In this document: positions 1 to 64,000 of the stretch, piece after piece
How the letters are laid out: each line of letters starts with the position of its first letter
How positions within the stretch are numbered: the stretch's first letter is position 1
Sequence record: OP172786
DNA from: Escherichia phage ECO07P3
Length of the DNA stretch: 64,000 bases
Strand: one strand, 5' to 3'
Notes under the pieces: generated by a model
What the model was told of the DNA's origin: nothing
The model's input: only the letters and a program-made list of their open reading frames with translations
Databases searched by the model: none
Translations under genes and position numbers: made by a program

Positions 1-1470
1 TTCTTCGGCGAACATTTTCTTTTTCCAATCTTTACGCTGGAAAAATACTTTAGCGATTTCCTTTGGAATGATACCTTCTTGATGCTTATCATACATCCAT
101 CCATTCGGAGAACAAGAATATTCATCACTCGGTTTAGGAGCTGTTCCTGCGATATATTCATGAATTGGATGAACTTTAAACTGACCACGAATAGTTTCAG
201 GACTAATGTTAACCTGACGAATAATACTCGGATACAGAGACGTCAAGTCAAAACTCATAATGTATCGACGAGCAATCGCTTTAGGTTCAAATACAAATGC
301 ACCTGGAAAACTCTGTTTAACGTGCGAACCTTGTTGAGGAATAACCTTATGTTCACCTTTCAATGAGTTAAAAATAATAGCATCCCAAGTTTTAATAGGA
401 CTCATTACACCAGAAAAAGGCATTTTAGCGTAATAAGACATACTTAAAACTAGATCGATAAACCCACGAATTTTATCAATTGCTTGAACTGATTCTACGT
501 CAATGATGTTATAACTAATGTATCGTTGATGATTAGTCTCACGAAGTTTATTAATAGGACCATCGTACGGCAATTTACCTTTTTTGGTTTCGTGCTGAGC
601 AACTGATTCCAAAGAGAATGATGGCAAATTAGTAAATGCGAACTTCTTGTACAAATCTAAATAATCAAGAATAGATACGCCATCAATAGAATAAATTTCT
701 TTGCTACCGTACATATTTTGAATTAGTTTAGATTTTACTCGACCGATTGGAGAGAAACGTTTCATACTACGTTCACCGAGAACCATTTTAACACGATTCA
801 TGATATACGGAACGTCAAATCCCTCAATATTCCAACCAGTAAAAATAGCAGGTCGTTTCTGTTCCCAGAGATTAATATATTCCATGAGCATATCGCGCTC
901 ATTATCAAATGGCATATAAATTACTCGGTCAAGAATTTCTTGAGGAACTTCATCACCACCTTCACAGTCAAGCTTAGCAGCTAACTTTGCATCCCATTTT
1001 GATACTGAACCGTACATTGAATTCAACAAATCAAAGACGTAAAAACGGTCGTCAATTGAATCATAATGAGTGATAGCATCAATTTCATATTCTGCTTTCA
1101 TTGGGTCAGGAAATTTATCGCCAGTAACCTCAATATCACAGTTAGCTACACGAACAAATTTTCGGTCATAAACAATTTCTGAACCATATGTATCACTGAT
1201 ATAAGCGAGTTTAAAATCGTTCATACCGAGAGCTTCGAGACCGATGTCTTCCATTCGCTTCATCCAATCTCGAGCATCTTTCATTGATGGAAATTTTTGA
1301 GGAGCGCAGTTTTTACCATAGATGTCTTTGTATTTTGACTCTTCCTTACAATGCCTAAACATAGTTGGAAGATATTCTACTTCACGAGTACGTTCCTTTC
1401 CGTTTTCATCAATATAACGTTCAACAATGTTATTTCCGACTGTTTCGATAGAGATATAAAATTCTTTCAT
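1..1470 (-). CDS. 43: DNA polymerase gp43, N-terminal 490 codons (gene continues beyond window start)
   Basis: Minus-strand ORF cut by the window edge, so absent from the ORF track; ATG at 1470-1468 after an AGGAA RBS; translation begins MKEFYISIETVGNNIVERYIDENGKERTREVEYLPTMF..., recognisable as the T4-family family-B polymerase N-terminus. Confidence 0.93.
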   Translation of the reverse strand, partial: MKEFYISIETVGNNIVERYIDENGKERTREVEYLPTMFRHCKEESKYKDIYGKNCAPQKFPSMKDARDWMKRMEDIGLEALGMNDFKLAYISDTYGSEIVYDRKFVRVANCDIEVTGDKFPDPMKAEYEIDAITHYDSIDDRFYVFDLLNSMYGSVSKWDAKLAAKLDCEGGDEVPQEILDRVIYMPFDNERDMLMEYINLWEQKRPAIFTGWNIEGFDVPYIMNRVKMVLGERSMKRFSPIGRVKSKLIQNMYGSKEIYSIDGVSILDYLDLYKKFAFTNLPSFSLESVAQHETKKGKLPYDGPINKLRETNHQRYISYNIIDVESVQAIDKIRGFIDLVLSMSYYAKMPFSGVMSPIKTWDAIIFNSLKGEHKVIPQQGSHVKQSFPGAFVFEPKAIARRYIMSFDLTSLYPSIIRQVNISPETIRGQFKVHPIHEYIAGTAPKPSDEYSCSPNGWMYDKHQEGIIPKEIAKVFFQRKDWKKKMFAEE

Positions 1471-1488
1471 AGATATTCCTTAGTTTAT

Positions 1489-1506
1489 AGCCCGAGTTAT
1501 TAGGCT
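1489..1506 (-). promoter_or_regulatory. gp43 translational operator hairpin (RNA: AGCCU-AAUAACUC-GGGCU)
   Basis: On the minus-strand mRNA, about 15 nt upstream of the gene 43 start, a 5-bp stem encloses the 8-nt loop AAUAACUC, the loop sequence of the known T4 gp43 autogenous operator. Confidence 0.75.
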
Positions 1507-1530
1507 CTTGATATATTATACTCCAAATAA

Positions 1531-1544
1531 GGGGCCGAAGCCCC
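1531..1544 (-). terminator. UUCG-tetraloop hairpin (RNA GGGGCUUCGGCCCC), regA-43 intergenic
   Basis: Plus strand ggggccgaagcccc; on the minus transcript this is a GC stem closing a C(UUCG)G tetraloop. Confidence 0.6.
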
Positions 1545-1548
1545 TTGC

Positions 1549-1917
1549 TTAATTACCAATCGTATATTTAGGAACGAGTTTCCATTCATGTTTTTGTTTA
1601 AAAGAAATAACTCGGAAGTTATTAGTTAAATCTTTCATAAAAGTTCTTTGACTGGGAGCGATTTCAATCAGTCCCCAATCTTCTAACAGCCATGCAATCG
1701 AATCACGACGAACTTCATCTTCTTCTGTCATTTCAACCTGACGGCCATCCATACGAAGCATTTCTTTAAAATGAACGATATAGTATAGTCCTTTTTTCTG
1801 AAGAATATGACAGGACTGATACAGAACTTTATCTTTATTATTAGCAATTCCCATGCGAGTCAAAGTTTCTTTTACTTTCAGAAAATCTTCAGGTTTTTTA
1901 AGAGTAATTTCAATCAT
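1549..1917 (-). CDS. regA: RegA translational repressor
   Basis: 122-aa ORF MIEITLKKPEDFLKVKETLTRMGIANNKDKVLYQSCHILQKKGLYY... matches remembered T4 RegA in sequence, length and position between 62 and 43. Confidence 0.93.
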   Translation of the reverse strand: MIEITLKKPEDFLKVKETLTRMGIANNKDKVLYQSCHILQKKGLYYIVHFKEMLRMDGRQVEMTEEDEVRRDSIAWLLEDWGLIEIAPSQRTFMKDLTNNFRVISFKQKHEWKLVPKYTIGN

Positions 1918-1918
1918 T

Positions 1919-2482
1919 TTACCATTCCAATGCTAGTTTTTTGAGTTGTTTCTGTTCTTTTACGTTCTTAGTCACTTCTTTCAAAAAATCATCCGTGACT
2001 AATCCTTTAAGTTCTTTTAATACTAAAGGTAGTTTTCCATTTTTAGTAAGAATTGATTTATAGTTAATTGCATCATTTGTATTAACTTGATACCGCTTAG
2101 CAAGTAACTTAATAATCAATACTTCGGTGGAATCTTCAACTAGTTTTGCCCATTTACCATATCTTTTACCACGAGGAACTGCAGCCATTAGATAATTAAA
2201 ATGAGCTTCATCACTTAAGCCTGATCCAATTAAATTCATAGCATATACAGCTGGCATGCACTCAGGAAATTGTGATAATGCATTCTCAACCATGTATTTT
2301 GAATAATCTTTTTGAGCAATAGAGCAATTAGTTTTATTATTAATAGCTCCAATTATTTCAAAAAATTCATTTTCAGCTTTTTCTTTAAAAGAATCAGCAG
2401 CAGATTGGACAGCTGTCCAATCTTTTGAATACCAAGCAACTTGGTGTTCGTTTAATTGAATATCATCTTCAAATAAGCTCAT
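1919..2482 (-). CDS. 62: clamp loader small subunit gp62
   Basis: 187-aa ORF between regA and gene 44, as in T4; stop/start overlap with gene 44. Confidence 0.88.
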
Positions 2483-2483
2483 A

Positions 2484-3443
2484 TCACTTCCACTGCATTT
2501 CGCATGCCAATTGAATGAAAAGATATGCTAAATGTAATTCCGTATTAGCCGCAATTCCATGATACTGGTTATTTTCACCAACAATTTCATACATACGAAT
2601 AATACTTTGCGGAGTTACGCGTGTATAAATTTCTTCGGCAAGTTTACCAACGAACCACGAATAATCAGCCGCATATTTTGGTGCTAAAGCTCTGAGTTGT
2701 TTAACATCTTTATTTTTGAGAGACTCAAGAACATCATCAATAGCACCACGATCGTTAGTAACCAGTGATAAAATACCAGCATCCAAAACACCTTTAGATG
2801 AATAACTATCGAGCTCACCAATAGTTTTACGAAAATCAGGAAAATTCTTTTTAACCAAAGCTGCTACAACTTTCATATCAGCTATAGCAATTCCTTCATG
2901 CTTACAGATTTCAGTCAATCGACGAATCATCTGCTTCATCATTTCAATTTTATCTTCATCGGTCGGTTGACCGAACGTAATAACTCGGCAGCGTGACTGA
3001 AGCGGTTTAATAATACCATCAATATTGTTAGCAGTAATAATAATACTACAGTTTGAACTATAAGCTTCCATAAAGGAACGAAGATGTCGCTGAGACTCTG
3101 CTAACCCTGAACGGTCAAATTCATCAATAACGATTACTTTTTGACGACCATCAAATGAAGCTGCACTAGCAAAATTAGTCAAAGGACCACGAACGAAATC
3201 AATTTTACAATCTGACCCATTCACAAACATCATATCAGCATTTACATCATGACACAATGCTTTTGCTACAGTTGTTTTACCTGTTCCTGGAGAAGGAGAA
3301 TGAAGAATAATATGTGGAATCTTACCTTTACTTGTAATAGATTTAAAGGTTTCTTTATCAAAGGCGGGAAGAATACATTCATCGATAGTAGATGGACGAT
3401 ATTTCTGTTCAAGAATGTGTTCTTTTTCATTTACAGTAATCAT
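2484..3443 (-). CDS. 44: clamp loader ATPase gp44
   Basis: Walker A GTGKTT and the SRC motif (LQSRCRV); track start is TTG, first ATG (3443) follows GAGGAAATT and gives 319 aa as in T4 gp44. Confidence 0.92.
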
Positions 3444-3478
3444 AATTTCCTCATTCAAGTTTTAGTGTAAATTATAAA

Positions 3479-3490
3479 GGGCCGAAGCCC
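3479..3490 (-). terminator. UUCG-tetraloop hairpin (RNA GGGCUUCGGCCC), 45-44 intergenic
   Basis: Plus gggccgaagccc flanked by A/T runs. Confidence 0.6.
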
Positions 3491-3494
3491 TTTA

Positions 3495-4181
3495 TTAAAA
3501 ATCGTGGGTAGAATCAGCTTCAAGAGCTACTACATAATTCGCATGTTCACCTTCAAATTTAGCAGCACCTTGTTTACCTTTTGCCCAGAGCAGAAGTTTA
3601 TAATTTCCTGGTTGCATTTTCATATTTGCCATATTGATAATGAAATTAAATGTATTTTCACCATCATAATCACCAAGAGTCAAAGAATATTTAACACGGG
3701 TCAAAGCAGAATCTTCCACTTTATTAAAACCATTAATTACGATTTTACCTTCTTTTACTGTGATAGCAATTGTATCAATCTGCAGACCACGAGATACACG
3801 CAACAGCTGTTGAAGGTCTTCAGCTTTAATTTCAGTAACAACAGATGCTACCGGGAATGGAATTGGTTTATTAGGAGCAACTACTGTACTCGGATCGGCT
3901 GCTGGCCAAAAAATTGTTGAACGGGCATCAGCAATTTTAATATTACCATCTTCTGACTGGGAAATTTCTGCATCATCATTAACGAGAGACAGAATACCAA
4001 GAAAACCGTTCAAATCGTAAATCGCTACATCAAAATCAATAGTGTCAGAAATATTTGCTTCCGCATAAGTTGTACCATTAACCGCGCGAGTCATAATAAA
4101 TTGACCAGATTTAAGCATAATACCAGAGTTAATAGTAGCGAAATTTTTGAGCAGAGCAGTAGTATCTTTAGACAGTTTCAT
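3495..4181 (-). CDS. 45: sliding clamp gp45
   Basis: 228-aa ORF MKLSKDTTALLKNFATINSGIMLKSGQFIMTRAVNGTTYAEANISDTIDFDVAIYDLNGFLG... matches remembered T4 gp45; ATG at 4181. Confidence 0.94.
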   Translation of the reverse strand: MKLSKDTTALLKNFATINSGIMLKSGQFIMTRAVNGTTYAEANISDTIDFDVAIYDLNGFLGILSLVNDDAEISQSEDGNIKIADARSTIFWPAADPSTVVAPNKPIPFPVASVVTEIKAEDLQQLLRVSRGLQIDTIAITVKEGKIVINGFNKVEDSALTRVKYSLTLGDYDGENTFNFIINMANMKMQPGNYKLLLWAKGKQGAAKFEGEHANYVVALEADSTHDF

Positions 4182-4236
4182 GTAATTTCCTTCAATTCAA
4201 ATGAGATTTAATTTTATAACTAATTTAATAAAGCAA

Positions 4237-4626
4237 TTAACGATTAAAATCAGCAGCAATTGTTTCCGCAACAATTTGAGCAGCAACAATTAGACGTTCA
4301 TCTGCATTACCGCAATAACCATCTTCAAGGCGTTCACCACATGAAGTCATAATAAATTTAGCACCAGCATTTAGAGATTCTGCCGTATGTTTGCGCATCA
4401 GTTCAATCCATTTATCACTCACTTCACGATCGATAGCTTCATAATACGCATGACGAGCAGGTGCAGATTTAATTTTGCTCTGAATAACTTCCATTGCGTT
4501 ATCAGAAAGAGACAAAACCCATGCTCGACGAATTTTATTTTGGTTTTGTGGATTTGATTCAGAACGCACGTGTTTTGGCTGAATATCTTTTACATCAACA
4601 GTATAATTCACAGTAATTTTAGTCAT
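4237..4626 (-). CDS. rpbA: RNA polymerase-binding protein RpbA
   Basis: 129-aa ORF at the T4 rpbA position downstream of gene 45; same length as T4 RpbA. Confidence 0.75.
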
Positions 4627-4635
4627 AATACACCT

Positions 4636-4824
4636 TTAGTCATAATAATCAGTAACAGTCCAAGCTTCATTTCTGTTGGACATTATTTTCGTATATTCTG
4701 ATTTAAATGCATTCTTAAGCATAGATTCAGTAACTATATGCTCTTCATTAGAAAAATTATTTCTCAGAATATATCGTTTTATTTCAGGAATAGTTAATAG
4801 ATGCTGTCCAGTTGAATATTCCAT
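4636..4824 (-). CDS. hypothetical protein (T4 45.2 position)
   Basis: 62-aa ORF, ATG at 4824 after GGAGGAAAAAC. Confidence 0.55.
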   Translation of the reverse strand: MEYSTGQHLLTIPEIKRYILRNNFSNEEHIVTESMLKNAFKSEYTKIMSNRNEAWTVTDYYD

Positions 4825-4879
4825 GTTTTTCCTCCATAGAGATTATACTCTAATAAATTAAAGCATAATCTCTTATAAA

Positions 4880-6562
4880 TTAAACCATTACAGTAAATCG
4901 ACCAACTTTCTTCATTTGAAGATGCTGACCATATGCTTGCGGGTCATGGTCTCTGTGTGAAATAACAAAAACATTAGTATTTTTTAAACTATCTAAAATA
5001 GTTGAAATAGCTTTTACACCTTCAACATCAGTTGCTGAATCAAAAACTTCATCGAGAATTAGTGTGTTTATTTTAACACCTGAAACTTTTTCAGCAATAT
5101 CACGCCAAGTAAATAAAAGAGCAATATCAATTCGTGCTTTTTCACCTTGACTAAATGAAGCATAACTAAAATCTTCACGACCACGGGATTTAATTGTCTC
5201 ATTAAATTCTTCATCTAATGTAAACACATAATCCGCTTCCATTATTTTAAGATAATGGTTAATTTGCTTATTAAATAATGGAATGTACTTTTTAATAATA
5301 GCACCTTTAATACCAGAATCTTTGAGCATATCAGTCAAAATTCCTCTATGGTATTTTTCCATTACTAAATTAGTTTTTGTCTTAACAATTTTATCAAGTT
5401 CTTCTTGAAGCAGTGCTATTTCATCAGCATGGTCAATAAACTCAGATGATGCTTTTTCTATAGCCGCTTTAACTTTTTTAGCTTTATCTACCGTCGTGAT
5501 TAGAGATTGCTTTTTATTGCGAATATCATTCGCCAACGTCTGCTGGGTTTTAATATTATCTCGGTATTCGTCAACAAGAACTTTTAAATTATCACGATGT
5601 GTTGAAAGCTGTTCAAATGAATGCGTACATTCAGAAACTTTATCTTTAATTTTAGAAACAACTTTATCACCGGAACTTAATTGTGACAAACAGGTTGGAC
5701 ATAATCCACCTTCGTGATACATATTAATGACTTTATTATATGAGTCAATTTTTGATTTAATTAAAAATGCTTCTTGACCGATTTTATTAAATGCATCAGT
5801 CGGGTCTTCATCTAAAACAATATTAACTAATCTTTCATTAGCTTCTTCTATTTCCGATTTTAACGTTCTAGCTTCCTTCGCCAAATCATCATACATATTC
5901 TGTAGACGAGTAAGGTTATCACCAGTTAATTTTTTCTGGCGTTCAACGTTATCATTATATATTTTAATTTGCTGGATAATACTATCTTTTTTAACATCAA
6001 GCACTTGGTTTTGTGAATTTAATTCACGTATTAGTGCTTTATTAAGCTTATCCATTTCAGCTAATGTTCCTACCTCAAGCAGGTCTTCCACAAGCTTTCT
6101 TCGCGCAGGGGTCGACAAACCCATGAAAGGGGTATACCCTGCTGTACCAAGGACAACAATCTGCTTGAAACTGGCATATGACATTCCGATAAGCTGTTCA
6201 AATTCTGCTTGGAAATCTTTACTGCTGGCAGATTCATTAAGACGTGTACCGTTAACGGTGATTTCGAAAACGTTTGGTTTTTGTCCTCTTTTGATATAGT
6301 ACTTTTTCTCATCATATTCCATCCACAGTTCAACTAAAAGTTCTTTTTTATTTGTGCTGTTTATTAATTGACCTTTCTTTACATCACGAAATGGCTTGCC
6401 AAAAAGCCCAAATGTGATGGCTTCTAGCATAGTAGACTTACCACCGCCATTTCGTCCAGTAATAAGAGTTTTTTGAACCTTATCTAGTTGAATGTCAATA
6501 GGATTTCCACCTACTGACATTATATTTTGATACCTAACTCGATTTAGTTTAAAATTCTTCAC
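4880..6562 (-). CDS. 46: recombination nuclease subunit gp46 (Rad50/SbcC-like ATPase)
   Basis: 560-aa ORF with Walker A GRNGGGKST, long coiled coil, CPTC zinc hook and C-terminal ABC signature region; apparent GTG start at 6562 after AAGGA. Confidence 0.92.
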   Translation of the reverse strand: MKNFKLNRVRYQNIMSVGGNPIDIQLDKVQKTLITGRNGGGKSTMLEAITFGLFGKPFRDVKKGQLINSTNKKELLVELWMEYDEKKYYIKRGQKPNVFEITVNGTRLNESASSKDFQAEFEQLIGMSYASFKQIVVLGTAGYTPFMGLSTPARRKLVEDLLEVGTLAEMDKLNKALIRELNSQNQVLDVKKDSIIQQIKIYNDNVERQKKLTGDNLTRLQNMYDDLAKEARTLKSEIEEANERLVNIVLDEDPTDAFNKIGQEAFLIKSKIDSYNKVINMYHEGGLCPTCLSQLSSGDKVVSKIKDKVSECTHSFEQLSTHRDNLKVLVDEYRDNIKTQQTLANDIRNKKQSLITTVDKAKKVKAAIEKASSEFIDHADEIALLQEELDKIVKTKTNLVMEKYHRGILTDMLKDSGIKGAIIKKYIPLFNKQINHYLKIMEADYVFTLDEEFNETIKSRGREDFSYASFSQGEKARIDIALLFTWRDIAEKVSGVKINTLILDEVFDSATDVEGVKAISTILDSLKNTNVFVISHRDHDPQAYGQHLQMKKVGRFTVMV

Positions 6563-6774
6563 AAAAGATTCCTTTTAATGTATCTTTTAGACCATTCTAT
6601 CATATCATCATAATCTAAAAAGTATTCATCAAATTCAGCCATGCAAACAACACCTTGTGCTGCTTTTGATGTGATATAAATTATTCCAACATATCTAGAA
6701 TCTTCTTCGGTGTAATCAATATTTGCTATGAATTCATCGTTAATGTCAAATGTCGAAAACTTCACAGTATGCAT
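6559..6774 (-). CDS. hypothetical protein (T4 46.1 position); start uncertain
   Basis: ORF between genes 46 and 47; candidate ATG at 6774 or a nearby GTG. Confidence 0.4.
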   Translation of the reverse strand: MHTVKFSTFDINDEFIANIDYTEEDSRYVGIIYITSKAAQGVVCMAEFDEYFLDYDDMIEWSKRYIKRNLL

Positions 6775-7009
6775 CCTTAATACAAGATACAGCCATATCT
6801 TGTAATGATTTAGGTGTGTCATTATCTAAAATGTTGAAGTTAAAAGATACAGCCCAGTCAGTGCAGACCGTGACCTTTTTAATACAATTATCTTCAACCT
6901 CTAGCGGTTCAAACCAATATTCAATAATTTCTTTATGCCCAATATCATCTTTTACTTCACATTCAAAATGCTGACTCATCATAACATTTTTAAATTCATC
7001 AAAAGTCAT
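6746..7009 (-). CDS. hypothetical protein (T4 46.2 position)
   Basis: 87-aa ORF, ATG at 7009, overlapping the gene 47 stop. Confidence 0.5.
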   Translation of the reverse strand: MTFDEFKNVMMSQHFECEVKDDIGHKEIIEYWFEPLEVEDNCIKKVTVCTDWAVSFNFNILDNDTPKSLQDMAVSCIKDAYCEVFDI

Positions 7010-8025
7010 TGTGTTGCCTCTACATATAACTGATTTGCATATTGAATAAGTGCTTCACGGTCAGAATCAGTGATGTCTGGAATTGCATTAATGTATTCTT
7101 CCATCAACGTCTGAAGAGATTGAACTTCAACTTCTTCACTATCATCTGACTCGACAGAGTTATCAATCTTTGACACAACTCGTAATGAATGCACAACTTT
7201 TTCTAGTTCAGATTCGAACTTTGTCAGATTTTTGTCTACCTCAGTTACTATAACACGTACTGACAGATTTGTAAAATCTTTATAGTCAATTTTTCCTTTA
7301 AATGGATATTGAATTCGACGATGCCAGGTAGTGTTGTTTGGAATAAATTCCATTCGTTCTGTTTCTGTATCAAACATCCAGAACCCACGAGGGTCATTCT
7401 CGTCACCTGCAGTTAGTGTCCATGGTGTCCCAATATATCTGACGTTAGCAGCCTCAGAGATAGTATGGAAGTGACCAGACCACACTTCTTTATAAGTCTT
7501 AAGGAAATCAGGTTCAAGACCGTGAGATTTCATTCCTTTATAAAAATAAAATCCATTCAGTTCCCAGTGACCAACACAAAAAGAAGCAGATGAAGTTTTG
7601 ATGTGTTCAAGAATTTCACCAGTATTTTCTTCACACATCCAAGGAATTAAATCAATCAAACATCCGTCAAAATCTACTGTAGTAGGCTTATCATATACTT
7701 TAACATTAGGATATTTAGCTAAAAGCTCAGTAGAAGCATTTGGAGTTAAAGTATTTTTAAAGTGCATATCATGGTTTCCTACAACAGTATGTAGGGTAAT
7801 ACCAGCATCATCAAGCATTTGAACTATTTCACGTGCGAACTCCATAGTTTTATGCGTGATTGCTTTTCGCACATCAAAAATATCACCGTATTGAATCCAT
7901 GTAGTAATTCCATTTTTCTTAGAATATTCTATCGCCTGCTTAATTCCATCCAACTGGATTGATTGAACCCACTCATCATCGGCTTTAACACCTAAATGCC
8001 AATCACCTAAATTTAAAATTTTCAT
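7006..8025 (-). CDS. 47: recombination nuclease subunit gp47 (Mre11/SbcD-like phosphoesterase)
   Basis: 339-aa ORF with calcineurin-like phosphoesterase motifs (DWHLG, GDIFD, GNHD, GHWE); same length as T4 gp47. Confidence 0.92.
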   Translation of the reverse strand: MKILNLGDWHLGVKADDEWVQSIQLDGIKQAIEYSKKNGITTWIQYGDIFDVRKAITHKTMEFAREIVQMLDDAGITLHTVVGNHDMHFKNTLTPNASTELLAKYPNVKVYDKPTTVDFDGCLIDLIPWMCEENTGEILEHIKTSSASFCVGHWELNGFYFYKGMKSHGLEPDFLKTYKEVWSGHFHTISEAANVRYIGTPWTLTAGDENDPRGFWMFDTETERMEFIPNNTTWHRRIQYPFKGKIDYKDFTNLSVRVIVTEVDKNLTKFESELEKVVHSLRVVSKIDNSVESDDSEEVEVQSLQTLMEEYINAIPDITDSDREALIQYANQLYVEATQ

Positions 8026-8162
8026 ATATCAAGAACCGTCATTGAAATGCAAAATAAAATTATTGAAATAAACCCATCTGGAGTGCTAAAGAACCCAATC
8101 CAGCATGCTTTGGTGAATAGATAAAATGCAAGAAAAAGTATCACATATCCAAGAAATATCAT
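8022..8162 (-). CDS. small hydrophobic peptide (46 aa), putative
   Basis: Unlisted ORF MIFLGYVILFLAFYLFTKACWIGFFSTPDGFISIILFCISMTVLDI; its TGA overlaps the gene 47 ATG (ATGA). Confidence 0.3.
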   Translation of the reverse strand: MIFLGYVILFLAFYLFTKACWIGFFSTPDGFISIILFCISMTVLDI

Positions 8163-8188
8163 TATATCAAACTCCGTATAAAGCTAAA

Positions 8189-8200
8189 GGGCCGAAGCCC
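8189..8200 (-). terminator. UUCG-tetraloop hairpin (RNA GGGCUUCGGCCC) downstream of a-gt
   Basis: Plus gggccgaagccc directly after the a-gt stop. Confidence 0.6.
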
Positions 8201-8201
8201 T

Positions 8202-9404
8202 TTATTTTGTAATAATGTCAAACTGTTCTTTAAAGCAGAAGCTTGAATCTTGATGCTGATACAAAAATTCATAAGCTTTTTCGCGTTCACGGTCATAAAG
8301 AGCTCGGTCAGATGACAGTTCTTTAATACGCTCAAATGTTGATTCCATGTCATTTTCATCAAACCAAATGATACCGCTATCATGCGAGGTCAAAGGAGTA
8401 TTATCAACACGGAATTTCAAATTATCACCTGTTGATTTCCAGAAAACAGGAATTGTACCACAAGCACCTAATTCAAGATGAGTATATTCGAGTGAACGTT
8501 GTAAGTATTTCTGGTTAAGTTTACTCAACTGATATCCAAAGCCAGATTTACTCATTCGTTCAAGCATTTCGCTATTAATATAACAATCTAGGATTTGTGC
8601 CGGTTGATTCGGCGTGAGATTCATTTTATCAATCTCACGATTACCATAATATTCATACGGAATACCTTTTTCCTTAATTGCAATAAAAGCAGGGGAACGT
8701 TCAAGACCTTCCAATACAGTGGATTTACCAGCAGGTTTTAAGAATTTTTCATGAAAATCAAACATCTGATAAAAACCTTTCCATGTAGTCGTACGACCAA
8801 TCCAACGGTTGATATTCATGTTAATTTCAGAAACATCTTTCCAATAAGTTGACCGAACCTTCGCAATATCCATAGGAGGCTGAAAGTTGTATACGGTCGG
8901 TGCTTCTTCAATATCATCAAACAGAGAAACAGTTTCTGGATACCACTCTTTCATCAGAACTTTATTAAAATCGCCATTATCAGAATGGCTAAAAATAACA
9001 TCAGCTCGACGAACAGTTTCTTCTAATCCCAAATTTCGACGCAAAGAAAGAGAAGAATGGTCATGCTGATAAACTACAACACGAACCGAAGGTTTAATGT
9101 TATCAATAATTTTTTTATAGTTATTAATTGTGTCTTCTTCGACTGAAGTAGCAGGAACTGAATTGATAACTAGAATATCACAATCATTTACCAGCTTAAG
9201 CGTTTTATCGTATTCTTTAGCTAAAATAACTGGAATTGAAAATGATTTGTGGTCATGAGAACTTGTACGAGTAAATGATTTATCTTTAGCATAAACCAAA
9301 GTTACTTCATGACCATTTTTAATAAACCAATCACGCTGCTCAAGAGAAAATTTAGTTACACCGCAACCTTCAAGACCCCGAGCCAGAAAAATGCATACTT
9401 TCAT
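8202..9404 (-). CDS. a-gt: DNA alpha-glucosyltransferase
   Basis: 400-aa ORF (track start MKVCIFLARGLEGCGVTKF...) matches remembered T4 alpha-glucosyltransferase; implies glucosylated hydroxymethylcytosine DNA. Confidence 0.92.
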   Translation of the reverse strand: MKVCIFLARGLEGCGVTKFSLEQRDWFIKNGHEVTLVYAKDKSFTRTSSHDHKSFSIPVILAKEYDKTLKLVNDCDILVINSVPATSVEEDTINNYKKIIDNIKPSVRVVVYQHDHSSLSLRRNLGLEETVRRADVIFSHSDNGDFNKVLMKEWYPETVSLFDDIEEAPTVYNFQPPMDIAKVRSTYWKDVSEINMNINRWIGRTTTWKGFYQMFDFHEKFLKPAGKSTVLEGLERSPAFIAIKEKGIPYEYYGNREIDKMNLTPNQPAQILDCYINSEMLERMSKSGFGYQLSKLNQKYLQRSLEYTHLELGACGTIPVFWKSTGDNLKFRVDNTPLTSHDSGIIWFDENDMESTFERIKELSSDRALYDREREKAYEFLYQHQDSSFCFKEQFDIITK

Positions 9405-9455
9405 TTAATATCCTCATTGTTTTGGTTTATTTTACAAAAAAATTTATAAAGCAAT

Positions 9456-9475
9456 ATAGGAGCCGAAGCTCCTAT
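9456..9475 (-). terminator. UUCG-tetraloop hairpin (RNA AUAGGAGCUUCGGCUCCUAU)
   Basis: Plus ataggagccgaagctcctat; 8-bp stem around UUCG. Confidence 0.55.
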
Positions 9476-9645
9476 CCGCATAATACACCATACAGAGGCT
9501 CATTAGAGCTTCTAAATTTTATGCGCTTATACGTTATAGTTCCTTCTGCTTTAGCTTTATCATGAGACTCTTTAAAGCGTCTCATCATTTCTACTTTAGA
9601 GGAACGAATTTTATTATAATCTATTTCAGAAGTCTGGGTGTTCAT
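9472..9645 (-). CDS. small ORF (57 aa), putative
   Basis: Unlisted ORF MNTQTSEIDYNKIRSSKVEMMRRFKESHDKAKAEG... ending at the hairpin; weak RBS. Confidence 0.3.
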   Translation of the reverse strand: MNTQTSEIDYNKIRSSKVEMMRRFKESHDKAKAEGTITYKRIKFRSSNEPLYGVLCG

Positions 9646-9648
9646 CTT

Positions 9649-9852
9649 TCACAGTTGCCACCATTTTTTGACTTGATAAGAATCAACCCACACTTTCATA
9701 TTAGGGTCTGCTCTTACAATAGGAGGATTAACTTCTTTAATTGAACTATCATGGTATTCTTTTTCAGAAATTTTCACACAAAGATGACCGTTCAAAGATT
9801 CAGTAAATCCTGCATTAATTTTAAGACGCTTGAATTTTACGTGTGTAAGCAT
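9649..9852 (-). CDS. hypothetical protein
   Basis: Track start is TTG; ATG at 9852 follows GAGGA. Confidence 0.45.
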   Translation of the reverse strand: MLTHVKFKRLKINAGFTESLNGHLCVKISEKEYHDSSIKEVNPPIVRADPNMKVWVDSYQVKKWWQL

Positions 9853-10138
9853 CAATCATATCCTCAATCTGCGATCTAGTAGTCTTCCAAAGAATACTAA
9901 TGAGTTCATCGTTATATGGCTGTTTTAGAATATCCCGACTTTTCTTGATAGCATATTCGTATTGAGCAAAATTATTGTTTTCAGCTGCAATCTGAGCGTG
10001 TTTATAAAGACGGTTCAGTTCGCGTTTATTTTTAGACAATAACTTATTTGCTTTTCTTTCTGCTTCAAGACGGTTCTTTTCTTCAATAGAAGAAATAAGC
10101 TTTTCCACTTCATCATTAATTTCGGGTTTATCAGTCAT
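9821..10138 (-). CDS. hypothetical protein (coiled-coil)
   Basis: 105-aa ORF, ATG at 10138 after GAGAAATAAT. Confidence 0.5.
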   Translation of the reverse strand: MTDKPEINDEVEKLISSIEEKNRLEAERKANKLLSKNKRELNRLYKHAQIAAENNNFAQYEYAIKKSRDILKQPYNDELISILWKTTRSQIEDMIDAYTRKIQAS

Positions 10139-10139
10139 A

Positions 10140-10358
10140 TTATTTCTCTAATATAAAATAAAAATCATCATCTGTTAAATGATACCGATAGTTTAATTCT
10201 ACACCATTAGATTTAAAAGCGGTATCATACGGATTTTCTGGATCAATATCAATGTCAAGAGCTAAAACTTCCCTGAGATACATTTTAAGTAAATAGGGAA
10301 TAGCTTCAACTTCAGGTATTTCTTCCAAGAATCCGGAGAGGTTAATCGTTAGCCTCAT
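10140..10358 (-). CDS. hypothetical protein
   Basis: 72-aa ORF, ATG at 10358. Confidence 0.5.
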
Positions 10359-10899
10359 ATAAAAAATCCAAACTAGGAGAATCGTCTACAACACTTTTCT
10401 TTTCAGCCCCCGGTGTTCTATAGGTTGATTCTTCGTAATGCGTCATTTTATCGTAGATGTCTTGAATAAAAGTTTCATCTACTAACGCAACCATATCGTC
10501 GTCACGACTGTCATAGACATTGTGAACGAAGTAACTATATTTCTTTGCAACTTCCTTACGTTCTTTTTTAATACGTTGGACGAATGCATTAAAACAAGCT
10601 TGAGTTATATATGCATGTGGGTTTTTATATTTCGTTTCATCAAAATTATGAAGTCCCTTAATAGAAGCTTCTATACCATCTGCAATCATTTCTTGTTTCC
10701 AAGATTGGGTGTATCCTGAAAAGTTGAAACGTTTAGATAAGCCTTCTGCAATAAGCATAATGGCTAATCCGATAGTATCATTCTGACGAACTACTTTATT
10801 TGGGTCTTTATTATTTGCTAATTCTGTTTTCCAATCAATAATAGCTTGTAAAAGCTCTTTATTGTTTACGTAATTATATTTAGGCTTAGTTTCTGACAT
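10342..10899 (-). CDS. 55: late-transcription sigma factor gp55
   Basis: Translation [53 protein letters not shown]... matches remembered T4 gp55; ATG at 10899 gives 185 aa. Confidence 0.92.
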
Positions 10900-10977
10900 T
10901 TTCACCTCTTAGCTCAATTCATAGATCTATTATATCATAATATTTGAAGATCTATCTTAAAGCATAGAGGATATCAG

Positions 10978-11247
10978 TTATCTAAGTAAACAGTATGCTT
11001 GGAACACTTTCTCCATCATCTTTTTAAATTCATGAATATCTATGTAATGACTAGTTAAATCAGCATGATATAAAAAGTCTAAAAACTTTTCATGTGTGCT
11101 AACATATTCGCTTTCATTTAATTCAGAAACATGGCTTTCCCAATATCCAACACCAGTCTTATTTGGGAAAAATGAAATTTTCATATATTGGTCAACATAG
11201 AAAATTCCATAATTTTCAATAGTAATAGAAATATTAATAAATTTCAT
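10978..11247 (-). CDS. hypothetical protein
   Basis: 89-aa ORF, ATG at 11247. Confidence 0.5.
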   Translation of the reverse strand: MKFINISITIENYGIFYVDQYMKISFFPNKTGVGYWESHVSELNESEYVSTHEKFLDFLYHADLTSHYIDIHEFKKMMEKVFQAYCLLR

Positions 11248-11459
11248 GCATTCATCAACTTAGCCGCTTCAAGAGCTGCATCTAGTGAATCAAATTGGTC
11301 AACGTATTCAATCAGTTTGCCGTAATTAGCGTATAACCACCATTGGCTAAATTCATACTCAAGGATGAATCCATTTCCTTCAATTTGAGTTAAACCACTG
11401 CCGTTTGTATTTACTTCATATCCGGCAAGACGTAAATCGTTAATAAGAGCTTCATTCAT
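11244..11459 (-). CDS. hypothetical protein
   Basis: 71-aa ORF, ATG at 11459. Confidence 0.5.
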   Translation of the reverse strand: MNEALINDLRLAGYEVNTNGSGLTQIEGNGFILEYEFSQWWLYANYGKLIEYVDQFDSLDAALEAAKLMNA

Positions 11460-11461
11460 AA

Positions 11462-11788
11462 TTATGCCTTAGTAATTTTCAGATCAGCAAATTTTTTCTT
11501 GCGTTGATTTTTCATACGACGAATAGTTTTATCAGAAATTTCATGCTTTTGATAAGCTTTAGATTCTACGCCAAAAGCTTTAACGTCAAATTCAGACAAG
11601 ATATATTGAACCAACAATTCACGGATAGTATTTCGTCCAATTTTTTGATCATTCTGTTTCATCGTCTGATGAAGCTCTTTTTCCCATTTATCCAAAATTT
11701 GAGGAGTAACAATATCGCCTTTTTCTAGCAGAGAAACTACTTTATCATATGCATAAGAATTGATGGCGTTTTTAATTTGAATAGTCAT
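11462..11788 (-). CDS. hypothetical protein
   Basis: 108-aa ORF, ATG at 11788. Confidence 0.5.
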   Translation of the reverse strand: MTIQIKNAINSYAYDKVVSLLEKGDIVTPQILDKWEKELHQTMKQNDQKIGRNTIRELLVQYILSEFDVKAFGVESKAYQKHEISDKTIRRMKNQRKKKFADLKITKA

Positions 11789-11828
11789 ACATTATCCTCA
11801 ATTACGTTAAAATTTTATTATCCAAAAA

Positions 11829-11840
11829 GGGCCGAAGCCC
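11829..11840 (-). terminator. UUCG-tetraloop hairpin (RNA GGGCUUCGGCCC)
   Basis: Plus gggccgaagccc between two small ORFs. Confidence 0.6.
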
Positions 11841-12041
11841 TTAGCTAAACTGTTTGGCGCCCTTCCAGCCTTCGTACATCATTGCAGCTGATATTAATAT
11901 TGCTCCTGCGCATTTTGAATATTTGTGATTCCAAAACCAGTTCAGAAAAACTTCGTCATCAATACCTTGGGCTATCATATTTTCAAAGAACTGACGACGA
12001 GCTTCGGCAATTCGTTGTGATAATTTAGATTCAGGATTCAT
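11841..12041 (-). CDS. hypothetical protein
   Basis: 66-aa ORF. Confidence 0.45.
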   Translation of the reverse strand: MNPESKLSQRIAEARRQFFENMIAQGIDDEVFLNWFWNHKYSKCAGAILISAAMMYEGWKGAKQFS

Positions 12042-12173
12042 TTAAATTTTCCAGTTACCGTTTTCATCAATGAATTTAATCCAGTCATTTACTGACCACT
12101 TGGTCGTATCGCCTTTTGGAGCAATATTTAAAGTGTATAATCCTTGTTTAAAAAGCATGCGTTTAATATTCAT
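12042..12173 (-). CDS. hypothetical small protein (43 aa)
   Basis: Track ORF trimmed to the ATG at 12173, which follows GAGGAAAAT; avoids overlap with the upstream gene. Confidence 0.4.
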   Translation of the reverse strand: MNIKRMLFKQGLYTLNIAPKGDTTKWSVNDWIKFIDENGNWKI

Positions 12174-12180
12174 ATTTTCC

Positions 12181-12474
12181 TCAGCTGTAACGATAGCACT
12201 CGTTTGATTTACGCTTAGCAACTCGTTGAGAAGTATTATAATCAAAATCGTCATCAATGTAAACTGATTTTTTCAACTTTCTTACTTCACTACGTAATTG
12301 ACGATTTAGCTCATCTTTAACTTCTGAATCAATGCCTTTCATTCTACGCCATTTATCAGAGCGAAAAATGTTTTCAACCATATCTTTATGACTTACGCCA
12401 TCAGGAGCTTTACGCTTTCCGAAATAGTCATAATCACGTACTTTTAAATCTTTACGACGATACGTTTTACCCAT
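12181..12474 (-). CDS. hypothetical basic protein
   Basis: Track ORF trimmed to ATG at 12474 (MGKTYRRKDLKV...); Lys/Arg-rich. Confidence 0.5.
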   Translation of the reverse strand: MGKTYRRKDLKVRDYDYFGKRKAPDGVSHKDMVENIFRSDKWRRMKGIDSEVKDELNRQLRSEVRKLKKSVYIDDDFDYNTSQRVAKRKSNECYRYS

Positions 12475-12643
12475 GGAGTTTAATTTCCTTAGCAACTGAA
12501 CTAAATACAGCACGATCGCAAATCATCTGTTTATTCCATTTAAGTACAGTATAATGAACATCTAGATCATCTACTGCTGTAACAATAACAATATGTCCGT
12601 TAACACGATAATACTGATCCTTTTTAATCTCTTTATCAACCAT
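12467..12643 (-). CDS. small ORF (58 aa), putative
   Basis: Unlisted ORF MVDKEIKKDQYYRVNGHIVIVTAVDD... with GAGGA RBS, just downstream of an early promoter. Confidence 0.3.
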   Translation of the reverse strand: MVDKEIKKDQYYRVNGHIVIVTAVDDLDVHYTVLKWNKQMICDRAVFSSVAKEIKLHG

Positions 12644-12673
12644 ATCAAATCCTCAAAGGCAATTCATATGTTA

Positions 12674-12703
12674 ATAATACCACAGTTTGAACTTCTTGTA
12701 AAC
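12674..12703 (-). promoter_or_regulatory. T4-type early promoter (-35 GTTTAC, 18-bp spacer, -10 TATTAT)
   Basis: Minus strand GTTTAC-N18-TATTAT with an A/T-rich upstream element. Confidence 0.55.
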
Positions 12704-12770
12704 AACTTTGTGAAAATTATTTTAGGGAACGATAGCTTAGAATGGTAATATACAGAATGCGATAAAGAAA

Positions 12771-12783
12771 GGCCCAGAGGGCC
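12771..12783 (-). terminator. GC hairpin downstream of nrdH
   Basis: Plus ggcccagagggcc, followed by a U-rich tract on the minus transcript. Confidence 0.45.
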
Positions 12784-12787
12784 CGTC

Positions 12788-13096
12788 TTAGTCTTCTATG
12801 ATATCTCTATCATATCCAAGTGAAATGAGAGTTTCTTTGAAGTGTTTAATGTTCTTTTGTCTAGAATCATTGATGAAAATGACTGGATAACGAATGTTAA
12901 GAGATGTGAATCCAGCTCGTTTAGCAAGAGATACAATCAGTGGACGATCATACTCAATCTTACCATTATTTGTAAGAACTTTATAGAAAGTAAAAGGAGC
13001 ATTGAGCTCCTTTAGAAGTTTTGTAACTGATTGACATCCAGGACAACGACCTACTTCATCTGGAATTCCATAGACTTCAATCTTGTTTTGTTTCAC
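12788..13096 (-). CDS. nrdH: glutaredoxin-like protein NrdH
   Basis: 102-aa ORF with CPGC redox motif (GRCPGCQS); apparent GTG start after AAGGAA; located next to nrdG/nrdD. Confidence 0.78.
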   Translation of the reverse strand: MKQNKIEVYGIPDEVGRCPGCQSVTKLLKELNAPFTFYKVLTNNGKIEYDRPLIVSLAKRAGFTSLNIRYPVIFINDSRQKNIKHFKETLISLGYDRDIIED

Positions 13097-13098
13097 AA

Positions 13099-13311
13099 CT
13101 ATTCCTTACTAAGAGCAGCATTCAGCTTGTTAGTAATTTTATCCAGACGCTCATTGAACTCGCTAGAAGATAGTCCTTTTTCTGGAGAAATCAAACTAAT
13201 CACGAAAAATATAGCAATAAAAGGAATAAGAAAAATAGCTCCAACTGCCATAAACAAAAAGAATGTTACGGTTGTAAGAAAATCAGCTAAACCTTTACGA
13301 AATTTATACAT
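13099..13311 (-). CDS. small membrane protein
   Basis: Track start is TTG; ATG at 13311 follows AAGGGTAAAT; one long hydrophobic segment (FLTTVTFFLFMAVGAIFLIPFIAIFFVISLI). Confidence 0.5.
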   Translation of the reverse strand: MYKFRKGLADFLTTVTFFLFMAVGAIFLIPFIAIFFVISLISPEKGLSSSEFNERLDKITNKLNAALSKE

Positions 13312-13425
13312 ATTTACCCTTAATTGATTAACCAAGCATTGATAAGTACTAAACTATACTGCGAATAAAATTCTGGACCAAAATGAAAAATCATATCATT
13401 TATAGTATCAATAATATAATTCAAT

Positions 13426-13896
13426 TTAATCATGTTTCCACACCCCATCGGTATTTGACCAAAGTCGCTGATTATCTGATCCTCGCCACAACTTTTTGGT
13501 CGGAAGATTTTTCTCATACTTCCCATCAATAATAACATCAACATATTTAAGCATTTCTAGTTGTTTAATATCCTCAAACTTGTACCCTGTCCACAACCAA
13601 ATGCTTTTATTCGGATAAAGATTTTTTACTGTTTGAACAATGCAATGAACAACATCTCGGTTATCAGGATAAAGAGGGTCACCTCCAGTTATAGTTAATC
13701 CTTCTATATAATCATTATTCAAACATTCAATTAATTGTTCTAGTGTTTCACCAGTGAATGGAACGCCATTTCTAGCATTCCATGTTGATTTATTATAACA
13801 TCCTTCACATTTATGCAAACATCCCGTAACGAAAAGAACGACCCTGCATCCAGGGCCATTCACAAAATCACAGGGATAAAATCTATCGTAATTCAT
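13426..13896 (-). CDS. nrdG: anaerobic ribonucleotide reductase activating protein NrdG (radical SAM)
   Basis: 156-aa ORF with cysteine cluster CLHKCEGCYN; overlaps the nrdD stop. Confidence 0.9.
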   Translation of the reverse strand: MNYDRFYPCDFVNGPGCRVVLFVTGCLHKCEGCYNKSTWNARNGVPFTGETLEQLIECLNNDYIEGLTITGGDPLYPDNRDVVHCIVQTVKNLYPNKSIWLWTGYKFEDIKQLEMLKYVDVIIDGKYEKNLPTKKLWRGSDNQRLWSNTDGVWKHD

Positions 13897-15710
13897 TGGT
13901 GTTTAACCCTATGCATGATTTCTTTATTTTTGCCGAGATTAAATCCGCGTTCGTTCGGATTTCCCAAATAACCACAAGTTCTTCTTATTGTGTTCATCTT
14001 TTTAGGATCAGTTTCTCCACAAATAGAACAAACAAATCCGTTTTCAGTAGGAGTCATTTCATGGGTACTTCCACACGTAAAACATTTATCTACTGGCATG
14101 TTAACACCAAAATAATCTAAATGTTGTGCAGCATAATCCCATACAGCCTCAAGACCTTTTAGGTTATTTTTCATATCAGGAAGTTCAACATAAGAAATGT
14201 GACCACCTGTCGCAATGAAATGATATGGGGCTTCTCGAGAAATCTTTTCAAACGGAGTGATATTTTCTTCTACTGAAACGTGGAAACTATTAGTGTACCA
14301 TCCTTTATCAGTAACATCCTTTACACTTCCATATTTCTCGGTATCAAGTTTACAGAAGCGATAGCACAGGTTTTCAGCAGGAGTAGAATACAAGCTAAAA
14401 GCAAAACCGGTTCTTTCAGTCCACTGCTTAAGATGTGCATTCATTTTAGTTAAAATTTCCTGTCCAATATCACGACCGACAAGAATATTCAATTCGTGAA
14501 TACCGATGTATCCTAGGGACACTGAACTTCTACCATTTTTAAATAACTCAATTATGTCATCATCAGGTTTAAGACGAACCCCAAATGCACCTTCTTGGTA
14601 AAGAATAGGAGCAACAGTCGCTTTAACTCCTTTTAAGGAACTAATTCTACACATCAAAGCTTCAAAACACAAATCCATTCGTTCATTGAACAATTCGGCA
14701 AATTTCTGTTCATTGAACTGTGTTCCAATATAAGAATCTAACGCAATACGAGGAAGATTCAGTGTTACAACACCAAGATTATTACGTCCATCAAGAATTT
14801 CATTACCAGTCGAATCTTTCCATACGCCCAAGAAACTACGACAACCCATTGGAGAAACAGGAATAGATGAACCGGTGATAGCTTTATTGTTCTTAGCCGA
14901 AATGATGTCAGGATACATTCTTTTGCTTGCACACTCTAGAGCAAGCTGCTTAATATCATAGTTCGGATCGTCTTTATAAAGATTAACACCTTCTTCAACG
15001 AACATAACAAGTTTAGGGAAAATAGGAGTTATCCCGTCACGACCAAGACCTTTAATACGATTTTTCAGAATTGCTTTCTGAATCATTCGTTCAGTCCAGT
15101 CAGTTCCCGTACCAAATGTAATTGTTACAAAAGGCGTTTGTCCGTTTGAACTAAAGAGAGTATTTACTTCATATTCATAAGCTTGGAATGCATCGTATAC
15201 GTCTTTTTCTGTTTTAGATTGGGCATAATTCAACGCATCAGTGATTTGCCATTTTTCCGCGTCCTCAATATGTTTTGCGTAGGTGCGTTTAACATAAGGA
15301 GAAAGTACTTTATCTACATTCGCAAAAGTCGTTCCGCCATATTGATGAGAAGCAACCTGCGCAGTAATTTGTGCCATAATTGCAGTAGCAACACCGATTG
15401 ATTTAGGAGTTTCAATCTGTGCATTACCGAGCTTAAATCCATTCTCAAGCATTCCTTTTAAATCTACTAAACAGCAATTAGTAAATGGAAGAGCAGGAGA
15501 ATAATCAATATCATGGAAATGGATAATTCCGCTTTCATGTGCTTTCATAATAAAAGACGGGACCATATTTTTGGCAATGTGTTTAGACACAATACCAGCC
15601 ATAAGGTCCCGTTGAGTTGGAAAAACACGAGAATCTTTATTAGCATTCTCGTTTAAAAGGTCTTTATTAGTTTTATGAATTAATCCTTCAATTTCTTTTT
15701 CAATTGTCAT
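13893..15710 (-). CDS. nrdD: anaerobic ribonucleoside-triphosphate reductase NrdD (uninterrupted)
   Basis: 605-aa ORF ending with the glycyl-radical motif RTCGYLG and a C-terminal Cys cluster; the reading frame is continuous. Confidence 0.93.
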   Translation of the reverse strand: MTIEKEIEGLIHKTNKDLLNENANKDSRVFPTQRDLMAGIVSKHIAKNMVPSFIMKAHESGIIHFHDIDYSPALPFTNCCLVDLKGMLENGFKLGNAQIETPKSIGVATAIMAQITAQVASHQYGGTTFANVDKVLSPYVKRTYAKHIEDAEKWQITDALNYAQSKTEKDVYDAFQAYEYEVNTLFSSNGQTPFVTITFGTGTDWTERMIQKAILKNRIKGLGRDGITPIFPKLVMFVEEGVNLYKDDPNYDIKQLALECASKRMYPDIISAKNNKAITGSSIPVSPMGCRSFLGVWKDSTGNEILDGRNNLGVVTLNLPRIALDSYIGTQFNEQKFAELFNERMDLCFEALMCRISSLKGVKATVAPILYQEGAFGVRLKPDDDIIELFKNGRSSVSLGYIGIHELNILVGRDIGQEILTKMNAHLKQWTERTGFAFSLYSTPAENLCYRFCKLDTEKYGSVKDVTDKGWYTNSFHVSVEENITPFEKISREAPYHFIATGGHISYVELPDMKNNLKGLEAVWDYAAQHLDYFGVNMPVDKCFTCGSTHEMTPTENGFVCSICGETDPKKMNTIRRTCGYLGNPNERGFNLGKNKEIMHRVKHQ

Positions 15711-16180
15711 TTTAAACTCTTTCTAAGCTGCTTCTTAAATGAAGCTATTAATTGTGTTTTAGTGTCAGATTCATTATATTCAAATCCTCTTTGAAGCATC
15801 TCAGCCATCATTTCCTCTTTTCCTAAACGAGAAAATTCCTTTGATTTATCTCCAACGAAGTTAGGGTGAATATTATTTTGGGTGTAATCGGATTTTAAAT
15901 AAGTAAGTAAATTTTCTAGCCATTCAAGATAATCAACACCTTGTCCCTTTAAGCCAGAACGATTGAATTTATGCTTCATTTGACCTTCTGCAGCATTACA
16001 GAGATTACATAGCAACCCACGTACCTTTCCTGCTTTTGGTCCATTTAATTCATGGTCATGGTCAAGGTGATTAGCTTGAACATCAGGATTTAGTTCTCGT
16101 TGGCAAATTAAGCATTTACCGTTTTGTGCATTATAAAATTTTTGTTTTTCTTCTTTGTACAATTTGCCAGTCAATAACAT
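15707..16180 (-). CDS. 49: endonuclease VII (Holliday junction resolvase) gp49
   Basis: 157-aa ORF MLLTGKLYKEEKQKFYNAQNGKCLICQRELNPDVQANHLDHDHELNGPKAGKVRGLLCNLCNAAEG... matches remembered T4 endonuclease VII. Confidence 0.93.
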   Translation of the reverse strand: MLLTGKLYKEEKQKFYNAQNGKCLICQRELNPDVQANHLDHDHELNGPKAGKVRGLLCNLCNAAEGQMKHKFNRSGLKGQGVDYLEWLENLLTYLKSDYTQNNIHPNFVGDKSKEFSRLGKEEMMAEMLQRGFEYNESDTKTQLIASFKKQLRKSLK

Positions 16181-16221
16181 AATAAACCCTTACCTTGAAT
16201 AGATAAGGGTATTTATTATTT

Positions 16222-16707
16222 TCATGTATTGTAAAACATTTGATTCAATCGCTTATATTGCCGAATCTTTTGGTCAGAAAAAGAAATTTGAGTTTCAAGC
16301 CATTCAATATATTCTGCTGCAGCTTGCATCAAATTTCCTTCATAGCCATCGTTATTTTCTTGTGCAGCTAATTTAGCTAATGCATATGAAATACGTTCAC
16401 CCTGAAAAGCGGCTTTAGGTTTATGAATAGCTTGATCAACTCGTTCTACAACTTCTTCAATTTCGCCATTTTCTACTGATTCAGTATTCCACAAGCACCA
16501 ATACGTAATTGGCTTATCATAGATGTTAATAACCTTTCCGTCAGAAAGTTCAATTTCAATAATTCCAGTATCAGGTTCTATATCATCTTCACATTCTTTT
16601 GCAAGTTCACGAACTTTAAAGACAGTACCTGCACTAAGTTCCGGCCAGTAATTACACAGCCCTTTATCAGCACGATTAATTCTAAACCACTTATCTACTG
16701 TAATCAT
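16222..16707 (-). CDS. pin: Pin (inhibitor of host Lon protease)-like protein
   Basis: Track start is TTG; ATG at 16707 gives 161 aa at the T4 pin position after gene 49. Call is positional. Confidence 0.55.
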   Translation of the reverse strand: MITVDKWFRINRADKGLCNYWPELSAGTVFKVRELAKECEDDIEPDTGIIEIELSDGKVINIYDKPITYWCLWNTESVENGEIEEVVERVDQAIHKPKAAFQGERISYALAKLAAQENNDGYEGNLMQAAAEYIEWLETQISFSDQKIRQYKRLNQMFYNT

Positions 16708-16830
16708 GTCCCATCTCCATATCAATTATGTCATTTATTGTAGGTTCATTATATACTGTTTCTTCATCAGTGTAAACCGGTTCTTCCGGCTCTGGCTCTA
16801 CTGTTTCCCATCTAGCCGCCCACCAAGGTT

Positions 16831-17151
16831 TTATAGCGTAATCCATTCTCGTATTGTCTGAGTTACTACACGTTCACGGGGCTCGACTAGTTCAACAGTC
16901 GGAACTGCATAATACCAGTCAGAATGGTAAGAACCTGAGCGAGATTCATTTACAGACACATGTACGTTATGTTTTGGACTAAAATAAACGCACTGCCGAT
17001 ATTGGCATTTGCCATCTTGTACCCAATCTTCTATTTCGACAGGTTTAAGATAATCCGAAAAATCGAAATCATAATTTTCTGAAAATGCATCATGGTCTTC
17101 GATGATTTCACTCAGAACTGCATCAACATCTAATTTATTTTCAATAGTCAT
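16831..17151 (-). CDS. hypothetical protein
   Basis: 106-aa acidic ORF. Confidence 0.5.
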   Translation of the reverse strand: MTIENKLDVDAVLSEIIEDHDAFSENYDFDFSDYLKPVEIEDWVQDGKCQYRQCVYFSPKHNVHVSVNESRSGSYHSDWYYAVPTVELVEPRERVVTQTIREWITL

Positions 17152-17161
17152 TTGTCACCAC

Positions 17162-17371
17162 TTAATTTCGCAATTTATTAAGTTCTTCATAATCAATCCA
17201 GGATTCTAATCCTGATGGCAAATCAGATTCAATTTCCCAAAGAAGCTCTTCAATTTTCTGAAGACGATCTAATTCTTCGGCTGGAATAGTAACCATTGAC
17301 GGAGTTCTTGATACACTAATATCGTAAATCATATTTACCCCAGTTTGACCATGCAATCGCCATATTTCCAT
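17162..17371 (-). CDS. hypothetical protein
   Basis: 69-aa ORF. Confidence 0.45.
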   Translation of the reverse strand: MEIWRLHGQTGVNMIYDISVSRTPSMVTIPAEELDRLQKIEELLWEIESDLPSGLESWIDYEELNKLRN

Positions 17372-17550
17372 TTAGAAATAGACTTTTCACCGTTAGAATA
17401 ATAAACTTCGAGTTTAGCGCGGCCATTTTTAATTTGAATAACCTTTGCTGTCATCAAAGTTCCATACCCATAATAAACTGCAACCTCATCACCCACATAT
17501 ACCGCGCTTCCGCGGTAGTCATGGATATAATCAGTTCCTTCGAGCATCAT
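17335..17550 (-). CDS. hypothetical protein
   Basis: 71-aa ORF. Confidence 0.45.
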   Translation of the reverse strand: MMLEGTDYIHDYRGSAVYVGDEVAVYYGYGTLMTAKVIQIKNGRAKLEVYYSNGEKSISKWKYGDCMVKLG

Positions 17551-17810
17551 TTAAAGTATTCCCGCAATTGGTCAAATCCACCAATATGACTTCCATCAGG
17601 AGCAAATACTTGCGGCATCGTCAGTCCAATTTGAGTATCACGACCCAGTTTAGTTAGAAGCTCAGCGATTTTCTCATCATCAAAAACACCTTTTTCCGGC
17701 ATAATGCTGATAAATTCAAACGGCTGTTTCTTCACAGTCAAGAGACGTTTTGCATTATCGCAATACACACATTTGTGGATGTTGCTATCATAACCATATA
17801 CTTTAAACAT
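17547..17810 (-). CDS. nrdC: thioredoxin/glutaredoxin NrdC
   Basis: 87-aa ORF MFKVYGYDSNIHKCVYCDNAKRLL... with CVYC active site. Confidence 0.9.
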   Translation of the reverse strand: MFKVYGYDSNIHKCVYCDNAKRLLTVKKQPFEFISIMPEKGVFDDEKIAELLTKLGRDTQIGLTMPQVFAPDGSHIGGFDQLREYFK

Positions 17811-17811
17811 A

Positions 17812-18054
17812 TTATTCCTTAATTCCTAGTACTTGTTTAAAAGTCTCGTCGTAATCAAGACTTTGACCTGTTTGTTCTTTATGTTTGTATATAATATCAC
17901 TTACTTCTGATAGCATATTTTTATATGAACGAGTTAAAGCAGATTTAAGCACGCTATATCTATCAGGAAATTTACCATGTTCATTATAATACGCTATTGC
18001 TAATTCACGGACTGCCTTTTCAGCAGTCTCCATATATTCTTTACGCTTTGTCAT
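17812..18054 (-). CDS. hypothetical protein
   Basis: 80-aa ORF. Confidence 0.5.
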
Positions 18055-18358
18055 TTTCTTCTCGGTTAAATCGGTGTTTGCAATGACGGCATTTATAACG
18101 AAGATTACTAGTCTGCCAATGGACTAATTGAACCTGTTCAGTACCGCATTTTGGACAGTTCGGAACATTCTTAGAAGCCCTTTCGCGACGTTCAACCATA
18201 GCCATAATAGCATCCCAAGCAGGAGGTTTAAAGTCTAGATCGTCACAACCATGAATCTTTCCGCGCATTTCTAGATCGTCTTCTTCACCAGCCATAATAA
18301 TTTTAATTAGACTGGAATTACTTGAAGCTGCAATATCTTCTAATAAACGCTTTTTCAT
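18041..18358 (-). CDS. zinc-ribbon protein
   Basis: 105-aa ORF with CPKCG...CRHCKH four-cysteine motif. Confidence 0.5.
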
Positions 18359-19284
18359 TTCAGTACCTCAATAGCATCACGTAAACCATTTGCTTTTGCA
18401 TTAAGAGCTTTTAACAATTTGGTATGTTCGGCAATCTGGGCTTCAACTTCAATCAAACGAGCACTGAGATATTCGCGTTCTTCGCTCAGGTTATCAACCT
18501 TTTCTACTTTAGGTTCTTTTACAACTGGCTTATATGTATTAGGATTCTTCAGTTTAATTAGAATGCGTGAACTGTATAGCATTGAACCATTATCTTCGGT
18601 TTCGTCATACATTTCCACTACGTCCATCATCTCCACCATCGTGCAGAGTTTATAAGACAACGAACGAATAGTTTTGTTGTGCTTATTAATTTCTCTAGCT
18701 GTCATGGTGCCGAGATTACGTGAGTAATAATAAGGAACCTGGATATTAATTAATACTGATGAACCACCTGGCTTGTGTGTTACTTCATCAGCAATAACCC
18801 AGTCCTTAACATGAACTGTATTTGTACGGTCATCGCCTGCGGTAAATAGTCTGCGAGCATGCTTAAAAAGCATATTCACTTGGTCGTTGAATTGACAAGC
18901 AAATTTATCAGCAAATTTAGTTTCAGGAATGGTAGATAACCAATCAGCCAAATGGGTCTTTTTAACATCGTTAACAATAGTAAATTCAACCAAATCAGTT
19001 ATAGATGTCTCAGATTTAATAAAGCTCGGCTTCATAAAGTTTTTAATGTTATCACGAGCTATCACAGAAGATAGTAATCGGGAACGTTTGAACCACTCTA
19101 GCAAAGAACCAAGAGAATGTGAATACGCATTTTGTGTATCTTTACAAATATGGTTTTCCCATCCAATATAGTCTAAAAAATCACGAAGAATATTATTGAT
19201 TACTGCTCTATGTCCTATCTGATAATTACGATGTTTAGTAATAAGACTGTCAAAATAATCAATATAATGTTTACGAGTTTTCAT
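18355..19284 (-). CDS. paralogous coiled-coil protein, family member 1
   Basis: 309 aa; N-terminus MKTRKHYIDYFDSLI, internal SRLLSSVIARDNIKNF, C-terminal heptad-rich region; shares these blocks with the next three ORFs. Confidence 0.6.
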   Translation of the reverse strand: MKTRKHYIDYFDSLITKHRNYQIGHRAVINNILRDFLDYIGWENHICKDTQNAYSHSLGSLLEWFKRSRLLSSVIARDNIKNFMKPSFIKSETSITDLVEFTIVNDVKKTHLADWLSTIPETKFADKFACQFNDQVNMLFKHARRLFTAGDDRTNTVHVKDWVIADEVTHKPGGSSVLINIQVPYYYSRNLGTMTAREINKHNKTIRSLSYKLCTMVEMMDVVEMYDETEDNGSMLYSSRILIKLKNPNTYKPVVKEPKVEKVDNLSEEREYLSARLIEVEAQIAEHTKLLKALNAKANGLRDAIEVLK

Positions 19285-19317
19285 GTTCTTCTCACTTGGT
19301 TAATGATTTATACTCCG

Positions 19318-19331
19318 AGCCATCCTTGGCT
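19318..19331 (-). promoter_or_regulatory. intergenic hairpin AGCCA-TCCT-TGGCT (recurrent NCCA-TCCT-TGGN family)
   Basis: Perfect 5-bp inverted repeat around TCCT (AGGA on the transcript) between two paralog genes. Confidence 0.4.
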
Positions 19332-19336
19332 TTAAA

Positions 19337-20338
19337 TTACTTAATTAACTGTAAAGCTTGTTCAAGACGATCCAGACGATTAACAGATTCTTCCCAAATC
19401 CTTTTAGCCTGCTCATATTCTTTCTGCGCTTTATTAGAAATTTCTAGAACTTCTTTATAAGCCTTTTCTAGTGCAATAACTTCTGGACGAATTTCTACAG
19501 GTTCAGGCGAATCATCAAGATTATCCATTAGTTCCTCAAGTGTAATTTCTTCTTTAGGAGTATTCACAATTTCATCACATTTTTGTTGGTAAATTTCTTT
19601 ATTAGTCGGTGAGTACGCACATTTCACTTCACGAAGACTAACTACAATTTTATATCCTTCCCAACCGCATATATTCTTAAAAGGATACGTATGAATATTT
19701 TCTACTGTTTCCATACAAAGTAATGCGGTTTCTAATTGACGAGTTATAGTGCTAGCAATTGAGAAAAATTTATTAATGTTCTTTTGGTTAGTTTCTGGTG
19801 TAAAAAATCCATAATTCACAAAAATAGATACTTTATTTTTATCAAGTTCATATTCTTTTATGATAATCATATCAGAAGCCAAAGGATGAATTTGACGATA
19901 ATCGCCATAACATAATTTAGAAGCTGATTTTAGAATCTGTCCTTTGAAAAGCCTGAAATTACTAATCCAACGACGAGTAAAAATATTCTCAGGGTCTTCT
20001 TTATTATTAAGATGATAAGAATTAACATCACCGAACCAATTATATCCTACTACATCTTTGGTTCGTTTAATTTCTTTCCCAAAATTACCAAGAATATCCC
20101 GATTAACCAAATATGAAAGAAGACGAGACTCTTTAAAGGTTTTCTTGATAACATCTTTATCTACACGACTAGAAATTTTACGAATTTCATGAATAAATTT
20201 AGTAGAAGAAACAATACCTGCATCAACACTATTGAGCCATTGATTGATAATAGAAATAACGCTATTTTGGCCAAACATCGGTATAGCTTTATCATCAATA
20301 ACGCTGTTGAATGATTTGATATATTCGTTACGAGTCAT
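19337..20338 (-). CDS. paralogous coiled-coil protein, family member 2
   Basis: Track start is TTG; ATG at 20338 follows GAGGAGATTAAT; MTRNEYIKSFNSVI..., ESRLLSYLVNRDILGNF, GQILKSASKL; 333 aa. Confidence 0.6.
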   Translation of the reverse strand: MTRNEYIKSFNSVIDDKAIPMFGQNSVISIINQWLNSVDAGIVSSTKFIHEIRKISSRVDKDVIKKTFKESRLLSYLVNRDILGNFGKEIKRTKDVVGYNWFGDVNSYHLNNKEDPENIFTRRWISNFRLFKGQILKSASKLCYGDYRQIHPLASDMIIIKEYELDKNKVSIFVNYGFFTPETNQKNINKFFSIASTITRQLETALLCMETVENIHTYPFKNICGWEGYKIVVSLREVKCAYSPTNKEIYQQKCDEIVNTPKEEITLEELMDNLDDSPEPVEIRPEVIALEKAYKEVLEISNKAQKEYEQAKRIWEESVNRLDRLEQALQLIK

Positions 20339-20366
20339 ATTAATCTCCTCAGTAGAAAGTAAGAAC

Positions 20367-20396
20367 ATTATACCACATCCTTGTGGCAAAGTAAAC
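20367..20396 (-). promoter_or_regulatory. T4-type early promoter (GTTTAC-N18-TATAAT) with CCACA-TCCT-TGTGG hairpin in the spacer
   Basis: Minus strand GTTTAC ... TGGTATAATG; the 14-bp inverted repeat 20373-20386 lies inside the spacer. Confidence 0.55.
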
Positions 20397-21424
20397 TAGT
20401 TCAGTGCATTTAGTGCATTGTTCAGTTTAGAACGTTGCTTTGTCAGATTTTGAACCCTTGACTGAGCTTGTTCTAACACCTTTTCAGCTTCTAGCACTTC
20501 ATTTGTCGCTTTAACGAGTTCATCATCTACTGCCTTAAGAGACTTCTCAATCGCGTCAGCGTGCCATTTTTCTACAGGTTTAAAATTTGAATTTTCAGTA
20601 GGAAGAAAACTCACTTTATTAAGTTTACATGCATCTATATTGCTTGAGCTATACATCCAAAATTTAGGATCGTTTGATGAGTAATTGGATAAATTTAAAT
20701 TTAAGTTATCTTGCACTTCCTGCTTTTTCTCTTGCGTGACTTCGTCCTTTCTCAAAAAATCGTATTTAAATGAAACGATCATATCAAGTTCATACGTTGT
20801 TGTGTCTAATTTAAATCGTTCAAAACGAGGTAAAATCTTAGATTGAACAGCAGCAACAACATCCATATACTTAAATGCTTCTGTCAACTGCGATTTAAGG
20901 CATTCGCAAATTGAAAGAGAATTTTTTGTATTAGGTTTAAAGCTAATTCGTGCAGTTCTGTTATTTTCTTTTAATGGTCTTACTTCCATCTGAAGAGTAT
21001 AACCATCAAATTTCAGGTTCTTTAAGTTAATATCAGAACCTTTCAATCGACTCGCAGTTGATAAAATTTGCTTTAATTGTCTACGGAACAGAGCAATAAA
21101 TCTCCATTCAATACGATAATGATTTGGATTGAAAAATCCAGATGATAAATCGACCTTACTTTGACCAACGCCTTGAACAAATAGAGGATTTTTATAATCA
21201 ATAGTTTTACAGAAATCGGTGAGTTGCTCACGAGCCGTCATTTGTGTAATATACCCCGCTTTACTAAAATTACTCACCCATTCACTGCTATTTAGATACT
21301 TAAAGTGATGAATAACACGATTAACTTTATCAGGGTCTAAATTATTTTCACACAAAAATGTCATAACATCACGAGTATAGCTGGCATTACGAACCATATC
21401 TTCAATTTGAGAACGAGTTTTCAT
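20396..21424 (-). CDS. paralogous coiled-coil protein, family member 3
   Basis: 342 aa; MKTRSQIEDMV..., QMTAREQL, KQILSTASRL; C-terminal coiled coil. Confidence 0.6.
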   Translation of the reverse strand: MKTRSQIEDMVRNASYTRDVMTFLCENNLDPDKVNRVIHHFKYLNSSEWVSNFSKAGYITQMTAREQLTDFCKTIDYKNPLFVQGVGQSKVDLSSGFFNPNHYRIEWRFIALFRRQLKQILSTASRLKGSDINLKNLKFDGYTLQMEVRPLKENNRTARISFKPNTKNSLSICECLKSQLTEAFKYMDVVAAVQSKILPRFERFKLDTTTYELDMIVSFKYDFLRKDEVTQEKKQEVQDNLNLNLSNYSSNDPKFWMYSSSNIDACKLNKVSFLPTENSNFKPVEKWHADAIEKSLKAVDDELVKATNEVLEAEKVLEQAQSRVQNLTKQRSKLNNALNALN

Positions 21425-21432
21425 GGTATTCC

Positions 21433-22323
21433 TTAAGATTTAAGTAAATCAACAATTTTAATTAACTTTTCACGCTCAGATTTAGCTTTACTACTCAGTC
21501 CAGATAGTCTGAAAATTTCATCGTCATATTGTTGAATAGAAATATTCAGCTCTTCAATCTGCTTATTAAAATAATCAATTTGTTCAGAATGTTTTTCGTT
21601 ACTACGAACCGATACAGGTTTTGTAGGCAATGTAGTTGAACTGGATTCATCCGGGCGATAAATTAAAATACAATTTGAACCAATAGGGCATTTTGCACCA
21701 GATGAATATTCTAATGTTCCAGCTTCTTTTAAAACTTCAAAAGCTAAACAGAGATGATGCCCCATATTAACATAATCTGTAGAGTGAGCTCTGATGTAAT
21801 AATCATCTCCACGAATACTAAATTTAAAGCATTTAAGGTCTTCTGTATTATTGGTCTTAAAAATCATTTGTTTATCTAGACCTTTAGCTAATCGAGCGCC
21901 CAATGCTAATAATCGTCGTTGATTTTCCCACAAATCCGCAATCATTTGGTCAAATGATAATTTCGGCATTAGTCGACCATAAAGGTCATATCCTTTATTA
22001 TAATTACGAAGGATTTCACTCGCATTAATACGAGACAACGCTCCAATTTTATTAAGGGCTTTCATAATGCGATTAGATAAACTCATTCCAGACCCGGTTG
22101 TTCGCTGCAAATGTTTTTCTAATCCAAATCCAATATCAACTTTAAACTTATCTAAAATTTCTGCATGAACATCTTTGTCGATAACATTCAAATCCAAAGT
22201 TGGGTTAAATCTATGAAAAAATTTATCTGGCTCTCCACGGCGAAGTACAGTCCATTCATTCATCATTTTTTTATTAACTAATGATTTAATTACTACATTG
22301 ACATTATTAATTACTATTGACAT
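21433..22323 (-). CDS. paralogous coiled-coil protein, family member 4 (more divergent)
   Basis: Track start is GTG; ATG at 22323 follows GAGGAAAAT; RRLLALGARLAKGLDKQ block and C-terminal coiled coil. Confidence 0.55.
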   Translation of the reverse strand: MSIVINNVNVVIKSLVNKKMMNEWTVLRRGEPDKFFHRFNPTLDLNVIDKDVHAEILDKFKVDIGFGLEKHLQRTTGSGMSLSNRIMKALNKIGALSRINASEILRNYNKGYDLYGRLMPKLSFDQMIADLWENQRRLLALGARLAKGLDKQMIFKTNNTEDLKCFKFSIRGDDYYIRAHSTDYVNMGHHLCLAFEVLKEAGTLEYSSGAKCPIGSNCILIYRPDESSSTTLPTKPVSVRSNEKHSEQIDYFNKQIEELNISIQQYDDEIFRLSGLSSKAKSEREKLIKIVDLLKS

Positions 22324-22330
22324 ATTTTCC

Positions 22331-22738
22331 TCACTCAATTTCAATTTTACTAAATACACAGAATATGATTGAACAGACTACATAAGCGCCACACACGGAT
22401 TGAACTAATACCATTCCAAAGAACCAAACAATATTATCAAACAGTGTCTGTTTTACGTCGAAAGGACGTAAACTTACAGTAATATTATCACCTTTTTCTA
22501 TTGAAGAATACATCTCTGGGGAAATATATTCACTAAATCTATAACCGTCTTTGAGTTCATATACGGCAATAAACGATAAACTAGACCCTTTTCCTTGTGT
22601 TCCTGTAATGGTATTAACTACAGTAACATCATAATCTTTATAATGCATATAATCATTAATTGCGTAATAACCATATGCAACTACTACACATAAACAACAT
22701 ATCAATAAATTCAATCTTTTAATTATCAACTGTTTCAT
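22331..22738 (-). CDS. membrane protein
   Basis: 135-aa ORF with hydrophobic segments at both ends. Confidence 0.5.
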   Translation of the reverse strand: MKQLIIKRLNLLICCLCVVVAYGYYAINDYMHYKDYDVTVVNTITGTQGKGSSLSFIAVYELKDGYRFSEYISPEMYSSIEKGDNITVSLRPFDVKQTLFDNIVWFFGMVLVQSVCGAYVVCSIIFCVFSKIEIE

Positions 22739-22767
22739 AATAATCTCAATTAAAAGGGCTTAGAACC

Positions 22768-22795
22768 ATTATACCATCCTTGGTATAAAGCGGTT
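22768..22795 (-). promoter_or_regulatory. candidate middle-type promoter (CGCTTTA box about 18 nt upstream of TATAAT) overlapping TTATACCA-TCCT-TGGTATAA hairpin
   Basis: Minus strand ACCGCTTTATACCAAGGATGGTATAATGG; 8-bp inverted repeat 22769-22788. Confidence 0.35.
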
Positions 22796-23321
22796 ATGCG
22801 AGTACCGTCTTTAACCGTTCTTCAAACTTCCGAAGAGTGTTCTGGCGTTCAGCTCTTTGTTTTTTGTAAGTTTCAATACGCTCTGAAATGAGAGTGTATC
22901 GTTCATTTACTGATTCTTTCATAAAATCAGGAATTTCACGAGAAGCTTTAATCTCGTCAAATTTATCAATAACAGCTTGCTCTTCAGCAATTAAGTTATC
23001 ATACATCAAAATATCTTTCTTGATGAACTCAATATCTTCTTGAGTTACACGAGATAATTTAGATGCTTTATCCTTTTTGTACTGTTCGTTAGTATCACGA
23101 GACCAGTGTAATGTACGATTTTTATTCGTATTTTTGTAAATTTCTACAATACCAATCTCATCGATAATAACGATCCAATTCCAACGAGATTTGTAAATTT
23201 GTCCTCCATCAACAGTGATTTCACCTCCGATTGAGATGTCATTAAAGAACTTGCTTTGTGCTTCAGATTTAAATTTACCATCGTTGTAATTTACCAAGTT
23301 GAAAATATCTTTAGCGTTCAT
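22794..23321 (-). CDS. hypothetical protein
   Basis: 175-aa ORF, ATG at 23321 after GGAGGAACACAAA. Confidence 0.55.
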   Translation of the reverse strand: MNAKDIFNLVNYNDGKFKSEAQSKFFNDISIGGEITVDGGQIYKSRWNWIVIIDEIGIVEIYKNTNKNRTLHWSRDTNEQYKKDKASKLSRVTQEDIEFIKKDILMYDNLIAEEQAVIDKFDEIKASREIPDFMKESVNERYTLISERIETYKKQRAERQNTLRKFEERLKTVLA

Positions 23322-23349
23322 TTTGTGTTCCTCCGTAGTTGATAGTTGT

Positions 23350-23379
23350 ATAGTACCACAGAGGAACAGTCTTGTAAAC
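23350..23379 (-). promoter_or_regulatory. T4-type early promoter (GTTTAC-N18-TACTAT)
   Basis: Minus strand GTTTAC AAGACTGTTCCTCTGTGG TACTAT. Confidence 0.55.
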
Positions 23380-23381
23380 CA

Positions 23382-23684
23382 CTAAAAGAAACTTCTTTCA
23401 CAATTTTTTCCACTGAACCATGCGCTCACTGCTTTCTTAGTCTCAGGAGCAGTGTTATCCATAAACCATTCAAAGGCAGCCTTTTTATGATTCTGGAGGG
23501 CTTCTCGGGCTTTAATCTGCTCACGGTCTATTAACACTAACATATGAGCCTTTCTTGTCACCATGGGCTTCTTATGATTTTTTGAATACTCCCAGTCATT
23601 TGTCCATCGCATTGTCGTTGCGAATTGAAATACAGCTTCTTTAATCTTAGTTTCGTAAATTTCACGAGCCTTTGAGTATAACAT
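23382..23684 (-). CDS. hypothetical protein
   Basis: Track ORF trimmed to the ATG at 23684, which follows GGAGGT. Confidence 0.5.
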   Translation of the reverse strand: MLYSKAREIYETKIKEAVFQFATTMRWTNDWEYSKNHKKPMVTRKAHMLVLIDREQIKAREALQNHKKAAFEWFMDNTAPETKKAVSAWFSGKNCERSFF

Positions 23685-23785
23685 CACTACCTCCATTCAC
23701 CAGTTTAATTCTAGTCATCTTTTTGATGGCAGTCCATATAATCTATTTCTGAACTGCCTTTTTGTCATAGAAGTCCTCTTATGAA

Positions 23786-24754
23786 TTATTTCAGAAGAGT
23801 AACCTCAGCAATTTCTTCCCAACCGTTTTTGTCGGTCATAATAAAGTCAGCAAGATAAAGAGCAGTACGCAGTGAAACATTGCGTAAACGATTAACATTG
23901 ACTTTCATCCATGATAATGCTTTATAAGTTTCTTCATCAGAAAGACCGCGCTTTTGCATCATGTCAGTTGAAAGAATAACATCTTCAACCCTGACCATAA
24001 TTTCTTCATTAGTGTGAACACCCAAATCCAAATAAACTGAGCGGGACACCAATGCTTGTAAGTGTGGGGCAAGTTTAGTACCACGGTCTAATTCGCGGTC
24101 AATGTCAACGTTTGTGATAAAAACAATCGTTCCTTTAAATTCAAACTCACGGTCAATGCCTTTTTCTTCTAAGTAAGAAGATGCAGTGCTCCAGCAGACT
24201 TTACGGGTCTCTCCAGTGTCCAGAGCAGCTTTTAGAAGATTAAGAATGTCCATATCAGAGAAAACATCCACATCATCAATCAAAAGGACAGAATTCTCTT
24301 CACGATTATTCCAAAGCTGCTCATAAAGACCAATACCAGAGATTTTACCATTAATGCTTTTATATTCAATGTATCCAATATCATTTGCTTTATTTAAAGC
24401 TTTATCTAAAGAATACGTTTTACCAATACCTGCTGCGCCAGAGATAATCAATGAACGAATATTTCCGTTAATAATACCGTTCGTCATCATTCCCATAACA
24501 TTAAATCTTTTATTAATGCGGGTTTTCATATCTTCATACGATTCTTTAACTTCTTCAACTTTTACACCATCATATGAAATATCTGATTTGTAAACCCAAA
24601 CACCGCGACGTTTACCGTCAATTTCAACAAAAACTTTACCATCTCCTTGTGCATCTACCGGAGCATTATCTGGGAACCATTCTCCTAAGAGCTCAAAAGT
24701 TCCAGAGATTTCTTTACCAAAGTAGATACCCTTATTGATAGTTACAGTTTTCAT
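23786..24754 (-). CDS. P-loop/AAA-type ATPase
   Basis: Walker A GAAGIGKT and Walker B VLLIDDVD; track start is TTG, ATG at 24754 follows GGAGAATAAA. Confidence 0.6.
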   Translation of the reverse strand: MKTVTINKGIYFGKEISGTFELLGEWFPDNAPVDAQGDGKVFVEIDGKRRGVWVYKSDISYDGVKVEEVKESYEDMKTRINKRFNVMGMMTNGIINGNIRSLIISGAAGIGKTYSLDKALNKANDIGYIEYKSINGKISGIGLYEQLWNNREENSVLLIDDVDVFSDMDILNLLKAALDTGETRKVCWSTASSYLEEKGIDREFEFKGTIVFITNVDIDRELDRGTKLAPHLQALVSRSVYLDLGVHTNEEIMVRVEDVILSTDMMQKRGLSDEETYKALSWMKVNVNRLRNVSLRTALYLADFIMTDKNGWEEIAEVTLLK

Positions 24755-24788
24755 TTTATTCTCCAAATCCGTATCAGTTGATAGTTGT

Positions 24789-24818
24789 ATAGTACCATAA
24801 AGCTTTATGCTTGTAAAC
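24789..24818 (-). promoter_or_regulatory. T4-type early promoter (GTTTAC-N18-TACTAT)
   Basis: Same GTTGATAGTTGTATAGTACCA core as the promoters at 23350 and 40418. Confidence 0.55.
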
Positions 24819-24849
24819 CGTTTTGTGAAAAAATTTTTTGAAATAAAAA

Positions 24850-24867
24850 GGGGACCTCTAGGGCCCC
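24850..24867 (-). terminator. GC-rich hairpin (ggggacc tcta gggcccc) flanked by A/T runs
   Basis: Directly downstream of the 24880-25365 ORF; U-run follows on the minus transcript. Confidence 0.5.
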
Positions 24868-24879
24868 CTTTGTGTTGAT

Positions 24880-25365
24880 TTATTCCATTTCTACTATATG
24901 CATGTTCTTTTTGCTATCAAAATATATGTTTTTAACTATTAACTCAGAATTAATTGGCAGTAAAAACTCTCTTTCATAATCTACCATACAAAGATTATCA
25001 TAAAGCTTGTTAAGCTTATCATCGTCAGTTTGGCCAGATTCTTCAATTGCGATTAAATTTTCTAAAATGTCAATCATAGCAGTCGAATAGTCGAAAACGT
25101 TTGCATTTTTTAACACTACTAAAACATTAGTCATATAGCGTTCTGCCGCAAACGTTTCAGCTATATGAGACTCACTGCTAAAGGAAGTTATTCTTTTAAA
25201 TTTGATTCTCCTATTAACTTCAAACTTATAAGATAGCACTTCCTCTATTGTAAGTCCTCTAAAAAGTATGTCTTTAATCTCAAGTTTGTCTTTAATGTAA
25301 TCATTAACACGCTTATGATTAAAATCATTAATTTTGTTGCCAAGGCATTGCATTAAAATATGCAT
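24880..25365 (-). CDS. putative mono-ADP-ribosyltransferase (R / S-x-S / E-x-E motif order); function inferred
   Basis: 161-aa ORF with strong RBS GAGGAGAA; motifs LFRG (R36), ITSFSSES (S61-x-S63) and YEREFLLP (E131-x-E133) in the order and approximate spacing of ModA/ModB-type enzymes. Confidence 0.4.
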   Translation of the reverse strand: MHILMQCLGNKINDFNHKRVNDYIKDKLEIKDILFRGLTIEEVLSYKFEVNRRIKFKRITSFSSESHIAETFAAERYMTNVLVVLKNANVFDYSTAMIDILENLIAIEESGQTDDDKLNKLYDNLCMVDYEREFLLPINSELIVKNIYFDSKKNMHIVEME

Positions 25366-25411
25366 TGTATTCTCCTCAATTTTTAAAGAGCAATTAATTA
25401 ACTACACATAT

Positions 25412-25441
25412 ATTATAATATGCTTTGCGATAGAAGTAAAC
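25412..25441 (-). promoter_or_regulatory. T4-type early promoter (GTTTAC-N18-TATAAT) for the 161-aa ORF
   Basis: Minus strand GTTTAC TTCTATCGCAAAGCATAT TATAAT. Confidence 0.55.
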
Positions 25442-25470
25442 AACTTTGTGACGTCATTTTAAACAAAAAA

Positions 25471-25490
25471 AGGGAGCCCGAAGGCTCCCT
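25471..25490 (-). terminator. UUCG-tetraloop hairpin (RNA AGGGAGCCUUCGGGCUCCCU) followed by U-run
   Basis: Plus agggagcccgaaggctccct preceded by aaacaaaaaaa; directly after the nucleotidyltransferase stop. Confidence 0.65.
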
Positions 25491-25491
25491 A

Positions 25492-26505
25492 TCATTTATA
25501 ATAACTTCGGTGGTTTTCAAGATAAACCCTCTCAAGGAAGTCATCCCAGAAACTCATGTCTACTTTTTGCTGCATACCGTTCTTAGAAGCTTCAATGGAT
25601 GCTGCTTCTACTTGATCGACCACATCTTCCAAAAACTCTTGAACAGTTTTAAATGGATGCTTACCCAACTTCACGTCGAGAATAAATGAAGCATCTTGGA
25701 GTGGATAAACCAAGTCACCAGTTTTGTAAATTTCCAATAGTTGGAGTCCACCACGACAAGCATGACTCAAAGCTTTCCAGTCAATGCCCTCATTCGCTTC
25801 AGCTTTACGGGCGCGTTCACCGTATTCGGCATCAAGTTTATTCAGAGATTGCTTAAGCTCAATAAGAGAAAGTGTTGTCTGATATTTACGACCCAACACA
25901 GTGTAAAACGTTTGTGGACCTGTTTTCTCATGATTATGGAATACCCATTCGCAGAACTCGTTTTCTGGAAGACGATGCTTAATATCTTCAACTTTAGTGC
26001 GACGCTGCTTAATGGAACCGTCTTCTTGGTAATCAACCCACTGGTCAGGGATTTGATTAACTACTTTCAATACATCACGTAATGCAGCCAAACGAGAACC
26101 CTTGACACCATATTTAGAAGCTTGCTTGCGGACATATCCTAAATAAGATTTCATGTTAGTTGTATAAAAACGAGAACGATTGTCTTGGATAAATTTCCAT
26201 ACATCAGGTAAATCAGATTTAACCACTAGCTCAGGTGGAGTGTGAAGCATATCCAATGCTACAGTTTCACCATCTGCTGCTAATTTAAAGAAATACTTAA
26301 GACTATACAATTCGTGGTCAATATCATCTTTAGTGTTTTTAGATGATGTGTTGTTAGTGTTTTTACTCATATGCTCTTTAACATTTCCAATAAGAATATC
26401 GCGAGCAGGAGGAACAAAGATTTCTTTAAAATCTACATCAGATTCTGGAGTAGAAGTTCCATAAAGATGACTACCAAAATAGCTTTTCATTACTGTTTTC
26501 ATCAT
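25492..26505 (-). CDS. predicted pol-beta-superfamily nucleotidyltransferase
   Basis: N-terminal signature YFGSHLYGTSTPESDVDF (GS-x10-DVD) followed by about 280 aa of unknown function; 4-nt overlap with the upstream membrane-protein gene. Confidence 0.55.
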   Translation of the reverse strand: MMKTVMKSYFGSHLYGTSTPESDVDFKEIFVPPARDILIGNVKEHMSKNTNNTSSKNTKDDIDHELYSLKYFFKLAADGETVALDMLHTPPELVVKSDLPDVWKFIQDNRSRFYTTNMKSYLGYVRKQASKYGVKGSRLAALRDVLKVVNQIPDQWVDYQEDGSIKQRRTKVEDIKHRLPENEFCEWVFHNHEKTGPQTFYTVLGRKYQTTLSLIELKQSLNKLDAEYGERARKAEANEGIDWKALSHACRGGLQLLEIYKTGDLVYPLQDASFILDVKLGKHPFKTVQEFLEDVVDQVEAASIEASKNGMQQKVDMSFWDDFLERVYLENHRSYYK

Positions 26506-26963
26506 TCAGCCTTATATTCAATAACAGGACATACTTTAGCTTTACGCGCTTTTAAAAATTCGACGATAATAGATTTCTTTGGTTGAATAGGAGGTAAACC
26601 TTTATACGCCCTATCAATATTTTCTACATGTAAAGCATAATCCTTTTTCCATTTATAATCTTTATATTTTTCATGCAGTTGTGCAGGAATAACAAATGAA
26701 CCAATAATAAGTAAAACAAGCAAAATAGCAAGTATAAATGCTGATGGAATAAGAGTCCATAAACTACCAAAAATAAGCCATTTCTGCATGATTTCTGCGC
26801 AGATGATAGTTAGACCTGCGAGTATAGTACATCCGAAAAAAGAAACGAAAAATGTAGGAATAACAATAGACCAAAAATACTCGCACAGTGTCTTAGGTCG
26901 TTTCCATTCATCATTAAACATTTTGAATAATTTATAGTGCCAAGAGTTTTCATTAATAATCAT
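26502..26963 (-). CDS. membrane protein (two predicted TM helices)
   Basis: 153-aa ORF with hydrophobic segments IVIPTFFVSFFGCTILAGLTIICA and LIPSAFILAILLVLLIIGSFVI. Confidence 0.55.
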   Translation of the reverse strand: MIINENSWHYKLFKMFNDEWKRPKTLCEYFWSIVIPTFFVSFFGCTILAGLTIICAEIMQKWLIFGSLWTLIPSAFILAILLVLLIIGSFVIPAQLHEKYKDYKWKKDYALHVENIDRAYKGLPPIQPKKSIIVEFLKARKAKVCPVIEYKAE

Positions 26964-26965
26964 AA

Positions 26966-27487
26966 TTATCCTTTCATTGAAGGTGTAACAGTTGTTAAAT
27001 ACTTAATCATAGCTTCAGCTTCTGATTTTGATAATGAAATTTCTCCATTGTTTTGACGAATAGAAATAAAATCCGGATGACGGTCACCACCAGCTTTTAA
27101 AACACACATATAAGTATCAGTTTCATCTTCAATATTTGAAATAATTGAAGCAGTTCCGCATGAATGCGGTTTTTGATAAATCAATACGGCTTTTCTTCCA
27201 CCGTTTGACTGTTCATAAACTTTTAACACATCAAACAAATCACTTCTTTTATCAATAGCTAAGATGTTGTTTTCATCTTCAATGTTAAATCCTTCGGATA
27301 CTTCATAAAGCGTCACCCATAAATCACCTATATCGATAGTAGCATTTTCCTTTCCATGACTTTCAAGAGTATGACAAATTTTCTTGATTTCGTCATAACT
27401 CATTTTAATAATATCATCTCCTTGAATAAGGAAGATGTCATTTTTAAATTCAACACGAATTAAACCACTTTCACTTGAAATAAACAT
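26966..27487 (-). CDS. hypothetical protein, paralog A of a tandem pair
   Basis: 173 aa; shares EGFNIEDENNILAID and C-terminal SEAEAMIKYLTTVTPSM with the next ORF. Confidence 0.55.
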   Translation of the reverse strand: MFISSESGLIRVEFKNDIFLIQGDDIIKMSYDEIKKICHTLESHGKENATIDIGDLWVTLYEVSEGFNIEDENNILAIDKRSDLFDVLKVYEQSNGGRKAVLIYQKPHSCGTASIISNIEDETDTYMCVLKAGGDRHPDFISIRQNNGEISLSKSEAEAMIKYLTTVTPSMKG

Positions 27488-27493
27488 ATTTCC

Positions 27494-28051
27494 TCACTTT
27501 GAAATCATAGTTGGAATGACAGAATCAAGATAAGTCTTTAGCGCAATAGCTTCGTCTTTGGTAAATGTGACAATATGTGATCGAAAATCGTCAATTTGGC
27601 GAATAGTTAAGACATCTCCCTCTTCATAACATTTTGATACATTTAAAAGAGTTTCATCATTCTGATTGCAAGCGTTAGTAATAATAGCATTGCAATTTTT
27701 GAGCCATTTTAAACTATGTTTTCTTTCATTAGAATAATAAAAATATTTAATCTTAGCTATAAAATTATCCCAATTATTAATTGATAAGCATATCGACTCG
27801 CTTTCAATATTAAATCCTGGGCATAAAGAATAAAAATGAATTTTATGCTCATCATTAATGCTTACAATTTTATCAGTGTAAGGTTTTTCAATTTGGGTCA
27901 AATGAATAATTTCACTAGGAGTAAAATACAGCATATCGTCTTCTTGCGTCAAACGATACATATTATTTACTTTTTCTATAGCCAATTCACCAAAAAGTGA
28001 ACTAACTTCTAGTACTAATCGTTTCATATTGATTCTCTTCGGCTCACTCAC
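27494..28051 (-). CDS. hypothetical protein, paralog B of a tandem pair
   Basis: 185 aa by track (GTG start; alternative ATG at 28027); PGFNIESESICLSIN and C-terminal TKDEAIALKTYLDSVIPTM. Confidence 0.55.
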   Translation of the reverse strand: MSEPKRINMKRLVLEVSSLFGELAIEKVNNMYRLTQEDDMLYFTPSEIIHLTQIEKPYTDKIVSINDEHKIHFYSLCPGFNIESESICLSINNWDNFIAKIKYFYYSNERKHSLKWLKNCNAIITNACNQNDETLLNVSKCYEEGDVLTIRQIDDFRSHIVTFTKDEAIALKTYLDSVIPTMISK

Positions 28052-28053
28052 AA

Positions 28054-28158
28054 TTACATACTCCTTTGAATAATATCAATAATATTGTTCACCAGATTAT
28101 AAGTAAACATTGGGTAATTATATTGAATCATCACATACACAACAAACAAAACTTTCAT
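28054..28158 (-). CDS. small hydrophobic leader peptide (34 aa), putative
   Basis: Unlisted ORF MKVLFVVYVMIQYNYPMFTYNLVNNIIDIIQRSM after AAGGAG, between the early promoter and paralog B. Confidence 0.25.
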   Translation of the reverse strand: MKVLFVVYVMIQYNYPMFTYNLVNNIIDIIQRSM

Positions 28159-28186
28159 TCTCTTCTCCTTGGCAGTTGGCAAAATT

Positions 28187-28216
28187 ACTATACCATAACC
28201 TTGCCAACTTGTAAAC
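28187..28216 (-). promoter_or_regulatory. T4-type early promoter (GTTTAC-N18-TATAGT) for the nucleotidyltransferase operon
   Basis: Minus strand GTTTAC AAGTTGGCAAGGTTATGG TATAGT. Confidence 0.5.
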
Positions 28217-28381
28217 CATTAAATGACGTTTTCAATAAAATTCTGGAGTTTTGTGTGAGCATCAACCATGATTTTCATTTCTTCCTTTGCGAAAGCTGTA
28301 CCTCTTTCCCGAGAAGAATACTCATAGTCAGAAACTGCATTAGCGTATTCTTCAATTAGCTTCATTAAAAACATCTGCTTT

Positions 28382-28576
28382 TCAGTTTTCATTATTCCAC
28401 CTAATCATTTCAAGATATTGAACTAACTTAGCTTTGGATTTATCCAAATCCTTTTTAGCCGCTTCTATACCATCGTATGAATATCCTTCACAATGCTCAA
28501 CTGCCAATTGGTATGAATCTATTTCAATATCACGTGCTAATTTAATGATTTTTTCAAACTGTTCACGTGTTAGCAT
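28382..28576 (-). CDS. hypothetical small acidic protein
   Basis: 64-aa ORF, ATG at 28576. Confidence 0.45.
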   Translation of the reverse strand: MLTREQFEKIIKLARDIEIDSYQLAVEHCEGYSYDGIEAAKKDLDKSKAKLVQYLEMIRWNNEN

Positions 28577-28578
28577 AC

Positions 28579-28782
28579 TTAAACTCTCGTATTATGATCG
28601 ATAATTTCATCAAGAAACATATCTAAAGCTTCTACAGCATTATCAACTTTAGCTTCAAGTTCTTCAGCGCCTTTATTTGCAATGCCTGCCGAAAACCAAG
28701 CAAAGTCACTAAGTTCCTCGTCTGCTTTGCGAATTAAAGCTACCAATTCTTTAATTTTATCTGCTTGTTCAATACTAATCAT
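28579..28782 (-). CDS. hypothetical small acidic protein
   Basis: Track start is GTG; ATG at 28782 ([13 protein letters not shown]...) overlaps the upstream stop. Confidence 0.45.
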   Translation of the reverse strand: MISIEQADKIKELVALIRKADEELSDFAWFSAGIANKGAEELEAKVDNAVEALDMFLDEIIDHNTRV

Positions 28783-28970
28783 TATTCCACCACATATGAA
28801 AGAGAGAATATTGCACACGCCATATGAGTTGCAGCTTCATCACACATATCATAACGTTTCTTAAGAAGTTCTACAAGCTCTTCACTGGTAACTTCATCCA
28901 TGTCGACGAAAAAATCACCATTAATGATGACGTAGATATTTCCTTCTTGATTAAGTGCTTCAATTTTCAT
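28782..28970 (-). CDS. hypothetical small acidic protein
   Basis: Track ORF trimmed to ATG at 28970 after AGAGGAGAACATC; the longer track ORF would overlap the promoter. Confidence 0.45.
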
Positions 28971-28998
28971 GATGTTCTCCTCTTTATCTGATGGTTGT

Positions 28999-29028
28999 AT
29001 AGTATCACAGCTCAAATAGAAAGTAAAC
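28999..29028 (-). promoter_or_regulatory. T4-type early promoter (GTTTAC-N18-TACTAT)
   Basis: Minus strand GTTTAC TTTCTATTTGAGCTGTGA TACTAT. Confidence 0.5.
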
Positions 29029-29044
29029 CGGTAAAATGAAAAAA

Positions 29045-29060
29045 GTCTCCCGAAGGAGAC
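29045..29060 (-). terminator. UUCG-tetraloop hairpin (RNA GUCUCCUUCGGGAGAC)
   Basis: Plus gtctcccgaaggagac after the 29066-29452 ORF stop. Confidence 0.6.
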
Positions 29061-29065
29061 TAATG

Positions 29066-29452
29066 TTATTCGAGGGAAAGAAGATATTTACTTTGATAAA
29101 ACATTCCAGTAATATCATCTATTGTGCTTTGAATGGCTGGAGGCATTTCTTTGTAAATGCTGTTAGATTGGTCTAATATGCGATCAATCATTTTAATTGT
29201 GTCGGTAGGAAGTTTACTGGCATCCGGAATTGACGGCGTGTATTTTCTACCAGAATACCCCAAATATTGCTCACCAAATTTATCAATCAAATCTGGTAAC
29301 TCAGAGAAAATAAAATCGTATGCTTTGTGTCTAGCATAACTTTTAGTTTCAAAATGCGCAGAATGAAAATAAGCTTGTGCGGCCATTAATAAACCTAAGT
29401 ATTCATCTGCCTTTGAAGGTTTTCCACTTTGTGAAAAGTCGCTGAATTTCAT
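29066..29452 (-). CDS. hypothetical protein (T4 rI.-1 position)
   Basis: 128-aa ORF immediately downstream of rI. Confidence 0.55.
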
Positions 29453-29742
29453 TCAGTCTCCAATTTAATGTTCATAATTCTAGCGTATGATTGTGCCATC
29501 TCCGCGCCTCGCTCTATACATTCAAAATCGGAAGAGCACGGGTCATTTTTATAGGTCGTTCTCATAAAACTATAGAATTGTTCAGACGATTCTACGCTTT
29601 TATTTTCAAAAAGTGTATAAACGTGCCTAATACCAGATTCCATAAATTTATCAAAATGAGGATCGACATTCGCTTCAATCGATGGAGATAAAACAAATGA
29701 CAATCCTAGCATGGCAAAAAGTGCCGTTGCTTTTAAGGCCAT
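29449..29742 (-). CDS. rI: lysis inhibition regulator RI (secreted)
   Basis: 97-aa ORF MALKATALFAMLGLSFVLSPSIEANVDPHFDKFMESGIRHVY... matches remembered T4 RI, with N-terminal signal-anchor. Confidence 0.9.
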   Translation of the reverse strand: MALKATALFAMLGLSFVLSPSIEANVDPHFDKFMESGIRHVYTLFENKSVESSEQFYSFMRTTYKNDPCSSDFECIERGAEMAQSYARIMNIKLETE

Positions 29743-29754
29743 AAAGGCCTCCTA

Positions 29755-29967
29755 TCATTTTTGTCCTGTATTTACTTTATGCCGATGCACGGCCTTAACT
29801 TTATCAAGGTATTTTTCAAAATTTCGCAATCTAGTATAGTCTGCCGGAGATTGGTTGAGTGATACTTCTCGACGCAAAGCTGAAATGATATTTCCAACTT
29901 CCCTACGAATTTCATCTAATTGAAGAACAGTAAGATTGCGAAGTTGCTTTTCAGTTAATTGTAGCAT
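29755..29967 (-). CDS. hypothetical protein (T4 rI.1 position)
   Basis: 70-aa ORF. Confidence 0.5.
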
Positions 29968-30009
29968 ATATACCCCTTTAGTTAGATAAACCTATTTATA
30001 ACTTTTGCA

Positions 30010-30591
30010 CTAACCGAGCTTTTTAGTTAATTCATTCCAATGTTTTCTGCACAAAGAAACATAAATTTCATCACCAATACAGATTTGATTACCTTCTTTA
30101 ACTGGTGTTCCATCTTCCATTAATCGAGCCGTCATAATCGCTTTTTTACCACAATGACAAACTGCTTTTAGTTCAATAAGTTTATCTGCAATCGCCAAAA
30201 GTTCTTTAGAACCTTCAAATAATTTTCCGGCGAAATCAGTCCTTAGTCCATAAGCCATAACAGGAACATTATATGTATCAACAATTCGGCTTAATTGATG
30301 CACCTGTTCAGTTTTTAAAAACTGAGCTTCATCTACAAATACACAATGAATATCTTTTTGTGCTTCAGCCCATTTATAGAACTCAAAAATATCCATATCA
30401 TCCGTAATAATATTCGCTTCCTGTTTAATTCCAATGCGAGAAACGACTTCACAAACAGAATCGCGAGTATCAATAGCCGGTTTAAGAACTAATACACCCA
30501 TGCCACGTTCTTTATAGTTATGGGCGGCAGTCAAAAGAGAAGCAGATTTTCCAGCATTCATTGCTGCATAAGTAAAAATTAAACTCGCCAT
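30010..30591 (-). CDS. tk: thymidine kinase
   Basis: 193-aa ORF with P-loop MNAGKSASLL and C-terminal CHCGKKA...C zinc motif. Confidence 0.93.
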   Translation of the reverse strand: MASLIFTYAAMNAGKSASLLTAAHNYKERGMGVLVLKPAIDTRDSVCEVVSRIGIKQEANIITDDMDIFEFYKWAEAQKDIHCVFVDEAQFLKTEQVHQLSRIVDTYNVPVMAYGLRTDFAGKLFEGSKELLAIADKLIELKAVCHCGKKAIMTARLMEDGTPVKEGNQICIGDEIYVSLCRKHWNELTKKLG

Positions 30592-30592
30592 C

Positions 30593-30781
30593 TTAGTCCT
30601 TAGTTAAATTTTCTAAATATGTTTCTAAATCATTTTCAGCTTTATCGATAGATTTTACTAATTCGTAGTATGTTTCAGCATCTCCATAATCCGAAGCCAA
30701 TTCAAAAGATAAATCTCGTTCTAAACTAATAATTTCGCTGATTAAAAATCGTATTTCATTCTTTTGTTCGCGAGTAATCAT
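30593..30781 (-). CDS. hypothetical small acidic protein
   Basis: 62-aa ORF. Confidence 0.5.
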   Translation of the reverse strand: MITREQKNEIRFLISEIISLERDLSFELASDYGDAETYYELVKSIDKAENDLETYLENLTKD

Positions 30782-30969
30782 AAGGAATCTATATAATCAA
30801 TAAGTTCTTGTTCTTTATCGTCTAAATCTTTACACAGTTCTTCATATTCATCGGTATTAAAAGGACCGCATTCATCGCAAACTTTTTCCAATTCACTATT
30901 TTTATCCATAACTTCGTGAATAAGAGAAAACAGTCTGTCTTTTTGTTCTTTACTCAGACTCATAACCAT
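30778..30969 (-). CDS. hypothetical small acidic protein
   Basis: Track start is TTG; ATG at 30969 follows AGGTG. Confidence 0.45.
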   Translation of the reverse strand: MVMSLSKEQKDRLFSLIHEVMDKNSELEKVCDECGPFNTDEYEELCKDLDDKEQELIDYIDSL

Positions 30970-31172
30970 TGCACCTTTAAGCAATATTCTTCTACGTGTT
31001 GTTTACGTTTATTTTTATCTATAAAAGTATATTCAACATATTCACCGATATACCATTTATCAGTGTTGTGTTGACTTTTTATAGGACATTTGGTTACTCG
31101 AGTTTCGGTCCAGCGTCGAATAATTTCCGCTTTGTTTTTAGGGTCAAACGGATGCGGGTAATGTGCTTTCAT
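30960..31172 (-). CDS. hypothetical protein
   Basis: 70-aa ORF. Confidence 0.5.
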   Translation of the reverse strand: MKAHYPHPFDPKNKAEIIRRWTETRVTKCPIKSQHNTDKWYIGEYVEYTFIDKNKRKQHVEEYCLKVQWL

Positions 31173-31623
31173 AATCCACCACTATTAAATCAATATCAGG
31201 AGTAAACATGTCGATTAATTTAGAAACCTTATCCCAATCACCGCCAGCAATACCACAACCTATGCGTGGAATGTAAATTACTGGTTTAAACAAAAGGGTT
31301 TCTGCTTGTAGATTTAATTCTATCATGCAGTTTACTAAAGCACCATAATCAAGATTAGGACCCGGTTCGTATTGCGTATACAGGTTATAGCATATACCAA
31401 ATCCTGTAGGATTATGTTTAAAAACAATAGACATATCGCCTAATTTATCACGAGAACCGTACTCAGTAGTGGTTTTATCTATTTCTAAAATTTTAGGATA
31501 GGCTCTTGCTAATTGACCCGCTACACCTGAACCCATAGTATGAAAACAGTTGCACCCGTGCGCAATAATATTACCTTGAAGAAATAGGGCGACAATATCG
31601 CCCTTGATATATTTTACAATCAT
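31144..31623 (-). CDS. macro-domain protein (putative ADP-ribose binding/hydrolase)
   Basis: 159-aa ORF with IAHGCNCFHTMGSGVAGQLA and IPRIGCGIAGGDWDKV blocks resembling the two glycine-rich macro-domain motifs. Confidence 0.55.
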   Translation of the reverse strand: MIVKYIKGDIVALFLQGNIIAHGCNCFHTMGSGVAGQLARAYPKILEIDKTTTEYGSRDKLGDMSIVFKHNPTGFGICYNLYTQYEPGPNLDYGALVNCMIELNLQAETLLFKPVIYIPRIGCGIAGGDWDKVSKLIDMFTPDIDLIVVDYESTLPASV

Positions 31624-31961
31624 CTAGTACTCAATCCTCGATTATAAGAATCTACCAAACGGTCAACCATTGAATGACAAGCGGCTTTATCTTTCTCCTC
31701 CGCAACTGAACATTCTAAGGTATTCCACTTTTTAGCATATCGTTTTAATAAAGTATCGTTCTTGTATCTACTTGTTTTATCTCTTTCTCCGTCTTTATAT
31801 GCATATATTAATTTCTGCGCAAATTCAGCTTGGCATGCTTTATTTTTCCCACAATAATCCGCGGCAGTACGGTTTACATACTCTCTAACTTCAGAATATG
31901 ATATATCTGCTAACGCAGAAAATGAAATTAATCCTATACATAAAACCAAAATTTTAGTCAT
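31620..31961 (-). CDS. secreted cysteine-containing protein (signal peptide)
   Basis: 113-aa ORF with N-terminal MTKILVLCIGLISFSALA and four cysteines. Confidence 0.5.
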   Translation of the reverse strand: MTKILVLCIGLISFSALADISYSEVREYVNRTAADYCGKNKACQAEFAQKLIYAYKDGERDKTSRYKNDTLLKRYAKKWNTLECSVAEEKDKAACHSMVDRLVDSYNRGLSTR

Positions 31962-32499
31962 TTACTATTTCCAGTAGTTTATTATTTTTAAGGTAGTTAG
32001 CCTTTTCTAGGACTTCAGAAGCATATTTAGAACCAGCTTTAACATTCCATCCCGAATTATAAGAGGATATTGCCTTTCTTATATCGCCCTTATGTATATT
32101 TAACCAATAAGAAAGTTCAATGTACGCCCAGGAAGCTGAATTGGACCGTTTATTCAACATTCTTTTTATTTCAGCATCAGTCATATTATAACCAAGTTCC
32201 TTAACTCTTGCTCGCATGGTCGGCAAATAATTTTGGAACATTCCATAGGCATGATGCTTTGGTTTAGATTTTAAATTAACTCCGGCAGAGCTTTCTTGCC
32301 ATAAAATAGCAGCCATTATATGACCTAATCCGCTCTTATGGATATTTTTGTGTGTTTTATATTTTCCATCCTTAGAAAATTGTTCCCCGAATTGATACGC
32401 GTAACGCATGTTATCGAGTTGGACATTACTGAAAGTATGCTCGGAGCTATGCGCCATCATTGAAATGGCCAATAGACCAGCGAGTAGTGCTTTTCTCAT
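31954..32499 (-). CDS. secreted lytic transglycosylase-like protein (SLT domain)
   Basis: 181-aa ORF with signal peptide MRKALLAGLLAISMMA and SLT-like blocks ILWQESS, YGMFQ, AISSYNSG. Confidence 0.5.
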   Translation of the reverse strand: MRKALLAGLLAISMMAHSSEHTFSNVQLDNMRYAYQFGEQFSKDGKYKTHKNIHKSGLGHIMAAILWQESSAGVNLKSKPKHHAYGMFQNYLPTMRARVKELGYNMTDAEIKRMLNKRSNSASWAYIELSYWLNIHKGDIRKAISSYNSGWNVKAGSKYASEVLEKANYLKNNKLLEIVND

Positions 32500-32506
32500 G
32501 CTTACC

Positions 32507-32968
32507 TCATTGAGTTTTAATTACTGCTTTAGAAGCCTTTCCTGGTAAACGACGACTGTTAATAATTGCCATCCTGCATTGAAGCGACGGGTCTTTGAAC
32601 TTCGCATTAGGTTTACAAACTGTAAATCCAAGCCAAAGATTTCCATCTGTGATTTCTAAACGCCCAGGACGATATTCAACCCCATCAATAAAATCCTCGT
32701 CAATGTCAGGACGCGGAGGCATACTCAGGAATTCATTAACTTCTAAAACATGGTCTTTTATTTTATGGAATAATTCAAAAACATATGTCTCATCAATCTC
32801 CCGTTGAATTGCACGATCAAGAAGATGCTGAGAATATTTTAGATGAAACGATGAGACCCCTGCTGCTTTTGATGCCTCACGAATCTCATTGTTAATTTGA
32901 CGAAACTCCGACTCAAAGTGACGACGGAGCTTATTTCGACGGATAAAAACTTCTGTGTTGATAGTCAT
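32507..32968 (-). CDS. regB: endoribonuclease RegB
   Basis: 153-aa ORF MTINTEVFIRRNKLRRHFESEFRQINNEIREASKAAG... matches remembered T4 RegB. Confidence 0.9.
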   Translation of the reverse strand: MTINTEVFIRRNKLRRHFESEFRQINNEIREASKAAGVSSFHLKYSQHLLDRAIQREIDETYVFELFHKIKDHVLEVNEFLSMPPRPDIDEDFIDGVEYRPGRLEITDGNLWLGFTVCKPNAKFKDPSLQCRMAIINSRRLPGKASKAVIKTQ

Positions 32969-32995
32969 GTTATTCTCCTCTTAACTGATAGAAAA

Positions 32996-33025
32996 ATTAT
33001 ACCACAGTCAAGAGGAAAAGTAAAC
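32996..33025 (-). promoter_or_regulatory. T4-type early promoter (GTTTAC-N18-TATAAT) upstream of regB
   Basis: Minus strand GTTTAC TTTTCCTCTTGACTGTGG TATAAT. Confidence 0.55.
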
Positions 33026-33027
33026 AA

Positions 33028-33306
33028 TTATTCTTTAAATCTAATCAATTTATTCATAGACTTTGAAACTTCTGCACGAACATCATGTAGGTTTTTGAGC
33101 TGTTCAAGACGCTGCTCATAGTAAGCAATTTCATCTTCTTCGAGACAGTCCTGTGAATCTTCTTTAAGATAACGCGCATAGTCCTGGAAAGCTTTACGGA
33201 CTACTTCCTGGAAGTCATCAAGACTTTGAATTTTCTTAGGAGCAACAGATACACGACGAGGGGCAGTATAATACTCATAACCAAACCCTGCGCTTAATTG
33301 AGCCAT
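33028..33306 (-). CDS. hypothetical small acidic protein
   Basis: Track start is GTG; ATG at 33306 follows GAGGAAAAA; 92 aa. Confidence 0.5.
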
Positions 33307-33572
33307 TAATATTTTTCCTCTGGTTGGAACACAGCACGACAAGCCCACATACTGGCTTCTTTGAGTTTCGTTTTAGCAATAGTTAACTGATCGAGGCTTT
33401 CAGCATAATTCTTCGCGAATTCACAGTCTTCACAATTATCTAGTGCTTCCCAGAATTCGTCATATAAAGCATCAAAGATAAGTCCTAAACGAACTTCAGC
33501 ATCTTTGATAGCATTCACTTTACCGATTTTCTCTTCAGTATGTGGTTTATAACCTTTAATGTCTTCAATCAT
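33306..33572 (-). CDS. hypothetical small acidic protein
   Basis: 88-aa ORF after GGTGAGGAAG. Confidence 0.5.
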
Positions 33573-33786
33573 ATTCTACTTCCTCACCAGTACATAAATC
33601 ATATTCAACTAAACGAATAGGTTCATGAATGCCATATCCTTGAACAGAAATTTCTGTCGTAGGATAAATTCCACTAATATCACCCATGTTCCACGCTTCA
33701 TTAAATTGTTGTTCGCCTGAATTACTAAACCATTCGGCGAAAGCATTTAGCACATCTTTAGAACCTTCAATAATTATTTTTGCCAT
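33565..33786 (-). CDS. hypothetical protein
   Basis: 73-aa ORF. Confidence 0.5.
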   Translation of the reverse strand: MAKIIIEGSKDVLNAFAEWFSNSGEQQFNEAWNMGDISGIYPTTEISVQGYGIHEPIRLVEYDLCTGEEVEYD

Positions 33787-34148
33787 TACAAGCTCTCAGT
33801 AAAGGTACGAGCGATAACGTCGCGCTGCTGTTCCGGAGTCAGAGAGTTAAAGCGAACTGCATAACCGGATACACGGATGGTCAGCTGCGGATATTTTTCC
33901 GGATGCTTAACTGCATCTTCCAGAGTTTCACGACGCAAAACGTTTACGTTCAGGTGTTGACCACCTTCAATTTTAACCGTAGGCTGTGGTTCAATTTCAA
34001 TTTCACGGGCATGCAAACCGTAGAAAATTTCCGGATCTACAAAAGAGTCCTCTTTAAAGGTTTTAGAGACAATAATTCGTGCTTGAATACCATCTTCAAA
34101 ATAAATAGTACCTTTATGTGTGCCTTCAAGAATTTGATATGCTTTCAT
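33786..34148 (-). CDS. autonomous glycyl-radical cofactor (GrcA/YfiD-like; T4 Y06I homologue)
   Basis: 120-aa ORF whose C-terminal about 60 residues ([59 protein letters not shown]) match the remembered E. coli YfiD/GrcA C-terminus, including the RVSGY glycyl-radical motif. Confidence 0.85.
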
Positions 34149-34154
34149 ATAACC

Positions 34155-34484
34155 TCAATTAGAAAATAAATTTATCCAAGATTGTTCTTTAATTAAAAAT
34201 GGCTCAGAATCATATGCCATTAAACTTTGGGTGATTAGTCCTTTAAAAGGCCCATCAATAAATTCCATGGTAAAATATGGAATTTTATTCATTAATCTTG
34301 CATTAGGAGCAGTGCACAAAACTCTACATCCTTTGAATACGCCTTTTTGTAATTTGTATTGCTTAGGATAAAATTCGCTCAAGACGTTGTTATTTGCCAA
34401 AATTTCAAAATGATTCACCAATTTATTTTTAATAGTTTTTGGCGAAAAATAAAGATATTCGAAAAGTTGCGTATCTGTCATCAT
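34155..34484 (-). CDS. hypothetical protein
   Basis: Track ORF trimmed to the ATG at 34484, coupled to the upstream stop (ATGATGA). Confidence 0.45.
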   Translation of the reverse strand: MMTDTQLFEYLYFSPKTIKNKLVNHFEILANNNVLSEFYPKQYKLQKGVFKGCRVLCTAPNARLMNKIPYFTMEFIDGPFKGLITQSLMAYDSEPFLIKEQSWINLFSN

Positions 34485-35020
34485 TGCATTCCGATTACGA
34501 AAAACTGTGGACGAGTAATACCACCAGTACAGCATTTACTATTGCAGCAGTGTTGCACAGTTTCAATATGAATATCGTAAATTTTATCCATATCAGGAGA
34601 TTTAACAGGCTCATCGATTATATACAAAATTCGAGAAAGCGATAAACCTCTGAACTTGCTACCTCTATTACCAACAAAACTACGGACAGAATCGGTAAAT
34701 AAGCGGAATCGAATATCATCGCCAGAATAACGAGAAAATTCTTTTTTAATGTGGCCCGCAGAAATTTTAGCGTAAGCTGAAGTATTAGAAAGAACAATAA
34801 CTGTTCCACCATCATACAGCCAATTAGCAGCAAAGTTAGTCACAACAGTTGATTTACCAGATTGACGTCCACCATCTAGTCGAAGTGTGCAATACTGCTT
34901 AAGTAAGTCTTCAAATGGTGGGATATAATCGTTTTTACAAATTTCTTCTACTCTAGCATCAGAATGGTGTGTAAAAGCATTCATCAGGGATAGATAAGGA
35001 CCAGTTAAAAATGTTCTCAT
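34481..35020 (-). CDS. small P-loop NTPase with C-terminal cysteine cluster
   Basis: Walker A GGRQSGKST, Walker B-like ILYIIDEP, C-terminal HCCNSKCCTGG; start set at the ATG after GAGAGAATAAA (35020); track gives 35068. Confidence 0.5.
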   Translation of the reverse strand: MRTFLTGPYLSLMNAFTHHSDARVEEICKNDYIPPFEDLLKQYCTLRLDGGRQSGKSTVVTNFAANWLYDGGTVIVLSNTSAYAKISAGHIKKEFSRYSGDDIRFRLFTDSVRSFVGNRGSKFRGLSLSRILYIIDEPVKSPDMDKIYDIHIETVQHCCNSKCCTGGITRPQFFVIGMQ

Positions 35021-35176
35021 TTTATTCTCTCTAAATTTGGGCCATTCCATGGCGCATGAATTGTCCATTTCTGTATTTACCCATTACCGCACTTGGGCTC
35101 GACCTTATTACAGGTTGGCGGGAATCCCTCAGAATCATGAGGTCCAGCTTGTTCCCATGTTATTTGAATGTAAATA

Positions 35177-35194
35177 GGCCTAAGTATAGGCCTT
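35177..35194 (-). terminator. hairpin AGGCCT-AAGTAT-AGGCCT
   Basis: Inverted repeat immediately downstream of the 81-aa ORF stop. Confidence 0.4.
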
Positions 35195-35195
35195 A

Positions 35196-35441
35196 TTAAT
35201 TACCACGGGCTGCATTAGCAACGGCATAAGCGTACTGAACATTAGCGTCCTTAAACGTACCTTTAGAGGTATCTATTTCTGCCTTAAAGCCGCCTTTAGC
35301 CATAACATCAGCAAATTCTTTACGGAAGGCCATTGCATCAAGACCTTTCCATGATGATTTGTGCTTAGCGAATTCAAGACCAGCGTAGTTGACAGCTTTA
35401 GCCAATTTATTATCAATGACCCATTTACCGGCTTTAGGCAC
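35196..35441 (-). CDS. hypothetical protein (81 aa, GTG start) occupying the place of the denV 3' half
   Basis: ORF VPKAGKWVIDNKLAKAVNYAGLEF... with no similarity to the DenV C-terminus in any frame. Confidence 0.35.
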   Translation of the reverse strand: MPKAGKWVIDNKLAKAVNYAGLEFAKHKSSWKGLDAMAFRKEFADVMAKGGFKAEIDTSKGTFKDANVQYAYAVANAARGN

Positions 35442-35473
35442 AAACTTCGGGCCTTTTTGTTTAGAGAACAGTT

Positions 35474-35710
35474 TTAAATTCCAGCGATTAACTCGATTTG
35501 GCGTAAACGTAAAAATTCGAGTTTGTTGTAAAAGAATGTTACGTGGCCTGTGCCTAAGATAAATGTTGGAGAGATTTTAAAATCCTTTACACGTTTACCG
35601 TTTTGAACATGTTTACGGACTGCACCAAATACGCGTGGTAATTCACGATACTCAGCCATAAGATGTTGGTCGGTCAGTTCGGAAACGAGTGTTAAATTGA
35701 TACGAGTCAT
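35474..35710 (-). pseudogene. denV: denV (endonuclease V, pyrimidine-dimer glycosylase), 5' fragment only (about 78 codons)
   Basis: [76 protein letters not shown] matches remembered T4 DenV residues 1-74, then diverges and stops (GI*); T4 DenV is 138 aa. Confidence 0.6.
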
Positions 35711-35737
35711 AATTTCCTCCAAGTAGTTGATGAATGT

Positions 35738-35767
35738 ATAGTATCAAAACCCTTGGAGGAAGTAAAC
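35738..35767 (-). promoter_or_regulatory. T4-type early promoter (GTTTAC-N18-TACTAT) upstream of the denV fragment
   Basis: Minus strand GTTTAC TTCCTCCAAGGGTTTTGA TACTAT. Confidence 0.5.
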
Positions 35768-35769
35768 AA

Positions 35770-36051
35770 CTATTTTTCTGAAGCGCCTGAAATATATTTT
35801 TCAAGACGTTGTTTCATCAGCGAGCCGTTCTTAGCGATTTCTTCCGGTTTGTCGCACATACGCAACAAGGCTTCAAGCTTAACGATATCACTGGTGCGCT
35901 CAAATTTGCGAGTATCTATCTTACTAGCAAGTTCAGAAATACGTGCTAATAGACTTTCAGCTTCAACCAAAGCTGCACCTAGCTTAGTTGCAAATGTGTC
36001 AGTAGCTTCGTTAAGAATAGATTCTGATAAAAATTCACTATATGTTTTCAT
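35770..36051 (-). CDS. internal protein (IPII-like) with capsid-targeting sequence
   Basis: Start set at [10 protein letters not shown] (36051); the LSE tripeptide at residues 8-10 fits the prohead-protease cleavage pattern; position upstream of e as for T4 ipII/ipIII. Confidence 0.6.
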
Positions 36052-36536
36052 ATATACGCTTTCCAAGTTCCTGTTTTAAATGTTGAGATTACGCGTTTAG
36101 CGCGATTAGGTGTCTGACGGTACCATTTAGATTGGGCTAGATTTACTGCCGCTTCGTCCCAGCGTTTCTGTTGAAGCATACGAAGAGAATTAGTAAAACC
36201 AGCGACGCCTGCTACGCCCATTTGGAAGACCATATTGACCAACGCACATCGACGAACTGCATCTAAAGAATCATATACCGGTTTAAGTTTAGCATTACCC
36301 AAGATTCCGCGAACGGCTTTATCAACGTCTTCATTAAATAGCTTTTCAGCCTCATCAAGGGTAATTGTACCGTTGCATTTACGTCCGATCATTCTGTCAA
36401 GTTCAGCTTTAGCTACGGCTAAAGACGGGTTCTTTGTTACTAAATGGCCTATGCCAATCGTCCAAAAGCCTTCAGTGTCTTTGTATAAAGTCAGTCTAAG
36501 ACCTTCATCTATACGCAACATTTCAAATATATTCAT
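36048..36536 (-). CDS. e: endolysin (T4 lysozyme family)
   Basis: 162-aa [35 protein letters not shown]... with catalytic Glu11, Asp20 and Thr26 conserved; clearly homologous to T4 lysozyme but with many substitutions versus my recollection of it. Confidence 0.94.
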
Positions 36537-36570
36537 AATACCTCCTAAGTATTTATAGAAGGTATTTATA
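36537..36570 (-). promoter_or_regulatory. lysozyme RBS-sequestering hairpin with two TATAAATA late promoters
   Basis: Minus RNA AAUACCUUC-UAUAAAUACUUA-GGAGGUAUU-AUG pairs the GGAGG RBS; late-promoter consensus TATAAATA occurs in the loop (36550-36557) and again at 36563-36570. Confidence 0.7.
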
Positions 36571-36572
36571 AA

Positions 36573-37013
36573 TTAAAAGAGGTTGTTCATTATTCGGTAA
36601 AGTGAAGAACCCATCACATATTGCCACTGAGTACGAGGAATAAGAGCAAAAGCATCCATCTCTGGAATCATAACGCCATCTTTATTTTCAAAATAAGACT
36701 CACAATGGCAATTTCTAAACATCTCATGCTCTACTGGAATCGTATAATAAAACAACTGTAAGTCTTTATTACTAGAATATTTAAATACACCTAGGTCTTC
36801 TAGAAGGTCTGGATTATAATTGCTAAAACCGGTCTCTTCTAAGCATTCTCTTCGTGCTGCATCTAGTGCGCTCAAATCAGAATTTTCTACACGGCCTTTT
36901 GGAATATCCCAGCGATGTGCCATCATTCCAGGCTTACGAGAACCAGTAACTCGTCCCATAAATAAATCTTTATCTTCTGTCATAAAGATAATACCAGCTG
37001 ATAGTGTTTTCAT
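36573..37013 (-). CDS. nudE: Nudix hydrolase NudE
   Basis: Nudix box GRVENSDLSALDAARRECLEETG; start set at the ATG after AGGAAA (37013); track gives 37028. Confidence 0.85.
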   Translation of the reverse strand: MKTLSAGIIFMTEDKDLFMGRVTGSRKPGMMAHRWDIPKGRVENSDLSALDAARRECLEETGFSNYNPDLLEDLGVFKYSSNKDLQLFYYTIPVEHEMFRNCHCESYFENKDGVMIPEMDAFALIPRTQWQYVMGSSLYRIMNNLF

Positions 37014-37498
37014 TTTAATTTCCTGCATTCAGTGATAAAGTTATTTAAATTTTGAGCATATTTCTTTTCATCAAAAATCTTTTGCTGCCTACGTAAACGC
37101 CATGGCATTTCAATGAACACGCACCATATTCCTGATAGTACTGCTGCTGTAAAAATATTAACAAGTATGATTAAAAGAATCCAATCTCCCGTTCTGCCTA
37201 CTGGACTTTCTCCAAAGAAGCAAAATACAAATGATGTCACAGGAAAACTAATAATATACCACAGAATCATAATCTTATCTGTGAACCAATCAGCGTTCGT
37301 TAATTTAGCGCGACCATTATGAATACACACGAATTTATCATCTGTTGCAGTAGATGGCTTAACTGGTTGATATCCCATTCTAAACTCCCTAATCAGCAAA
37401 TTTTTCATATCTTCGGAACAGCCATTCCAGTCAACTCTATCAACTGAAATGCCATCGTCCCCATCATCTAAATCATACCAGCGAGTTTTTAAAATCAT
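37010..37498 (-). CDS. membrane protein
   Basis: 162-aa ORF with several hydrophobic segments. Confidence 0.5.
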   Translation of the reverse strand: MILKTRWYDLDDGDDGISVDRVDWNGCSEDMKNLLIREFRMGYQPVKPSTATDDKFVCIHNGRAKLTNADWFTDKIMILWYIISFPVTSFVFCFFGESPVGRTGDWILLIILVNIFTAAVLSGIWCVFIEMPWRLRRQQKIFDEKKYAQNLNNFITECRKLK

Positions 37499-37869
37499 CT
37501 GATTTTCCTACAATCACTCACAAACTCTTTCATTGATTCATTTTCAATATAAGACATGTAGCTATTATATTCTTTTAATTGTATTTTGTAATCCTTTTTT
37601 CTTTGCCAATTTATTTTAAAATTATCATAATGAAAATATAACATGGTACCAAAGAATGAAAATAATGAAATTGCTATAGTATAACGAAGTTCACTCCAAA
37701 CTTCTATTATATCTACTATACCACTGACATTACTGCGGATGTTTAAAATAATACAATCAATCATTAATCCAATAAGACTACCAGCAAGAGCTGCAGCCAA
37801 CGCCACAGCAAAAATTAAAAATGACTCAGAAAAAGAATATTTAACTTTATTTAGTTTTGGCTTTTGCAT
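37495..37869 (-). CDS. membrane protein
   Basis: 124-aa ORF with two hydrophobic segments. Confidence 0.5.
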   Translation of the reverse strand: MQKPKLNKVKYSFSESFLIFAVALAAALAGSLIGLMIDCIILNIRSNVSGIVDIIEVWSELRYTIAISLFSFFGTMLYFHYDNFKINWQRKKDYKIQLKEYNSYMSYIENESMKEFVSDCRKIR

Positions 37870-38243
37870 CGTGATTCCTTAACAAATTTCATAATTTCGT
37901 TAAATTCATGCATATCTAATTTAAGCTGGTGTTCCTTTTTAATCTTTTTACACTGAGCTTTCCATTCGCGTACACGTTTACGATAATGTCTTCCTTGATA
38001 CCAATATCCTACCCAATTTACAGGTACCAATAAAAATGGAACTACTAATGGAAGAATTAATACTAACAAAAATATTACGCCAGATTCAATATCAGTCATA
38101 AAGTCTATAACCATTCCAATAATCAATAGAATTACAAATGATATAGCTGTCACAGGACCTATTAATACATCAGTAGGAATTAGCTGGCGCTTTAATTCAT
38201 ACTTCAACGGTTTACTTGGAAGGTATAGTGATGGTTTTGACAT
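37851..38243 (-). CDS. membrane protein
   Basis: Track start is TTG; ATG at 38243; hydrophobic core. Confidence 0.5.
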   Translation of the reverse strand: MSKPSLYLPSKPLKYELKRQLIPTDVLIGPVTAISFVILLIIGMVIDFMTDIESGVIFLLVLILPLVVPFLLVPVNWVGYWYQGRHYRKRVREWKAQCKKIKKEHQLKLDMHEFNEIMKFVKESRCKSQN

Positions 38244-38820
38244 ATTCTCTACATTCCTTAACAAATTTTTCTAGTAATAAATCACTTTCAAAATTAGGAT
38301 TTTCCACTAATTTATCAAAAAGATCATCAACAATATTCAAGATATTTCTTTTACTAAGAATACGTTTATTTTCATGTTTCGTTTCAGAATCAACTATAAG
38401 AGTAAAGAAATATTTCTTTCCCTGAAATTTTACTGTAGTATCAATATAGAATAAATTTGACTTTTGTAAGTTACGTTTAAACCATGCGTCACTTAAACTA
38501 TAAACACCGAGATAATCAAAATCGTCGTTTAAATAACATACTGTCCATTCAGGAGAAATGAAATCAGTAAATTCAACATCAAAATCACACGTCAATGAAT
38601 GAATTGATTCAATACTGTTAATAAGTATTCCAGGGCGTATTAAAGACTTTTTACCTCTAGAAAATCTTCCAGAAAGACTTTCATCAGTTTCATATGAAGA
38701 CCCCCAATAGTAATTACGTCCTTCTGCCATACGTTTAAGAGCATTTAGTAATTGGTCTGGAACATCAACCTGTCTTTGGAACTCTTCAAACATTGAATTG
38801 AAATCACTTTGCATTTTCAT
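38212..38820 (-). CDS. hypothetical protein
   Basis: 202-aa ORF. Confidence 0.5.
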   Translation of the reverse strand: MKMQSDFNSMFEEFQRQVDVPDQLLNALKRMAEGRNYYWGSSYETDESLSGRFSRGKKSLIRPGILINSIESIHSLTCDFDVEFTDFISPEWTVCYLNDDFDYLGVYSLSDAWFKRNLQKSNLFYIDTTVKFQGKKYFFTLIVDSETKHENKRILSKRNILNIVDDLFDKLVENPNFESDLLLEKFVKECREYVKTITIPSK

Positions 38821-38842
38821 TCCTATTTACTCCAAGTAATAG

Positions 38843-38856
38843 GGGCCGAAGCCCCT
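38843..38856 (-). terminator. UUCG-tetraloop hairpin (RNA GGGGCUUCGGCCCC)
   Basis: Plus ggggccgaagcccc between two genes. Confidence 0.6.
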
Positions 38857-38861
38857 TATCA

Positions 38862-39455
38862 TTATTTCAGAGAATTAATGTATTCCTGAACATCGGCAGA
38901 GGTAGTTTCAACCCCAGAAATATTACCATTAAAGGTTTCAACTCGAGCAAGGGTATCTTCAATATCAACCTTAGTCAGTGCTGCAATTTCAACTACATCA
39001 TCAGCAGTACTAATTCCAAGGGCATTTGCCGCACGAGTTTCACGGATATATTCCAATTTAACTGCAAGTTCTTGGCGAGCATCATCTAACTCAACTACTT
39101 TCTTGGCGATTTCAATTCGCATTTCAGCATAACCGTCAGCTTTAGTAGTCAACCGTTCAGCTGTTCGACGATATAGTAAACCGAGTTTAGCATGCATTGT
39201 TACATCTTGACCTTCGGAAAGAAGTTTTCGAATTTCACGCTCTTTTGATTCAGCCTGTCGATTCTTTTCGATAACAAGTTCACGAATACGTTTTTCTTCA
39301 TTAATAGATTTAACAGAAGCAGTTTTTAGATCTTTAATTTTATCAAGCAGTTTTGCTGCTGCAGCAGTATACTGTTCTTCAACAGATAGATTTTTAGCCA
39401 TAGCAGAACCAAGTTTAGTGCGAATAAACTCAACAATTTTCTTCAGTGTGTTCAT
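38862..39455 (-). CDS. alpha-helical coiled-coil protein (weak PspA/IM30-like resemblance)
   Basis: 197-aa ORF, ATG at 39455 after AAGGAAATACT; largely heptad-repeat sequence. Confidence 0.5.
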
Positions 39456-39498
39456 AGTATTTCCTTAGGTTAATTGAGATTTAAAATCCGTGGGAGTA

Positions 39499-39675
39499 TT
39501 ATACTCCAAAGAGTTTATAAACTATTTCGACATCGCCTTTTGCTGCTTTATAACCTTCAGCCCAGGATACAACCGAATTTTTATCTGAAGATTCAAACTC
39601 TGGCATTGGGCTTTCACCAATATTCACGCAGTATGTTTCTTCATTCTCGTCGAACCAAATAATTAAAGTAGTCAT
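39499..39675 (-). CDS. small ORF (58 aa), putative
   Basis: Unlisted ORF MTTLIIWFDENEETYCVNIGESPMPEFESSDKNSVVSWAEGYKAAKGDVEIVYKLFGV after GGAGAAATAA. Confidence 0.35.
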   Translation of the reverse strand: MTTLIIWFDENEETYCVNIGESPMPEFESSDKNSVVSWAEGYKAAKGDVEIVYKLFGV

Positions 39676-39716
39676 TTATTTCTCCGTTTCTGTATTTGTT
39701 TTGATAAGTCTATAAT

Positions 39717-39734
39717 AACACCATCCTTGGTGTT
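39717..39734 (-). promoter_or_regulatory. intergenic hairpin AACACCA-TCCT-TGGTGTT
   Basis: Perfect 7-bp inverted repeat around TCCT; fourth member of the NCCA-TCCT-TGGN family. Confidence 0.4.
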
Positions 39735-39749
39735 TGTACATCATTATTT

Positions 39750-40082
39750 TTAATTTTTCCAACTTAACAACTTGTAGTGTCCTTCATTCATACGTGGTTT
39801 ATCCCAAGAAATACTAATATATGATTCACTGTCAATAGAAGTCGCCGGGTTTTTCTCTACCGTAAGACCTTCACTTTCCAGCCATTCAATAGTATTTGCG
39901 CATAAATCGGAAGAACACCTCATCGGAAACCGGCAAGATTTTTCACCTTTAGATGCAGCGTTATACATCTTTTCTAAAATACGCTTTTGCACGTTTTTAA
40001 AAATAGTTTCAGCGGATTCTTCAGATTTTTTATTCAGTTCAATATAAAGACTCATAACATTCTTCTCATTAATAGGGCTCAT
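39750..40082 (-). CDS. hypothetical protein
   Basis: 110-aa ORF. Confidence 0.5.
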   Translation of the reverse strand: MSPINEKNVMSLYIELNKKSEESAETIFKNVQKRILEKMYNAASKGEKSCRFPMRCSSDLCANTIEWLESEGLTVEKNPATSIDSESYISISWDKPRMNEGHYKLLSWKN

Positions 40083-40110
40083 AATATCTCAATCATGAGC
40101 CTGTGTAAAC

Positions 40111-40374
40111 TTATTTCATATTATTGAAATATTCTTCTGCGATTTCGTCGTTATCATGGTAAACTTTAGAAGACAGTTTAACATAACCTTCAGCAGTGAA
40201 CATGTTAATCACAACCTTTACAGTATACCACTGACCATCTTCATTACCCATTACTGCATAGGTTTCAAACATCGGATGGTCAGGACCGATAACTTTAATA
40301 TCATTCACTGTACGACCGAAATCTTCTGAAACGCATTTCATAAAGAAGTTGAACAGTTCGCCGTAATTATCCAT
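40111..40374 (-). CDS. hypothetical protein
   Basis: Track ORF trimmed to the ATG at 40374 after GGAGAATAAA; the longer form would overlap the promoter. Confidence 0.5.
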   Translation of the reverse strand: MDNYGELFNFFMKCVSEDFGRTVNDIKVIGPDHPMFETYAVMGNEDGQWYTVKVVINMFTAEGYVKLSSKVYHDNDEIAEEYFNNMK

Positions 40375-40417
40375 TTTATTCTCCAAGTTGTTTTCTGTAT
40401 CAGTAGTTGATAGTTGT

Positions 40418-40447
40418 ATAGTACCACGGAAGAACATGGATGTAAAC
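40418..40447 (-). promoter_or_regulatory. T4-type early promoter (GTTTAC-N18-TACTAT)
   Basis: Minus strand GTTTAC ATCCATGTTCTTCCGTGG TACTAT. Confidence 0.55.
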
Positions 40448-40584
40448 AGTTTTGTGAAAAAATTTTAAAAAGTTTTAGGGAATTCTAGGGAAGGGATGGG
40501 CAATTAAAGGATAGGATAATATATTATAAAGGGTATAAACTAAATGATGCCTAGAGAGGCGCGGAAAGGCCTAGATACCAAAAA

Positions 40585-40607
40585 GCCCCAACCTTTTGGT
40601 CGGGGTT
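40585..40607 (-). terminator. intrinsic terminator (RNA AACCCCGACC-AAAA-GGUUGGGGC + U5)
   Basis: Plus gccccaaccttttggtcggggtt preceded by taccaaaaa. Confidence 0.65.
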
Positions 40608-40795
40608 AAGAATGTTATTTGATTTGTTTAGCAGACCAAATGCGGTCTTTAATAATTTTTTGGATGTCTTCAACATACTCAAGAGAGTGAACATGTGGAT
40701 TATCTTTGAAACTATAGGCACGGGCTAACTTTTGGCCTTCGGTTTTGATTACTAAAAGCTCTTTAAGGATAGCTTCATACTTAGCGATAATTCCT

Positions 40796-41089
40796 TTAAC
40801 AATATTTTTTTTCTTGTGTAGCTTTAGGATCTGCTTTAGGAGCAGGTTTACCCGAAGCCTTTGCAAAAGCAGCACCAGTAGCAACTAAACTTTTCCAGGC
40901 CATACTAACCGCATTTCCCGTAAATCCTTCGGCTTTCATATCACGAGCAAATTGGAATCGTGATTCATCGGAAGCATCTTTATAGGAATATTTACCCGCG
41001 GCAATGGCAGCTTTTGCAACAGCTTGAATTTCAGTGCTAGATGCTTCATTTAACACCGCTTCATTTAAAAATTGAGCATATGATTTCAT
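40796..41089 (-). CDS. internal-protein-like protein with capsid-targeting sequence; possibly frameshifted
   Basis: MKSYAQFLNEAVL... with LNE at residues 8-10; the ORF ends just after an A8 run (plus T8 at 40805-40812) and a 63-codon ATG-less ORF (40615-40804) continues in the +1 frame. Confidence 0.55.
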   Translation of the reverse strand: MKSYAQFLNEAVLNEASSTEIQAVAKAAIAAGKYSYKDASDESRFQFARDMKAEGFTGNAVSMAWKSLVATGAAFAKASGKPAPKADPKATQEKKYC

Positions 41090-41140
41090 CTTATTTCCTG
41101 TTTTAATTCGTGGTTTTAATATACTTATTTATACTAAAAA

Positions 41141-41162
41141 GCCCCAACCTTTCGGTCGGGGC
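41141..41162 (-). terminator. intrinsic terminator (RNA GCCCCGACC-GAAA-GGUUGGGGC + U5)
   Basis: Plus gccccaacctttcggtcggggc preceded by ctaaaaa; near-duplicate of the 40585 element. Confidence 0.65.
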
Positions 41163-41164
41163 TA

Positions 41165-41470
41165 AGCCTTGCGGCAACCTTGTCGGGGTTCCACCTGCTA
41201 AGGCAAGTGTTTGTACGAAACGCCGGGATTCGAACCCGGTTATTAAGCAGTTGACGCTACTTAATATTTTTAAAAGGCCATATCTCGACCATATCCGAAC
41301 GTTCCGTCAAAAACGCTACTCGGCTTACGGCAAAGATATTTCCTCGAATCGATAATTCTGTGCGCCGTTTCTGCTGTGATGTAAGGGGATATTAATAAAT
41401 CATAAAGATTTATTAAGACCAGTCCTTACACAGGGAACATCAGTCCGACGACTTACCGGTAGCGACCCGG
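41165..41470 (-). ncRNA. candidate stable structured RNA(s) distal to the tRNA cluster (position of T4 rnaC/rnaD)
   Basis: About 300 nt with no ORF between the 41475 ORF and a terminator; contains a canonical T-arm mimic (CCGGG-UUCGAAU-CCCGG) and a perfect 10-bp stem (UUAAUAAAUC/GAUUUAUUAA), but no complete tRNA cloverleaf. Confidence 0.45.
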
Positions 41471-41474
41471 TTTC

Positions 41475-41825
41475 TTAATATTCTTTTAAAGCATCAATCT
41501 GTTCACGACGTTTACGCCATAAATCAATTGCTTCATACGCAGATTCAGCATTTCGAATTGGACGGCATTTATATAAAGACTCGTGATTTTGATATTGCGT
41601 AGATAACGTAATTTTATCTAAAAGGTCTTTACGTTCAAAGTATTCGTAACCATCTAAGCCAAATGAACGATTTTTGAGAAATTGCCAATGACCATATTCG
41701 TTTTCGACATAAACATAATCCGCGTGTTGATAAAGCAAATTAATTACACGTTCAGAAATAACAGTGTCATTGTGATTAAAATAAAATGTTAAATCATGAA
41801 CTACTAAATAAACATTACCTTTCAT
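41475..41825 (-). CDS. hypothetical protein
   Basis: 116-aa ORF, ATG at 41825 after GAGGAAAAT, between tRNA-Arg and the ncRNA region. Confidence 0.55.
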   Translation of the reverse strand: MKGNVYLVVHDLTFYFNHNDTVISERVINLLYQHADYVYVENEYGHWQFLKNRSFGLDGYEYFERKDLLDKITLSTQYQNHESLYKCRPIRNAESAYEAIDLWRKRREQIDALKEY

Positions 41826-41841
41826 ATTTTCCTCACTTAAT

Positions 41842-41917
41842 TGGTCGAGGCAGTAGGGATCGAACCTACGACCTAGGACTTAGAAGGTCCTTGCTCTTCC
41901 TTCTGAGCTATGCCCCG
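41842..41917 (-). tRNA. tRNA-Arg (anticodon UCU)
   Basis: 76 nt incl. CCA; manual cloverleaf: acceptor CGGGGCA/UGCCUCG, D-stem GCUC/GAGC, anticodon loop CUUCUAA, T-arm GUAGG-UUCGAUC-CCUAC. Confidence 0.85.
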
Positions 41918-41921
41918 TAAT

Positions 41922-41997
41922 TGGGGTGACCGATGGGAGTCGAACCCATGACTACGAGAATCACAATCTCGAGTTCTACCAACTGAACTACGGCCAC
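41922..41997 (-). tRNA. tRNA-His (anticodon GUG)
   Basis: 76 nt incl. CCA; acceptor GUGGCCG/CGGUCAC, discriminator C73, anticodon loop UUGUGAU, T-arm AUGGG-UUCGACU-CCCAU; no encoded G-1. Confidence 0.75.
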
Positions 41998-42111
41998 ATT
42001 AATACCTACTCCAACAATCAAGATGTCTTCACACGAAATTAAGAGAAGAGTGATCAGTTCAACCCCGATAATCGCGTCAAGTAGATATTAATGTGACAAT
42101 TGTCACAAATT

Positions 42112-42186
42112 TGGCGGACGTGATAGGATTCGAACCTATAACCAATCGCTTAACAGGCGATCGCTCTGCCATTGAGCTACACATCC
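42112..42186 (-). tRNA. tRNA-Asn (anticodon GUU)
   Basis: 75 nt incl. CCA; acceptor GGAUGUG/CACGUCC, anticodon stem AUCGC/GCGAU with loop CUGUUAA, T-arm AUAGG-UUCGAAU-CCUAU. Confidence 0.8.
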
Positions 42187-42190
42187 AAAT

Positions 42191-42277
42191 TGGTGGGGAG
42201 TGATGGAGTCGAACCACCCGAGTCGCAATGACAATGGATTTACAGTCCACACCGCTACCTCTACGGGATAACTCCCC
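42191..42277 (-). tRNA. tRNA-Tyr (anticodon GUA), long variable arm
   Basis: 87 nt incl. CCA; acceptor GGGGAGU/ACUCCCC, anticodon stem GUGGA/UCCAU with loop CUGUAAA, long variable arm, T-arm GGUGG-UUCGACU-CCAUC. Confidence 0.7.
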
Positions 42278-42290
42278 TTAATTCTTAATT

Positions 42291-42365
42291 TGGTGGCCCT
42301 GGGTGGAATTGAACCACCATCTGGCGATTATGAGTCGCTTGCTTGAACCTTCCAGCTACAGGGCC
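42291..42365 (-). tRNA. tRNA with CAU anticodon (Ile-type as in T4, or Met)
   Basis: 75 nt incl. CCA; acceptor GGCCCUG/CAGGGCC, anticodon loop CUCAUAA, T-arm GGUGG-UUCAAUU-CCACC. Confidence 0.75.
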
Positions 42366-42366
42366 T

Positions 42367-42442
42367 TGGTGCTGATTGACGGAATCGAACCGCCGACATC
42401 CTCATTACAAGTGAGTTGCTCTACCTACTGAGCTAAATCAGC
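42367..42442 (-). tRNA. tRNA-Thr (anticodon UGU)
   Basis: 76 nt incl. CCA; acceptor GCUGAUU/AAUCAGC, anticodon loop CUUGUAA, T-arm GGCGG-UUCGAUU-CCGUC. Confidence 0.85.
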
Positions 42443-42447
42443 AAAAC

Positions 42448-42537
42448 TGGCGGAGGCGATAGGATTTGAACCTATGAGTCGCCGGAGCGACTGCCGGTTT
42501 TCAAGACCGGTGCATTAAACCACTCTGCCACGCCTCC
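42448..42537 (-). tRNA. tRNA-Ser (anticodon UGA), long variable arm
   Basis: 90 nt; sequence GGAGGCGUGGCAGAGUGGUUUAAUGCACCGGUCUUGAAAACCGG... with anticodon loop CUUGAAA and T-arm AUAGG-UUCAAAU-CCUAU. Confidence 0.85.
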
Positions 42538-42539
42538 AG

Positions 42540-42613
42540 TCTCCATACAAGGATTTGAACCTTGGGCCTCCTGATCCCAAATCAGGCGCTCTACCAAACT
42601 GAGCTACACGGAG
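42540..42613 (-). tRNA. tRNA-Pro (anticodon UGG), CCA not encoded
   Basis: Acceptor CUCCGUG/UAUGGAG, anticodon loop UUUGGGA, T-arm CAAGG-UUCAAAU-CCUUG; abuts tRNA-Ser as in the T4 Pro-Ser dimeric precursor. Confidence 0.85.
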
Positions 42614-42623
42614 TAAATTAAAT

Positions 42624-42697
<74 letters not shown>

Positions 42698-42702
42698 AAA
42701 TT

Positions 42703-42789
42703 TGGTGCGAGAAGTGGGACTCGAACCCACAAGGAAATCATTCCGCAGCATTTTAAGTGCTGTGCCTTTACCAATTTGACCATTCTCGC
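42703..42789 (-). tRNA. tRNA-Leu (anticodon UAA), long variable arm
   Basis: 87 nt incl. CCA; acceptor GCGAGAA/UUCUCGC, anticodon stem CAGCA/UGCUG with loop CUUAAAA, T-arm GUGGG-UUCGAGU-CCCAC. Confidence 0.85.
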
Positions 42790-42790
42790 G

Positions 42791-42863
42791 CTGGGAATAA
42801 AGGACTCGAACCTTTGCATCCTGGAATCAAAATCCAGTGCCTTACCAACTTGGCTAATTCCCA
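42791..42863 (-). tRNA. tRNA-Gln (anticodon UUG), CCA not encoded
   Basis: Acceptor UGGGAAU/AUUCCCA, anticodon loop UUUUGAU, T-arm AAAGG-UUCGAGU-CCUUU; 1 nt from tRNA-Leu as in the T4 Gln-Leu precursor. Confidence 0.85.
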
Positions 42864-42960
42864 ATTATTAACAAAGGCTCTCTAACAAGAACCCTTGATG
42901 ATAGAGGGTATTAATCAGTGCGATATGAGTTAATAATAACAAATAATTCTTAAAGCATAT

Positions 42961-43248
42961 TTACCATTTATGATAATACATATTTACGATGCATTCAAGA
43001 CCCAAAGGATTCTTGAAAATATCATATTCAAGAGGACCTTTTTCTGTTTCAATAAAGAAATCAAAATTTACTGTATTAAATTTACGGTCTTCCTTTACTA
43101 ATTTAACTTGAGAAGATGAACGGTCAATGTAAACCTTTTCAACTTCAAAACATGTTAAAATGCCATAATCATCAATCAAGGCTTTAGCCGCATCTTGATC
43201 ATATTTATATCCATTTTCAATGGACGATACTTTCGCATAAAGAATCAT
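42961..43248 (-). CDS. hypothetical protein
   Basis: 95-aa ORF upstream of the tRNA cluster. Confidence 0.5.
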   Translation of the reverse strand: MILYAKVSSIENGYKYDQDAAKALIDDYGILTCFEVEKVYIDRSSSQVKLVKEDRKFNTVNFDFFIETEKGPLEYDIFKNPLGLECIVNMYYHKW

Positions 43249-43250
43249 TA

Positions 43251-43655
43251 TTAACCTTTATCAACAATAGTATGTGTATGGGCATTTACAATTTGCCACC
43301 AGTCGAAACTATCGCCAAATCGTTTTGATTTATTGTCTTCAATAATTTGGCGTAATTCATCTTCTGTTTCAGCATACGCAATCAAATCATCATATCCACC
43401 GCAAGGATAGTAATTATCGCCTGCGAACAAAAGAAAATTTACTTTAGATGGGTCTACATAATAATGCTCTTTAGGATATTTAGTTCCTTTCCAATCAGTT
43501 ACTTCAACATAACGGTAAGAAAATCCATTTTTACTTTCAACCCAACTCCACGCTTCAAAAGGAGTATTAAAAACTCTATCAGGTATTAAATTACCTTCAA
43601 AATGAGAAGGATTTGCATAATCCCCAGCATAAACATAATATTCGTTAATATTCAT
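43251..43655 (-). CDS. hypothetical protein
   Basis: 134-aa ORF, ATG at 43655 after AAAGGTGAATAA. Confidence 0.5.
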   Translation of the reverse strand: MNINEYYVYAGDYANPSHFEGNLIPDRVFNTPFEAWSWVESKNGFSYRYVEVTDWKGTKYPKEHYYVDPSKVNFLLFAGDNYYPCGGYDDLIAYAETEDELRQIIEDNKSKRFGDSFDWWQIVNAHTHTIVDKG

Positions 43656-43841
43656 TTATTCACCTTTAGAAATTTTATCCATAACGATAGCAATTAAACC
43701 AATTAAAAATGCTACTACAAGTGAAAAAACATTTTCTGCTGTAGTTAATAATCCGCATATAAATCCAACAAACATTGAAAAACTAAAAGCGGAAGCAGAA
43801 ATTGCAATAGCAACATTTCGAATTAATTCACAACGTTTCAT
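43656..43841 (-). CDS. small membrane protein
   Basis: 61-aa ORF after GAGGAGAATAAA; hydrophobic. Confidence 0.45.
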   Translation of the reverse strand: MKRCELIRNVAIAISASAFSFSMFVGFICGLLTTAENVFSLVVAFLIGLIAIVMDKISKGE

Positions 43842-43869
43842 TTTATTCTCCTCTGTAGTTGATAGGGTA

Positions 43870-43899
43870 ATAGTATCACTACCCCATCTAAAAGTAAAC
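43870..43899 (-). promoter_or_regulatory. T4-type early promoter (GTTTAC-N18-TACTAT)
   Basis: Minus strand GTTTAC TTTTAGATGGGGTAGTGA TACTAT. Confidence 0.55.
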
Positions 43900-43911
43900 T
43901 GTTTTTATAAA

Positions 43912-44220
43912 CTATTTTATTCCGCGTGATGCAATTGTGTTCTGCCGTTTAACACCAGTTTGTTTAAAGTCATGATTGTCGATTTGATCGGTACGAGCAA
44001 CACCGAATGATGATTTAATCTTAGCTTTAGATCCTTTAGTTATAGAAATAAACATCTCGGAAGCCCCTTTCTTAAAGTCCGAGGCGATTACTTCAACGCC
44101 GTTCTTAGCAAGTGACCTCAGAATTGCCTCCGCGTACTCATCATCAAGACTCGCCTGAGTATTAATAACGAATGTCTTTGGTGCAGCCGCTTCATTGATA
44201 AATTCTTGATATGTTTTCAT
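43912..44220 (-). CDS. internal protein (IPI-position) with capsid-targeting sequence
   Basis: Start set at MKTYQEFINE (44220); INE tripeptide at residues 8-10; track ORF begins 4 codons upstream. Confidence 0.6.
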   Translation of the reverse strand: MKTYQEFINEAAAPKTFVINTQASLDDEYAEAILRSLAKNGVEVIASDFKKGASEMFISITKGSKAKIKSSFGVARTDQIDNHDFKQTGVKRQNTIASRGIK

Positions 44221-44254
44221 TTTGATTTCCATTTAGTTTTGTTTTGATAGGGTA

Positions 44255-44284
44255 ATAGTATCACAACTAAACCACCGTGTAAAC
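44255..44284 (-). promoter_or_regulatory. T4-type early promoter (GTTTAC-N18-TACTAT)
   Basis: Minus strand GTTTAC ACGGTGGTTTAGTTGTGA TACTAT. Confidence 0.55.
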
Positions 44285-44287
44285 AAT

Positions 44288-44560
44288 TTATTTTAAATAA
44301 ATTGCATATTTTTTATAACCAGCCGTCTCGTGACGCAGACCTTTTTCATTAGCAAAGCGTTCAATATTATTAATTTGATTCTGATCAAGTTCTGAAATAT
44401 CAAATACAAAAAAGTTTCGTTTATTTCCTAACGTTACATGATTCGTCAAATCAATGTTATAAAGATGATTTATATTATCAATCATAGTCTTAACAGATTT
44501 GCTAATTTTTACTTCTTCATTAAGAGCAGATTCAACGATAAACTCTTTGAAAGTTTTCAT
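44288..44560 (-). CDS. internal-protein-like protein with capsid-targeting sequence
   Basis: MKTFKEFIVESAL... with IVE at residues 8-10; ATG after TAGGAAAATAAA. Confidence 0.55.
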   Translation of the reverse strand: MKTFKEFIVESALNEEVKISKSVKTMIDNINHLYNIDLTNHVTLGNKRNFFVFDISELDQNQINNIERFANEKGLRHETAGYKKYAIYLK

Positions 44561-44580
44561 TTTATTTTCCTAATTAATTT

Positions 44581-44620
44581 TGATGAGGTAATAGTATCAC
44601 TACCTCATCAACGTGTAAAC
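44581..44620 (-). promoter_or_regulatory. T4-type early promoter (GTTTAC-N18-TACTAT) whose -10 sits between a perfect 10-bp inverted repeat
   Basis: Plus tgatgaggta-atagtatcac-tacctcatca, then gtaaac at 44615-44620. Confidence 0.55.
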
Positions 44621-44632
44621 AACTTTGTGAAA

Positions 44633-45329
<697 letters not shown>

Positions 45330-45330
<1 letters not shown>

Positions 45331-46043
45331 TATAGTACCTTTAGTGTATTTTTAATTTTAGAAAAAAGTTCTTCAAGAGAACCATCGTTTGTAATTACTA
45401 AATCGCCATCACGAATTGGCAATCCAGCTTCTGTAATATGAGTATCATTGGATTTTTGACCAGGACGAACTACATGAATTACTGTAGCACCCATCGCCCT
45501 AGCCGCATCCATTTCATGATCTTGACGAGTATCAGGAACGATATAATAATCATAACCTGAGTTAAATTTATCAAGATAATCTAAAGCAAATAATTTTACC
45601 CAATACATGCGGTCGAAGTTATTAACAATCAAATCCGTACCTAGGGCTTGCATCAGACGACGGACTGACCATTGATCTTCAATATTATTTATAACGTCAG
45701 CAATCTTGTTAAATGCTACGAAATTAACTGCGTCATCAAAAATAAACACACCTTTAATTGGGCTTTTACTATTAAGATAGCAAAATGCTTGTTCCATAAT
45801 CGTAATTACTTCTAATTTAGTCAGATTTAAATTAGTCTCACGATCATAGTCAATTCCTTCAAACTCTTTACGAGTTAAACAAGGATAGCCAGTGTTTGCT
45901 GCAAATACACCCCATGCATAAGCCAATGCATCCTTAATAGGACCAGCAAGTTGATATTTAACTGCAGAATAATTATTCATAATAAAATCTGCAGTAGTAT
46001 CTTTTCCACTACGCTTTACACCACTTAAAAAGATTAGTTTCAT
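45330..46043 (-). CDS. 1: deoxynucleoside monophosphate kinase gp1
   Basis: 237-aa ORF with P-loop GVKRSGKDT; ATG at 46043 after GAGGAGAAAC. Confidence 0.92.
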
Positions 46044-46068
46044 ATGTTTCTCCTCAAATTTAGTTAAG

Positions 46069-46094
46069 ATTATAACACATGAAACTGAAGCATT
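46069..46094 (-). promoter_or_regulatory. middle (MotA-dependent) promoter upstream of gene 1
   Basis: Minus strand AATGCTTCA (MotA-box-like), 11-nt spacer, extended -10 TGTTATAAT. Confidence 0.5.
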
Positions 46095-46623
46095 AAACTT
46101 CTGCTATAATTTTTCCATCTTTTTCTACTTGAAAATACGTATAAGGAATCGTTGCTGTGCATACTAAGGCTGGGTCTGAATCTTCTGTGTAGCTAAATTC
46201 TACTTCAGACAGGTCAGAAACCCAAGGCTTATAAAAATTTATTGACATCACGATTTCAGTTTTACTGTTATCTAAAATGTAAAGCGTAATGTATTCAGGA
46301 CCTGTTTTTTGGGCAGTATTTTCGCCTGTAAGATAGTTACTAGTTCCTAGCATCCATTCATACATTCCTATCCACGACTTAAGCTCTTCATCAACTATAA
46401 ATCTCACAATGAGTGGGTCGTACTCAAATGTAACTCCTGGACGCTGTGCTCTACCTAGTCCAAACGGCCCAGTCACGGTATCAGTAACAGGTATTCTAAT
46501 TCCCGGAATAGGAACTGACTGAGCATTTAAAGTAAAAGCAGATGTAGTATTACTATGCGGTATTGATACTACAAAGTTAGTTGTATTTGCTTGGTTAAAA
46601 ATTTGTTGTAGTGCTTGCGACAT
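46093..46623 (-). CDS. 3: tail completion/sheath stabiliser gp3
   Basis: Start set at MSQALQQIFNQANTTNFVVSIPHS... (ATG 46623 after GAGGAATAT), 176 aa as in T4 gp3; track ORF starts upstream. Confidence 0.9.
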   Translation of the reverse strand: MSQALQQIFNQANTTNFVVSIPHSNTTSAFTLNAQSVPIPGIRIPVTDTVTGPFGLGRAQRPGVTFEYDPLIVRFIVDEELKSWIGMYEWMLGTSNYLTGENTAQKTGPEYITLYILDNSKTEIVMSINFYKPWVSDLSEVEFSYTEDSDPALVCTATIPYTYFQVEKDGKIIAEV

Positions 46624-46729
46624 ATATTCCTCATAATGCTTCATAAATGTTGGTGGTATAATGGGTCTAAGTCCCTTCCATTCAATTCCAATTAGAACAA
46701 ACAATAGAAAAGAATGGAAGATAATAGAA

Positions 46730-47554
46730 TTAGATATTTGACCAGACTTTGTTTGCAGAGAAACGTTTTCCTTTTGAAACGAACTGCTGAAGTGGCATCA
46801 ACACAACGTTCGCCCAGTCTTTCGGGGCGATTTCAACAAGGCTACCCATAATATTACCAGGTATATATGCCTTAATCATTTGGTCTGCACCCCTAAATCC
46901 TTTCACTTGACTCCAATCAATTTTTAATTTCGTTTTATTAGTAATAGTAGGTGTATTTGAATATTGCTTTAAAAGCTCTTCTAGAAATTGCTGACGAGCT
47001 TTAGGTGGAATATAGTGCAAGTTCAATCCGTACATTAAATTATGTTTACCTAAACCAAGGTAAATTATCAAAGGAAATTTATCCCAGTAAGGAAGAGTTT
47101 CCTTGTGTTTAGCATCATAAGCAAAAGCATATATTCGTCCCGGCTGCGGGCGAACAACTTTATGTCCTTTTACTTGCTTAATAGTTTCAGCAAACCACTT
47201 TCTGGTTTTATTATTAATTGCTGCACCTTCATTACGAATTTTATCACGCAACGTTTGCCTGAATGAATTTATCATAAGCAGTTGTCTTTCTTGCTTATTG
47301 AGTTTATTCATTGGTTTTGATTCAAGCTTTTGAATCTTTTCAGCCGTTTTAATTCCTGAAGCATATTTTGACATTGCCGAAGTAAACGTAGAGTATTTGA
47401 TTCCTCTTTCTTCAGCAAATTGCTTTCCTGTCATTCCTTTTGCTTTGGCCTTTCTGTATTCAAGACCTATCTGAATCCATTTCTTTTCGTTTAATGATTG
47501 CTTAACCTTTGGAACTTGGGGAGTGCTTTCATTAATTATTTGAAAAATAGCCAT
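46730..47554 (-). CDS. 2: DNA end protector gp2
   Basis: 274-aa ORF at the gene 2 position; same length as T4 gp2. Confidence 0.9.
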
Positions 47555-48006
47555 TATGCCCCCTTAAAGCCAAGAGCTCGTAATCCATCTTCTGTTAGAA
47601 TTCTAAATTTTATTCCACGCTTTTCAGCTAAAGCTTGAGCTGCTTTCCATTTGTCAGTATTAACGGAATATGTATAAATTTCATTCATAAATCTTTTCTT
47701 CGCTGCAGTTGTTAGATGTGCTGGTTTAACTGGTGGTTGTGTTTCTTTTTTAGGCTTTATTTCAATAAAAAATTCTTGTCCAGAAGAATCTTTCATCCAA
47801 ATATCCATGAAGTATCTACGTTTTTTCCCTTCTGCATTACAAAAATAAGGAATTACTGCTGTTTCACTACCCCATGCAATAATTTCTGGATTTTTATCTA
47901 ACCATTCAAAAAAGAATTTTTCCCAATTTGATCTATACGTAATTTTTTTAGGGTCACCTCTATATTTTGATATATTTTTAGGAACCCATTTTCCAGAATA
48001 TGCCAT
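47554..48006 (-). CDS. 4: head completion protein gp4
   Basis: 150-aa ORF at the gene 4 position; same length as T4 gp4. Confidence 0.9.
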
Positions 48007-48017
48007 TGGATTCTCCT

Positions 48018-48025
48018 TATAAATA
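48018..48025 (+). promoter_or_regulatory. late promoter TATAAATA for gene 53
   Basis: Exact TATAAATA 29 nt upstream of the gene 53 ATG. Confidence 0.7.
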
Positions 48026-48032
48026 GATAATA

Positions 48033-48040
48033 TATTTATA
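48033..48040 (-). promoter_or_regulatory. late promoter TATAAATA (minus strand) for gene 4
   Basis: Plus tatttata; TATAAATA on the minus strand 27 nt upstream of the gene 4 ATG; divergent from the gene 53 promoter. Confidence 0.65.
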
Positions 48041-48053
48041 AACAGGAGGGCCC

Positions 48054-48644
48054 ATGCTCTTTACATTTTTTGATCCGATTGAATATGCGGCCAAAACGGT
48101 GAATAAAAACGCGCCGACTATTCCTATGACAGATATTTTTAGAAACTATAAAGACTATTTTAAACGCGCTCTTGCGGGATACCGCTTACGTACTTATTAT
48201 ATCAAAGGTTCACCACGCCCGGAAGAATTAGCAAATACTATATATGGAAATCCACAGTTGTATTGGGTTTTATTGATGTGTAATGATAATTATGATCCGT
48301 ATTATGGATGGATTACTTCGCAAGAAGCTGCTTATCAAGCATCTATACAAAAATATAAAAATGTAGGTGGAGACCAAATAGTATATCACGTGAATGAGAA
48401 TGGTGAAAAATTTTATAATTTAGTATCATACGATGATAATCCATATGTTTGGTATGACAAAGGCGATAAAGCTAGAAAATATCCTCAATATGAAGGAGCA
48501 CTTGCTGCTGTTAATACGTATGAAGCTGCTGTTCTTGAAAATGAAAAACTTCGTCAAATAAAAATAATAGCAAAATCAGACATCAATTCATTTATGAACG
48601 ACCTTATACGTATAATGGAGAAATCTTATGGAAATGATAAGTAA
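48054..48644 (+). CDS. 53: baseplate wedge protein gp53
   Basis: 196-aa ORF after CAGGAGGG; same length and position as T4 gp53. Confidence 0.92.
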   Translation: MLFTFFDPIEYAAKTVNKNAPTIPMTDIFRNYKDYFKRALAGYRLRTYYIKGSPRPEELANTIYGNPQLYWVLLMCNDNYDPYYGWITSQEAAYQASIQKYKNVGGDQIVYHVNENGEKFYNLVSYDDNPYVWYDKGDKARKYPQYEGALAAVNTYEAAVLENEKLRQIKIIAKSDINSFMNDLIRIMEKSYGNDK

Positions 48645-50355
48645 TAACCTTAATTGGTTTGTTGGTGTTGTTGAAGATAGAATGGACCCATTAAAATTAG
48701 GTCGTGTTCGTGTTCGTGTGGTTGGTCTGCATCCACCACAAAGAGCACAAGGTGATGTAATGGGTATTCCAACTGAAAAATTACCATGGATGTCAGTTAT
48801 TCAACCTATAACTTCTGCAGCAATGTCAGGAATTGGAGGTTCTGTTACTGGACCGGTAGAAGGAACTAGAGTTTATGGTCATTTTTTAGACAAATGGAAA
48901 ACTAACGGAATTGTCCTTGGCACGTATGGTGGAATAGTTCGCGAAAAACCGAATAGACTTGAAGGATTTTCTGACCCAACTGGGCAGTATCCTAGACGTT
49001 TAGGAAATGATACTAACGTATTAAACCAAGGCGGAGAAGTAGGATATGATTCGTCTTCTAATATTATCCAAGATAGCAATCTAGACACTGCGATAAATCC
49101 TGATGATAGACCGCTATCAGAAATTCCAACTGATGATAATCCAAATATGTCAATGGCTGAAATGCTTCGCCGTGATGAAGGATTAAGACTAAAAGTTTAT
49201 TGGGATACTGAAGGATATCCGACAATTGGCATTGGTCATCTTATCATGAAGCAACCAGTTCGTGATATGGCCCAAATTAATAAAGTTTTATCAAAACAAG
49301 TTGGTCGTGAAATTACCGGAAATCCAGGTTCTATTACAATGGAAGAAGCGGTAGCTTTATTTGAACGTGATTTGGCTGATATGCAACGTGACATTAAATC
49401 ACATTCTAAAGTTGGCCCAGTTTGGAAAGCAGTTAATCGTTCTCGTCAAATGGCGTTAGAAAATATGGCATTTCAGATGGGTGTTGGTGGTGTAGCTAAA
49501 TTTAACACAATGTTAACTGCTATGTTAGCAGGAGATTGGGAAAAAGCATATAAAGCTGGTCGTGATTCATTGTGGTATCAACAAACAAAAGGCCGTGCAT
49601 CCCGTGTTACCATGATTATTCTTACGGGAAATTTGGAATCATACGGTGTTGAAGTGAAAACCCCAGCTAGGTCTCTATCAGCAATGGCTGCTACTGTAGC
49701 TAAATCTTCTGACCCGGCTGACCCTCCTATTCCGAATGATTCAAGAATTTTATTCAAAGAACCTGTTTCTTCATATAAAGGTGAATATCCGTATGTTCAC
49801 ACAATGGAAACTGAAAGCGGTCATATTCAAGAATTTGATGATACCCCTGGGCAAGAACGATACAGATTAGTTCATCCGACTGGAACGTATGAGGAAGTAT
49901 CACCGTCAGGAAGAAGAACAAGAAAAACTGTTGATAATTTGTATGATATAACAAATGCTGATGGTAATTTTTTGGTAGCTGGCGATAAAAAGACTAATGT
50001 CGGTGGATCAGAAATTTATTACAACATGGATAATCGTCTTCACCAAATAGATGGAAGCAATACGATATTTGTGCGTGGCGATGAAACTAAGACAGTTGAA
50101 GGTAATGGAACTATCCTAGTCAAAGGTAATGTTACTATTGTAGTTGAAGGTAATGCTGACATTACAGTTAAAGGAGATGCTACCACTTTAGTTGAAGGAA
50201 ATCAGACTAATACAGTAAATGGAAATCTTTCTTGGAAAGTTGCTGGGACAGTTGATTGGGACGTTGGTGGTGATTGGACAGAAAAAATGGCATCTATGAG
50301 TTCTATTTCATCTGGTCAATACACAATTGATGGATCGAGGATTGACATTGGCTAA
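48628..50355 (+). CDS. 5: baseplate hub/tail lysozyme and cell-puncturing protein gp5
   Basis: 575-aa ORF MEMISNNLNWFVGVVEDRMDPLKLGRVRVRVVGLHPPQRAQG... with central lysozyme domain (EGLRLKVYWDTEGYPTIGIGHL) and C-terminal VxGxxxxx beta-helix repeats. Confidence 0.95.
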   Translation: MEMISNNLNWFVGVVEDRMDPLKLGRVRVRVVGLHPPQRAQGDVMGIPTEKLPWMSVIQPITSAAMSGIGGSVTGPVEGTRVYGHFLDKWKTNGIVLGTYGGIVREKPNRLEGFSDPTGQYPRRLGNDTNVLNQGGEVGYDSSSNIIQDSNLDTAINPDDRPLSEIPTDDNPNMSMAEMLRRDEGLRLKVYWDTEGYPTIGIGHLIMKQPVRDMAQINKVLSKQVGREITGNPGSITMEEAVALFERDLADMQRDIKSHSKVGPVWKAVNRSRQMALENMAFQMGVGGVAKFNTMLTAMLAGDWEKAYKAGRDSLWYQQTKGRASRVTMIILTGNLESYGVEVKTPARSLSAMAATVAKSSDPADPPIPNDSRILFKEPVSSYKGEYPYVHTMETESGHIQEFDDTPGQERYRLVHPTGTYEEVSPSGRRTRKTVDNLYDITNADGNFLVAGDKKTNVGGSEIYYNMDNRLHQIDGSNTIFVRGDETKTVEGNGTILVKGNVTIVVEGNADITVKGDATTLVEGNQTNTVNGNLSWKVAGTVDWDVGGDWTEKMASMSSISSGQYTIDGSRIDIG

Positions 50356-50389
50356 TATACTTCCAATGAGCGCTGATTTAGGAGAATCC

Positions 50390-50884
50390 ATGGAAGGTTC
50401 TTCTATCGACGTCACCTTTACCGCTCAATTAGAAACAGGTGAAACGTTAGTATCTATAAATATAACTAGTTACGAAGAAACTCCTGGGGTTTTAGTAGAA
50501 GAAAATCGTTTATATGGAACGTATGAATCTGTATTTGGATTTGGAAATGATGCGTTGAAATATCGTTTAGATAATGAATTTAAAACTGCTGCTTCATGGG
50601 AAGACCTTCCAACTGATTCTAATACTCAATTATATTTATGGAAAGCTCCTCAAAACCTCCAGAAGACATTCACTTACGAAGTAACATTAATATATGACTA
50701 CCAAGAACAAAGTGAATCCGGAGGTTCTGACAGTAATTCTAGGTCATCTTCTGATACTACTGAACCAACGAATCCTCCAGCTCCAATAAGAAAAACTCTT
50801 GTTAAAAATTACACAAAAACTATAGTTGGAAATTGGAGTCGTTGGGCTAATAAATTGAGAAGCTATGTGTATGAGAGGCCATAA
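50390..50884 (+). CDS. hypothetical protein (gene 5.1 position)
   Basis: Start set at the ATG after AGGAGA (50390); the longer track ORF overlaps the gene 5 end. Confidence 0.5.
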
Positions 50885-51178
50885 ATGTCAGGATTAAGTT
50901 ATGATAAGTGTGTTACTGCCGGCCATGAAGCATGGCCTCCAACGGTTGTGAATGCTACACAAAGTAAAGTATTCACCGGAGGAATTGCTGTTCTTGTAGC
51001 AGGCGATCCAATTACAGAACATACAGAAATTAAAAAGCCATATGAAACACATGGCGGAGTGACACAACCTAGAACTTCTAAGGTATATGTCACTGGAAAG
51101 AAAGCTGTTCAAATGGCTGATCCAATATCATGCGGTGATACTGTGGCTCAGGCATCATCTAAAGTATTCATTAAATAG
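50885..51178 (+). CDS. 5.4: PAAR-repeat spike-tip protein gp5.4
   Basis: 97-aa ORF between gene 5.1 and gene 6; size and position match T4 gp5.4. Confidence 0.85.
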
Positions 51179-51186
51179 GATTTAAA

Positions 51187-53169
51187 ATGGCAAATACCCC
51201 TGTAAATTATCAATTAACAAGAACAGCAAATGCTATTCCCGAGATATTCGTCGGGGGCACATTTGCTGAAATAAAACAAAACCTCATTGAATGGCTTAAT
51301 GGCCAAAATGAATTTTTGGATTATGATTTTGAAGGCTCAAGATTAAACGTTCTGTGTGACCTTTTGGCTTATAATACGCTGTACATTCAGCAGTTTGGTA
51401 ATGCTGCCTTGTATGAAAGCTTTATGCGTACTGCTAACTTACGTAGTTCAGTAGTTCAAGCTGCACAAGATAATGGATATTTACCTACTTCAAAATCAGC
51501 TGCTCAAACTGAAATTATGCTAACTTGTACAGATGCATTGAATAGAAATTACATTACTATTCCTCGTGGTACTCGCTTTTTAGCATATGCAAAGGATACT
51601 TCCGTTAATCCTTACAACTTTGTATCTACCGAAGATGTTATTGCTATTCGCGATAAAAATAACCAATATTTTCCACGTTTAAAATTGGCCCAGGGACGTA
51701 TAGTAAGAACTGAAATCATTTATGATAAATTAACACCTATTATCATTTATGACAAAAATATTGATAGAAACCAGGTTAAATTATATGTTGATGGAGCGGA
51801 ATGGATTAACTGGACAAGAAAGTCAATGGTTCATGCTGGTTCTACATCAACAATTTACTACATGCGTGAAACTATTGATGGAAATACTGAGTTTTATTTT
51901 GGTGAAGGTGAGATTTCTGTTAATGCGGCAGAAGGAGCATTGACTGCTAATTATATTGGGGGTCTTAAACCTACCCAGAACTCTACGATTGTTATTGAGT
52001 ACATCAGTACTAACGGCGCAGATGCGAATGGCGCAGTCGGATTTTCATATGCAGATACATTGACAAATATAACTGTCATCAACATTAATGAAAATCCAAA
52101 CGATGACCCAGATTTTGTTGGGGCAGATGGCGGCGGCGATCCAGAAGATATTGAACGTATTCGCGAATTGGGTACTATTAAACGCGAAACCCAGCAACGC
52201 TGCGTAACTGCGACTGACTATGATACATTCGTTTCAGAGAGATTTGGTTCTATTATTCAAGCCGTTCAGACTTTCACTGATTCTACTAAACCTGGTTATG
52301 CATTTATTGCTGCTAAACCTAAATCAGGATTGTATTTAACTACTGTACAGCGCGAAGATATTAAAAATTATCTCAAAGACTATAATTTAGCTCCTATTAC
52401 GCCATCAATTATTTCTCCTAATTATCTTTTTATTAAGACTAATTTAAAAGTCACATATGCTTTAAATAAGCTACAAGAATCCGAACAGTGGCTTGAAGGT
52501 CAAATAATTGATAAAATTGACCGCTATTATACTGAAGATGTAGAAATTTTTAACTCGTCTTTTGCCAAGTCTAAGATGTTAACTTATGTAGATGATGCAG
52601 ATCATTCTATCATTGGTTCATCAGCGACTATTCAAATGGTTCGTGAAGTACAAAACTTCTATAAAACGCCTGAAGCAGGTATTAAATACAATAATCAAAT
52701 AAAAGATCGTTCTATGGAATCTAATACGTTTTCATTTAATTCTGGACGAAAGGTTGTGAATCCTGATACTGGTTTAGAAGAAGATGTATTATATGACGTT
52801 CGCATAGTATCAACAGACCGAGATTCTAAAGGAATTGGTAAAGTTATTATTGGTCCATTTGCTTCTGGCGATGTTACAGAAAATGAAAACATTCAGCCGT
52901 ATACAGGCAACGATTTTAACAAATTAGCAAATTCTGATGGACGCGACAAATACTATGTTATCGGTGAAATAAATTATCCAGCTGATGTGATTTATTGGAA
53001 TATCGCTAAAATTAATTTAACATCTGAAAAATTTGAAGTTCAGACCATCGAATTATATTCTGACCCAACCGATGATGTTATCTTTACTCGCGATGGTTCA
53101 CTGATTGTATTTGAAAATGACTTACGTCCACAATACTTAACTATCGATTTGGAGCCTATATCACAATGA
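51187..53169 (+). CDS. 6: baseplate wedge protein gp6
   Basis: 660-aa ORF; same length and position as T4 gp6. Confidence 0.92.
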   Translation: MANTPVNYQLTRTANAIPEIFVGGTFAEIKQNLIEWLNGQNEFLDYDFEGSRLNVLCDLLAYNTLYIQQFGNAALYESFMRTANLRSSVVQAAQDNGYLPTSKSAAQTEIMLTCTDALNRNYITIPRGTRFLAYAKDTSVNPYNFVSTEDVIAIRDKNNQYFPRLKLAQGRIVRTEIIYDKLTPIIIYDKNIDRNQVKLYVDGAEWINWTRKSMVHAGSTSTIYYMRETIDGNTEFYFGEGEISVNAAEGALTANYIGGLKPTQNSTIVIEYISTNGADANGAVGFSYADTLTNITVININENPNDDPDFVGADGGGDPEDIERIRELGTIKRETQQRCVTATDYDTFVSERFGSIIQAVQTFTDSTKPGYAFIAAKPKSGLYLTTVQREDIKNYLKDYNLAPITPSIISPNYLFIKTNLKVTYALNKLQESEQWLEGQIIDKIDRYYTEDVEIFNSSFAKSKMLTYVDDADHSIIGSSATIQMVREVQNFYKTPEAGIKYNNQIKDRSMESNTFSFNSGRKVVNPDTGLEEDVLYDVRIVSTDRDSKGIGKVIIGPFASGDVTENENIQPYTGNDFNKLANSDGRDKYYVIGEINYPADVIYWNIAKINLTSEKFEVQTIELYSDPTDDVIFTRDGSLIVFENDLRPQYLTIDLEPISQ

Positions 53170-56100
53170 CAGTAAAAGCACCTTCAGTCACTAGTCTCAG
53201 AATTTCCAAGTTATCCGCAAATCAGGTGCAAGTACGCTGGGATGACGTTGGTGCTAATTTCTACTATTTTGTAGAAATCGCTGAGACAAAAACAAACTCG
53301 GGGGAAAATCTCCCGAGTAATCAATACAGATGGATTAACTTAGGATATACTGCAAATAACAGCTTCTTTTTTGATGATGCTGACCCGTTGACATCATACA
53401 TTATCAGAGTAGCTACTGCTGCGCAAGATTTTGAGCAGTCTGATTGGATTTATACCGAAGAGTTTGAAACTTTTGCTACAAATGCTTATACATTTCAAAA
53501 CATGATTGAAATGCAATTAGCTAATAAATTCATTCAGGAAAAATTTACTCTTAATAATTCTGATTATGTCAATTTTAATAATGACACTATAATGGCTGCA
53601 TTGATGAATGAATCATTTCAGTTCAGCCCATCATATGTTGACGTTTCATCAATAAGCAATTTTATTATTGGTGAAAATGAGTATCATGAAATACAAGGTT
53701 CTATTCAGCAAGTATGTAAGGATATTAACCGAGTTTATTTGATGGAATCAGAAGGGATTCTATACCTTTTTGAGCGTTATCAACCTGTAGTTAAAGTATC
53801 CAATGATAAAGGACAAACTTGGAAAGCTGTAAAGCTCTTCAATGACCGCGTAGGATATCCTTTATCTAAGACAGTATATTACCAATCTGCGAACACAACA
53901 TACGTTCTAGGATACGACAAGATTTTCTATGGCCGCAAATCGACTGATGTTAGATGGTCAGCTGATGATGTCAGATTTAGTTCTCAGGATATTACATTCG
54001 CTAAACTTGGCGACCAATTACATTTAGGATTTGATGTAGAAATTTTTGCCACTTACGCAACTTTGCCAGCGAATGTATACCGTATTGCAGAAGCTATTAC
54101 TTGCACCGATGATTACATTTATGTTGTCGCCAGAGACAAAGTTAGATACATAAAAACAAGCAATGCACCCATAGATTCTGATCCATTATCTCCAACATAT
54201 TCGGAAAGGCTTTTTGAACCTGATACAATGACTATAACCGGAAATCCTAAAGCAGTATGCTATAAAATGGATTCTATCGGTGATAAAGTTTTTGCTCTTA
54301 TTATTGGTGAAGTTGAAACATTAAATGCTAATCCTAGAACATCAAAAATAATTGATTCTGCTGATAAAGGAATATATGTTTTAAATCATGACACAAAAAC
54401 ATGGAAAAGAGTTTTTGGCAACACTGAAGAAGAAAGAAGACGTATTCAACCAGGGTATGCGAATATGTCAACTGATGGTAAATTAGTTTCTCTATCATCG
54501 AGCAATTTTAAATTTTTAAGTGATAATGTTGTTAATGACCCTGAAACTGCAGTAAAATATCAGTTAATCGGTGCTGTTAAATATGAATTTCCTCGTGAAT
54601 GGTTAGCTGATAAGCATTATCATATGATGGCATTTATAGCAGATGAAAAGTCTGATTGGGAAACTTTTACTCCTCAGCCGATGAAATACTATGCAGAACC
54701 ATTCTTTAACTGGTCTAAAAAATCTAACACACGTTGTTGGATAAACAACTCTGATAGGGTTGTAGTAGTTTATGCTGATTTAAAATATACTAAAGTTATA
54801 GAAAATATTCCGGAAACATCACCAGATAGATTAGTTCATGAATATTGGGATGATGGCGATTGTACTATAGTAATGCCAAATGTTAAATTCACTGGATTTA
54901 AAAAATATGCATCTGGGATGCTTTTCTATAAAGCCTCTGGCGAAATAATTTCTTACTATGATTTTAACTATCGTGTTAGAGACACTGTCGAAATTATTTG
55001 GAAGCCAACTGAAGTATTTTTAAAAGCATTTTTACAAAACCAAGAGCATGAAACTCCTTGGTCGCCCGAAGAAGAGCGTGGATTAGCTGACCCTGATTTA
55101 AGACCATTGATTGGCACAATGATGCCTGATTCTTATTTGTTACAGGATTCGAATTTTGAGGCATTTTGCGAAGCATATATTCAGTATCTTTCTGATGGAT
55201 ATGGAACCCAGTATAATAATTTACGAAATTTAATTCGTAACAAATATCCACGAGAAGAGCATGCATGGGAATATTTGTGGTCAGAGATATATAAAAGAAA
55301 CATTTATTTAAATGCTGACAAACGCGATGCTGTTGCAAGATTTTTCGAATCACGTAGCTATGATTTTTATTCTACTAAAGGAATTGAAGCATCATACAAA
55401 TTTCTTTTTAAAGTTCTTTATAATGAAGAGGTTGAAATTGAAATTGAATCTGGGGCTGGTACTGAATATGATATAATCGTTCAATCTGATTCTTTGACTG
55501 AAGACTTAGTAGGACAAACGATTTATACAGCCACAGGAAGATGTAATGTTACTTATATAGAAAGAAGCTATTCTAATGGTAAATTGCAATGGACCGTAAC
55601 TATTCATAATCTTTTGGGAAGATTGATTGCCGGTCAAGAAGTTAAAGCAGAAAGACTTCCTAGTTTTGAAGGCGAAATTATTCGTGGCGTTAAAGGAAAG
55701 GATTTGCTTCAAAACAATATAGACTATATTAATAGAAGTAGATCATACTATGTAATGAAAATTAAATCCAATTTACCTTCTTCCCGCTGGAAATCTGACG
55801 TTATTCGTTTTGTTCATCCAGTAGGATTTGGATTTATAGCAATTACCCTTTTAACAATGTTTATTAATGTTGGTTTAACTCTTAAACACACAGAGACTAT
55901 AATTAATAAATACAAAAACTATAAATGGGATTCTGGATTGCCTACTGAATACGCTGATAGAGTAGCTAAATTGACTCCAACTGGAGAAATTGAGCATGAT
56001 TCAGTAACAGGCGAAGCAATTTATGAGCCTGGCCCAATGGCTGGCGTAAAATATCCTCTTCCTGATGACTATAATGCTGAAAATAATAATTCAATATTTC

Positions 56101-56264
56101 AAGGTCAATTGCCGTCTGAACGACGTAAATTAATGAGTCCTTTATTTGATGCATCTGGAACAACATTTGCACAATTTAGGGATTTAGTTAATAAACGTCT
56201 AAAAGATAATATAGGAAATCCAAGAGACCCTGAAAATCCAACACAGGTTAAAATAGATGAATGA
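53166..56264 (+). CDS. 7: baseplate wedge initiator gp7
   Basis: 1032-aa ORF; same length and position as T4 gp7. Confidence 0.92.
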   Translation: MTVKAPSVTSLRISKLSANQVQVRWDDVGANFYYFVEIAETKTNSGENLPSNQYRWINLGYTANNSFFFDDADPLTSYIIRVATAAQDFEQSDWIYTEEFETFATNAYTFQNMIEMQLANKFIQEKFTLNNSDYVNFNNDTIMAALMNESFQFSPSYVDVSSISNFIIGENEYHEIQGSIQQVCKDINRVYLMESEGILYLFERYQPVVKVSNDKGQTWKAVKLFNDRVGYPLSKTVYYQSANTTYVLGYDKIFYGRKSTDVRWSADDVRFSSQDITFAKLGDQLHLGFDVEIFATYATLPANVYRIAEAITCTDDYIYVVARDKVRYIKTSNAPIDSDPLSPTYSERLFEPDTMTITGNPKAVCYKMDSIGDKVFALIIGEVETLNANPRTSKIIDSADKGIYVLNHDTKTWKRVFGNTEEERRRIQPGYANMSTDGKLVSLSSSNFKFLSDNVVNDPETAVKYQLIGAVKYEFPREWLADKHYHMMAFIADEKSDWETFTPQPMKYYAEPFFNWSKKSNTRCWINNSDRVVVVYADLKYTKVIENIPETSPDRLVHEYWDDGDCTIVMPNVKFTGFKKYASGMLFYKASGEIISYYDFNYRVRDTVEIIWKPTEVFLKAFLQNQEHETPWSPEEERGLADPDLRPLIGTMMPDSYLLQDSNFEAFCEAYIQYLSDGYGTQYNNLRNLIRNKYPREEHAWEYLWSEIYKRNIYLNADKRDAVARFFESRSYDFYSTKGIEASYKFLFKVLYNEEVEIEIESGAGTEYDIIVQSDSLTEDLVGQTIYTATGRCNVTYIERSYSNGKLQWTVTIHNLLGRLIAGQEVKAERLPSFEGEIIRGVKGKDLLQNNIDYINRSRSYYVMKIKSNLPSSRWKSDVIRFVHPVGFGFIAITLLTMFINVGLTLKHTETIINKYKNYKWDSGLPTEYADRVAKLTPTGEIEHDSVTGEAIYEPGPMAGVKYPLPDDYNAENNNSIFQGQLPSERRKLMSPLFDASGTTFAQFRDLVNKRLKDNIGNPRDPENPTQVKIDE

Positions 56265-57261
56265 TTCAAGTGTTATCTATCGTGCGATAGTTACTTCAAA
56301 ATTTAGAACAGAAAAAATGTTGAATTTTTATAATTCAATTGGAAGTGGTCCGGATAAAAACACTATCTTTATCACATTTGGAAGATCAGAACCATGGTCA
56401 TCAAATGAAAATGAGGCGGGCTTTGCCCCGCCTTATCCCACTGATTCTGTATTAGGTGTAACTGATATGTGGACACATATGATGGGAACAGTAAAGGTTC
56501 TTCCATCAATGCTTGATGCTGTTATTCCTCGCAGAGATTGGGGAGATACTAGATATCCGGATCCATACACATTTAGAATTAACGATATTGTAGTGTGTAA
56601 CTCAGCTCCTTACAATGCTACTGAATCAGGCGCAGGCTGGCTAGTATATCGTTGTTTAGATGTTCCTGATACTGGAATGTGTTCAATAACATCTTTAACT
56701 GATAAGGATGAATGCCTCAAATTAGGTGGAAAATGGACTCCTTCTGCTAGGTCAATGACTCCTCCTGAAGGTCGAGGAGACGCGGAAGGAACAATCGAAC
56801 CCGGCGACGGATATGTTTGGGAATATCTTTTTGAGATTCCGCCTGATGTATCTATAAATAGATGCACGAATGAATATATCGTGGTTCCTTGGCCTGAGGA
56901 ATTAAAAGAAGACCCGGCCAGATGGGGGTATGAAGATAATCTCACTTGGCAACAAGATGATTTTGGATTAATTTACCGTGTTAAGGCAAATACTATCCGT
57001 TTTAAAGCATATTTAGATTCAGTTTATTTTCCTGAAGCTGCATTGCCGGGAAATAAAGGATTTAGACAAATATCAATAATCACGAATCCTCTTGAAGCTA
57101 AAGCTAATCCAAATGACCCAAACGTTAAAGCTGAAAAGGATTATTATGATCCGGAAGATTTAATGAGGCATTCGGGCGAAATGATTTATATGGAAAATAG
57201 GCCACCTATTATCATGGCAATGGATCAAACAGAAGAAATCAATATTCTGTTTACATTTTAA
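56257..57261 (+). CDS. 8: baseplate wedge protein gp8
   Basis: 334-aa ORF; same length and position as T4 gp8. Confidence 0.92.
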   Translation: MNDSSVIYRAIVTSKFRTEKMLNFYNSIGSGPDKNTIFITFGRSEPWSSNENEAGFAPPYPTDSVLGVTDMWTHMMGTVKVLPSMLDAVIPRRDWGDTRYPDPYTFRINDIVVCNSAPYNATESGAGWLVYRCLDVPDTGMCSITSLTDKDECLKLGGKWTPSARSMTPPEGRGDAEGTIEPGDGYVWEYLFEIPPDVSINRCTNEYIVVPWPEELKEDPARWGYEDNLTWQQDDFGLIYRVKANTIRFKAYLDSVYFPEAALPGNKGFRQISIITNPLEAKANPNDPNVKAEKDYYDPEDLMRHSGEMIYMENRPPIIMAMDQTEEINILFTF

Positions 57262-57264
57262 CTT

Positions 57265-57286
57265 AAGGGAGCCCATGGGCTCCCTT
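57265..57286 (+). terminator. intrinsic terminator after gene 8 (aagggagccc-atgggctccctt + T-run)
   Basis: Perfect GC palindrome followed by tttttctt on the plus strand. Confidence 0.7.
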
Positions 57287-57292
57287 TTTCTT

Positions 57293-57300
57293 TATAAATA
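57293..57300 (+). promoter_or_regulatory. late promoter TATAAATA for gene 9
   Basis: Exact TATAAATA 25 nt upstream of the gene 9 ATG, just after the gene 8 terminator. Confidence 0.7.
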
Positions 57301-57324
57301 CTATAAACTCATAAGGAAACCGCT

Positions 57325-58191
57325 ATGTTCATTCAAGAACCAAAGAAATTGATTGATACCGGCGAAATTGGTAACGCTTCTACTGGTGATATCTTATTCG
57401 ACGGTGGTAATAAAATTAATAGTGATTTTAACGCAATTTATAATGCGTTTGGCGATCAACGCAAAATGGCAGTAGCAAATGGCACTGGAGCAGATGGCCA
57501 AATTATCCATGCTACTGGATATTATCAAAAACACTCTATTACAGAGTACGCAACTCCAGTAAAAGTTGGCACTAGGCATGATATTGATACCTCTACTGTA
57601 GGTGTTAAAGTTATCATTGAAAGAGGCGAACTCGGCGATTGTGTTGAATTCATTAACTCAAATGGATCAATATCAGTTACTAATCCTTTAACAATTCAAG
57701 CTATTGATTCAATTAAAGGTGTTTCGGGTAATTTAGTAGTAACTAGTCCATATAGTAAAGTTACTTTACGCTGTATTTCATCTGATAATTCTACATCGGT
57801 TTGGAACTATTCTATTGAAAGTATGTTTGGGCAAAAGGAATCACCAACTGAAGATACATGGAATATTTCTACAACCGGATCAGTTGATATTCCACTATTT
57901 CATCGCACTGAATACAATATGGCTAAATTGTTAGTTACATGCCAATCAGTAGATGGAAGAAAAATTAAAACAGCAGAAATAAATATTCTTGTGGATACTG
58001 TTAATTCAGAGGTAATTTCTTCTGAATATGCTGTCATGCGAGTTGGTAATGAAACCGAAGAAGACGAAATCGCTAATATTGCATTTAGTATTAAAGAAAA
58101 TTATGTAACGGCGACTATAAGTTCTTCAACTGTCGGTATGAGAGCAGCAGTTAAAGTTATCGCTACGCAGAAAATCGGGGTGGCTCAATAA
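57325..58191 (+). CDS. 9: baseplate wedge/long tail fibre socket protein gp9
   Basis: 288-aa ORF; same length and position as T4 gp9. Confidence 0.92.
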   Translation: MFIQEPKKLIDTGEIGNASTGDILFDGGNKINSDFNAIYNAFGDQRKMAVANGTGADGQIIHATGYYQKHSITEYATPVKVGTRHDIDTSTVGVKVIIERGELGDCVEFINSNGSISVTNPLTIQAIDSIKGVSGNLVVTSPYSKVTLRCISSDNSTSVWNYSIESMFGQKESPTEDTWNISTTGSVDIPLFHRTEYNMAKLLVTCQSVDGRKIKTAEINILVDTVNSEVISSEYAVMRVGNETEEDEIANIAFSIKENYVTATISSSTVGMRAAVKVIATQKIGVAQ

Positions 58192-59999
58192 TGAAACAAA
58201 ATATTAATATCGGTAATGTTGTAGATGATGGTACCGGTGACTACCTGCGTAAAGGTGGTATAAAAATAAATGAAAACTTTGATGAGCTTTATTATGAACT
58301 CGGTGATGGTGATGTTCCATATTCAGCCGGTGCCTGGAAAACTTATGATGCTTCATCAGGACAAACATTAACAGCAGAATGGGGAAAATCATACGCTATT
58401 AATACATCTTCTGGAAGAGTGACTATAAATCTTCCAAAGGGTACAGTTAATGATTACAACAAGGTAATTAGAGCCAGAGACGTATTTGCTACATGGAACG
58501 TTAATCCAGTTGCACTAGTAGCTGCTTCCGGTGATACGATTAAAGGGTCTGCAGTACCAGTTGAAATTAATGTTCAATTCAGTGATTTAGAACTAGTGTA
58601 TTGTGCCCCAGGACGTTGGGAATATGTCAAAAATAAACAAATTGACAAAATTACCAGTTCAGACATTAGTAATGTAGCTCGCAAAGAATTTTTAGTTGAA
58701 GTTCAAGGACAAACGGACTTTTTAGATGTTTTCCGTGGAACTAGTTATAATGTAAATAACATCAGAGTAAAACATCGCGGTAACGAATTGTATTACGGTG
58801 ATGTATTTAGCGAAAACAGCGATTTTGGCTCTCCGGGCGAAAATGAAGGTGAATTAGTTCCTCTTGATGGATTTAATATTCGATTAAGACAGCCTTGTAA
58901 TATTGGTGACACTGTTCAAATCGAAACATTTATGGATGGTGTATCGCAGTGGAGAAGTTCATATACAAGACGTCAAATTAGATTGTTAGATTCAAAATTA
59001 ACGTCAAAAACTTCTCTAGAAGGAAGTATTTACGTTACTGATTTATCAACAATGAAATCAATTCCATTTTCTGCTTTTGGATTAATTCCAGGAGAACCTA
59101 TTAATCCTAACTCTCTTGAAGTTCGTTTTAATGGAATTTTGCAGGAATTGGCTGGCACAGCTGGAATGCCATTATTTCATTGTGTTGGTGCCGATTCAGA
59201 CGATGAAGTAGAATGCTCTGTTTTAGGTGGAACTTGGGAACAATCTCATACCGATTATTCAGTTGAAACTGATGAAAACGGCATACCGGAAATTTTACAT
59301 TTCGATAGAGTATTTGAGCATGGTGACATTATCAATATCACCTGGTTTAATAATGATTTGGGTACATTATTAACAAAAGATGAGATTATTGATGAAACCG
59401 ATAATCTCTATGTATCGCAAGGGCCGGGAGTAGATATTTCTGGTGATGTAAATTTAACAGACTTCGATAAAATTGGTTGGCCAAATGTAGAAGCAGTTCA
59501 ATCTTATCAACGCGAATTTAATGCTGTTTCAAATATCTTTGATACGATTTATCCTATTGGAACTATATATGAAAACGCTGTTAATCCAAACAACCCTGTT
59601 ACATATATGGGATTCGGCTCATGGAAATTATTTGGGCAAGGAAAAGTTTTAGTTGGATGGAATGAAGATATTTCGGACCCTAACTTTGCTCTAAATAACA
59701 ATGATTTAGATTCTGGTGGAAATCCTTCGCATACTGCAGGTGGAACAGGTGGTTCTACTTCTGTTACATTGGAAAATGCTAATCTTCCTGCAACTGAAAC
59801 AGATGAAGAAGTTCTAATAGTTGATGAAAATGGATCAGTCATTGTTGGTGGGTGTCAATACGATCCAGATGAATCCGGTCCAATTTACACTAAATACCGT
59901 GAAGCTAAAGCATCTACTAACTCTACTCACACTCCGCCAACATCAATAACTAACATTCAACCATATATTACAGTTTATCGTTGGATAAGGATTGCATAA
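58191..59999 (+). CDS. 10: baseplate wedge protein gp10
   Basis: 602-aa ORF; same length and position as T4 gp10. Confidence 0.92.
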
Positions 60000-60658
60000 T
60001 GAGTTTACTTAATAATAAAGCGGGAGTTATTTCCCGCTTAGCAGATTTTCTTGGTTTTAGACCTAAAGCTGGTAATATAGACGTAATGAATCGTCAATCA
60101 GTTGGGTCAGTGACAATTTCTCAATTAGCGAAAGGATTTTATGAACCTAACGTAGAATCAGCTATTAATGATGTTCATAATTTTTCTATAAAAGACGTTG
60201 GTACAATTATTACTAATAAAACTGGTGTTTCTCCTGAGGGTGTTTCTCAAACTGATTATTGGGCATTTTCAGGAACTGTGACAGATGATTCGCTTCCTCC
60301 TGGTTCTCCTGTTACTGTATTAGTATTTGGTCTTCCAGTTTCAGCAACAACCGGAATGACAGCTATCGAGTTTGTTGCCAAAGTTCGCGTTGCACTGCAA
60401 GAAGCTATTGCGTCATTTACTGCTATCAACTCATATAAAGACCATCCAACAGATGGTAGTAAATTAGAAGTTACTTATTTAGATAATCAAAAACATGTAT
60501 TAAGCACATATTCTACATATGGAATAACTATTTCGCAGGAAATTATTTCTGAGTCTAAACCTGGCTATGGTACATGGAATTTATTAGGCGCACAAACTGT
60601 AACTTTAGATAATCAGCAGACTCCTACAGTATTTTATCATTTTGAGAGAACAGCATGA
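59999..60658 (+). CDS. 11: baseplate wedge protein gp11
   Basis: Start set at [20 protein letters not shown]... (ATG 59999, TAATG overlap with gene 10), 219 aa as in T4 gp11. Confidence 0.92.
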
Positions 60659-62238
60659 GTAATAATACATATCAACACGTTTCTAATGAATCTCGTTATG
60701 TAAAATTTGATCCTACCGATACAAATTTTCCACCAGAGATTACTGATGTCCAGGCTGCTATAGCAGCCATTTCTCCTGCTGGCGTAAATGGAGTTCCTGA
60801 TGCATCGTCAACAACAAAGGGAATTTTATTTCTTGCCACTGAACAGGAAGTTATAGATGGAACTAATAATACCAAAGCAGTTACACCAGCAACGTTGGCA
60901 ACAAGATTATCATATCCAAACGCAACTGAAACTGTTTACGGATTAACAAGATATTCAACCGATGATGAAGCCATTGCTGGAGTTAATAATGAATCTTCTA
61001 TAACTCCTGCTAAATTTACTGTCGCCCTTAATAATGCCTTTGAAACTCGTGTTTCAACTGAATCATCAAATGGGGTTATTAAAATTTCATCTCTACCACA
61101 AGCATTAGCTGGTGCAGATGATACTACTGCAATGACTCCATTAAAAACACAACAGTTAGCTGTTAAATTGATTGCGCAAATTGCTCCTTCTAAAAATGCT
61201 GCTACAGAATCTGAACAAGGCATAATTCAGTTAGCTACAGTAGCACAGGCTCGTCAGGGAACTTTAAGAGAAGGATACGCAATTTCTCCTTATACGTTTA
61301 TGAATTCTACTGCTACTGAAGAATATAAAGGCGTAATTAAATTAGGAACACAGTCAGAAGTTAACTCGAATAATGCTTCTGTTGCGGTTACTGGCGCAAC
61401 TCTGAATGGTCGTGGTTCTACGACGTCAATGAGAGGCGTAGTTAAATTAACTACAACCGCCGGTTCACAGAGTGGAGGCGATGCTTCATCAGCCTTAGCT
61501 TGGAATGCTGACGTTATCCACCAAAGAGGCGGTCAAACTATTAATGGAACACTTCGCATTAATAACACACTTACAATAGCTTCAGGCGGAGCAAATATTA
61601 CCGGAACAGTTAACATGACCGGTGGTTATATTCAAGGTAAGCGTGTTGTAACGCAGAATGAAATAGATAGAACTATTCCTGTCGGAGCTATTATGATGTG
61701 GGCCGCTGATAGTCTTCCTAGTGATGCTTGGCGTTTTTGCCACGGTGGAACTGTTTCAGCGTCAGATTGTCCATTATATGCTTCTAGAATTGGAACAAGA
61801 TATGGCGGAAGCTCATCAAATCCCGGATTACCTGACATGCGTGGTCTTTTTGTTCGTGGTTCTGGTCGTGGCTCTCACTTAACAAATCCAAATGTTAATG
61901 GTAATGACCAATTTGGTAAGCCTAGATTAGGTGTAGGTTGTACCGGCGGATATGTTGGCGAAGTACAAAAACAGCAGATGTCTTATCATAAACATGCTGG
62001 CGGATTTGGTGAATGGGATGATGCTGGAGCATTTGGTAATACCCGCAGATCAAATTTTGTCGGTACACGCAAAGGACTTGACTGGGATAACCGTTCATAC
62101 TTCACTAATGACGGATATGAAATTGACCCAGCATCACAACGAAATTCCAGATATACATTAAATCGTCCCGAATTAATTGGAAATGAAACACGTCCATGGA
62201 ACATTTCTTTAAACTACATAATTAAGGTAAAAGAATGA
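60655..62238 (+). CDS. 12: short tail fibre gp12
   Basis: 527-aa ORF; same length and position as T4 gp12. Confidence 0.92.
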
Positions 62239-63698
62239 CAGATATTGTACTGAATGACTTACCATTCGTTGACGGCCCTCCTGCAGAGGGCCAGAGCCGC
62301 ATTTCCTGGATTAAAAACGGCGAAGAAATATTAGGAGCTGACACACAATATGGAAGTGAAGGCTCAATGAATAGACCTACAGTTTCTGTACTAAGAAATG
62401 TTGAAGTTCTTGATAAAAACATTGGAATACTTAAAACATCTTTAGAAACCGCAAATAGTGATATTAAAACAATTCAGGGCATCTTAGATGTATCTGGTGA
62501 TATTGAAGCTTTGGCCCAAATAAGTATCAATAAAAAGGATATTTCTGACCTCAAAACGCTAACCAGTGAACACACAGAAATATTAAATGGAACTAATAAT
62601 ACGGTTGACAGTATTCTTGCCGATATTGGTCCATTTAACTCCGAGGCCAACTCTGTATACAGAACAATCAGAAATGATTTACTGTGGATAAAGCGTGAAC
62701 TTGGACAATACACTGGTCAAGATATTAATGGTCTTCCTGTTGTAGGAAATCCTAGTAGTGGAATGAAGCATCGCATTATTAATAATACCGATGTCATTAC
62801 TTCACAGGGAATACGTTTAAGCGAATTAGAAACAAAATTTATTGAATCTGATGTAGGTTCTTTGACTATTGAAGTTGGTAATCTCCGTGAAGAGCTTGGA
62901 CCTAAACCACCGTCATTTTCACAAAACGTTTATAGCCGCTTAAATGAAATTGACACTAAACAGACAACAGTTGAGTCTGACATTAGCGCTATTAAGACCT
63001 CAATAGGATATCCAGGAAATAATTCGATTATCACGAGTGTTAATACAAACACTGATAATATTGCATCTATTAATTTAGAGCTAAATCAAAGTGGAGGTAT
63101 TAAACAGCGTTTAACCGTTATTGAAACTTCTATTGGTTCAGATGATATTCCTTCGAGTATTAAAGGTCAAATCAAAGATAATACAACTTCAATCGAAGCT
63201 CTAAATGGAATCGTCGGTGAAAACACTTCATCTGGTTTAAGAGCGAATGTTTCGTGGTTAAACCAAATTGTTGGAACTGATTCTAACGGTGGACAACCTT
63301 CTCCTCCTGGGTCTCTTTTAAACCGAGTTTCTACAATTGAAACTTCTGTTTCAAGCTTGAACAACGATGTTCAGAACCTACAAGTAGAGATTGGTAATAA
63401 CAGCACAGGAATTAAAGGGCAAGTTGTAGCATTAAATACTTTAGTAAATGGAACTAATCCAAACGGTTCAACTGTCGAAGAACGTGGATTAACCAATTCA
63501 ATAAAAGCTAACGAAACCAACATCGCATCAGTTACACAAGAAGTGAATACAGCCAAAGGTAGTATATCTTCTCTGCAAGGTGATGTTCAAGCTCTACAAG
63601 AAGCAGGTTATATTCCTGAAGCTCCAAAAGATGGTCAAGCTTACGTTCGTAAAGACGGCGAATGGGTATTACTTTCTACCTTTTTATCACCAGCATAA
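62235..63698 (+). CDS. wac: fibritin (whisker antigen control) Wac
   Basis: 487-aa [46 protein letters not shown]... with coiled-coil body and C-terminal foldon [27 protein letters not shown]. Confidence 0.95.
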
Positions 63699-63701
63699 CA
63701 T

Positions 63702-63717
63702 GGGGCCGCAAGGCCCC
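63702..63717 (+). terminator. GNRA-tetraloop hairpin after wac (ggggcc-gcaa-ggcccc)
   Basis: GC stem with GCAA loop, followed by aaaggattttt. Confidence 0.6.
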
Positions 63718-63730
63718 AAAGGATTTTTAA

Positions 63731-64000
<270 letters not shown>

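Follow-up and report, generated by a model that had tools for sequence, protein, structure and literature searches.

Four neighbouring genes of Escherichia phage ECO07P3, nrdC.3, nrdC.4, nrdC.5 and nrdC.6, are supported as anciently duplicated, strongly diverged members of one protein superfamily by profile-profile comparison, a bridging homologue and two structure models. The genes themselves are already known as T4 open reading frames of long standing; a description of their common ancestry and fold was not found in the literature. We consider it probable, though well short of certain, that the array consists of diverged paralogs in which NrdC.5 acts against Dsr1 and the other three act against other host defence or host-range factors. 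Of the four, only NrdC.5 has been shown to counter a defence system, and this in T4, not in ECO07P3.

In the window analysed here (64,000 nucleotides; sequence record OP172786), the array occupies the early strand in the interval from nrdC to mobD. It corresponds to the nrdC.3-nrdC.4-nrdC.5-nrdC.6 block of a Tequatrovirus (T4-like) genome, with 656 T4-like phage records matched by megablast at 80-99% identity, and the gene names nrdC.3 to nrdC.6 were assigned from the T4 annotation. The original prediction of four consecutive open reading frames was borne out, all of them on the minus strand and encoding 296-342 residues. The genes and the intergenic elements are the following:

18355-19284, minus strand: member 1, nrdC.3 orthologue, an open reading frame of 309 aa positioned as T4 nrdC.3
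19285-19336, minus strand: degenerate PeSL-like spacer with hairpin GCCA-AGGA-TGGC (19319-19330) followed by TATAAAT (19306-19312)
19337-20338, minus strand: member 2, nrdC.4 orthologue, 333 aa from ATG or 350 aa if the TTG at 20389 is used
20339-20397, minus strand: PeSL cassette with GTTTAC (20392-20397), hairpin GCCACA-AGGA-TGTGGT (20373-20388) and TATAAT (20368-20373)
20396-21424, minus strand: member 3, nrdC.5 orthologue, 342 aa
21433-22323, minus strand: member 4, nrdC.6 orthologue, 296 aa from ATG or 308 aa if the GTG at 22359 is used
22331-22738, minus strand: nrdC.7 orthologue, a predicted membrane protein, from the open reading frame and the T4 annotation
22739-22800, minus strand: PmSL-like middle-promoter cassette with Mot box GCTT (22788-22791), hairpin TATACCA-AGGA-TGGTATA (22770-22787) and TATAAT (22768-22773)

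A tightly packed unit, nrdC.7-nrdC.6-nrdC.5 (gaps of 7 and 8 nt), begins with nrdC.7, which is not a paralog and gives no match to the superfamily HMM. Many GenBank records carry the label 'thioredoxin' on the nrdC.3-nrdC.6 genes, which is wrong.

Pfam and PHROGs split the four proteins among three separate families. Members 1 and 2 both match phrog_1435 and member 4 matches phrog_2257, while member 3 covers the whole of the Pfam profile DUF7235 (PF23882) with 397.7 bits against a cut-off of 30 (E 5e-119). The remaining members gave no match to this profile at E<=1, and by profile matching only member 3 belongs to the DUF7235 anti-Dsr1 family. This protein is 95.3% identical to T4 NrdC.5 over 340 residues and its flanking genes are identical in kind.

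Pairwise BLASTP was significant only for members 1 and 2 (25% identity over 275 aa, E 2e-7), with all other pairs non-significant. Comparison of family profiles by hhalign over the full length joined NrdC.3 to NrdC.4 (98.1%, E 9e-14), NrdC.4 to NrdC.5 (E 7e-5 over 227 collinear columns), NrdC.3 to NrdC.5 (E 2e-4) and NrdC.5 to NrdC.6 (E 8e-5). Full-length scores of 37-41 stand about 10 standard deviations above those of shuffled columns (mean ~15, sd ~2.2, maximum 21), and reversed controls are likewise far exceeded. When the C-terminal helix was removed and the N-terminal parts were aligned alone, E-values of 4e-14, 3e-4, 3e-3 and 0.011 were obtained for the NrdC.3-NrdC.4, NrdC.4-NrdC.5, NrdC.5-NrdC.6 and NrdC.3-NrdC.5 pairs respectively; the NrdC.4-NrdC.6 (0.075) and NrdC.3-NrdC.6 (0.29) pairs were not significant by themselves in this comparison and are joined by transitivity. 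The direct full-length comparison of NrdC.4 with NrdC.6 was also non-significant (E 0.07), and this link is drawn by transitivity through NrdC.5 together with a bridging protein and the predicted structures. The bridge is gp093 of phage Q7622, which matches both the NrdC.5 HMM (9e-10) and the NrdC.6 HMM (3e-8), and an alignment of 16 sequences is collinear with motif blocks in common. The claim of divergent tandem paralogs thus holds by the profile comparisons, the bridging homologue and the topology common to the two models, and the similarity outside the coiled coil exceeds chance expectation.

Several short blocks had been proposed to be shared, and they fared unequally. The N-terminal M(K)TR-x-x-(Y)I block occurs in the first three members and in distant relatives of NrdC.5; member 4 lacks it. 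The SRLLS...RD..NF block of members 1 and 2 was confirmed, its column equivalents in the 16-sequence alignment being QMTAREQLTDF in member 3 and LSRINASEILRNY in member 4. The string QMTARE does occur in both members 1 and 3, but at non-equivalent positions (approximately residue 195 in member 1 and 62 in member 3), and from its placement in the sequences the sharing is treated as coincidental. The ILKSASKL / KQILSTASRL / RRLLALGARLAKGL block is aligned in all families and lies, in both AlphaFold models, within the long central helix.

Right-justification of the C-termini revealed that the C-terminal module ends in L-x-x-A-[LIV]-x-x-L-K. An HMM of this module found only the four open reading frames among the 170 of the window (next best E 0.24), a result that speaks for specificity rather than independence since these very families had served to train the HMM. 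A crude heptad score peaks within the C-terminal 60 residues of each of the four proteins, and their weak profile matches in the PDB are all to coiled coils. In the AlphaFold models the C-terminal part is one helix in NrdC.4 (285-332, 48 aa) and two in NrdC.6 (242-272 and 278-295, 31 and 18 aa).

Models of two members, NrdC.4 and NrdC.6, were compared via their matches in BFVD. Both have an identical order of elements, with a core of long helix, beta-hairpin, helix and beta-hairpin, and in Foldseek both match the same six uncharacterised proteins of T4-like phages (IME523, PM2, Acj61, Cronus, fHe-Yen9-01 and Mineola) with E-values of 1e-7 to 2e-3 and probability 1.00. These common matches extend over the full length with TM-scores of only 0.28-0.49, and the models, with pLDDT values of 79-83 (79 for NrdC.6), were built on shallow alignments of 20-22 sequences. 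The best explanation of these observations is that each protein starts with a helical region, followed by an alpha/beta core, a flexible linker and, at the C-terminus, an amphipathic helix of 45-55 residues.

The intergenic elements are known PeSL/PmSL cassettes, with promoters that are predicted from sequence. Such cassettes consist of a promoter, either early (TTTACW-N17-TAYWAT) or of the Mot-box type, whose -35 and -10 boxes enclose a stem-loop, and occur in a hyperplastic region (PMC4122927). The cassette before nrdC.4 fits the PST/T4 PeSL consensus at 20368-20397 (GTTTAC-17-TATAAT with hairpin); its GTTTAC overlaps the nrdC.5 stop codon, a promoter and terminator scan detected it, its predicted fold is -14.4 kcal/mol (z -2.1), and the depositors of SA20RB annotated the site as a T4 early promoter. 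They annotated the site before nrdC.7, with its GCTT and TATAAT boxes, as a T4 middle promoter with a terminator, and this cassette is kept in Gaprivervirus and Dhakavirus loci. The degenerate spacer before nrdC.3 has lost its -35 box and folds with -8.4 kcal/mol (z -1.3); it occupies the same site in T4, SA20RB and Bas37, and the nrdC.4 cassette stands in its place in EC121. The three hairpins (19319-19330, 20373-20388 and 22770-22787) are of the form CCA(NN)AGGA(NN)TGG with a TATAAT-like box directly downstream of each. The count of the exact hairpin 10-mer is not significant, being reached in 10 of 100 shuffles; promoter-plus-hairpin elements are found at equivalent places in four genera. 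The expected interleaving of the array with early-promoter-like elements and hairpins was observed. These elements resemble the cassettes described by Arbiol et al. (2010) and Comeau et al. (2014) in their make-up, in their hyperplastic region and in the flanking of genes that differ between relatives, but they have a conserved AGGA loop with CCA/TGG arms and recur before paralogous genes.

Members of the family occur widely among the T4-like phages of Escherichia, Klebsiella, Enterobacter, Acinetobacter, Erwinia, Serratia, Yersinia and Aeromonas. Using tblastn, nrdC.3, nrdC.4, nrdC.5 and nrdC.6 were found in 653, 555, 534 and 741 records respectively, and both copy number and alleles vary among relatives. 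In the one copy-number change that was resolved, EC121 has lost nrdC.4 by a crossover in the 8-nt ACTCGTAA common to paralog starts, that is inside the coding starts and not in the cassette as in the described systems. Member 1 is a mosaic relative to T4 NrdC.3, with residues 1-75 96% identical and residues 76-130 and 161-250 44% identical. These comparisons show that members of the array are gained, lost and exchanged through recombination, which takes place at promoter cassettes and in short sequences common to the paralog 5' ends. The dN/dS of the paralogs (0.12-0.40) is above that of most flanking genes (0-0.09 for 49, nrdC, nrdC.1, nrdC.2, nrdC.8 and nrdC.10), although values of 0.18-0.43 are likewise reached by the non-paralogous nrdC.7. 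Gene-wide positive selection was not seen in the paralogs, the mean being below 1, and their divergence therefore looks like relaxed constraint plus cassette swapping rather than pervasive positive selection.

Host-range or anti-defence diversification had been suggested for the array, and this is supported by the T4 orthologue of member 3, by the neighbouring inhibitors, by dispensability and by the variation in copy number and allele. T4 NrdC.5, reported as a Dsr1 counter-defence factor by Srikant, Guegler and Laub (eLife 2022), overcomes Dsr1 so that T4 infects ECOR17, and on cells that carry dsr1 a deletion mutant is rescued by nrdC.5 (PMC9391042). Dsr1 is a SIR2-domain (sirtuin) protein that is thought to disrupt cellular NAD+ and whose sensor recognises the major capsid protein. 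In the literature accessible to search, NrdC.5 is the sole phage protein reported to block Dsr1, no mechanism has been published for it, and no experiment on NrdC.3, NrdC.4 or NrdC.6 against any defence system was found. According to published work, the neighbours 49.2, nrdC.1 and nrdC.8 inhibit OLD, Septu and Druantia III, and nrdC.8 is the orthologue of bas37_0203 (99% identical). All four T4 genes nrdC.3-nrdC.6 were scored as non-essential in the laboratory host by transposon saturation.

With the genes placed behind early and middle PeSL/PmSL cassettes, the proteins would be made soon after infection, before the late structural proteins. The variable N-terminal and core parts may then bind the defence protein as a stoichiometric inhibitor, which the C-terminal helix would render oligomeric, and NrdC.3, NrdC.4 and NrdC.6 would have diverged toward other host defence or host-range factors.

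A less likely reading, to which we nevertheless give some weight, is that the proteins are true paralogs which, apart from NrdC.5, have another early dispensable role, for instance in host takeover, in regulation, or in virion assembly as chaperones or regulators. A role in virion assembly is suggested by the core, whose resemblance to tail terminator or completion proteins (lambda gpU, T5 p142, SPP1 gp17-like, DUF3168) is in the grey zone. However, no tail-terminator family was matched in Pfam, NCBIfam or PHROG, and profile searches of PDB sequences for such a match returned coiled-coil noise only. The genes also lie among four published anti-defence genes in an accessory region that is transcribed early; the laboratory host can be infected without them, and their copy number and alleles vary. 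Tail terminators are single late structural genes of the essential tail module, whereas the array is multi-copy, on the early strand and non-essential in T4, and NrdC.3-NrdC.6 carry additional N-terminal helical and C-terminal coiled-coil parts.

The same core resemblance admits a more speculative and rather improbable reading, in which the superfamily would be an exapted tail-terminator-like virion fold joined to an oligomerising helix. Expressed early by T-even phages as a diversifying set, such mimics would act as non-activating decoys that occupy the sensor surfaces of immune receptors recognising shape or structure, of the Dsr1/Avs7 type and other Avs families, one sensor per paralog. Far less credible, and already largely refuted, is the reading of four unrelated reading frames that share coiled-coil composition and a few chance motifs: the single significant BLASTP pair, the three database families and the coincidental QMTARE string would agree with it, but profile similarity survives removal of the C-terminal helix and far exceeds reversed and shuffled controls, and the bridging homologue, collinear alignments and full-length fold matches common to two models stand against it.

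The preferred reading, an array of diverged inhibitors around NrdC.5, can be placed beside systems already described. Member 3 is the orthologue of T4 NrdC.5 by its 95% identity, full-length Pfam match and equivalent genomic position, whereas members 1, 2 and 4 resemble it in architecture and, judged by profile and structure, come from the same ancestor, with no DUF7235 match. A functional analogue is DSAD1, an SPbeta-group phage protein that is reported to block a SIR2 NADase by direct binding (PMC10973363, PMC11087589); its target DSR2 has a sensor that recognises a phage structural protein. DSAD1 is likened to NrdC.5 by function only, and differs in that it belongs to Bacillus phages, acts on DSR2 (tail-tube sensor) and is not known to form a family of several copies or to end in a coiled coil. 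The anti-defence islands of T-even phages (dmd-tifA-adfA; 49.2, nrdC.1, nrdC.8) likewise contain small, early, dispensable genes, each of which inactivates a different defence of the host; under selection these genes are lost or amplified. Those islands consist of unrelated genes, whereas here four adjacent genes come from one ancestor.

As nrdC.3-nrdC.6 are long-known T4 genes, these results extend known biology rather than describe a new kind of system. The locus illustrates concretely how the copy number of host-range genes is altered through the 5' ends of paralogs and through PeSL cassettes. The architecture common to the family separates a variable head from a constant, putatively oligomerising tail, and this split is testable. 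Since NrdC.5 is known to disarm Dsr1, the other three are good candidates for new immune inhibitors, and the four-member family around NrdC.5 thereby offers NrdC.3, NrdC.4 and NrdC.6 as three immediate candidate inhibitors of other defence systems.

The original prediction of four consecutive ORFs in tandem was confirmed, and comparison with the T4 annotation assigned them to nrdC.3, nrdC.4, nrdC.5 and nrdC.6, their order being read directly from the sequence as follows.

18355-19284, minus strand: member 1, nrdC.3 (309 aa)
19337-20338, minus strand: member 2, nrdC.4 (333 aa)
20396-21424, minus strand: member 3, nrdC.5 (342 aa)
21433-22323, minus strand: member 4, nrdC.6 (296 aa)

The window has a G+C content of about 35% and carries minus-strand genes up to about 48 kb; nrdC.7, nrdC.6 and nrdC.5 are separated by gaps of only 7-8 nt. 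A total of 656 phage records matched positions 18355-22359 by megablast with 80-99% identity, nearly all of them from Tequatrovirus. One A is missing from GAGCTGAATATT in nrdC.6 of the T4 reference NC_000866 (L001:10067-10894 in the fetched locus, compared with window 21433-21580), and the gene is therefore annotated there with 275 aa and without the C-terminal helix. The DNA further downstream still codes for the helix, and nrdC.6 is annotated as full-length (891 nt) in the T4 stock of the HIDEN-SEQ preprint; the lesion is either a mutation of the reference strain or a sequencing error.

The array proteins are distributed among separate database families, namely phrog_1435 (members 1 and 2), phrog_2351 and Pfam DUF7235 (member 3) and phrog_2257 (member 4), with PF26897, PF23882 and PF26899 as the precomputed Pfam labels across them. 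No informative match beyond DUF7235 in member 3 was found in the Pfam, NCBIfam and PADLOC scans. Sub-threshold matches to PHL, the XerD N-terminal domain, SEC10/PgrA and BrxC were weak and were taken as noise, including that of the N-terminal helical region of member 1 (residues 30-86) to the XerD/tyrosine-recombinase N-terminal domain (E 0.003). Searching the PDB by sequence and by profile revealed no relatives among solved structures, only coiled-coil look-alikes, and Rfam gave no RNA family in the array region. Elsewhere in the window, eleven Rfam tRNA matches cluster at 41845-42863 on the minus strand, one of them barely over threshold (30.2 versus 29 bits); the T4 tRNA region holds eight tRNAs. 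Many T4-like genomes deposited in GenBank label homologues of nrdC.3 to nrdC.8 as 'thioredoxin', and one homologue each is labelled 'Mur ligase domain-containing protein' and 'putative ligase domain-containing protein'. The 'thioredoxin' labels apparently derive from the nrdC.x gene names by propagation; no thioredoxin match was found for the four proteins in the Pfam, PHROGs and NCBIfam scans, and the fold is absent from the NrdC.4 and NrdC.6 models.

Pairwise alignment alone recovered only part of the predicted paralogy, as members 1 and 2 (25% identity over 275 residues, E 2e-7) were the sole significant pair by BLASTP in a four-sequence database, whereas profiles linked more pairs. Non-redundant family alignments (C3 to C6 for NrdC.3 to NrdC.6) combined database homologues with the loci of Gaprivervirus VR7, Dhakavirus MX01, Mosigvirus moha and the Tequatroviruses T4 and EC121. 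With hhalign, links were found for C3-C4 (98.1%, E 9e-14), C4-C5 (E 7e-5, 227 collinear columns), C5-C6 (E 8e-5, central region), C3-C5 (E 2e-4) and C3-C6 (E 2e-3, C-terminus only), but C4-C6 was not significant (E 0.07). The similarity extends beyond the coiled coil, as links persist when the C-terminal helix is removed (C3-C4, 4e-14; C4-C5, 3e-4; C5-C6, 3e-3) and the real scores of 37-41 lie far above the reversed (16-19) and column-shuffled controls (mean about 15, sd about 2.2, maximum 21-25). A single-copy relative of 338 aa, gp093 of Enterobacter phage Q7622, bridges two families as it is matched by both the NrdC.5 (9e-10) and NrdC.6 (3e-8) HMMs, the central helix NWRMILALGSRL falling within the latter match.

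Five blocks recur in a collinear alignment of 16 sequences from the array families: an N-terminal M-x-T-R-x-E motif, S-x-x-L-S-R-x-x-A-x-x-x-L-x-N-F, F-x-x-x-F-x-x-N-x-x-x-I-L-A-x-A-x-R-L-x-x-G, a P-V-x-x-E motif ahead of the last helix and a terminal R-x-K-L-x-x-A-x-x-x-L-K. A HMMER search of 1.84 billion representatives with the NrdC.5 profile returned only 13 clusters, none from the other three families, and therefore gives no proof of a link by itself. Two further candidates were considered as array paralogs. NrdC.8, which also ends in a helix, was unsupported by the C-terminal-module HMM (E 0.25) and by the superfamily HMM, and bas37_0203, a published Druantia III inhibitor, mapped to the NrdC.8 orthologue.

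The AlphaFold2 model of NrdC.4 (pLDDT 83) consists of six N-terminal helices (3-84), a three-stranded beta unit and a long helix (116-140), followed by a hairpin, a helix (185-208), a second hairpin, a linker of low confidence and a final helix of 48 residues (285-332). The NrdC.6 model (pLDDT 79) has the same order of elements, but its first beta unit is smaller and its C-terminal helix is kinked (242-272 and 278-295). In BFVD, Foldseek gave full-length matches of the NrdC.4 model to proteins that are uncharacterised, measure about 300-370 aa and come from many T4-like genera, and six matches (phages IME523, PM2, Acj61, Cronus, fHe-Yen9-01 and Mineola) are common to both models, with modest TM-scores of 0.28-0.49. 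Together, the sequence profiles and structure models make it very likely that all four are divergent tandem paralogs of common ancestry, as originally predicted, and their core is tentatively tail-terminator-like.

The early-promoter-like elements and hairpins reported between the genes are real and already explained. GTTTAC, the hairpin GCCACA-AGGA-TGTGGT and TATAAT follow in that order in the nrdC.5/nrdC.4 spacer; the spacer ahead of nrdC.7 has a Mot-box GCTT, a hairpin and TATAAT, and that ahead of nrdC.3 has a hairpin and TATAAAT with the -35 box absent. In a related phage's deposited annotation, the first two spacers are a T4 early and a T4 middle promoter, respectively, by consensus. T4 GenBank records contain no promoter features in the array region, and the promoter calls therefore rest on the consensus and one depositor's computational annotation. 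Such elements were found at equivalent places in four genera and fit the published description of the early and middle promoter stem-loop cassettes (PeSL/PmSL), which mark hyperplastic regions of T4-like genomes (PMC2839356, PMC4122927). The array would thus be expressed early in ECO07P3. A fourth hairpin, CACCA-AGGA-TGGTG, is located beyond the array, in a different early intergenic spacer (39719-39732, minus strand; fold z -2.0), and is probably another PeSL-type element.

Copy number varies among relatives. Among 50,697 phage records, tblastn found nrdC.3 in 653, nrdC.4 in 555, nrdC.5 in 534 and nrdC.6 in 741. Tequatroviruses have three or four copies, Mosigvirus, Dhakavirus and Gaprivervirus three, and the fetched regions of Jiaodavirus, Kanagawavirus and an Acinetobacter phage one. 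Copy loss by recombination can be read directly in phage EC121, which lacks nrdC.4 (L004:5925-6060 in its fetched locus, compared with window 19225-19350 and 20279-20410). Its nrdC.3 bears the promoter cassette, ribosome-binding site and ATG-ACT-CGT-AA of nrdC.4, giving a chimeric start (MTRKHY...), so that the deletion arose by unequal crossing-over within ACTCGTAA, an 8-nt stretch common to the first codons of both genes.

NrdC.3 of the window and that of T4 share 96% identity over residues 1-75 but 44% over residues 76-130 and 161-250, a pattern that points to exchange of the core. Nei-Gojobori dN/dS values of the four genes (0.12-0.40) exceed those of genes 49, nrdC, nrdC.1, nrdC.2, nrdC.8 and nrdC.10 (0-0.09), and the value is likewise raised in nrdC.7 (0.18-0.43), which is not a paralog; this speaks for relaxed constraint or local diversification and not for positive selection acting across whole genes. 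Two database proteins suggest frequent rearrangement within the array. P0119, found on contigs some 167 kb in length, is a fusion of residues 146-274 of NrdC.5 with residues 129-309 of NrdC.3, the junction being a KVN microhomology; in P0121, an NrdC.6 from Shigella phage Sf25, about 82 residues are duplicated internally. A metagenomic protein of 173 aa (P0229, locus L010) has an unrelated N-terminus fused to a C-terminal helix that is almost identical to that of NrdC.5. Either a genuine domain swap or chimeric assembly could explain it, the latter because the contig has only 803 nt and the N-terminus had no match in phage records.

The predicted host-range or anti-defence diversification is supported by this variation in copies and alleles and by published functions. 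Srikant, Guegler and Laub described a T4 clone with deletions that was unable to infect ECOR17 owing to the SIR2-domain defence protein Dsr1, and expression of T4 nrdC.5 restored infection of MG1655 carrying dsr1; the paralogs of NrdC.5 are not mentioned (PMC9391042). All four T4 genes are non-essential by transposon saturation, according to the supplement of a 2025 preprint that also reports inhibition of Septu by T4 nrdC.1 and of Druantia III by bas37_0203. Gp49.2 inhibits OLD (PMC13096335). As these proteins and NrdC.5 are published anti-defence factors, the array lies inside a dense counter-defence island, bas37_0198 to bas37_0201 mapping to its four members and three inhibitors having orthologues nearby.

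16831-17151, minus strand: Gp49.2 orthologue, OLD inhibitor (95% identical to T4)
17812-18054, minus strand: NrdC.1 orthologue, Septu inhibitor (100% identical to T4)
22794-23321, minus strand: NrdC.8 orthologue, Druantia III inhibitor (99% identical to bas37_0203)

The idea of a tail-terminator decoy directed against Dsr1 lost weight because Dsr1 senses the capsid protein: its sensor is homologous to that of Avs7 and has the major capsid protein as its trigger, tail terminators being sensed by another Avs family (PMC13581612). The T4 ORFs and the role of NrdC.5 were already known; our literature search found no paper stating the relatedness of NrdC.3-NrdC.6 or describing their fold, and the common ancestry, shared architecture and tentative tail-terminator-like core are new. 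The proteins would inhibit their targets by binding them directly via the variable N-terminal and core parts, with the C-terminal helix serving to oligomerise the inhibitors, and NrdC.3, NrdC.4 and NrdC.6 may each have distinct targets.

Follow-up and report, generated by a model that had tools for sequence, protein, structure and literature searches.

What is encoded by the small gene between nrdC.11 and nrdC.10 of Escherichia phage ECO07P3, and how is it exchanged among T4-like phages? The locus is part of a stretch of 64,000 nucleotides of sequence record OP172786, which is called the window here. An earlier note on this DNA described a moron-like cassette with a possible small mono-ADP-ribosyltransferase (ART) and took T4 as the source of the window. 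The latter attribution was wrong; the ECO07P3 window comes from a Tequatrovirus that is about 96% identical to EP01 and W143.

The classification of the protein is not new. GenBank, UniProt and Pfam (PF26816) already name it an ADP-ribosylase, and proteins identical or 93% identical to it appear in public records as 'ADP-ribosylase' or 'NAD--protein ADP-ribosyltransferase'. The more specific database name 'RNA polymerase ADP-ribosylase' is a homology transfer and is unsupported for the window protein. Our literature search, which covered nrdC.10/nrdC.11, ACG-C40 and T2 ART paralogues, yielded no paper on the gene, on the biochemistry of its clade or on its target.

Anatomy of the cassette and its expression signals

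The locus is composed of the following features.

24789..24827, minus strand: nrdC.10 early promoter (CACAAAACG, -35 TTTACA, -10 TACTAT), the promoter part of the downstream PeSL
24847..24871, minus strand: downstream stem-loop followed by a T-run, the predicted intrinsic terminator of the cassette and stem-loop of the downstream PeSL
24880..25365, minus strand: coding sequence of 161 aa with ATG start and TAA stop, predicted short Mod-family (R-S-ExE) ADP-ribosyltransferase
24967..24975, minus strand: codons of E131-R132-E133, predicted ExE catalytic motif, equivalent to ModA E163/E165
25177..25185, minus strand: codons of S61-F62-S63, STS-type motif on a beta strand followed by a helix, aligned to TSTS of Vis
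25255..25260, minus strand: codons of R36-G37, with the NAD-binding arginine by alignment, equivalent to ModB R73-G74 and ModA R72-G73
25372..25377, minus strand: Shine-Dalgarno sequence GAGGAG, 6 nt before the ATG
25412..25450, minus strand: cassette promoter of the T4 early (sigma-70) type, with upstream CACAAAGTT element, -35, spacer and -10
25471..25490, minus strand: upstream stem-loop followed by a T-run, the predicted intrinsic terminator of nrdC.11 and stem-loop of the upstream PeSL

The open reading frame, its strong ribosome-binding site and its own early promoter are all present as first described. In the promoter, the -35 element (G)TTTACT at 25435-25440 is separated by a spacer of 17 nt from the -10 element TATAAT at 25412-25417. 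Simple promoter-like matches are frequent in this AT-rich DNA, with 21 found against 12.4 expected in a 3.3-kb scan, in which the cassette promoter is one of two sites tied for the top score (10/12). The extended early-promoter motif CACAAANNNGTTTAC has five occurrences in the window where 0.5 would be expected, two of them flanking the 161-aa frame. The promoters at both flanks of the cassette match TTTACW-N17-TAYWAT, the consensus given for PST/T4 PeSL promoters (PMC4122927). From the -35 hexamer to the start codon, few positions differ among the copies in T2, CF1 and STML-198, and distant homologues are likewise preceded by related promoters. The GC content of the coding sequence is 29.4%, compared with 36-38% in the flanking genes. 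The frame is under purifying selection: dN/dS comes to 0.14-0.18 in comparisons with close orthologues, and ranges over 0.14-0.20 in those three pairings with L008, a 61%-identical relative, that allowed dS to be estimated.

A longer reading frame is ruled out by the -10 element of the promoter, which sits 47 nt upstream of the ATG. Similarly, the 181-aa call of the homologue P0002 contains its own promoter, and its real start is therefore the internal MHILM. A MotA-type middle promoter in the 5' UTR was looked for by eye and rejected; its sole candidate -10 overlaps the start codon.

Hairpins had been proposed on both sides of the gene, and both are found. The upstream one (25471-25490) has 8 bp with six GC pairs, a folding energy of -17.5 kcal/mol and z = -4.2. 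It is also present in T4, where it adjoins the nrdC.10 promoter. The downstream one (24847-24871), which lies within a few bases of the position first given, has 10 bp, -16.5 kcal/mol and z = -3.2. Their assignment to the cassette needs one correction: the downstream hairpin ends the cassette, while the upstream hairpin belongs to nrdC.11 as its terminator.

Family membership, catalytic residues and predicted fold

The window protein has 27% identity to T4 ModB and 29% to T4 ModA, about equal to either. A tblastn search finds the modB genes of VR26-type phages with an E-value of 4e-11 and T4 modB with 5e-5. The protein matches PHROG 832, 'RNA polymerase ADP-ribosylase', at E 1.4e-23, and an hhalign comparison of its short clade with 17 ModA/ModB-like proteins gives a probability of 99.7% (E 1e-25, 152 columns). 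These values bear out the kinship with ModA/ModB-type enzymes that was first suggested from three motifs. In addition, Pfam PF26816 (Mod_ADP_RT) is precomputed on P0001, P0002 and P0003, with P0001 as the representative of the 90% cluster that holds the exact window protein. A Pfam-A copy lacking the PF26816 model gave no match for the window protein, nor for T4 ModA/ModB, and NCBIfam gave none for the same three proteins. A sequence search of the PDB with a profile of five sequences returned only a spurious match to Cog5; Vis and XopAI were reached only with the family profile of 37 sequences.

Word-indexed searches retrieved 3 and then 15 relatives. An exhaustive search of representatives found only 30 at E <= 0.001, which indicates that the family is small. 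A scan of viral contigs with the short-clade profile found only the genomes of Moon, CF1 and STML-198, and tblastn with the metagenomic short forms P0017 and P0018 found no close cultured relatives. The window protein falls in a separate clade of short proteins (157-189 aa), apart from the ModA-like and the ModB-like proteins. Judged from sequence, it is a member of a distinct short clade and not a plain copy of ModA or ModB.

The motif residues named in the earlier note, R36, S61/S63 and E131/E133, are all present codon by codon. However, position 63 varies between Ser and Thr, and the conserved serine is S61. Only R36, G37, S61, E131 and E133 are invariant columns in the family alignment of 37 sequences, and the same five residues are kept in the relatives of the short clade with 52-61% identity. 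In T4 ModB (207 aa; PF26816), R73-G74, the invariant Ser and the ExE motif correspond to R36-G37, S61 and E131/E133. The core elements are also predicted in the same order, and both proteins have a helical segment between core strands ahead of the ExE. In T4 ModA (200 aa), R72, F127, F129, E163 and E165 correspond to R36, F91, Y93, E131 and E133. ModA differs in its N-terminal part, which the window protein lacks, and in S109, which is matched by A74 in a column that is variable across the family. R72, S109, F127, F129 and E165 are listed as functional residues of ModA in a review table (PMC8120803), and the R73A mutant of ModB is reported as inactive (PMC10468400).

The AlphaFold2 model of the window protein has a pLDDT of 90.6 and a pTM of 0.83. 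All 50 Foldseek matches listed from the PDB are ADP-ribosyltransferases (C3, Tre1, ExoS, XopAI, Certhrax, Vis and VIP2), and the BFVD models of ModA and ModB match with a query-normalised TM-score of 0.78-0.88. A non-ART fold, which the earlier note had set against its own reading, did not appear; the predicted fold is the ART core. In the model, R36 closes a strand, S61 lies on a strand that leads into a helix, and E133 opens a strand. The motif order of the R-S-E clade is found: Arg lies on the first strand, S-x-S on the second and E/Q-x-E ahead of the fifth. The family profile aligns the invariant residues to YRG, TSTS and KEAE of the arginine-specific enzyme Vis (E 0.0018), and the ExE to EQE of XopAI. 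From such alignments to NAD-bound structures, R36, S61 and E133 would be expected to cluster in space.

Solved R-S-E ARTs include Tre1 (6drh), HopU1 (3u0j), C3 (1r45, 1ojz), VIP2 (1qs1), Vis (4xzj), Certhrax and XopAI. The R, STS and ExE motifs of the window protein align to those of Vis and XopAI at profile level, whereas its identity to the solved enzymes is only 10-18% and it has neither a secretion/translocation domain nor an immunity partner.

To be noted, the ARTT loop deviates from the canonical form, which is defined as X-X-aromatic-X-X-E/Q-X-E (PMC8120803). Residues 126-133 read CMVDYERE, with V128 at the aromatic position and Y130 two residues later, and residues 115-131 before ExE are modelled as a long helix and not as a turn-turn loop. 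ModB shows the same ARTT deviation (MMIVREQE), which is common to ModA and ModB. A further difference concerns the N-terminus. A ModB-type model has helices at residues 5-14, 18-31, 34-45 and 50-62, of which the window protein keeps the last two only. It aligns from about residue 38 of ModB, so that ModB-type residues of about 1-37 are absent. Absence of the first two helices could affect stability or target binding.

Distribution and probable mobility of the cassette

The gene is missing from T4 and roughly 95% of its relatives, and it is found in T2. In the presence/absence survey that the earlier note had called for, 713 phage records have a match to the nrdC.11-nrdC.10 region and 35 of them contain the insert; a protein with at least 90% identity to that of the window is encoded in 43 records. 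In T4 and T6, the upstream hairpin is joined straight to the downstream promoter, without the open reading frame. The description as a self-contained cassette holds: promoter, ribosome-binding site and terminator all come with the gene, and genomes truly differ by the presence or absence of the whole unit. The same slot contains two different small open reading frames in G2540. Moonvirus CF1 and Gelderlandvirus STML-198 carry the cassette itself, about 93% identical in nucleotides, between flanks that have diverged. Homologues with 61% and 52% identity occupy other slots or occur in other phages; a promoter of the same type precedes each of them, and a stem-loop also precedes the latter.

Both flanks of the cassette are formed by PeSL (promoter-early stem-loop) elements, which are intergenic and consist of an early promoter, an AT-rich upstream region and a stem-loop. 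In T2, the flanks are a direct repeat of 54 nt with a spacing of 621 nt. In the ECO07P3 window, the upstream and downstream PeSLs form an imperfect direct repeat, in which the upstream copy is more diverged than in T2. By this organization, the cassette is a PeSL module tied to insertion, deletion and replacement between close relatives. This agrees with the described PeSL cassettes (Arbiol et al. 2010, PMC2839356; Comeau et al. 2014, PMC4122927), where a non-essential open reading frame has on either side an early promoter, a stem-loop terminator and a stretch rich in AT, is inserted in some phages and missing from their close relatives, and gives way in others to different cargo in its slot. 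The junctions suggest that the PeSLs of the window undergo recombination or form mini-circles.

The arrangement also resembles the morons of temperate phages, in which a gene with its own promoter and terminator stands between two conserved genes. Unlike these, the cassette resides in a strictly lytic T4-like phage, and its gene is co-directional with the neighbours and has an early lytic promoter. It does not belong to the lysogenic-conversion genes that a repressed prophage expresses.

The position of the gene separates it from the known Mod genes. The canonical modA-modB locus lies between srd and modA.2, whereas the window gene lies between nrdC.11 and nrdC.10, not beside modA, and is found in a few percent of Tequatroviruses. 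HY01, the one carrier checked, has modA and modB at the canonical locus plus the cassette gene, which is therefore a third Mod paralogue in this phage. This agrees with the earlier suggestion of an additional ADP-ribosyltransferase.

Proposed function and alternative readings

We consider it highly probable that the open reading frame encodes a catalytically competent, shortened mono-ADP-ribosyltransferase of the ModA/ModB family with the R-S-ExE (cholera-toxin-type) site, and that it is an accessory enzyme mobile through PeSLs. Enzymatic activity, arginine specificity and early timing are what its family and promoter would predict. In the proposed mechanism, host sigma-70 RNA polymerase would start early transcription at the cassette promoter, and transcription would end at the hairpin terminator of the cassette. 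NAD+ would be bound in the cleft of the ART core, with its phosphates held by R36, where strand 1 ends, and the pocket stabilised by S61 of the STS strand. The role of E133 would be to stabilise the oxocarbenium intermediate, and that of E131 to direct the transfer to an arginine of a host protein. As one unit, the gene, promoter and terminator would be gained, lost and exchanged among T4-like phages when the repeated promoter/stem-loop sequences recombine.

Of the long Mod proteins, ModA modifies Arg265 of the RNA polymerase alpha subunit, and ModB modifies S1, EF-Tu and trigger factor. A possible but tentative reading is that the window protein acts elsewhere, as an accessory host-range or counter-defence ART on a strain-specific host protein, for example a defence or toxin-antitoxin component. 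The gene is patchy (about 5% of relatives) in a hyperplastic slot that holds other cargo elsewhere, its transfer across genera appears recent, and its GC content is lower than that of its flanks. Its clade is separate from the ModA/ModB-like proteins and lacks their N-terminal helices, and HY01 carries modA and modB besides. Of the changes between the T2 and CF1 alleles, 9 are non-synonymous and 1 is synonymous; these are small numbers, and the pattern is not a signature of strict constraint. Precedents are Alt acting on MazF and AcrIF11 acting on Cas8f (PMC8120803, PMC12421852). On the other hand, the candidate target is purely hypothetical, and most genes in these hyperplastic regions typically show a patchy distribution, irrespective of what they do. 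PADLOC gave no match for the open reading frame and its two neighbours, although its models describe defence and not counter-defence.

Use of NAD-capped RNA as well as NAD, leading to RNAylation of host proteins as by ModB, is rather improbable. ModB performs this reaction with the same R-S-ExE site (PMC10468400), and the window protein belongs to the family of ModB, with similar identity to ModB and ModA. However, it lies outside the ModB clade, no sequence determinant of RNAylation is known, and the accessible part of the same source reports the reaction for ModB alone.

We regard it as very unlikely that the protein is a degenerate, N-terminally truncated and catalytically dead Mod remnant, serving at most as a binding decoy or a regulator. 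It is indeed about 40 aa shorter than ModA/ModB, without two N-terminal helices, and S109 of ModA is not conserved. Yet the short length is common to the whole clade, which argues against a recent truncation. All five family-invariant catalytic residues are kept, in this protein and in its 52-61% identical relatives, and the model is confident and compact. The dN/dS ratio of 0.14-0.20 also speaks against a dead remnant.

There is equally little reason to favour a protein that mainly acts as an NAD+ glycohydrolase and lowers or reshapes the host NAD pool instead of modifying proteins. ARTs can pass ADP-ribose to water in place of a protein acceptor (PMC9503650), but the window protein has the ExE motif and shows no NADase-specific feature, and its closest characterised relatives (ModA, ModB, Vis, Tre1 and C3) are transferases. 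A chance open reading frame in AT-rich intergenic DNA, for which nothing speaks except the short length, is already refuted by the significant homology, the confident fold, the purifying selection and the conserved expression signals.

The three ADP-ribosyltransferases of T4 are a textbook case of a virus that rewires host transcription and translation by ADP-ribosylation. For one of them, ModB, attachment of RNA to proteins was recently reported (PMC10468400). A naturally minimal further paralogue, present in the classical phage T2 and not in T4, offers an easy comparison for which parts of the Mod proteins set the target, and it also bears on whether accessory ARTs serve host range or counter-defence. 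The cassette is moreover a clean example of a predicted enzyme gene that moves between T4-like genera as a promoter-gene-terminator module. Tentatively, the short Mod clade as a whole may represent a mobile, PeSL-borne 'minimal' ART, which has lost the N-terminal helices, acts on a different target (a strain-specific component of defence, toxin-antitoxin systems or translation) and is possibly RNAylating. If so, it would be a determinant of host range or counter-defence that separates T2-like phages from T4.

The cassette between the nrdC.11 and nrdC.10 genes

The earlier note had described a moron-like cassette, in which an ORF with its own promoter and ribosome-binding site is bounded by hairpins on both sides. 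All of these elements are found in place.

Features of the cassette and its flanking genes
25492-26505, (-): upstream gene, nrdC.11-type nucleotidyltransferase (Pfam RlaP, PHROG 388)
25471-25490: upstream GC-rich hairpin and T-run, directly past the nrdC.11 stop codon (-17.5 kcal/mol, z -4.2)
25435-25440 and 25412-25417, (-): ORF promoter, -35 TTTACT and -10 TATAAT with a 17-nt spacer
25372-25377, (-): ribosome-binding site GAGGAG, 6 nt 5' of the ATG
24880-25365, (-): coding sequence, 161 aa
24847-24871: downstream GC-rich hairpin and T-run, 8 bases past the ORF stop codon (-16.5 kcal/mol, z -3.2)
24789-24817: second early-type promoter, TTTACA-17-TACTAT, for the next gene, 3' of the downstream hairpin
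23786-24754, (-): downstream gene, nrdC.10-type AAA/STAND-like ATPase

The ORF promoter has the joint best score (10/12, tied with one other site) in a scan of 23500-26800. Simple promoter-like matches abound in this AT-rich DNA (21, with 12.4 expected). Of the extended early-promoter motif CACAAANNNGTTTAC, in contrast, there are five copies in the window where 0.5 would be expected, and two of these flank the ORF. The other three are found at 12698-12712, 40442-40456 and 44615-44629 (-). Downstream of the copy at 40442 lies a 5' UTR (…GGTACTATACAACTATCAACT…) that is almost the same as the nrdC.10 one, a hint that promoter and UTR modules are reused. Judging by its promoter type, host RNA polymerase, either unmodified or Alt-modified, would transcribe the ORF during the first minutes after infection. 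Its GC content is 29.4%, compared with 36-38% in the neighbouring genes.

The window is not T4: over 25 kb it matches Escherichia phages EP01 and W143 best (96.4% identity). A cluster of 11 tRNA genes lies at 41842-42863 (-), for Arg, His, Asn, Tyr, Met/Ile(CAU), Thr, Ser, Pro, Gly, Leu and Gln, while T4 proper has 8 and lacks those for His, Asn and Tyr. This set is further evidence for a non-T4 Tequatrovirus. Directly 5' of nrdC.11, a 153-aa hydrophobic ORF (26502-26963, (-)) has only weak Pfam matches to membrane proteins; T4 has a homing endonuclease gene at this position, read as mobD, another presence/absence difference nearby. Two tandem paralogues follow (26966-27487 and 27494-28051, both (-)), y05I-like putative transcription factors each with Pfam T4_y05I_N and T4_y05I_C. 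PADLOC gives no match for either flanking gene of the cassette. In the same early region, 6-11 kb upstream, are a Macro-domain protein (31144-31623, (-); Pfam Macro, E 5.8e-8) and a NUDIX hydrolase (36573-37028, (-)), the latter presumably T4 e.1-like by position. These could be ADP-ribose-removing or -processing enzymes in a phage with several ADP-ribosyltransferases (ARTs). By position we take both, the Macro-domain protein being tk.4-like, as counterparts of conserved T4 genes that are not linked to the cassette.

Family membership and predicted fold

The reading of the ORF product as a ModA/ModB-type ART holds up in profile, motif and structure comparisons. PHROG 832, 'RNA polymerase ADP-ribosylase', matches the protein with E 1.4e-23, and the tblastn matches include annotated modB genes (E 4e-11) and T4 modB itself (E 5e-5). 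Identity is 27% to T4 ModB and 29% to T4 ModA. The profile of the short clade aligns with that of 17 ModA/ModB-like proteins with an hhalign probability of 99.7% (E 1e-25), and precomputed Pfam PF26816 (Mod_ADP_RT) is present on relatives of the protein. The named residues R36, S61, S63, E131 and E133 were all verified codon by codon. In an alignment of all 37 family representatives found (mean column identity 23%), only R36, G37, S61, E131 and E133 are invariant. Its profile finds the solved arginine-specific Vis (4xzj, E 0.0018), whose YRG, TSTS and KEAE match the three motifs, and also reaches XopAI via the EQE segment. R36-G37 takes the place of R73-G74 in ModB, S61 that of the serine conserved in the family, and E131/E133 that of the EQE motif. 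Mutating this arginine in ModB (R73A) abolishes catalysis (PMC10468400). Among the functional residues of ModA in a review table (R72, S109, F127, F129, E165; PMC8120803), R72, F127, F129 and E165 become R36, F91, Y93 and E133, and S109 becomes A74, in a column that is variable in the family. At the level of sequence, these comparisons establish family membership and the retention of the putative catalytic residues.

An AlphaFold2 model from a 13-sequence alignment has a mean pLDDT of 90.6 and a pTM of 0.83. A Foldseek search of the PDB yields 82 matches (E <= 0.001), and all 50 of those listed are ARTs, including C3 exoenzymes, Tre1, ExoS, XopAI, Certhrax, VahC, CDTa, SpvB, Vis and VIP2. The predicted fold is that of an ART, and not the non-ART fold that the earlier note would have taken as a refutation. 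The matches point to an ART core of some 120 residues plus a two-helix insert at about residues 93-131. Of the predicted viral structures, the ACG-C40 'ADP-ribosylase' matches best (93% identity, TM-score 0.98), followed by models of ModA and ModB (query-normalised TM-score 0.78-0.88). In the window protein's model, R36 closes a strand, S61 sits on a strand that leads into a helix, and E133 opens a strand, which is the canonical placement. By analogy with R-S-E ARTs (PMC8120803), R36 would position NAD+, the S61 motif would stabilise the pocket and E133 would promote cleavage of the nicotinamide-ribose bond; the ExE form would predict arginine as the acceptor.

Distribution and mobility of the cassette

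The cassette is accessory and mobile. A presence/absence survey, as the earlier note had proposed, places the insert in few relatives. In T4, nrdC.11 and nrdC.10 are adjacent and the nrdC.11 hairpin is joined straight to the nrdC.10 promoter in the alignment; therefore exactly the promoter-ORF-hairpin segment is missing. The nrdC.11-nrdC.10 region is covered to at least 80% in 35 of 713 matching phage records, and most others, T6 included, reach 77-79%, so the insert is absent from them. A protein at least 90% identical is encoded in 43 of 50,697 phage records (tblastn), including classical phage T2, HY01, UFV-AREG1 and ACG-C40. In HY01, modA and modB occupy their canonical locus and the cassette is present as well. 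The gene is thus its third Mod paralogue, and would be a fourth ART if HY01 shares alt with T4.

Both cassette flanks show the architecture of PeSLs (promoter-early stem-loops), which consist of a stem-loop terminator, an AT-rich stretch and an early promoter (Arbiol et al. 2010, PMC2839356; Comeau et al. 2014, PMC4122927), and both promoters match the PST/T4-group consensus TTTACW-N17-TAYWAT (PMC4122927). The two flanks can be aligned to one another, and in T2 they constitute a direct repeat of 54 nt whose copies are 621 nt apart; recombination inside this repeat would yield the T4 arrangement. Judging from these junctions, the cassette may be gained and lost by PeSL recombination. In phage G2540 (L006 1334-1743) the same slot holds two unrelated small ORFs of 49 and 87 aa. 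These ORFs probably also occupy the slot in the many other listed records with a match split in three pieces; G2540 is the one record inspected.

In Moonvirus CF1 and Gelderlandvirus STML-198 the cassette has ~93% nucleotide identity, from the -35 box to the ribosome-binding site of the next gene, while the surrounding genes are much more diverged. In both, the shared nrdC.10-type 5' UTR and ribosome-binding site serve a different 59-aa ORF. The downstream hairpin is missing from the STML-198 copy of the cassette, as is the -35 part of the next promoter (L005 ~3570-3640 versus window 24795-24870), the alignment gap stopping just 5' of the -10. An uncultured T4-like phage has a 61%-identical homologue between its regA and DNA polymerase genes, and a 52%-identical one is found downstream of an RlaP gene. 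Both are behind a GTGTACTTT...TAYAAT-type promoter with a similar 5' UTR, and the latter also has a stem-loop. The gene therefore travels together with its expression signals. A role in host range or counter-defence would fit this patchy occurrence across genera, a hypothesis that we consider less likely than not.

A short clade beside ModA and ModB

The ORF is under purifying selection. The dN/dS is 0.14-0.18 for the window allele against T2, CF1 and STML-198 (9 non-synonymous and 13 synonymous changes against T2), and 0.14-0.20 in the three pairs with estimable dS that involve the 61%-identical relative. The sole odd pair is T2 (L001 3237-3722) and CF1 (L004 3083-3568), with 9 non-synonymous changes (R52K, V90I, S111G, T113I, N116D, C126S, N139S, S151N, S154N) and 1 synonymous. 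The helical-hairpin tip and the C-terminal strands might have undergone recent diversifying change, or the pattern may be noise; the counts are too small to interpret.

Compared with ModA and ModB, the protein is ~40 residues shorter at its N terminus. In the model of P0005, a ModB-type protein (pLDDT 89.5), helices 5-14, 18-31, 34-45 and 50-62 precede the arginine strand, of which the window protein retains the last two only. In a neighbour-joining tree without bootstrap support it groups with the 93%, 61% and 52% relatives, apart from the ModA-like and ModB-like clades, and five metagenomic short forms (175-189 aa) adjoin this group. The short length is common to the whole clade and is therefore a clade property, not a recent truncation. 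The absent N-terminal helices, the separate clade and the coexistence with modA and modB suggest that its target set may differ from theirs.

The exact protein is already in NCBI. It belongs to a 90% cluster with 51 members, to which UniProt, RefSeq and several GenBank records give the names 'ADP-ribosylase', 'RNA polymerase ADP-ribosylase' or 'NAD--protein ADP-ribosyltransferase', and the family has a Pfam model (PF26816). The assignment made from raw sequence is correct, yet it re-derives an existing homology-based annotation. The name 'RNA polymerase ADP-ribosylase' was inherited by homology and is unsupported. Our literature search found no paper discussing or testing this short Mod paralogue.

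What the first reader, a model, noticed from the sequence alone, without database searches (positions are those of the whole stretch)
25471..28216. Self-contained five-gene operon ending in a predicted nucleotidyltransferase: candidate accessory system
One early promoter (28187-28216) and one UUCG terminator (25471-25490) bracket, in order, a 34-aa hydrophobic leader peptide, two tandem paralogous proteins (185 and 173 aa), a two-TM membrane protein, and a 337-aa protein with the pol-beta nucleotidyltransferase signature GS-x10-DVD. The last two genes overlap by 4 nt. The paralogs share PGFNIESES/EGFNIEDEN and a near-identical C-terminal KxYLxxVxPxM tail. A nucleotidyltransferase coupled to a membrane protein and duplicated partners is an architecture often seen in nucleotide-signalling, toxin or exclusion modules. 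I cannot tell from memory whether T4 has the same genes at its nrdC.11/mobD locus.
Basis: partly seen in the sequence, partly recalled or inferred. Interest (0 to 1): 0.72.

Follow-up and report, generated by a model that had tools for sequence, protein, structure and literature searches.

The report
T-even mobD.2–nrdC.11 early gene block
This is the ordinary T2/T6-type version of the phage T4 mobD.2–mobD.1–nrdC.11 early gene block; its enzyme belongs to the known RlaP family of RNA-repair nucleotidyltransferases and shows no sign of being part of a new signalling or toxin system.

Summary
The window is a Tequatrovirus (T2/T4-like phage). The five genes are mobD.2, mobD.1, a mobD.1 paralog, a 2-TM protein and nrdC.11. 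About 430 sequenced T-even phages carry the same block at over 90% identity. T4 differs only in having the mobD homing endonuclease in place of the paralog and the TM gene, and it still keeps the paralog's first five codons.

- **The enzyme:** the 337-aa protein matches Pfam RlaP (PF10127), and its catalytic G-S/D-x-D/D residues are invariant. The literature already names T4 NrdC.11 as an RlaP. Characterised RlaPs add 1–2 nucleotides to RNA 3'-OH ends. Bacterial full-length homologs of this clade lie near RtcB and Ro60.
- **Not one system:** TM-NTase adjacency is confined to one lineage. T4 lacks two of the genes. T2 has frameshifts in three of them yet keeps an intact NTase.

I found no support for a signalling, toxin or exclusion module. 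Interest is low to moderate. One side observation is a covarying hairpin embedded in the promoter.

The parts
28187..28216 (-). Early-type sigma-70 promoter (GTTTACA-17-TATAGT with an extended -10 TG) upstream of mobD.2
   Evidence: It is the best promoter-like match in 23500-29500 (10 of 12 positions plus TG). The -35 and -10 elements are conserved in T4, T2 and Mosigvirus.
28174..28209 (-). Inverted repeat (hairpin) embedded in the promoter spacer and -10 region
   Evidence: Reported as I8 by the repeat finder. The RNA fold is -19.2 kcal/mol, z -5.1. The arms differ in sequence but stay complementary in T4, Mosigvirus, L033 and L022.
28054..28158 (-). mobD.2 homolog, a 34-aa conserved small protein
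   Evidence: phrog_3515, E 6.5e-22. Orthologs occur in T4, T2, Mosigvirus, Jiaodavirus and other lineages, with the conserved motif VQYNxPxFTYNxVN.
27494..28051 (-). mobD.1 ortholog (185 aa), T4_y05I family, PUR/Whirly-like model
26966..27487 (-). Tandem paralog of mobD.1 (173 aa). It is absent from T4 except for its first 5 codons.
   Evidence: It matches the same two Pfam domains and is 28% identical to the 185-aa copy. It is present at 80% identity or more in about 433 phage records. T4 retains the SD and the MFISS codons and then diverges into mobD.
26502..26963 (-). 2-TM membrane protein (153 aa) with conserved cytoplasmic N- and C-terminal motifs. It overlaps the NTase start by 4 nt.
   Evidence: Hydropathy profile. 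phrog_944, E 3.2e-50, with no Pfam family. W8, H9, L26, C27, Y29, K143 and C145 are invariant in 24 diverse homologs. There are 441 representatives at the 50%-identity cluster level.
25492..26505 (-). nrdC.11 ortholog (337 aa), an RlaP-family pol-beta nucleotidyltransferase
   Evidence: It is 98% identical to T4 and T2 NrdC.11. Pfam RlaP scores 44.5 bits against a cutoff of 23, and 11 of 11 diverse homologs match. G11, S12, D23, D25 and D63 are invariant in 87 of 87 sequences, and D85 is D or E.
25471..25490 (-). Intrinsic terminator (8-bp stem, UUCG loop, U-run)

Best explanation
The block is the mobD-free form of the T-even phage early transcription unit mobD.2 - mobD.1 - (mobD.1 paralog) - (2-TM protein) - nrdC.11. 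This is the majority form and probably the ancestral one. It is a non-essential stretch of neighbouring accessory genes, not one integrated machine.

**The enzyme.** The only enzyme is NrdC.11, an RlaP-family (PF10127) pol-beta nucleotidyltransferase. I infer that it works like the characterised bacterial RlaPs:
- it adds one or two nucleotides, without a template, to the 3'-OH of broken RNA;
- this restores a nucleotide that host ribotoxins such as the RloC anticodon nuclease have trimmed from tRNA;
- the phage's own end-healing and sealing enzymes (Pnk, Rnl1/Rnl2, encoded elsewhere in T-even genomes) can then rebuild a functional tRNA.

**The other genes.** The two y05I-family paralogs are modelled as three-repeat PUR/Whirly-like single-stranded nucleic-acid-binding proteins. 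They probably dimerise through the C-terminal repeat. Their gene is evolutionarily coupled to the 2-TM protein gene, whose conserved His/Cys-bearing N and C tails face the cytoplasm. This pair probably has its own function, still unknown, that does not depend on the NTase.

**Shown:** gene identities, synteny, family membership by sequence, conserved catalytic residues, and RtcB/Ro60 neighbourhoods of bacterial homologs.

**Inferred:** RNA substrate, role against ribotoxins, nucleic-acid binding, and dimerisation.
For: **Identity and synteny**
- 620 phage records match the 3.1-kb region, and 428 of them cover at least 80% of it at more than 90% identity.
- T4 and T2 annotations name mobD.2, mobD.1 and nrdC.11.
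- In T4, window 26507-27468 is replaced by mobD. T4 still retains the first 5 codons of the paralog.
- mobD at 95% identity or more is in only about 47 records, against about 433 for the paralog.

**NTase family**
- Pfam RlaP, E 2e-11, above the gathering score. 11 of 11 diverse homologs match. phrog_388, 'nucleotidyltransferase'.
- The catalytic residues are invariant across 87 homologs.
- The RlaP preprint names T4 NrdC.11 as a member (cluster 5). It shows that RlaPs add 1-2 NMP to RNA 3'-OH and not to DNA.
- PMC7824862 predicts that RlaP restores nucleotides removed by RloC before ligation.
Phage phiM12 has an RNA ligase about 3 kb upstream.

**Independence of the parts**
- T4 lacks the TM gene and the paralog.
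- T2 has frameshifts in mobD.1, the paralog and the TM gene, but its NTase is intact.
- TM-NTase overlap occurs in only 16 of 48 loci, and 310-1827 nt separate them in the rest.
- In Aeromonas phages the two genes lie about 90 kb apart, and 59 of 80 TM-anchored loci have no NTase within 6 kb.

**y05I-TM coupling.** In 39 of 40 loci the y05I gene ends -11 to +28 nt from the TM start.

**Non-essential.** nrdC.11-mobD.3 was lost in viable genome-reduced T4.
Against: - No biochemical or genetic data exist for NrdC.11 itself. The preprint calls its function unknown.
- My AF2 model of the NTase was poor (pLDDT 55, N-terminal 100 residues below 50), so the fold was not confirmed structurally.
- Profile searches found no solved structure.
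- The Pfam match covers only the N-terminal 130 residues.
- No RNA ligase or Pnk gene lies in this 64-kb window, so association with the repair enzymes in this genome rests on general knowledge of T-even phages.
- Tight spacing, the 4-nt overlap and a conserved gene order across Tequatro-, Mosig- and Dhakavirus could still reflect a functional link among all the genes.
Confidence: 0.6

Rival explanations
1. The five genes form one integrated accessory system. In this reading, the PUR-like paralogs bind a single-stranded RNA or DNA substrate, the 2-TM protein tethers them at the inner membrane, and the NTase modifies the bound 3' end. The purpose would be to repair or mark RNA at the membrane, or to counter a membrane-associated host defence.
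For: - All five genes are on the same strand with very short or overlapping intergenic gaps. They are bracketed by one strong promoter and one terminator.
- The order y05I-TM-NTase is kept in Tequatro-, Mosig- and Dhakavirus. In Jiaodavirus-like and related phages the three genes stay within 1.8 kb of each other.
- A nucleic-acid-binding fold next to an RNA-end-modifying enzyme is a plausible functional match.
Against: - T4 keeps the NTase but lacks the TM gene and one paralog.
- T2 keeps the NTase with frameshifts in the other three genes.
- 40 of 88 NTase loci have neither TM nor y05I within 5 kb.
- 59 of 80 TM loci have no NTase within 6 kb. In Aeromonas phages both genes exist but lie about 90 kb apart.
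- Bacterial homologs of the NTase pair with RtcB and Ro60, not with TM or PUR-like genes.
- Gene order is broadly conserved throughout T4-like genomes, so adjacency is weak evidence.
Confidence: 0.15
2. This is the first reader's idea: a nucleotide-second-messenger, toxin or superinfection-exclusion module. The NTase would make or destroy a signalling nucleotide, or nucleotidylate a target. The membrane protein would be the effector.
For: - An NTase next to a small membrane protein superficially resembles CBASS-like or abortive-infection architectures.
- The genes are early-expressed and dispensable.
Against: - The NTase falls in RlaP (PF10127), not in the CD-NTase, MNT or other signalling families.
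- There is no credible PADLOC match. The only one is Orf5, E 0.0021, 15 bits, for the 185-aa protein.
- The block has no HEPN, effector or sensor domains.
- Characterised RlaPs extend RNA 3' ends by 1-2 nt.
- The TM protein is mostly found away from any NTase.
Confidence: 0.05
3. The y05I proteins are transcription or mRNA regulators of this very unit, as the Pfam label 'putative transcription factor' suggests. They would act on the hairpin-forming palindrome that overlaps the promoter, and the NTase would be an unrelated passenger gene.
For: - A 13-15 bp inverted repeat embraces the -10 element, and its arms covary across lineages.
- PUR and Whirly proteins bind single-stranded, melted or hairpin DNA and RNA. 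This is general knowledge, supported here only by the fold similarity.
Against: - There is no direct evidence of binding.
- L022 and the T2 locus keep the hairpin but have only a C-domain-only or a fragmented y05I.
- Moon-like phages (L025-L028) have a y05I C-domain gene but no hairpin.
- The G·U-compatible mismatches in T2 point to an RNA structure in read-through transcripts, not to a DNA operator.
Confidence: 0.1

Closest known systems
Phage T4 NrdC.11 (T4p095) and the T4 nrdC.11-mobD-mobD.1-mobD.2 interval
   Same: The 337-aa protein is 98% identical to T4 and T2 NrdC.11. mobD.1 (86% identical) and mobD.2 are one-to-one orthologs. The promoter and terminator are shared.
   Different: T4 carries the HNH homing endonuclease mobD in place of the 173-aa paralog and the 2-TM gene. 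T2, T6 and most Tequatroviruses look like this window. None of the T4 genes has an experimentally known function.
Bacterial RlaP (PF10127) nucleotidyltransferases PfRlaP and PaRlaP from RtcB operons (bioRxiv 10.64898/2025.12.29.696909)
   Same: Both belong to the same Pfam family and carry the same G-S / D-x-D / D catalytic signature. NrdC.11 is listed as a member (cluster 5). Bacterial homologs of the NrdC.11 clade also sit next to RtcB and Ro60.
   Different: They fall in different sequence clusters (cluster 5 against cluster 1a). The Pfam match covers only the N-terminal domain. No activity has been measured for the phage enzyme. In this phage it is not adjacent to a ligase, and the repair partners would be 5'-P ligases (Rnl1/Rnl2), not RtcB.
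Pur-alpha, Whirly and MRP1/MRP2 single-stranded nucleic-acid-binding proteins
   Different: There is no sequence similarity (4-11% identity) and no Pfam PurA or Whirly hit. Foldseek found nothing significant. Nucleic-acid binding is untested. The family is restricted to T4-like phages.
T4 Pnk-Rnl1 tRNA repair pathway that counters the PrrC anticodon nuclease
   Same: It is the same biological theme, phage repair of host-cleaved tRNA. RlaP is predicted to add back a trimmed nucleotide before ligation.
   Different: NrdC.11 has never been shown to take part in this pathway. Pnk and Rnl1 are encoded elsewhere, not in this window.

Membership tests
RlaP / PF10127 (RNA-ligase-associated pol-beta NTase) | Match to the family HMM above the curated gathering score | tested here: met
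   The score is 44.5 bits against a cutoff of 23, E 2e-11. 11 of 11 diverse homologs match, best E 2.1e-16. Only residues 7-135 align.
RlaP / PF10127 (RNA-ligase-associated pol-beta NTase) | Pol-beta catalytic signature: hG[GS], Dx[DE] and a third conserved carboxylate | tested here: met
   G11, S12, D23, D25 and D63 are invariant in 87 of 87 homologs. D85 is D in 85 and E in 2.
RlaP / PF10127 (RNA-ligase-associated pol-beta NTase) | NTase fold plus a C-terminal helical domain forming a cleft, as in the PfRlaP crystal structure | tested here: inconclusive
   The AF2 model has pLDDT 55. Residues 1-100 are below 50, and only the helical C-terminal half is moderately confident. No PDB sequence hit was found.
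RlaP / PF10127 (RNA-ligase-associated pol-beta NTase) | Genomic association with RNA ligase or RNA-repair genes | tested here: met
   This holds for the clade. RtcB lies within 5 kb in 12 of 80 bacterial loci and Ro60/TROVE in 6 of 80. An RNA ligase lies 3 kb upstream in phiM12. It does not hold locally: no ligase or Pnk was seen among the ORFs of 250 aa or more in the 64-kb window.
RlaP / PF10127 (RNA-ligase-associated pol-beta NTase) | Adds 1-2 NMP to RNA 3'-OH, not to DNA | not testable with these tools
   This has been shown only for PfRlaP and PaRlaP.
T4_y05I family (PF24449 + PF24448) | Both N- and C-terminal domain HMMs above the gathering score | tested here: met
   185 aa: 137.3 and 75.2 bits. 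173 aa: 111.7 and 82.9 bits.
PUR / Whirly-like ssDNA/RNA-binding fold | Repeated beta-beta-beta-beta-alpha units with structural similarity to Pur-alpha or Whirly | tested here: met
PUR / Whirly-like ssDNA/RNA-binding fold | Sequence membership in the PurA or Whirly Pfam families | tested here: not met
   Only the T4_y05I domains were found. Identity to the structural hits is 4-11%.
Anti-phage defence / signalling NTase systems (CBASS CD-NTase, MNT-HEPN and similar) | Match to a defence-system protein model, or a partner effector, HEPN or sensor domain | tested here: not met
   There are no PADLOC hits for the NTase, the TM protein or the 173-aa protein. The only hit is a 15-bit chance-level one for the 185-aa protein. 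Pfam shows no effector domains.
T4 mobD homing-endonuclease locus | Presence of the HNH endonuclease between mobD.1 and nrdC.11 | tested here: not met
   The window has the paralog and the TM gene there instead. mobD at 95% identity or more is in only about 47 records.

The most novel reading that the evidence does not exclude
The PUR/Whirly-like y05I proteins (a heterodimer of the two paralogs), the His/Cys-motif 2-TM anchor and the RlaP NTase could cooperate as a membrane-tethered device. It would repair RNA ends or counter ribotoxins, and would be specific to enterobacterial T-even phages. Its expression would be tuned by the covarying hairpin that overlaps the promoter. This would be a phage counter-defence module with no described equivalent.
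Probability: 0.12. Interest if true: 0.6.

Novelty: already known. Interest (0 to 1): 0.3.

Why it matters
As a genome-scan finding it is ordinary. The genes are catalogued in hundreds of T-even genomes, and the enzyme's family is named in the literature.

Its residual value is as a pointer for experiments. NrdC.11 is a conserved but untested candidate for the missing nucleotide-restoring step in phage tRNA repair against RloC-type anticodon nucleases.

Three details seen here are cheap to test and are not, to my knowledge, described:
- the PUR-like fold of the y05I proteins;
- the tight pairing of the y05I and TM genes;
- the promoter-embedded hairpin whose arms covary.

Tried and rejected
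- **AF2 model of the NTase.** I used a 21-sequence alignment of homologs at 78% identity or more.
- **Searches of PDB sequences.** Single-sequence and profile searches with the NTase returned only chance hits.
- **Foldseek of the y05I model against the PDB.** Nothing significant. The afdb_sample library was unavailable.
- **Family libraries.** NCBIfam gave no hit for any protein. PADLOC gave none that is credible.
- **Homolog search for the TM protein.** The search for homologous proteins reached only 12 close relatives. The exhaustive phmmer search found 441 cluster representatives, but without annotation or context.
- **TM-anchored locus search.** A 24-sequence alignment failed because it had no conserved stretch. 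A 7-sequence subset worked.
- **Neighbours of the TM gene.** I looked for a universal neighbour across 80 viral loci. None was found beyond the Tevenvirinae syntenic block.
- **Bacterial NTase loci.** Only RtcB and Ro60 recur. There is no TM or PUR-like partner.
- **Rfam.** Only the tRNA cluster at 41.8-42.9 kb was found, and nothing in the block.
- **Readings considered and rejected.** A leader-peptide or attenuator role for the 34-aa ORF is rejected because it is a conserved protein. A CBASS or toxin-antitoxin reading is rejected because the family is wrong and no partner domains are present.
Full report
**What is there**

On the - strand between 28216 and 25471 lie five ORFs:
- 34 aa at 28054-28158;
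- 185 aa at 27494-28051, with a GTG start preceded by AAGGAG;
- 173 aa at 26966-27487;
- 153 aa at 26502-26963;
- 337 aa at 25492-26505.

The last two overlap by 4 nt (ATGA). The promoter-like site at 28215..28187 (TTTACA-17-TATAGT with TG) is the best match in a 6-kb scan. The hairpin at 25490..25471 (8-bp stem, TTCG loop, T-run) is a clean intrinsic terminator.

The 185- and 173-aa proteins are paralogs, 28% identical with E 9e-11. They share the GFNIE motif and the KxYLxxVxPxM tail, and a 32-nt DNA repeat 525 nt apart still marks the duplication. The 153-aa protein has two hydrophobic segments at about residues 29-60 and 62-98, flanked by basic N- and C-terminal tails. The 337-aa protein carries G11-S12-x10-D23-V-D25.

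Two details need correcting:
- **The 34-aa ORF is not a leader peptide.** It is not strongly hydrophobic. It is a conserved small protein, MobD.2 (phrog_3515), with orthologs in several genera that keep the amino-acid motif VQYNxPxFTYNxVN despite nucleotide divergence.
- **The unit is not insulated from upstream transcription.** No terminator lies between the previous one (29061..29044) and this promoter. A weaker GTTTAC/TACTAT site at about 29030 could drive mobD.5-mobD.2a and read through.

**Where it comes from**

The 3.1-kb region matches 620 phage records. Of these, 428 cover at least 80% of it at more than 90% identity, and nearly all are Escherichia, Shigella or Yersinia Tequatroviruses. 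The best match is phage ECO07P2 at 98.5%.

In the T4 and T2 reference annotations the genes are mobD.2, mobD.1 and nrdC.11. A blastn comparison against T4 gives three results:
- window 25436-26506 corresponds to nrdC.11;
- window 27469-29500 corresponds to mobD.1 through rI.-1;
- window 26507-27468, holding the 2-TM gene and the 173-aa paralog, is replaced in T4 by the 808-bp segment carrying the HNH homing endonuclease mobD.

T4 still keeps the Shine-Dalgarno sequence and the first five codons (MFISS) of the paralog before it diverges. T4 is therefore the derived form.

The record counts agree:

| Gene | Phage records |
|---|---|
| mobD at 95% identity or more | about 47 |
| 173-aa paralog at 80% identity or more | about 433 |
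| 2-TM protein | 922 |
| mobD.1 | 728 |
| NTase | 1513 |

The NTase records span Escherichia, Klebsiella, Aeromonas, Acinetobacter, Vibrio and Sinorhizobium phages. The T4 interval nrdC.11-mobD.3 was lost in viable genome-reduced T4 (PMC9825161), so the block is dispensable in the laboratory.

**The nucleotidyltransferase**

Pfam places the 337-aa protein in RlaP (PF10127, 'RNA repair pathway DNA polymerase beta family') at 44.5 bits against a cutoff of 23. All 11 diverse homologs I scanned match the same family. PHROGs calls it a nucleotidyltransferase.

Across 87 homologs with 37-99% identity, G11, S12, D23, D25 and D63 are invariant, and D85 is always acidic.

A 2025 preprint (10.64898/2025.12.29.696909) reports three relevant things:
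- it explicitly places T4 NrdC.11 in the PF10127 similarity network (cluster 5), with function unknown;
- it shows that two Pseudomonas RlaPs add one or two NMPs to RNA 3'-OH ends, prefer a cleaved-tRNA mimic, and do not act on DNA;
- it proposes that RlaP restores a nucleotide removed by 'smart' ribotoxins such as RloC before ligation.

The same prediction appears in PMC7824862.

I added independent context evidence. Full-length bacterial homologs of the NrdC.11 clade (30-41% identity) have RtcB within 5 kb in 12 of 80 loci and a Ro60/TROVE protein in 6 of 80. Pfam confirmed both assignments. Phage phiM12 has an RNA ligase about 3 kb upstream of its copy.

My AF2 model, built from a shallow alignment, was poor (pLDDT 55). 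No solved structure is detectable by sequence.

**The paralogs and the membrane protein**

Both paralogs carry the Pfam T4_y05I N and C domains. The family appears confined to T4-like phages, with 77 clusters.

The 2-TM protein has no Pfam family but belongs to phrog_944. It has 441 representatives at the 50%-identity cluster level. In 24 diverse homologs the TM hairpin is variable. The cytoplasmic tails keep invariant W8, H9, L26, C27, Y29, K143 and C145, which hints at a small metal-binding module built from both tails. That is inference.

**Is it one system?**

I anchored 88 loci on the NTase. The results:
- 48 loci have the TM gene upstream within 5 kb, and 40 have neither TM nor y05I.
- TM overlaps or abuts the NTase in only 16 of those 48. 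These are Tequatro-, Mosig- and Dhaka-like phages with 76% or more NTase identity.
- In the rest, 310-1827 nt (one to three other genes) intervene.
- By contrast, in 39 of the 40 loci that have both, a y05I gene ends -11 to +28 nt from the TM start. Often it is only a 70-85-aa C-domain version.

Anchoring on the TM family instead gave a similar picture. 59 of 80 viral loci have no NTase or y05I within 6 kb. These include 350-kb jumbo phages, and Aeromonas phages in which the NTase lies about 90 kb away on the same genome. No other universal TM neighbour emerged.

Natural variants argue the same way. T4 lacks the TM gene and one paralog. T2 has frameshifts in mobD.1, the paralog and the TM gene, yet keeps a 98%-identical intact NTase.

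The tight evolutionary unit is therefore y05I(C-domain)-TM. The NTase is a syntenic neighbour in one lineage. No PADLOC model matches credibly, and no effector, HEPN or sensor domains are present.

**Most likely mechanism**

- **NrdC.11** probably works like its characterised relatives, adding one or two nucleotides to RNA 3'-OH ends. In T-even phages the natural partners would be the Pnk/Rnl1 end-healing and sealing enzymes (established knowledge, encoded outside this window). The pathway would serve to defeat anticodon nucleases that trim a nucleotide.
- **The y05I proteins** probably bind single-stranded nucleic acid and dimerise through the third repeat, so the two paralogs may heterodimerise.
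- **The TM protein** may anchor or partner them.

The second and third points are inferences. I rate the identity and family assignment at about 0.95, the RNA-repair role at about 0.5, and an integrated five-gene system at about 0.15.

**Side observation**

The promoter upstream of mobD.2 is embedded in a 13-15 bp inverted repeat whose loop holds part of the -10 element. The arm sequences differ but remain complementary across lineages:

| Lineage | Arms |
|---|---|
| window | AGTTGGCAA / TTGCCAACT |
| T4 | AGTTGACAAGAT / ATCTTGTCAACT |
| Mosigvirus | TTGGTAGGACT / AGTCCTACCAA |
| L033 | GAGAGGGCAT / ATGCCCTCTC |
| L022 | GATGAGATA / TATCTCATC |

In T4 the G-to-A change in one arm is compensated by a C-to-T change in the other. 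The RNA folds are -19 to -21 kcal/mol with z from -4.6 to -6.1 in four lineages, and weaker in L022 (-13.2 kcal/mol, z -2.4). Moon-like phages lack the hairpin. The mismatches in T2 are G·U-compatible, which favours an RNA structure in read-through transcripts. Its function is unknown.

**Verdict**

The block is a well-populated, already catalogued T-even gene set, and its enzyme belongs to a named family with a published mechanistic proposal. Interest is low to moderate. It rests on the untested role of NrdC.11 in phage RNA repair and on the three small side observations.

Noticed in passing
window 28174-28209 (- strand), overlapping the promoter at 28187-28216: A 13-15 bp inverted repeat encloses the -10 element of the mobD.2 promoter. 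The arms have different sequences but stay complementary in Tequatrovirus, T4 (with a compensatory G>A / C>T change), Mosigvirus and two further lineages (L033, L022). The RNA fold energy is -19 to -21 kcal/mol with z from -4.6 to -6.1 in four lineages, and weaker in L022. Moon-like phages lack it. No U-tract follows the stem, so it is not a terminator.
   Followed up: partly
window 24847-25440 (- strand): ORF 24880-25365, promoter 25440..25412, terminator 24871..24847: A 161-aa ModA/ModB-like ADP-ribosyltransferase (phrog_832, E 1.4e-23, no Pfam hit) sits as a one-gene cassette with its own promoter and terminator between nrdC.11 and nrdC.10. T4 lacks it at this site. T2 has it, but it appeared in only 4 of 88 NTase-anchored loci.
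   Followed up: partly
window 26502-26963 and homologs (alignment A7): In the 2-TM protein family the membrane hairpin is variable. W8, H9, L26, C27, Y29, K143 and C145 in the cytoplasmic N and C tails are invariant, which suggests a small His/Cys (metal?) module assembled from both tails. The family has 441 clusters at 50% identity, including jumbo and marine phages, and has no Pfam model.
   Followed up: partly
L005 2096-2814, L022, L024-L037 and other loci (NTase-anchored viral loci): A y05I gene, often only a 70-85-aa C-domain version, ends -11 to +28 nt from the start of the 2-TM gene in 39 of 40 loci that have both. This linkage is much tighter than that between the TM gene and the NTase.
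   Followed up: yes
L002 (phage T2), region corresponding to window 26500-28050: T2 carries paired frameshift indels in mobD.1 (-2 and -1) and in the paralog (-1 and -2), and a -2 indel near the 5' end of the TM gene. nrdC.11 stays intact. Several independent T2 records show the same 92.7% match.
   Followed up: partly
L120, L135, L136, L143, L149, L159, L125 and other bacterial genome loci: Full-length NrdC.11-like proteins (30-41% identity) occur in many bacterial genomes and MAGs. RtcB lies within 5 kb in 12 of 80 loci and Ro60/TROVE-vWA in 6 of 80, often in TROVE-RtcB-NTase order.
   Followed up: partly
window 23786-24766 (- strand): nrdC.10 is a 326-aa P-loop/AAA-like protein with weak Pfam AAA and STAND hits (phrog_1250, function unknown). 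It is conserved 1-3 kb downstream of the NTase in 41 of 88 loci. Various records mislabel it 'helicase loader'.
   Followed up: no
window 41845-42863 (- strand): A cluster of 11 tRNA genes (Rfam RF00005), one of them barely above the gathering score (30.2 bits against 29). This is the usual T-even tRNA region.
   Followed up: no
public annotations of the orthologs: Annotation errors are widespread. NrdC.11 orthologs are often named 'thioredoxin'. mobD.1 is named 'molybdopterin-guanine dinucleotide biosynthesis protein MobD'. The TM protein is named 'polynucleotide kinase' in phage ESCO10.
   Followed up: no
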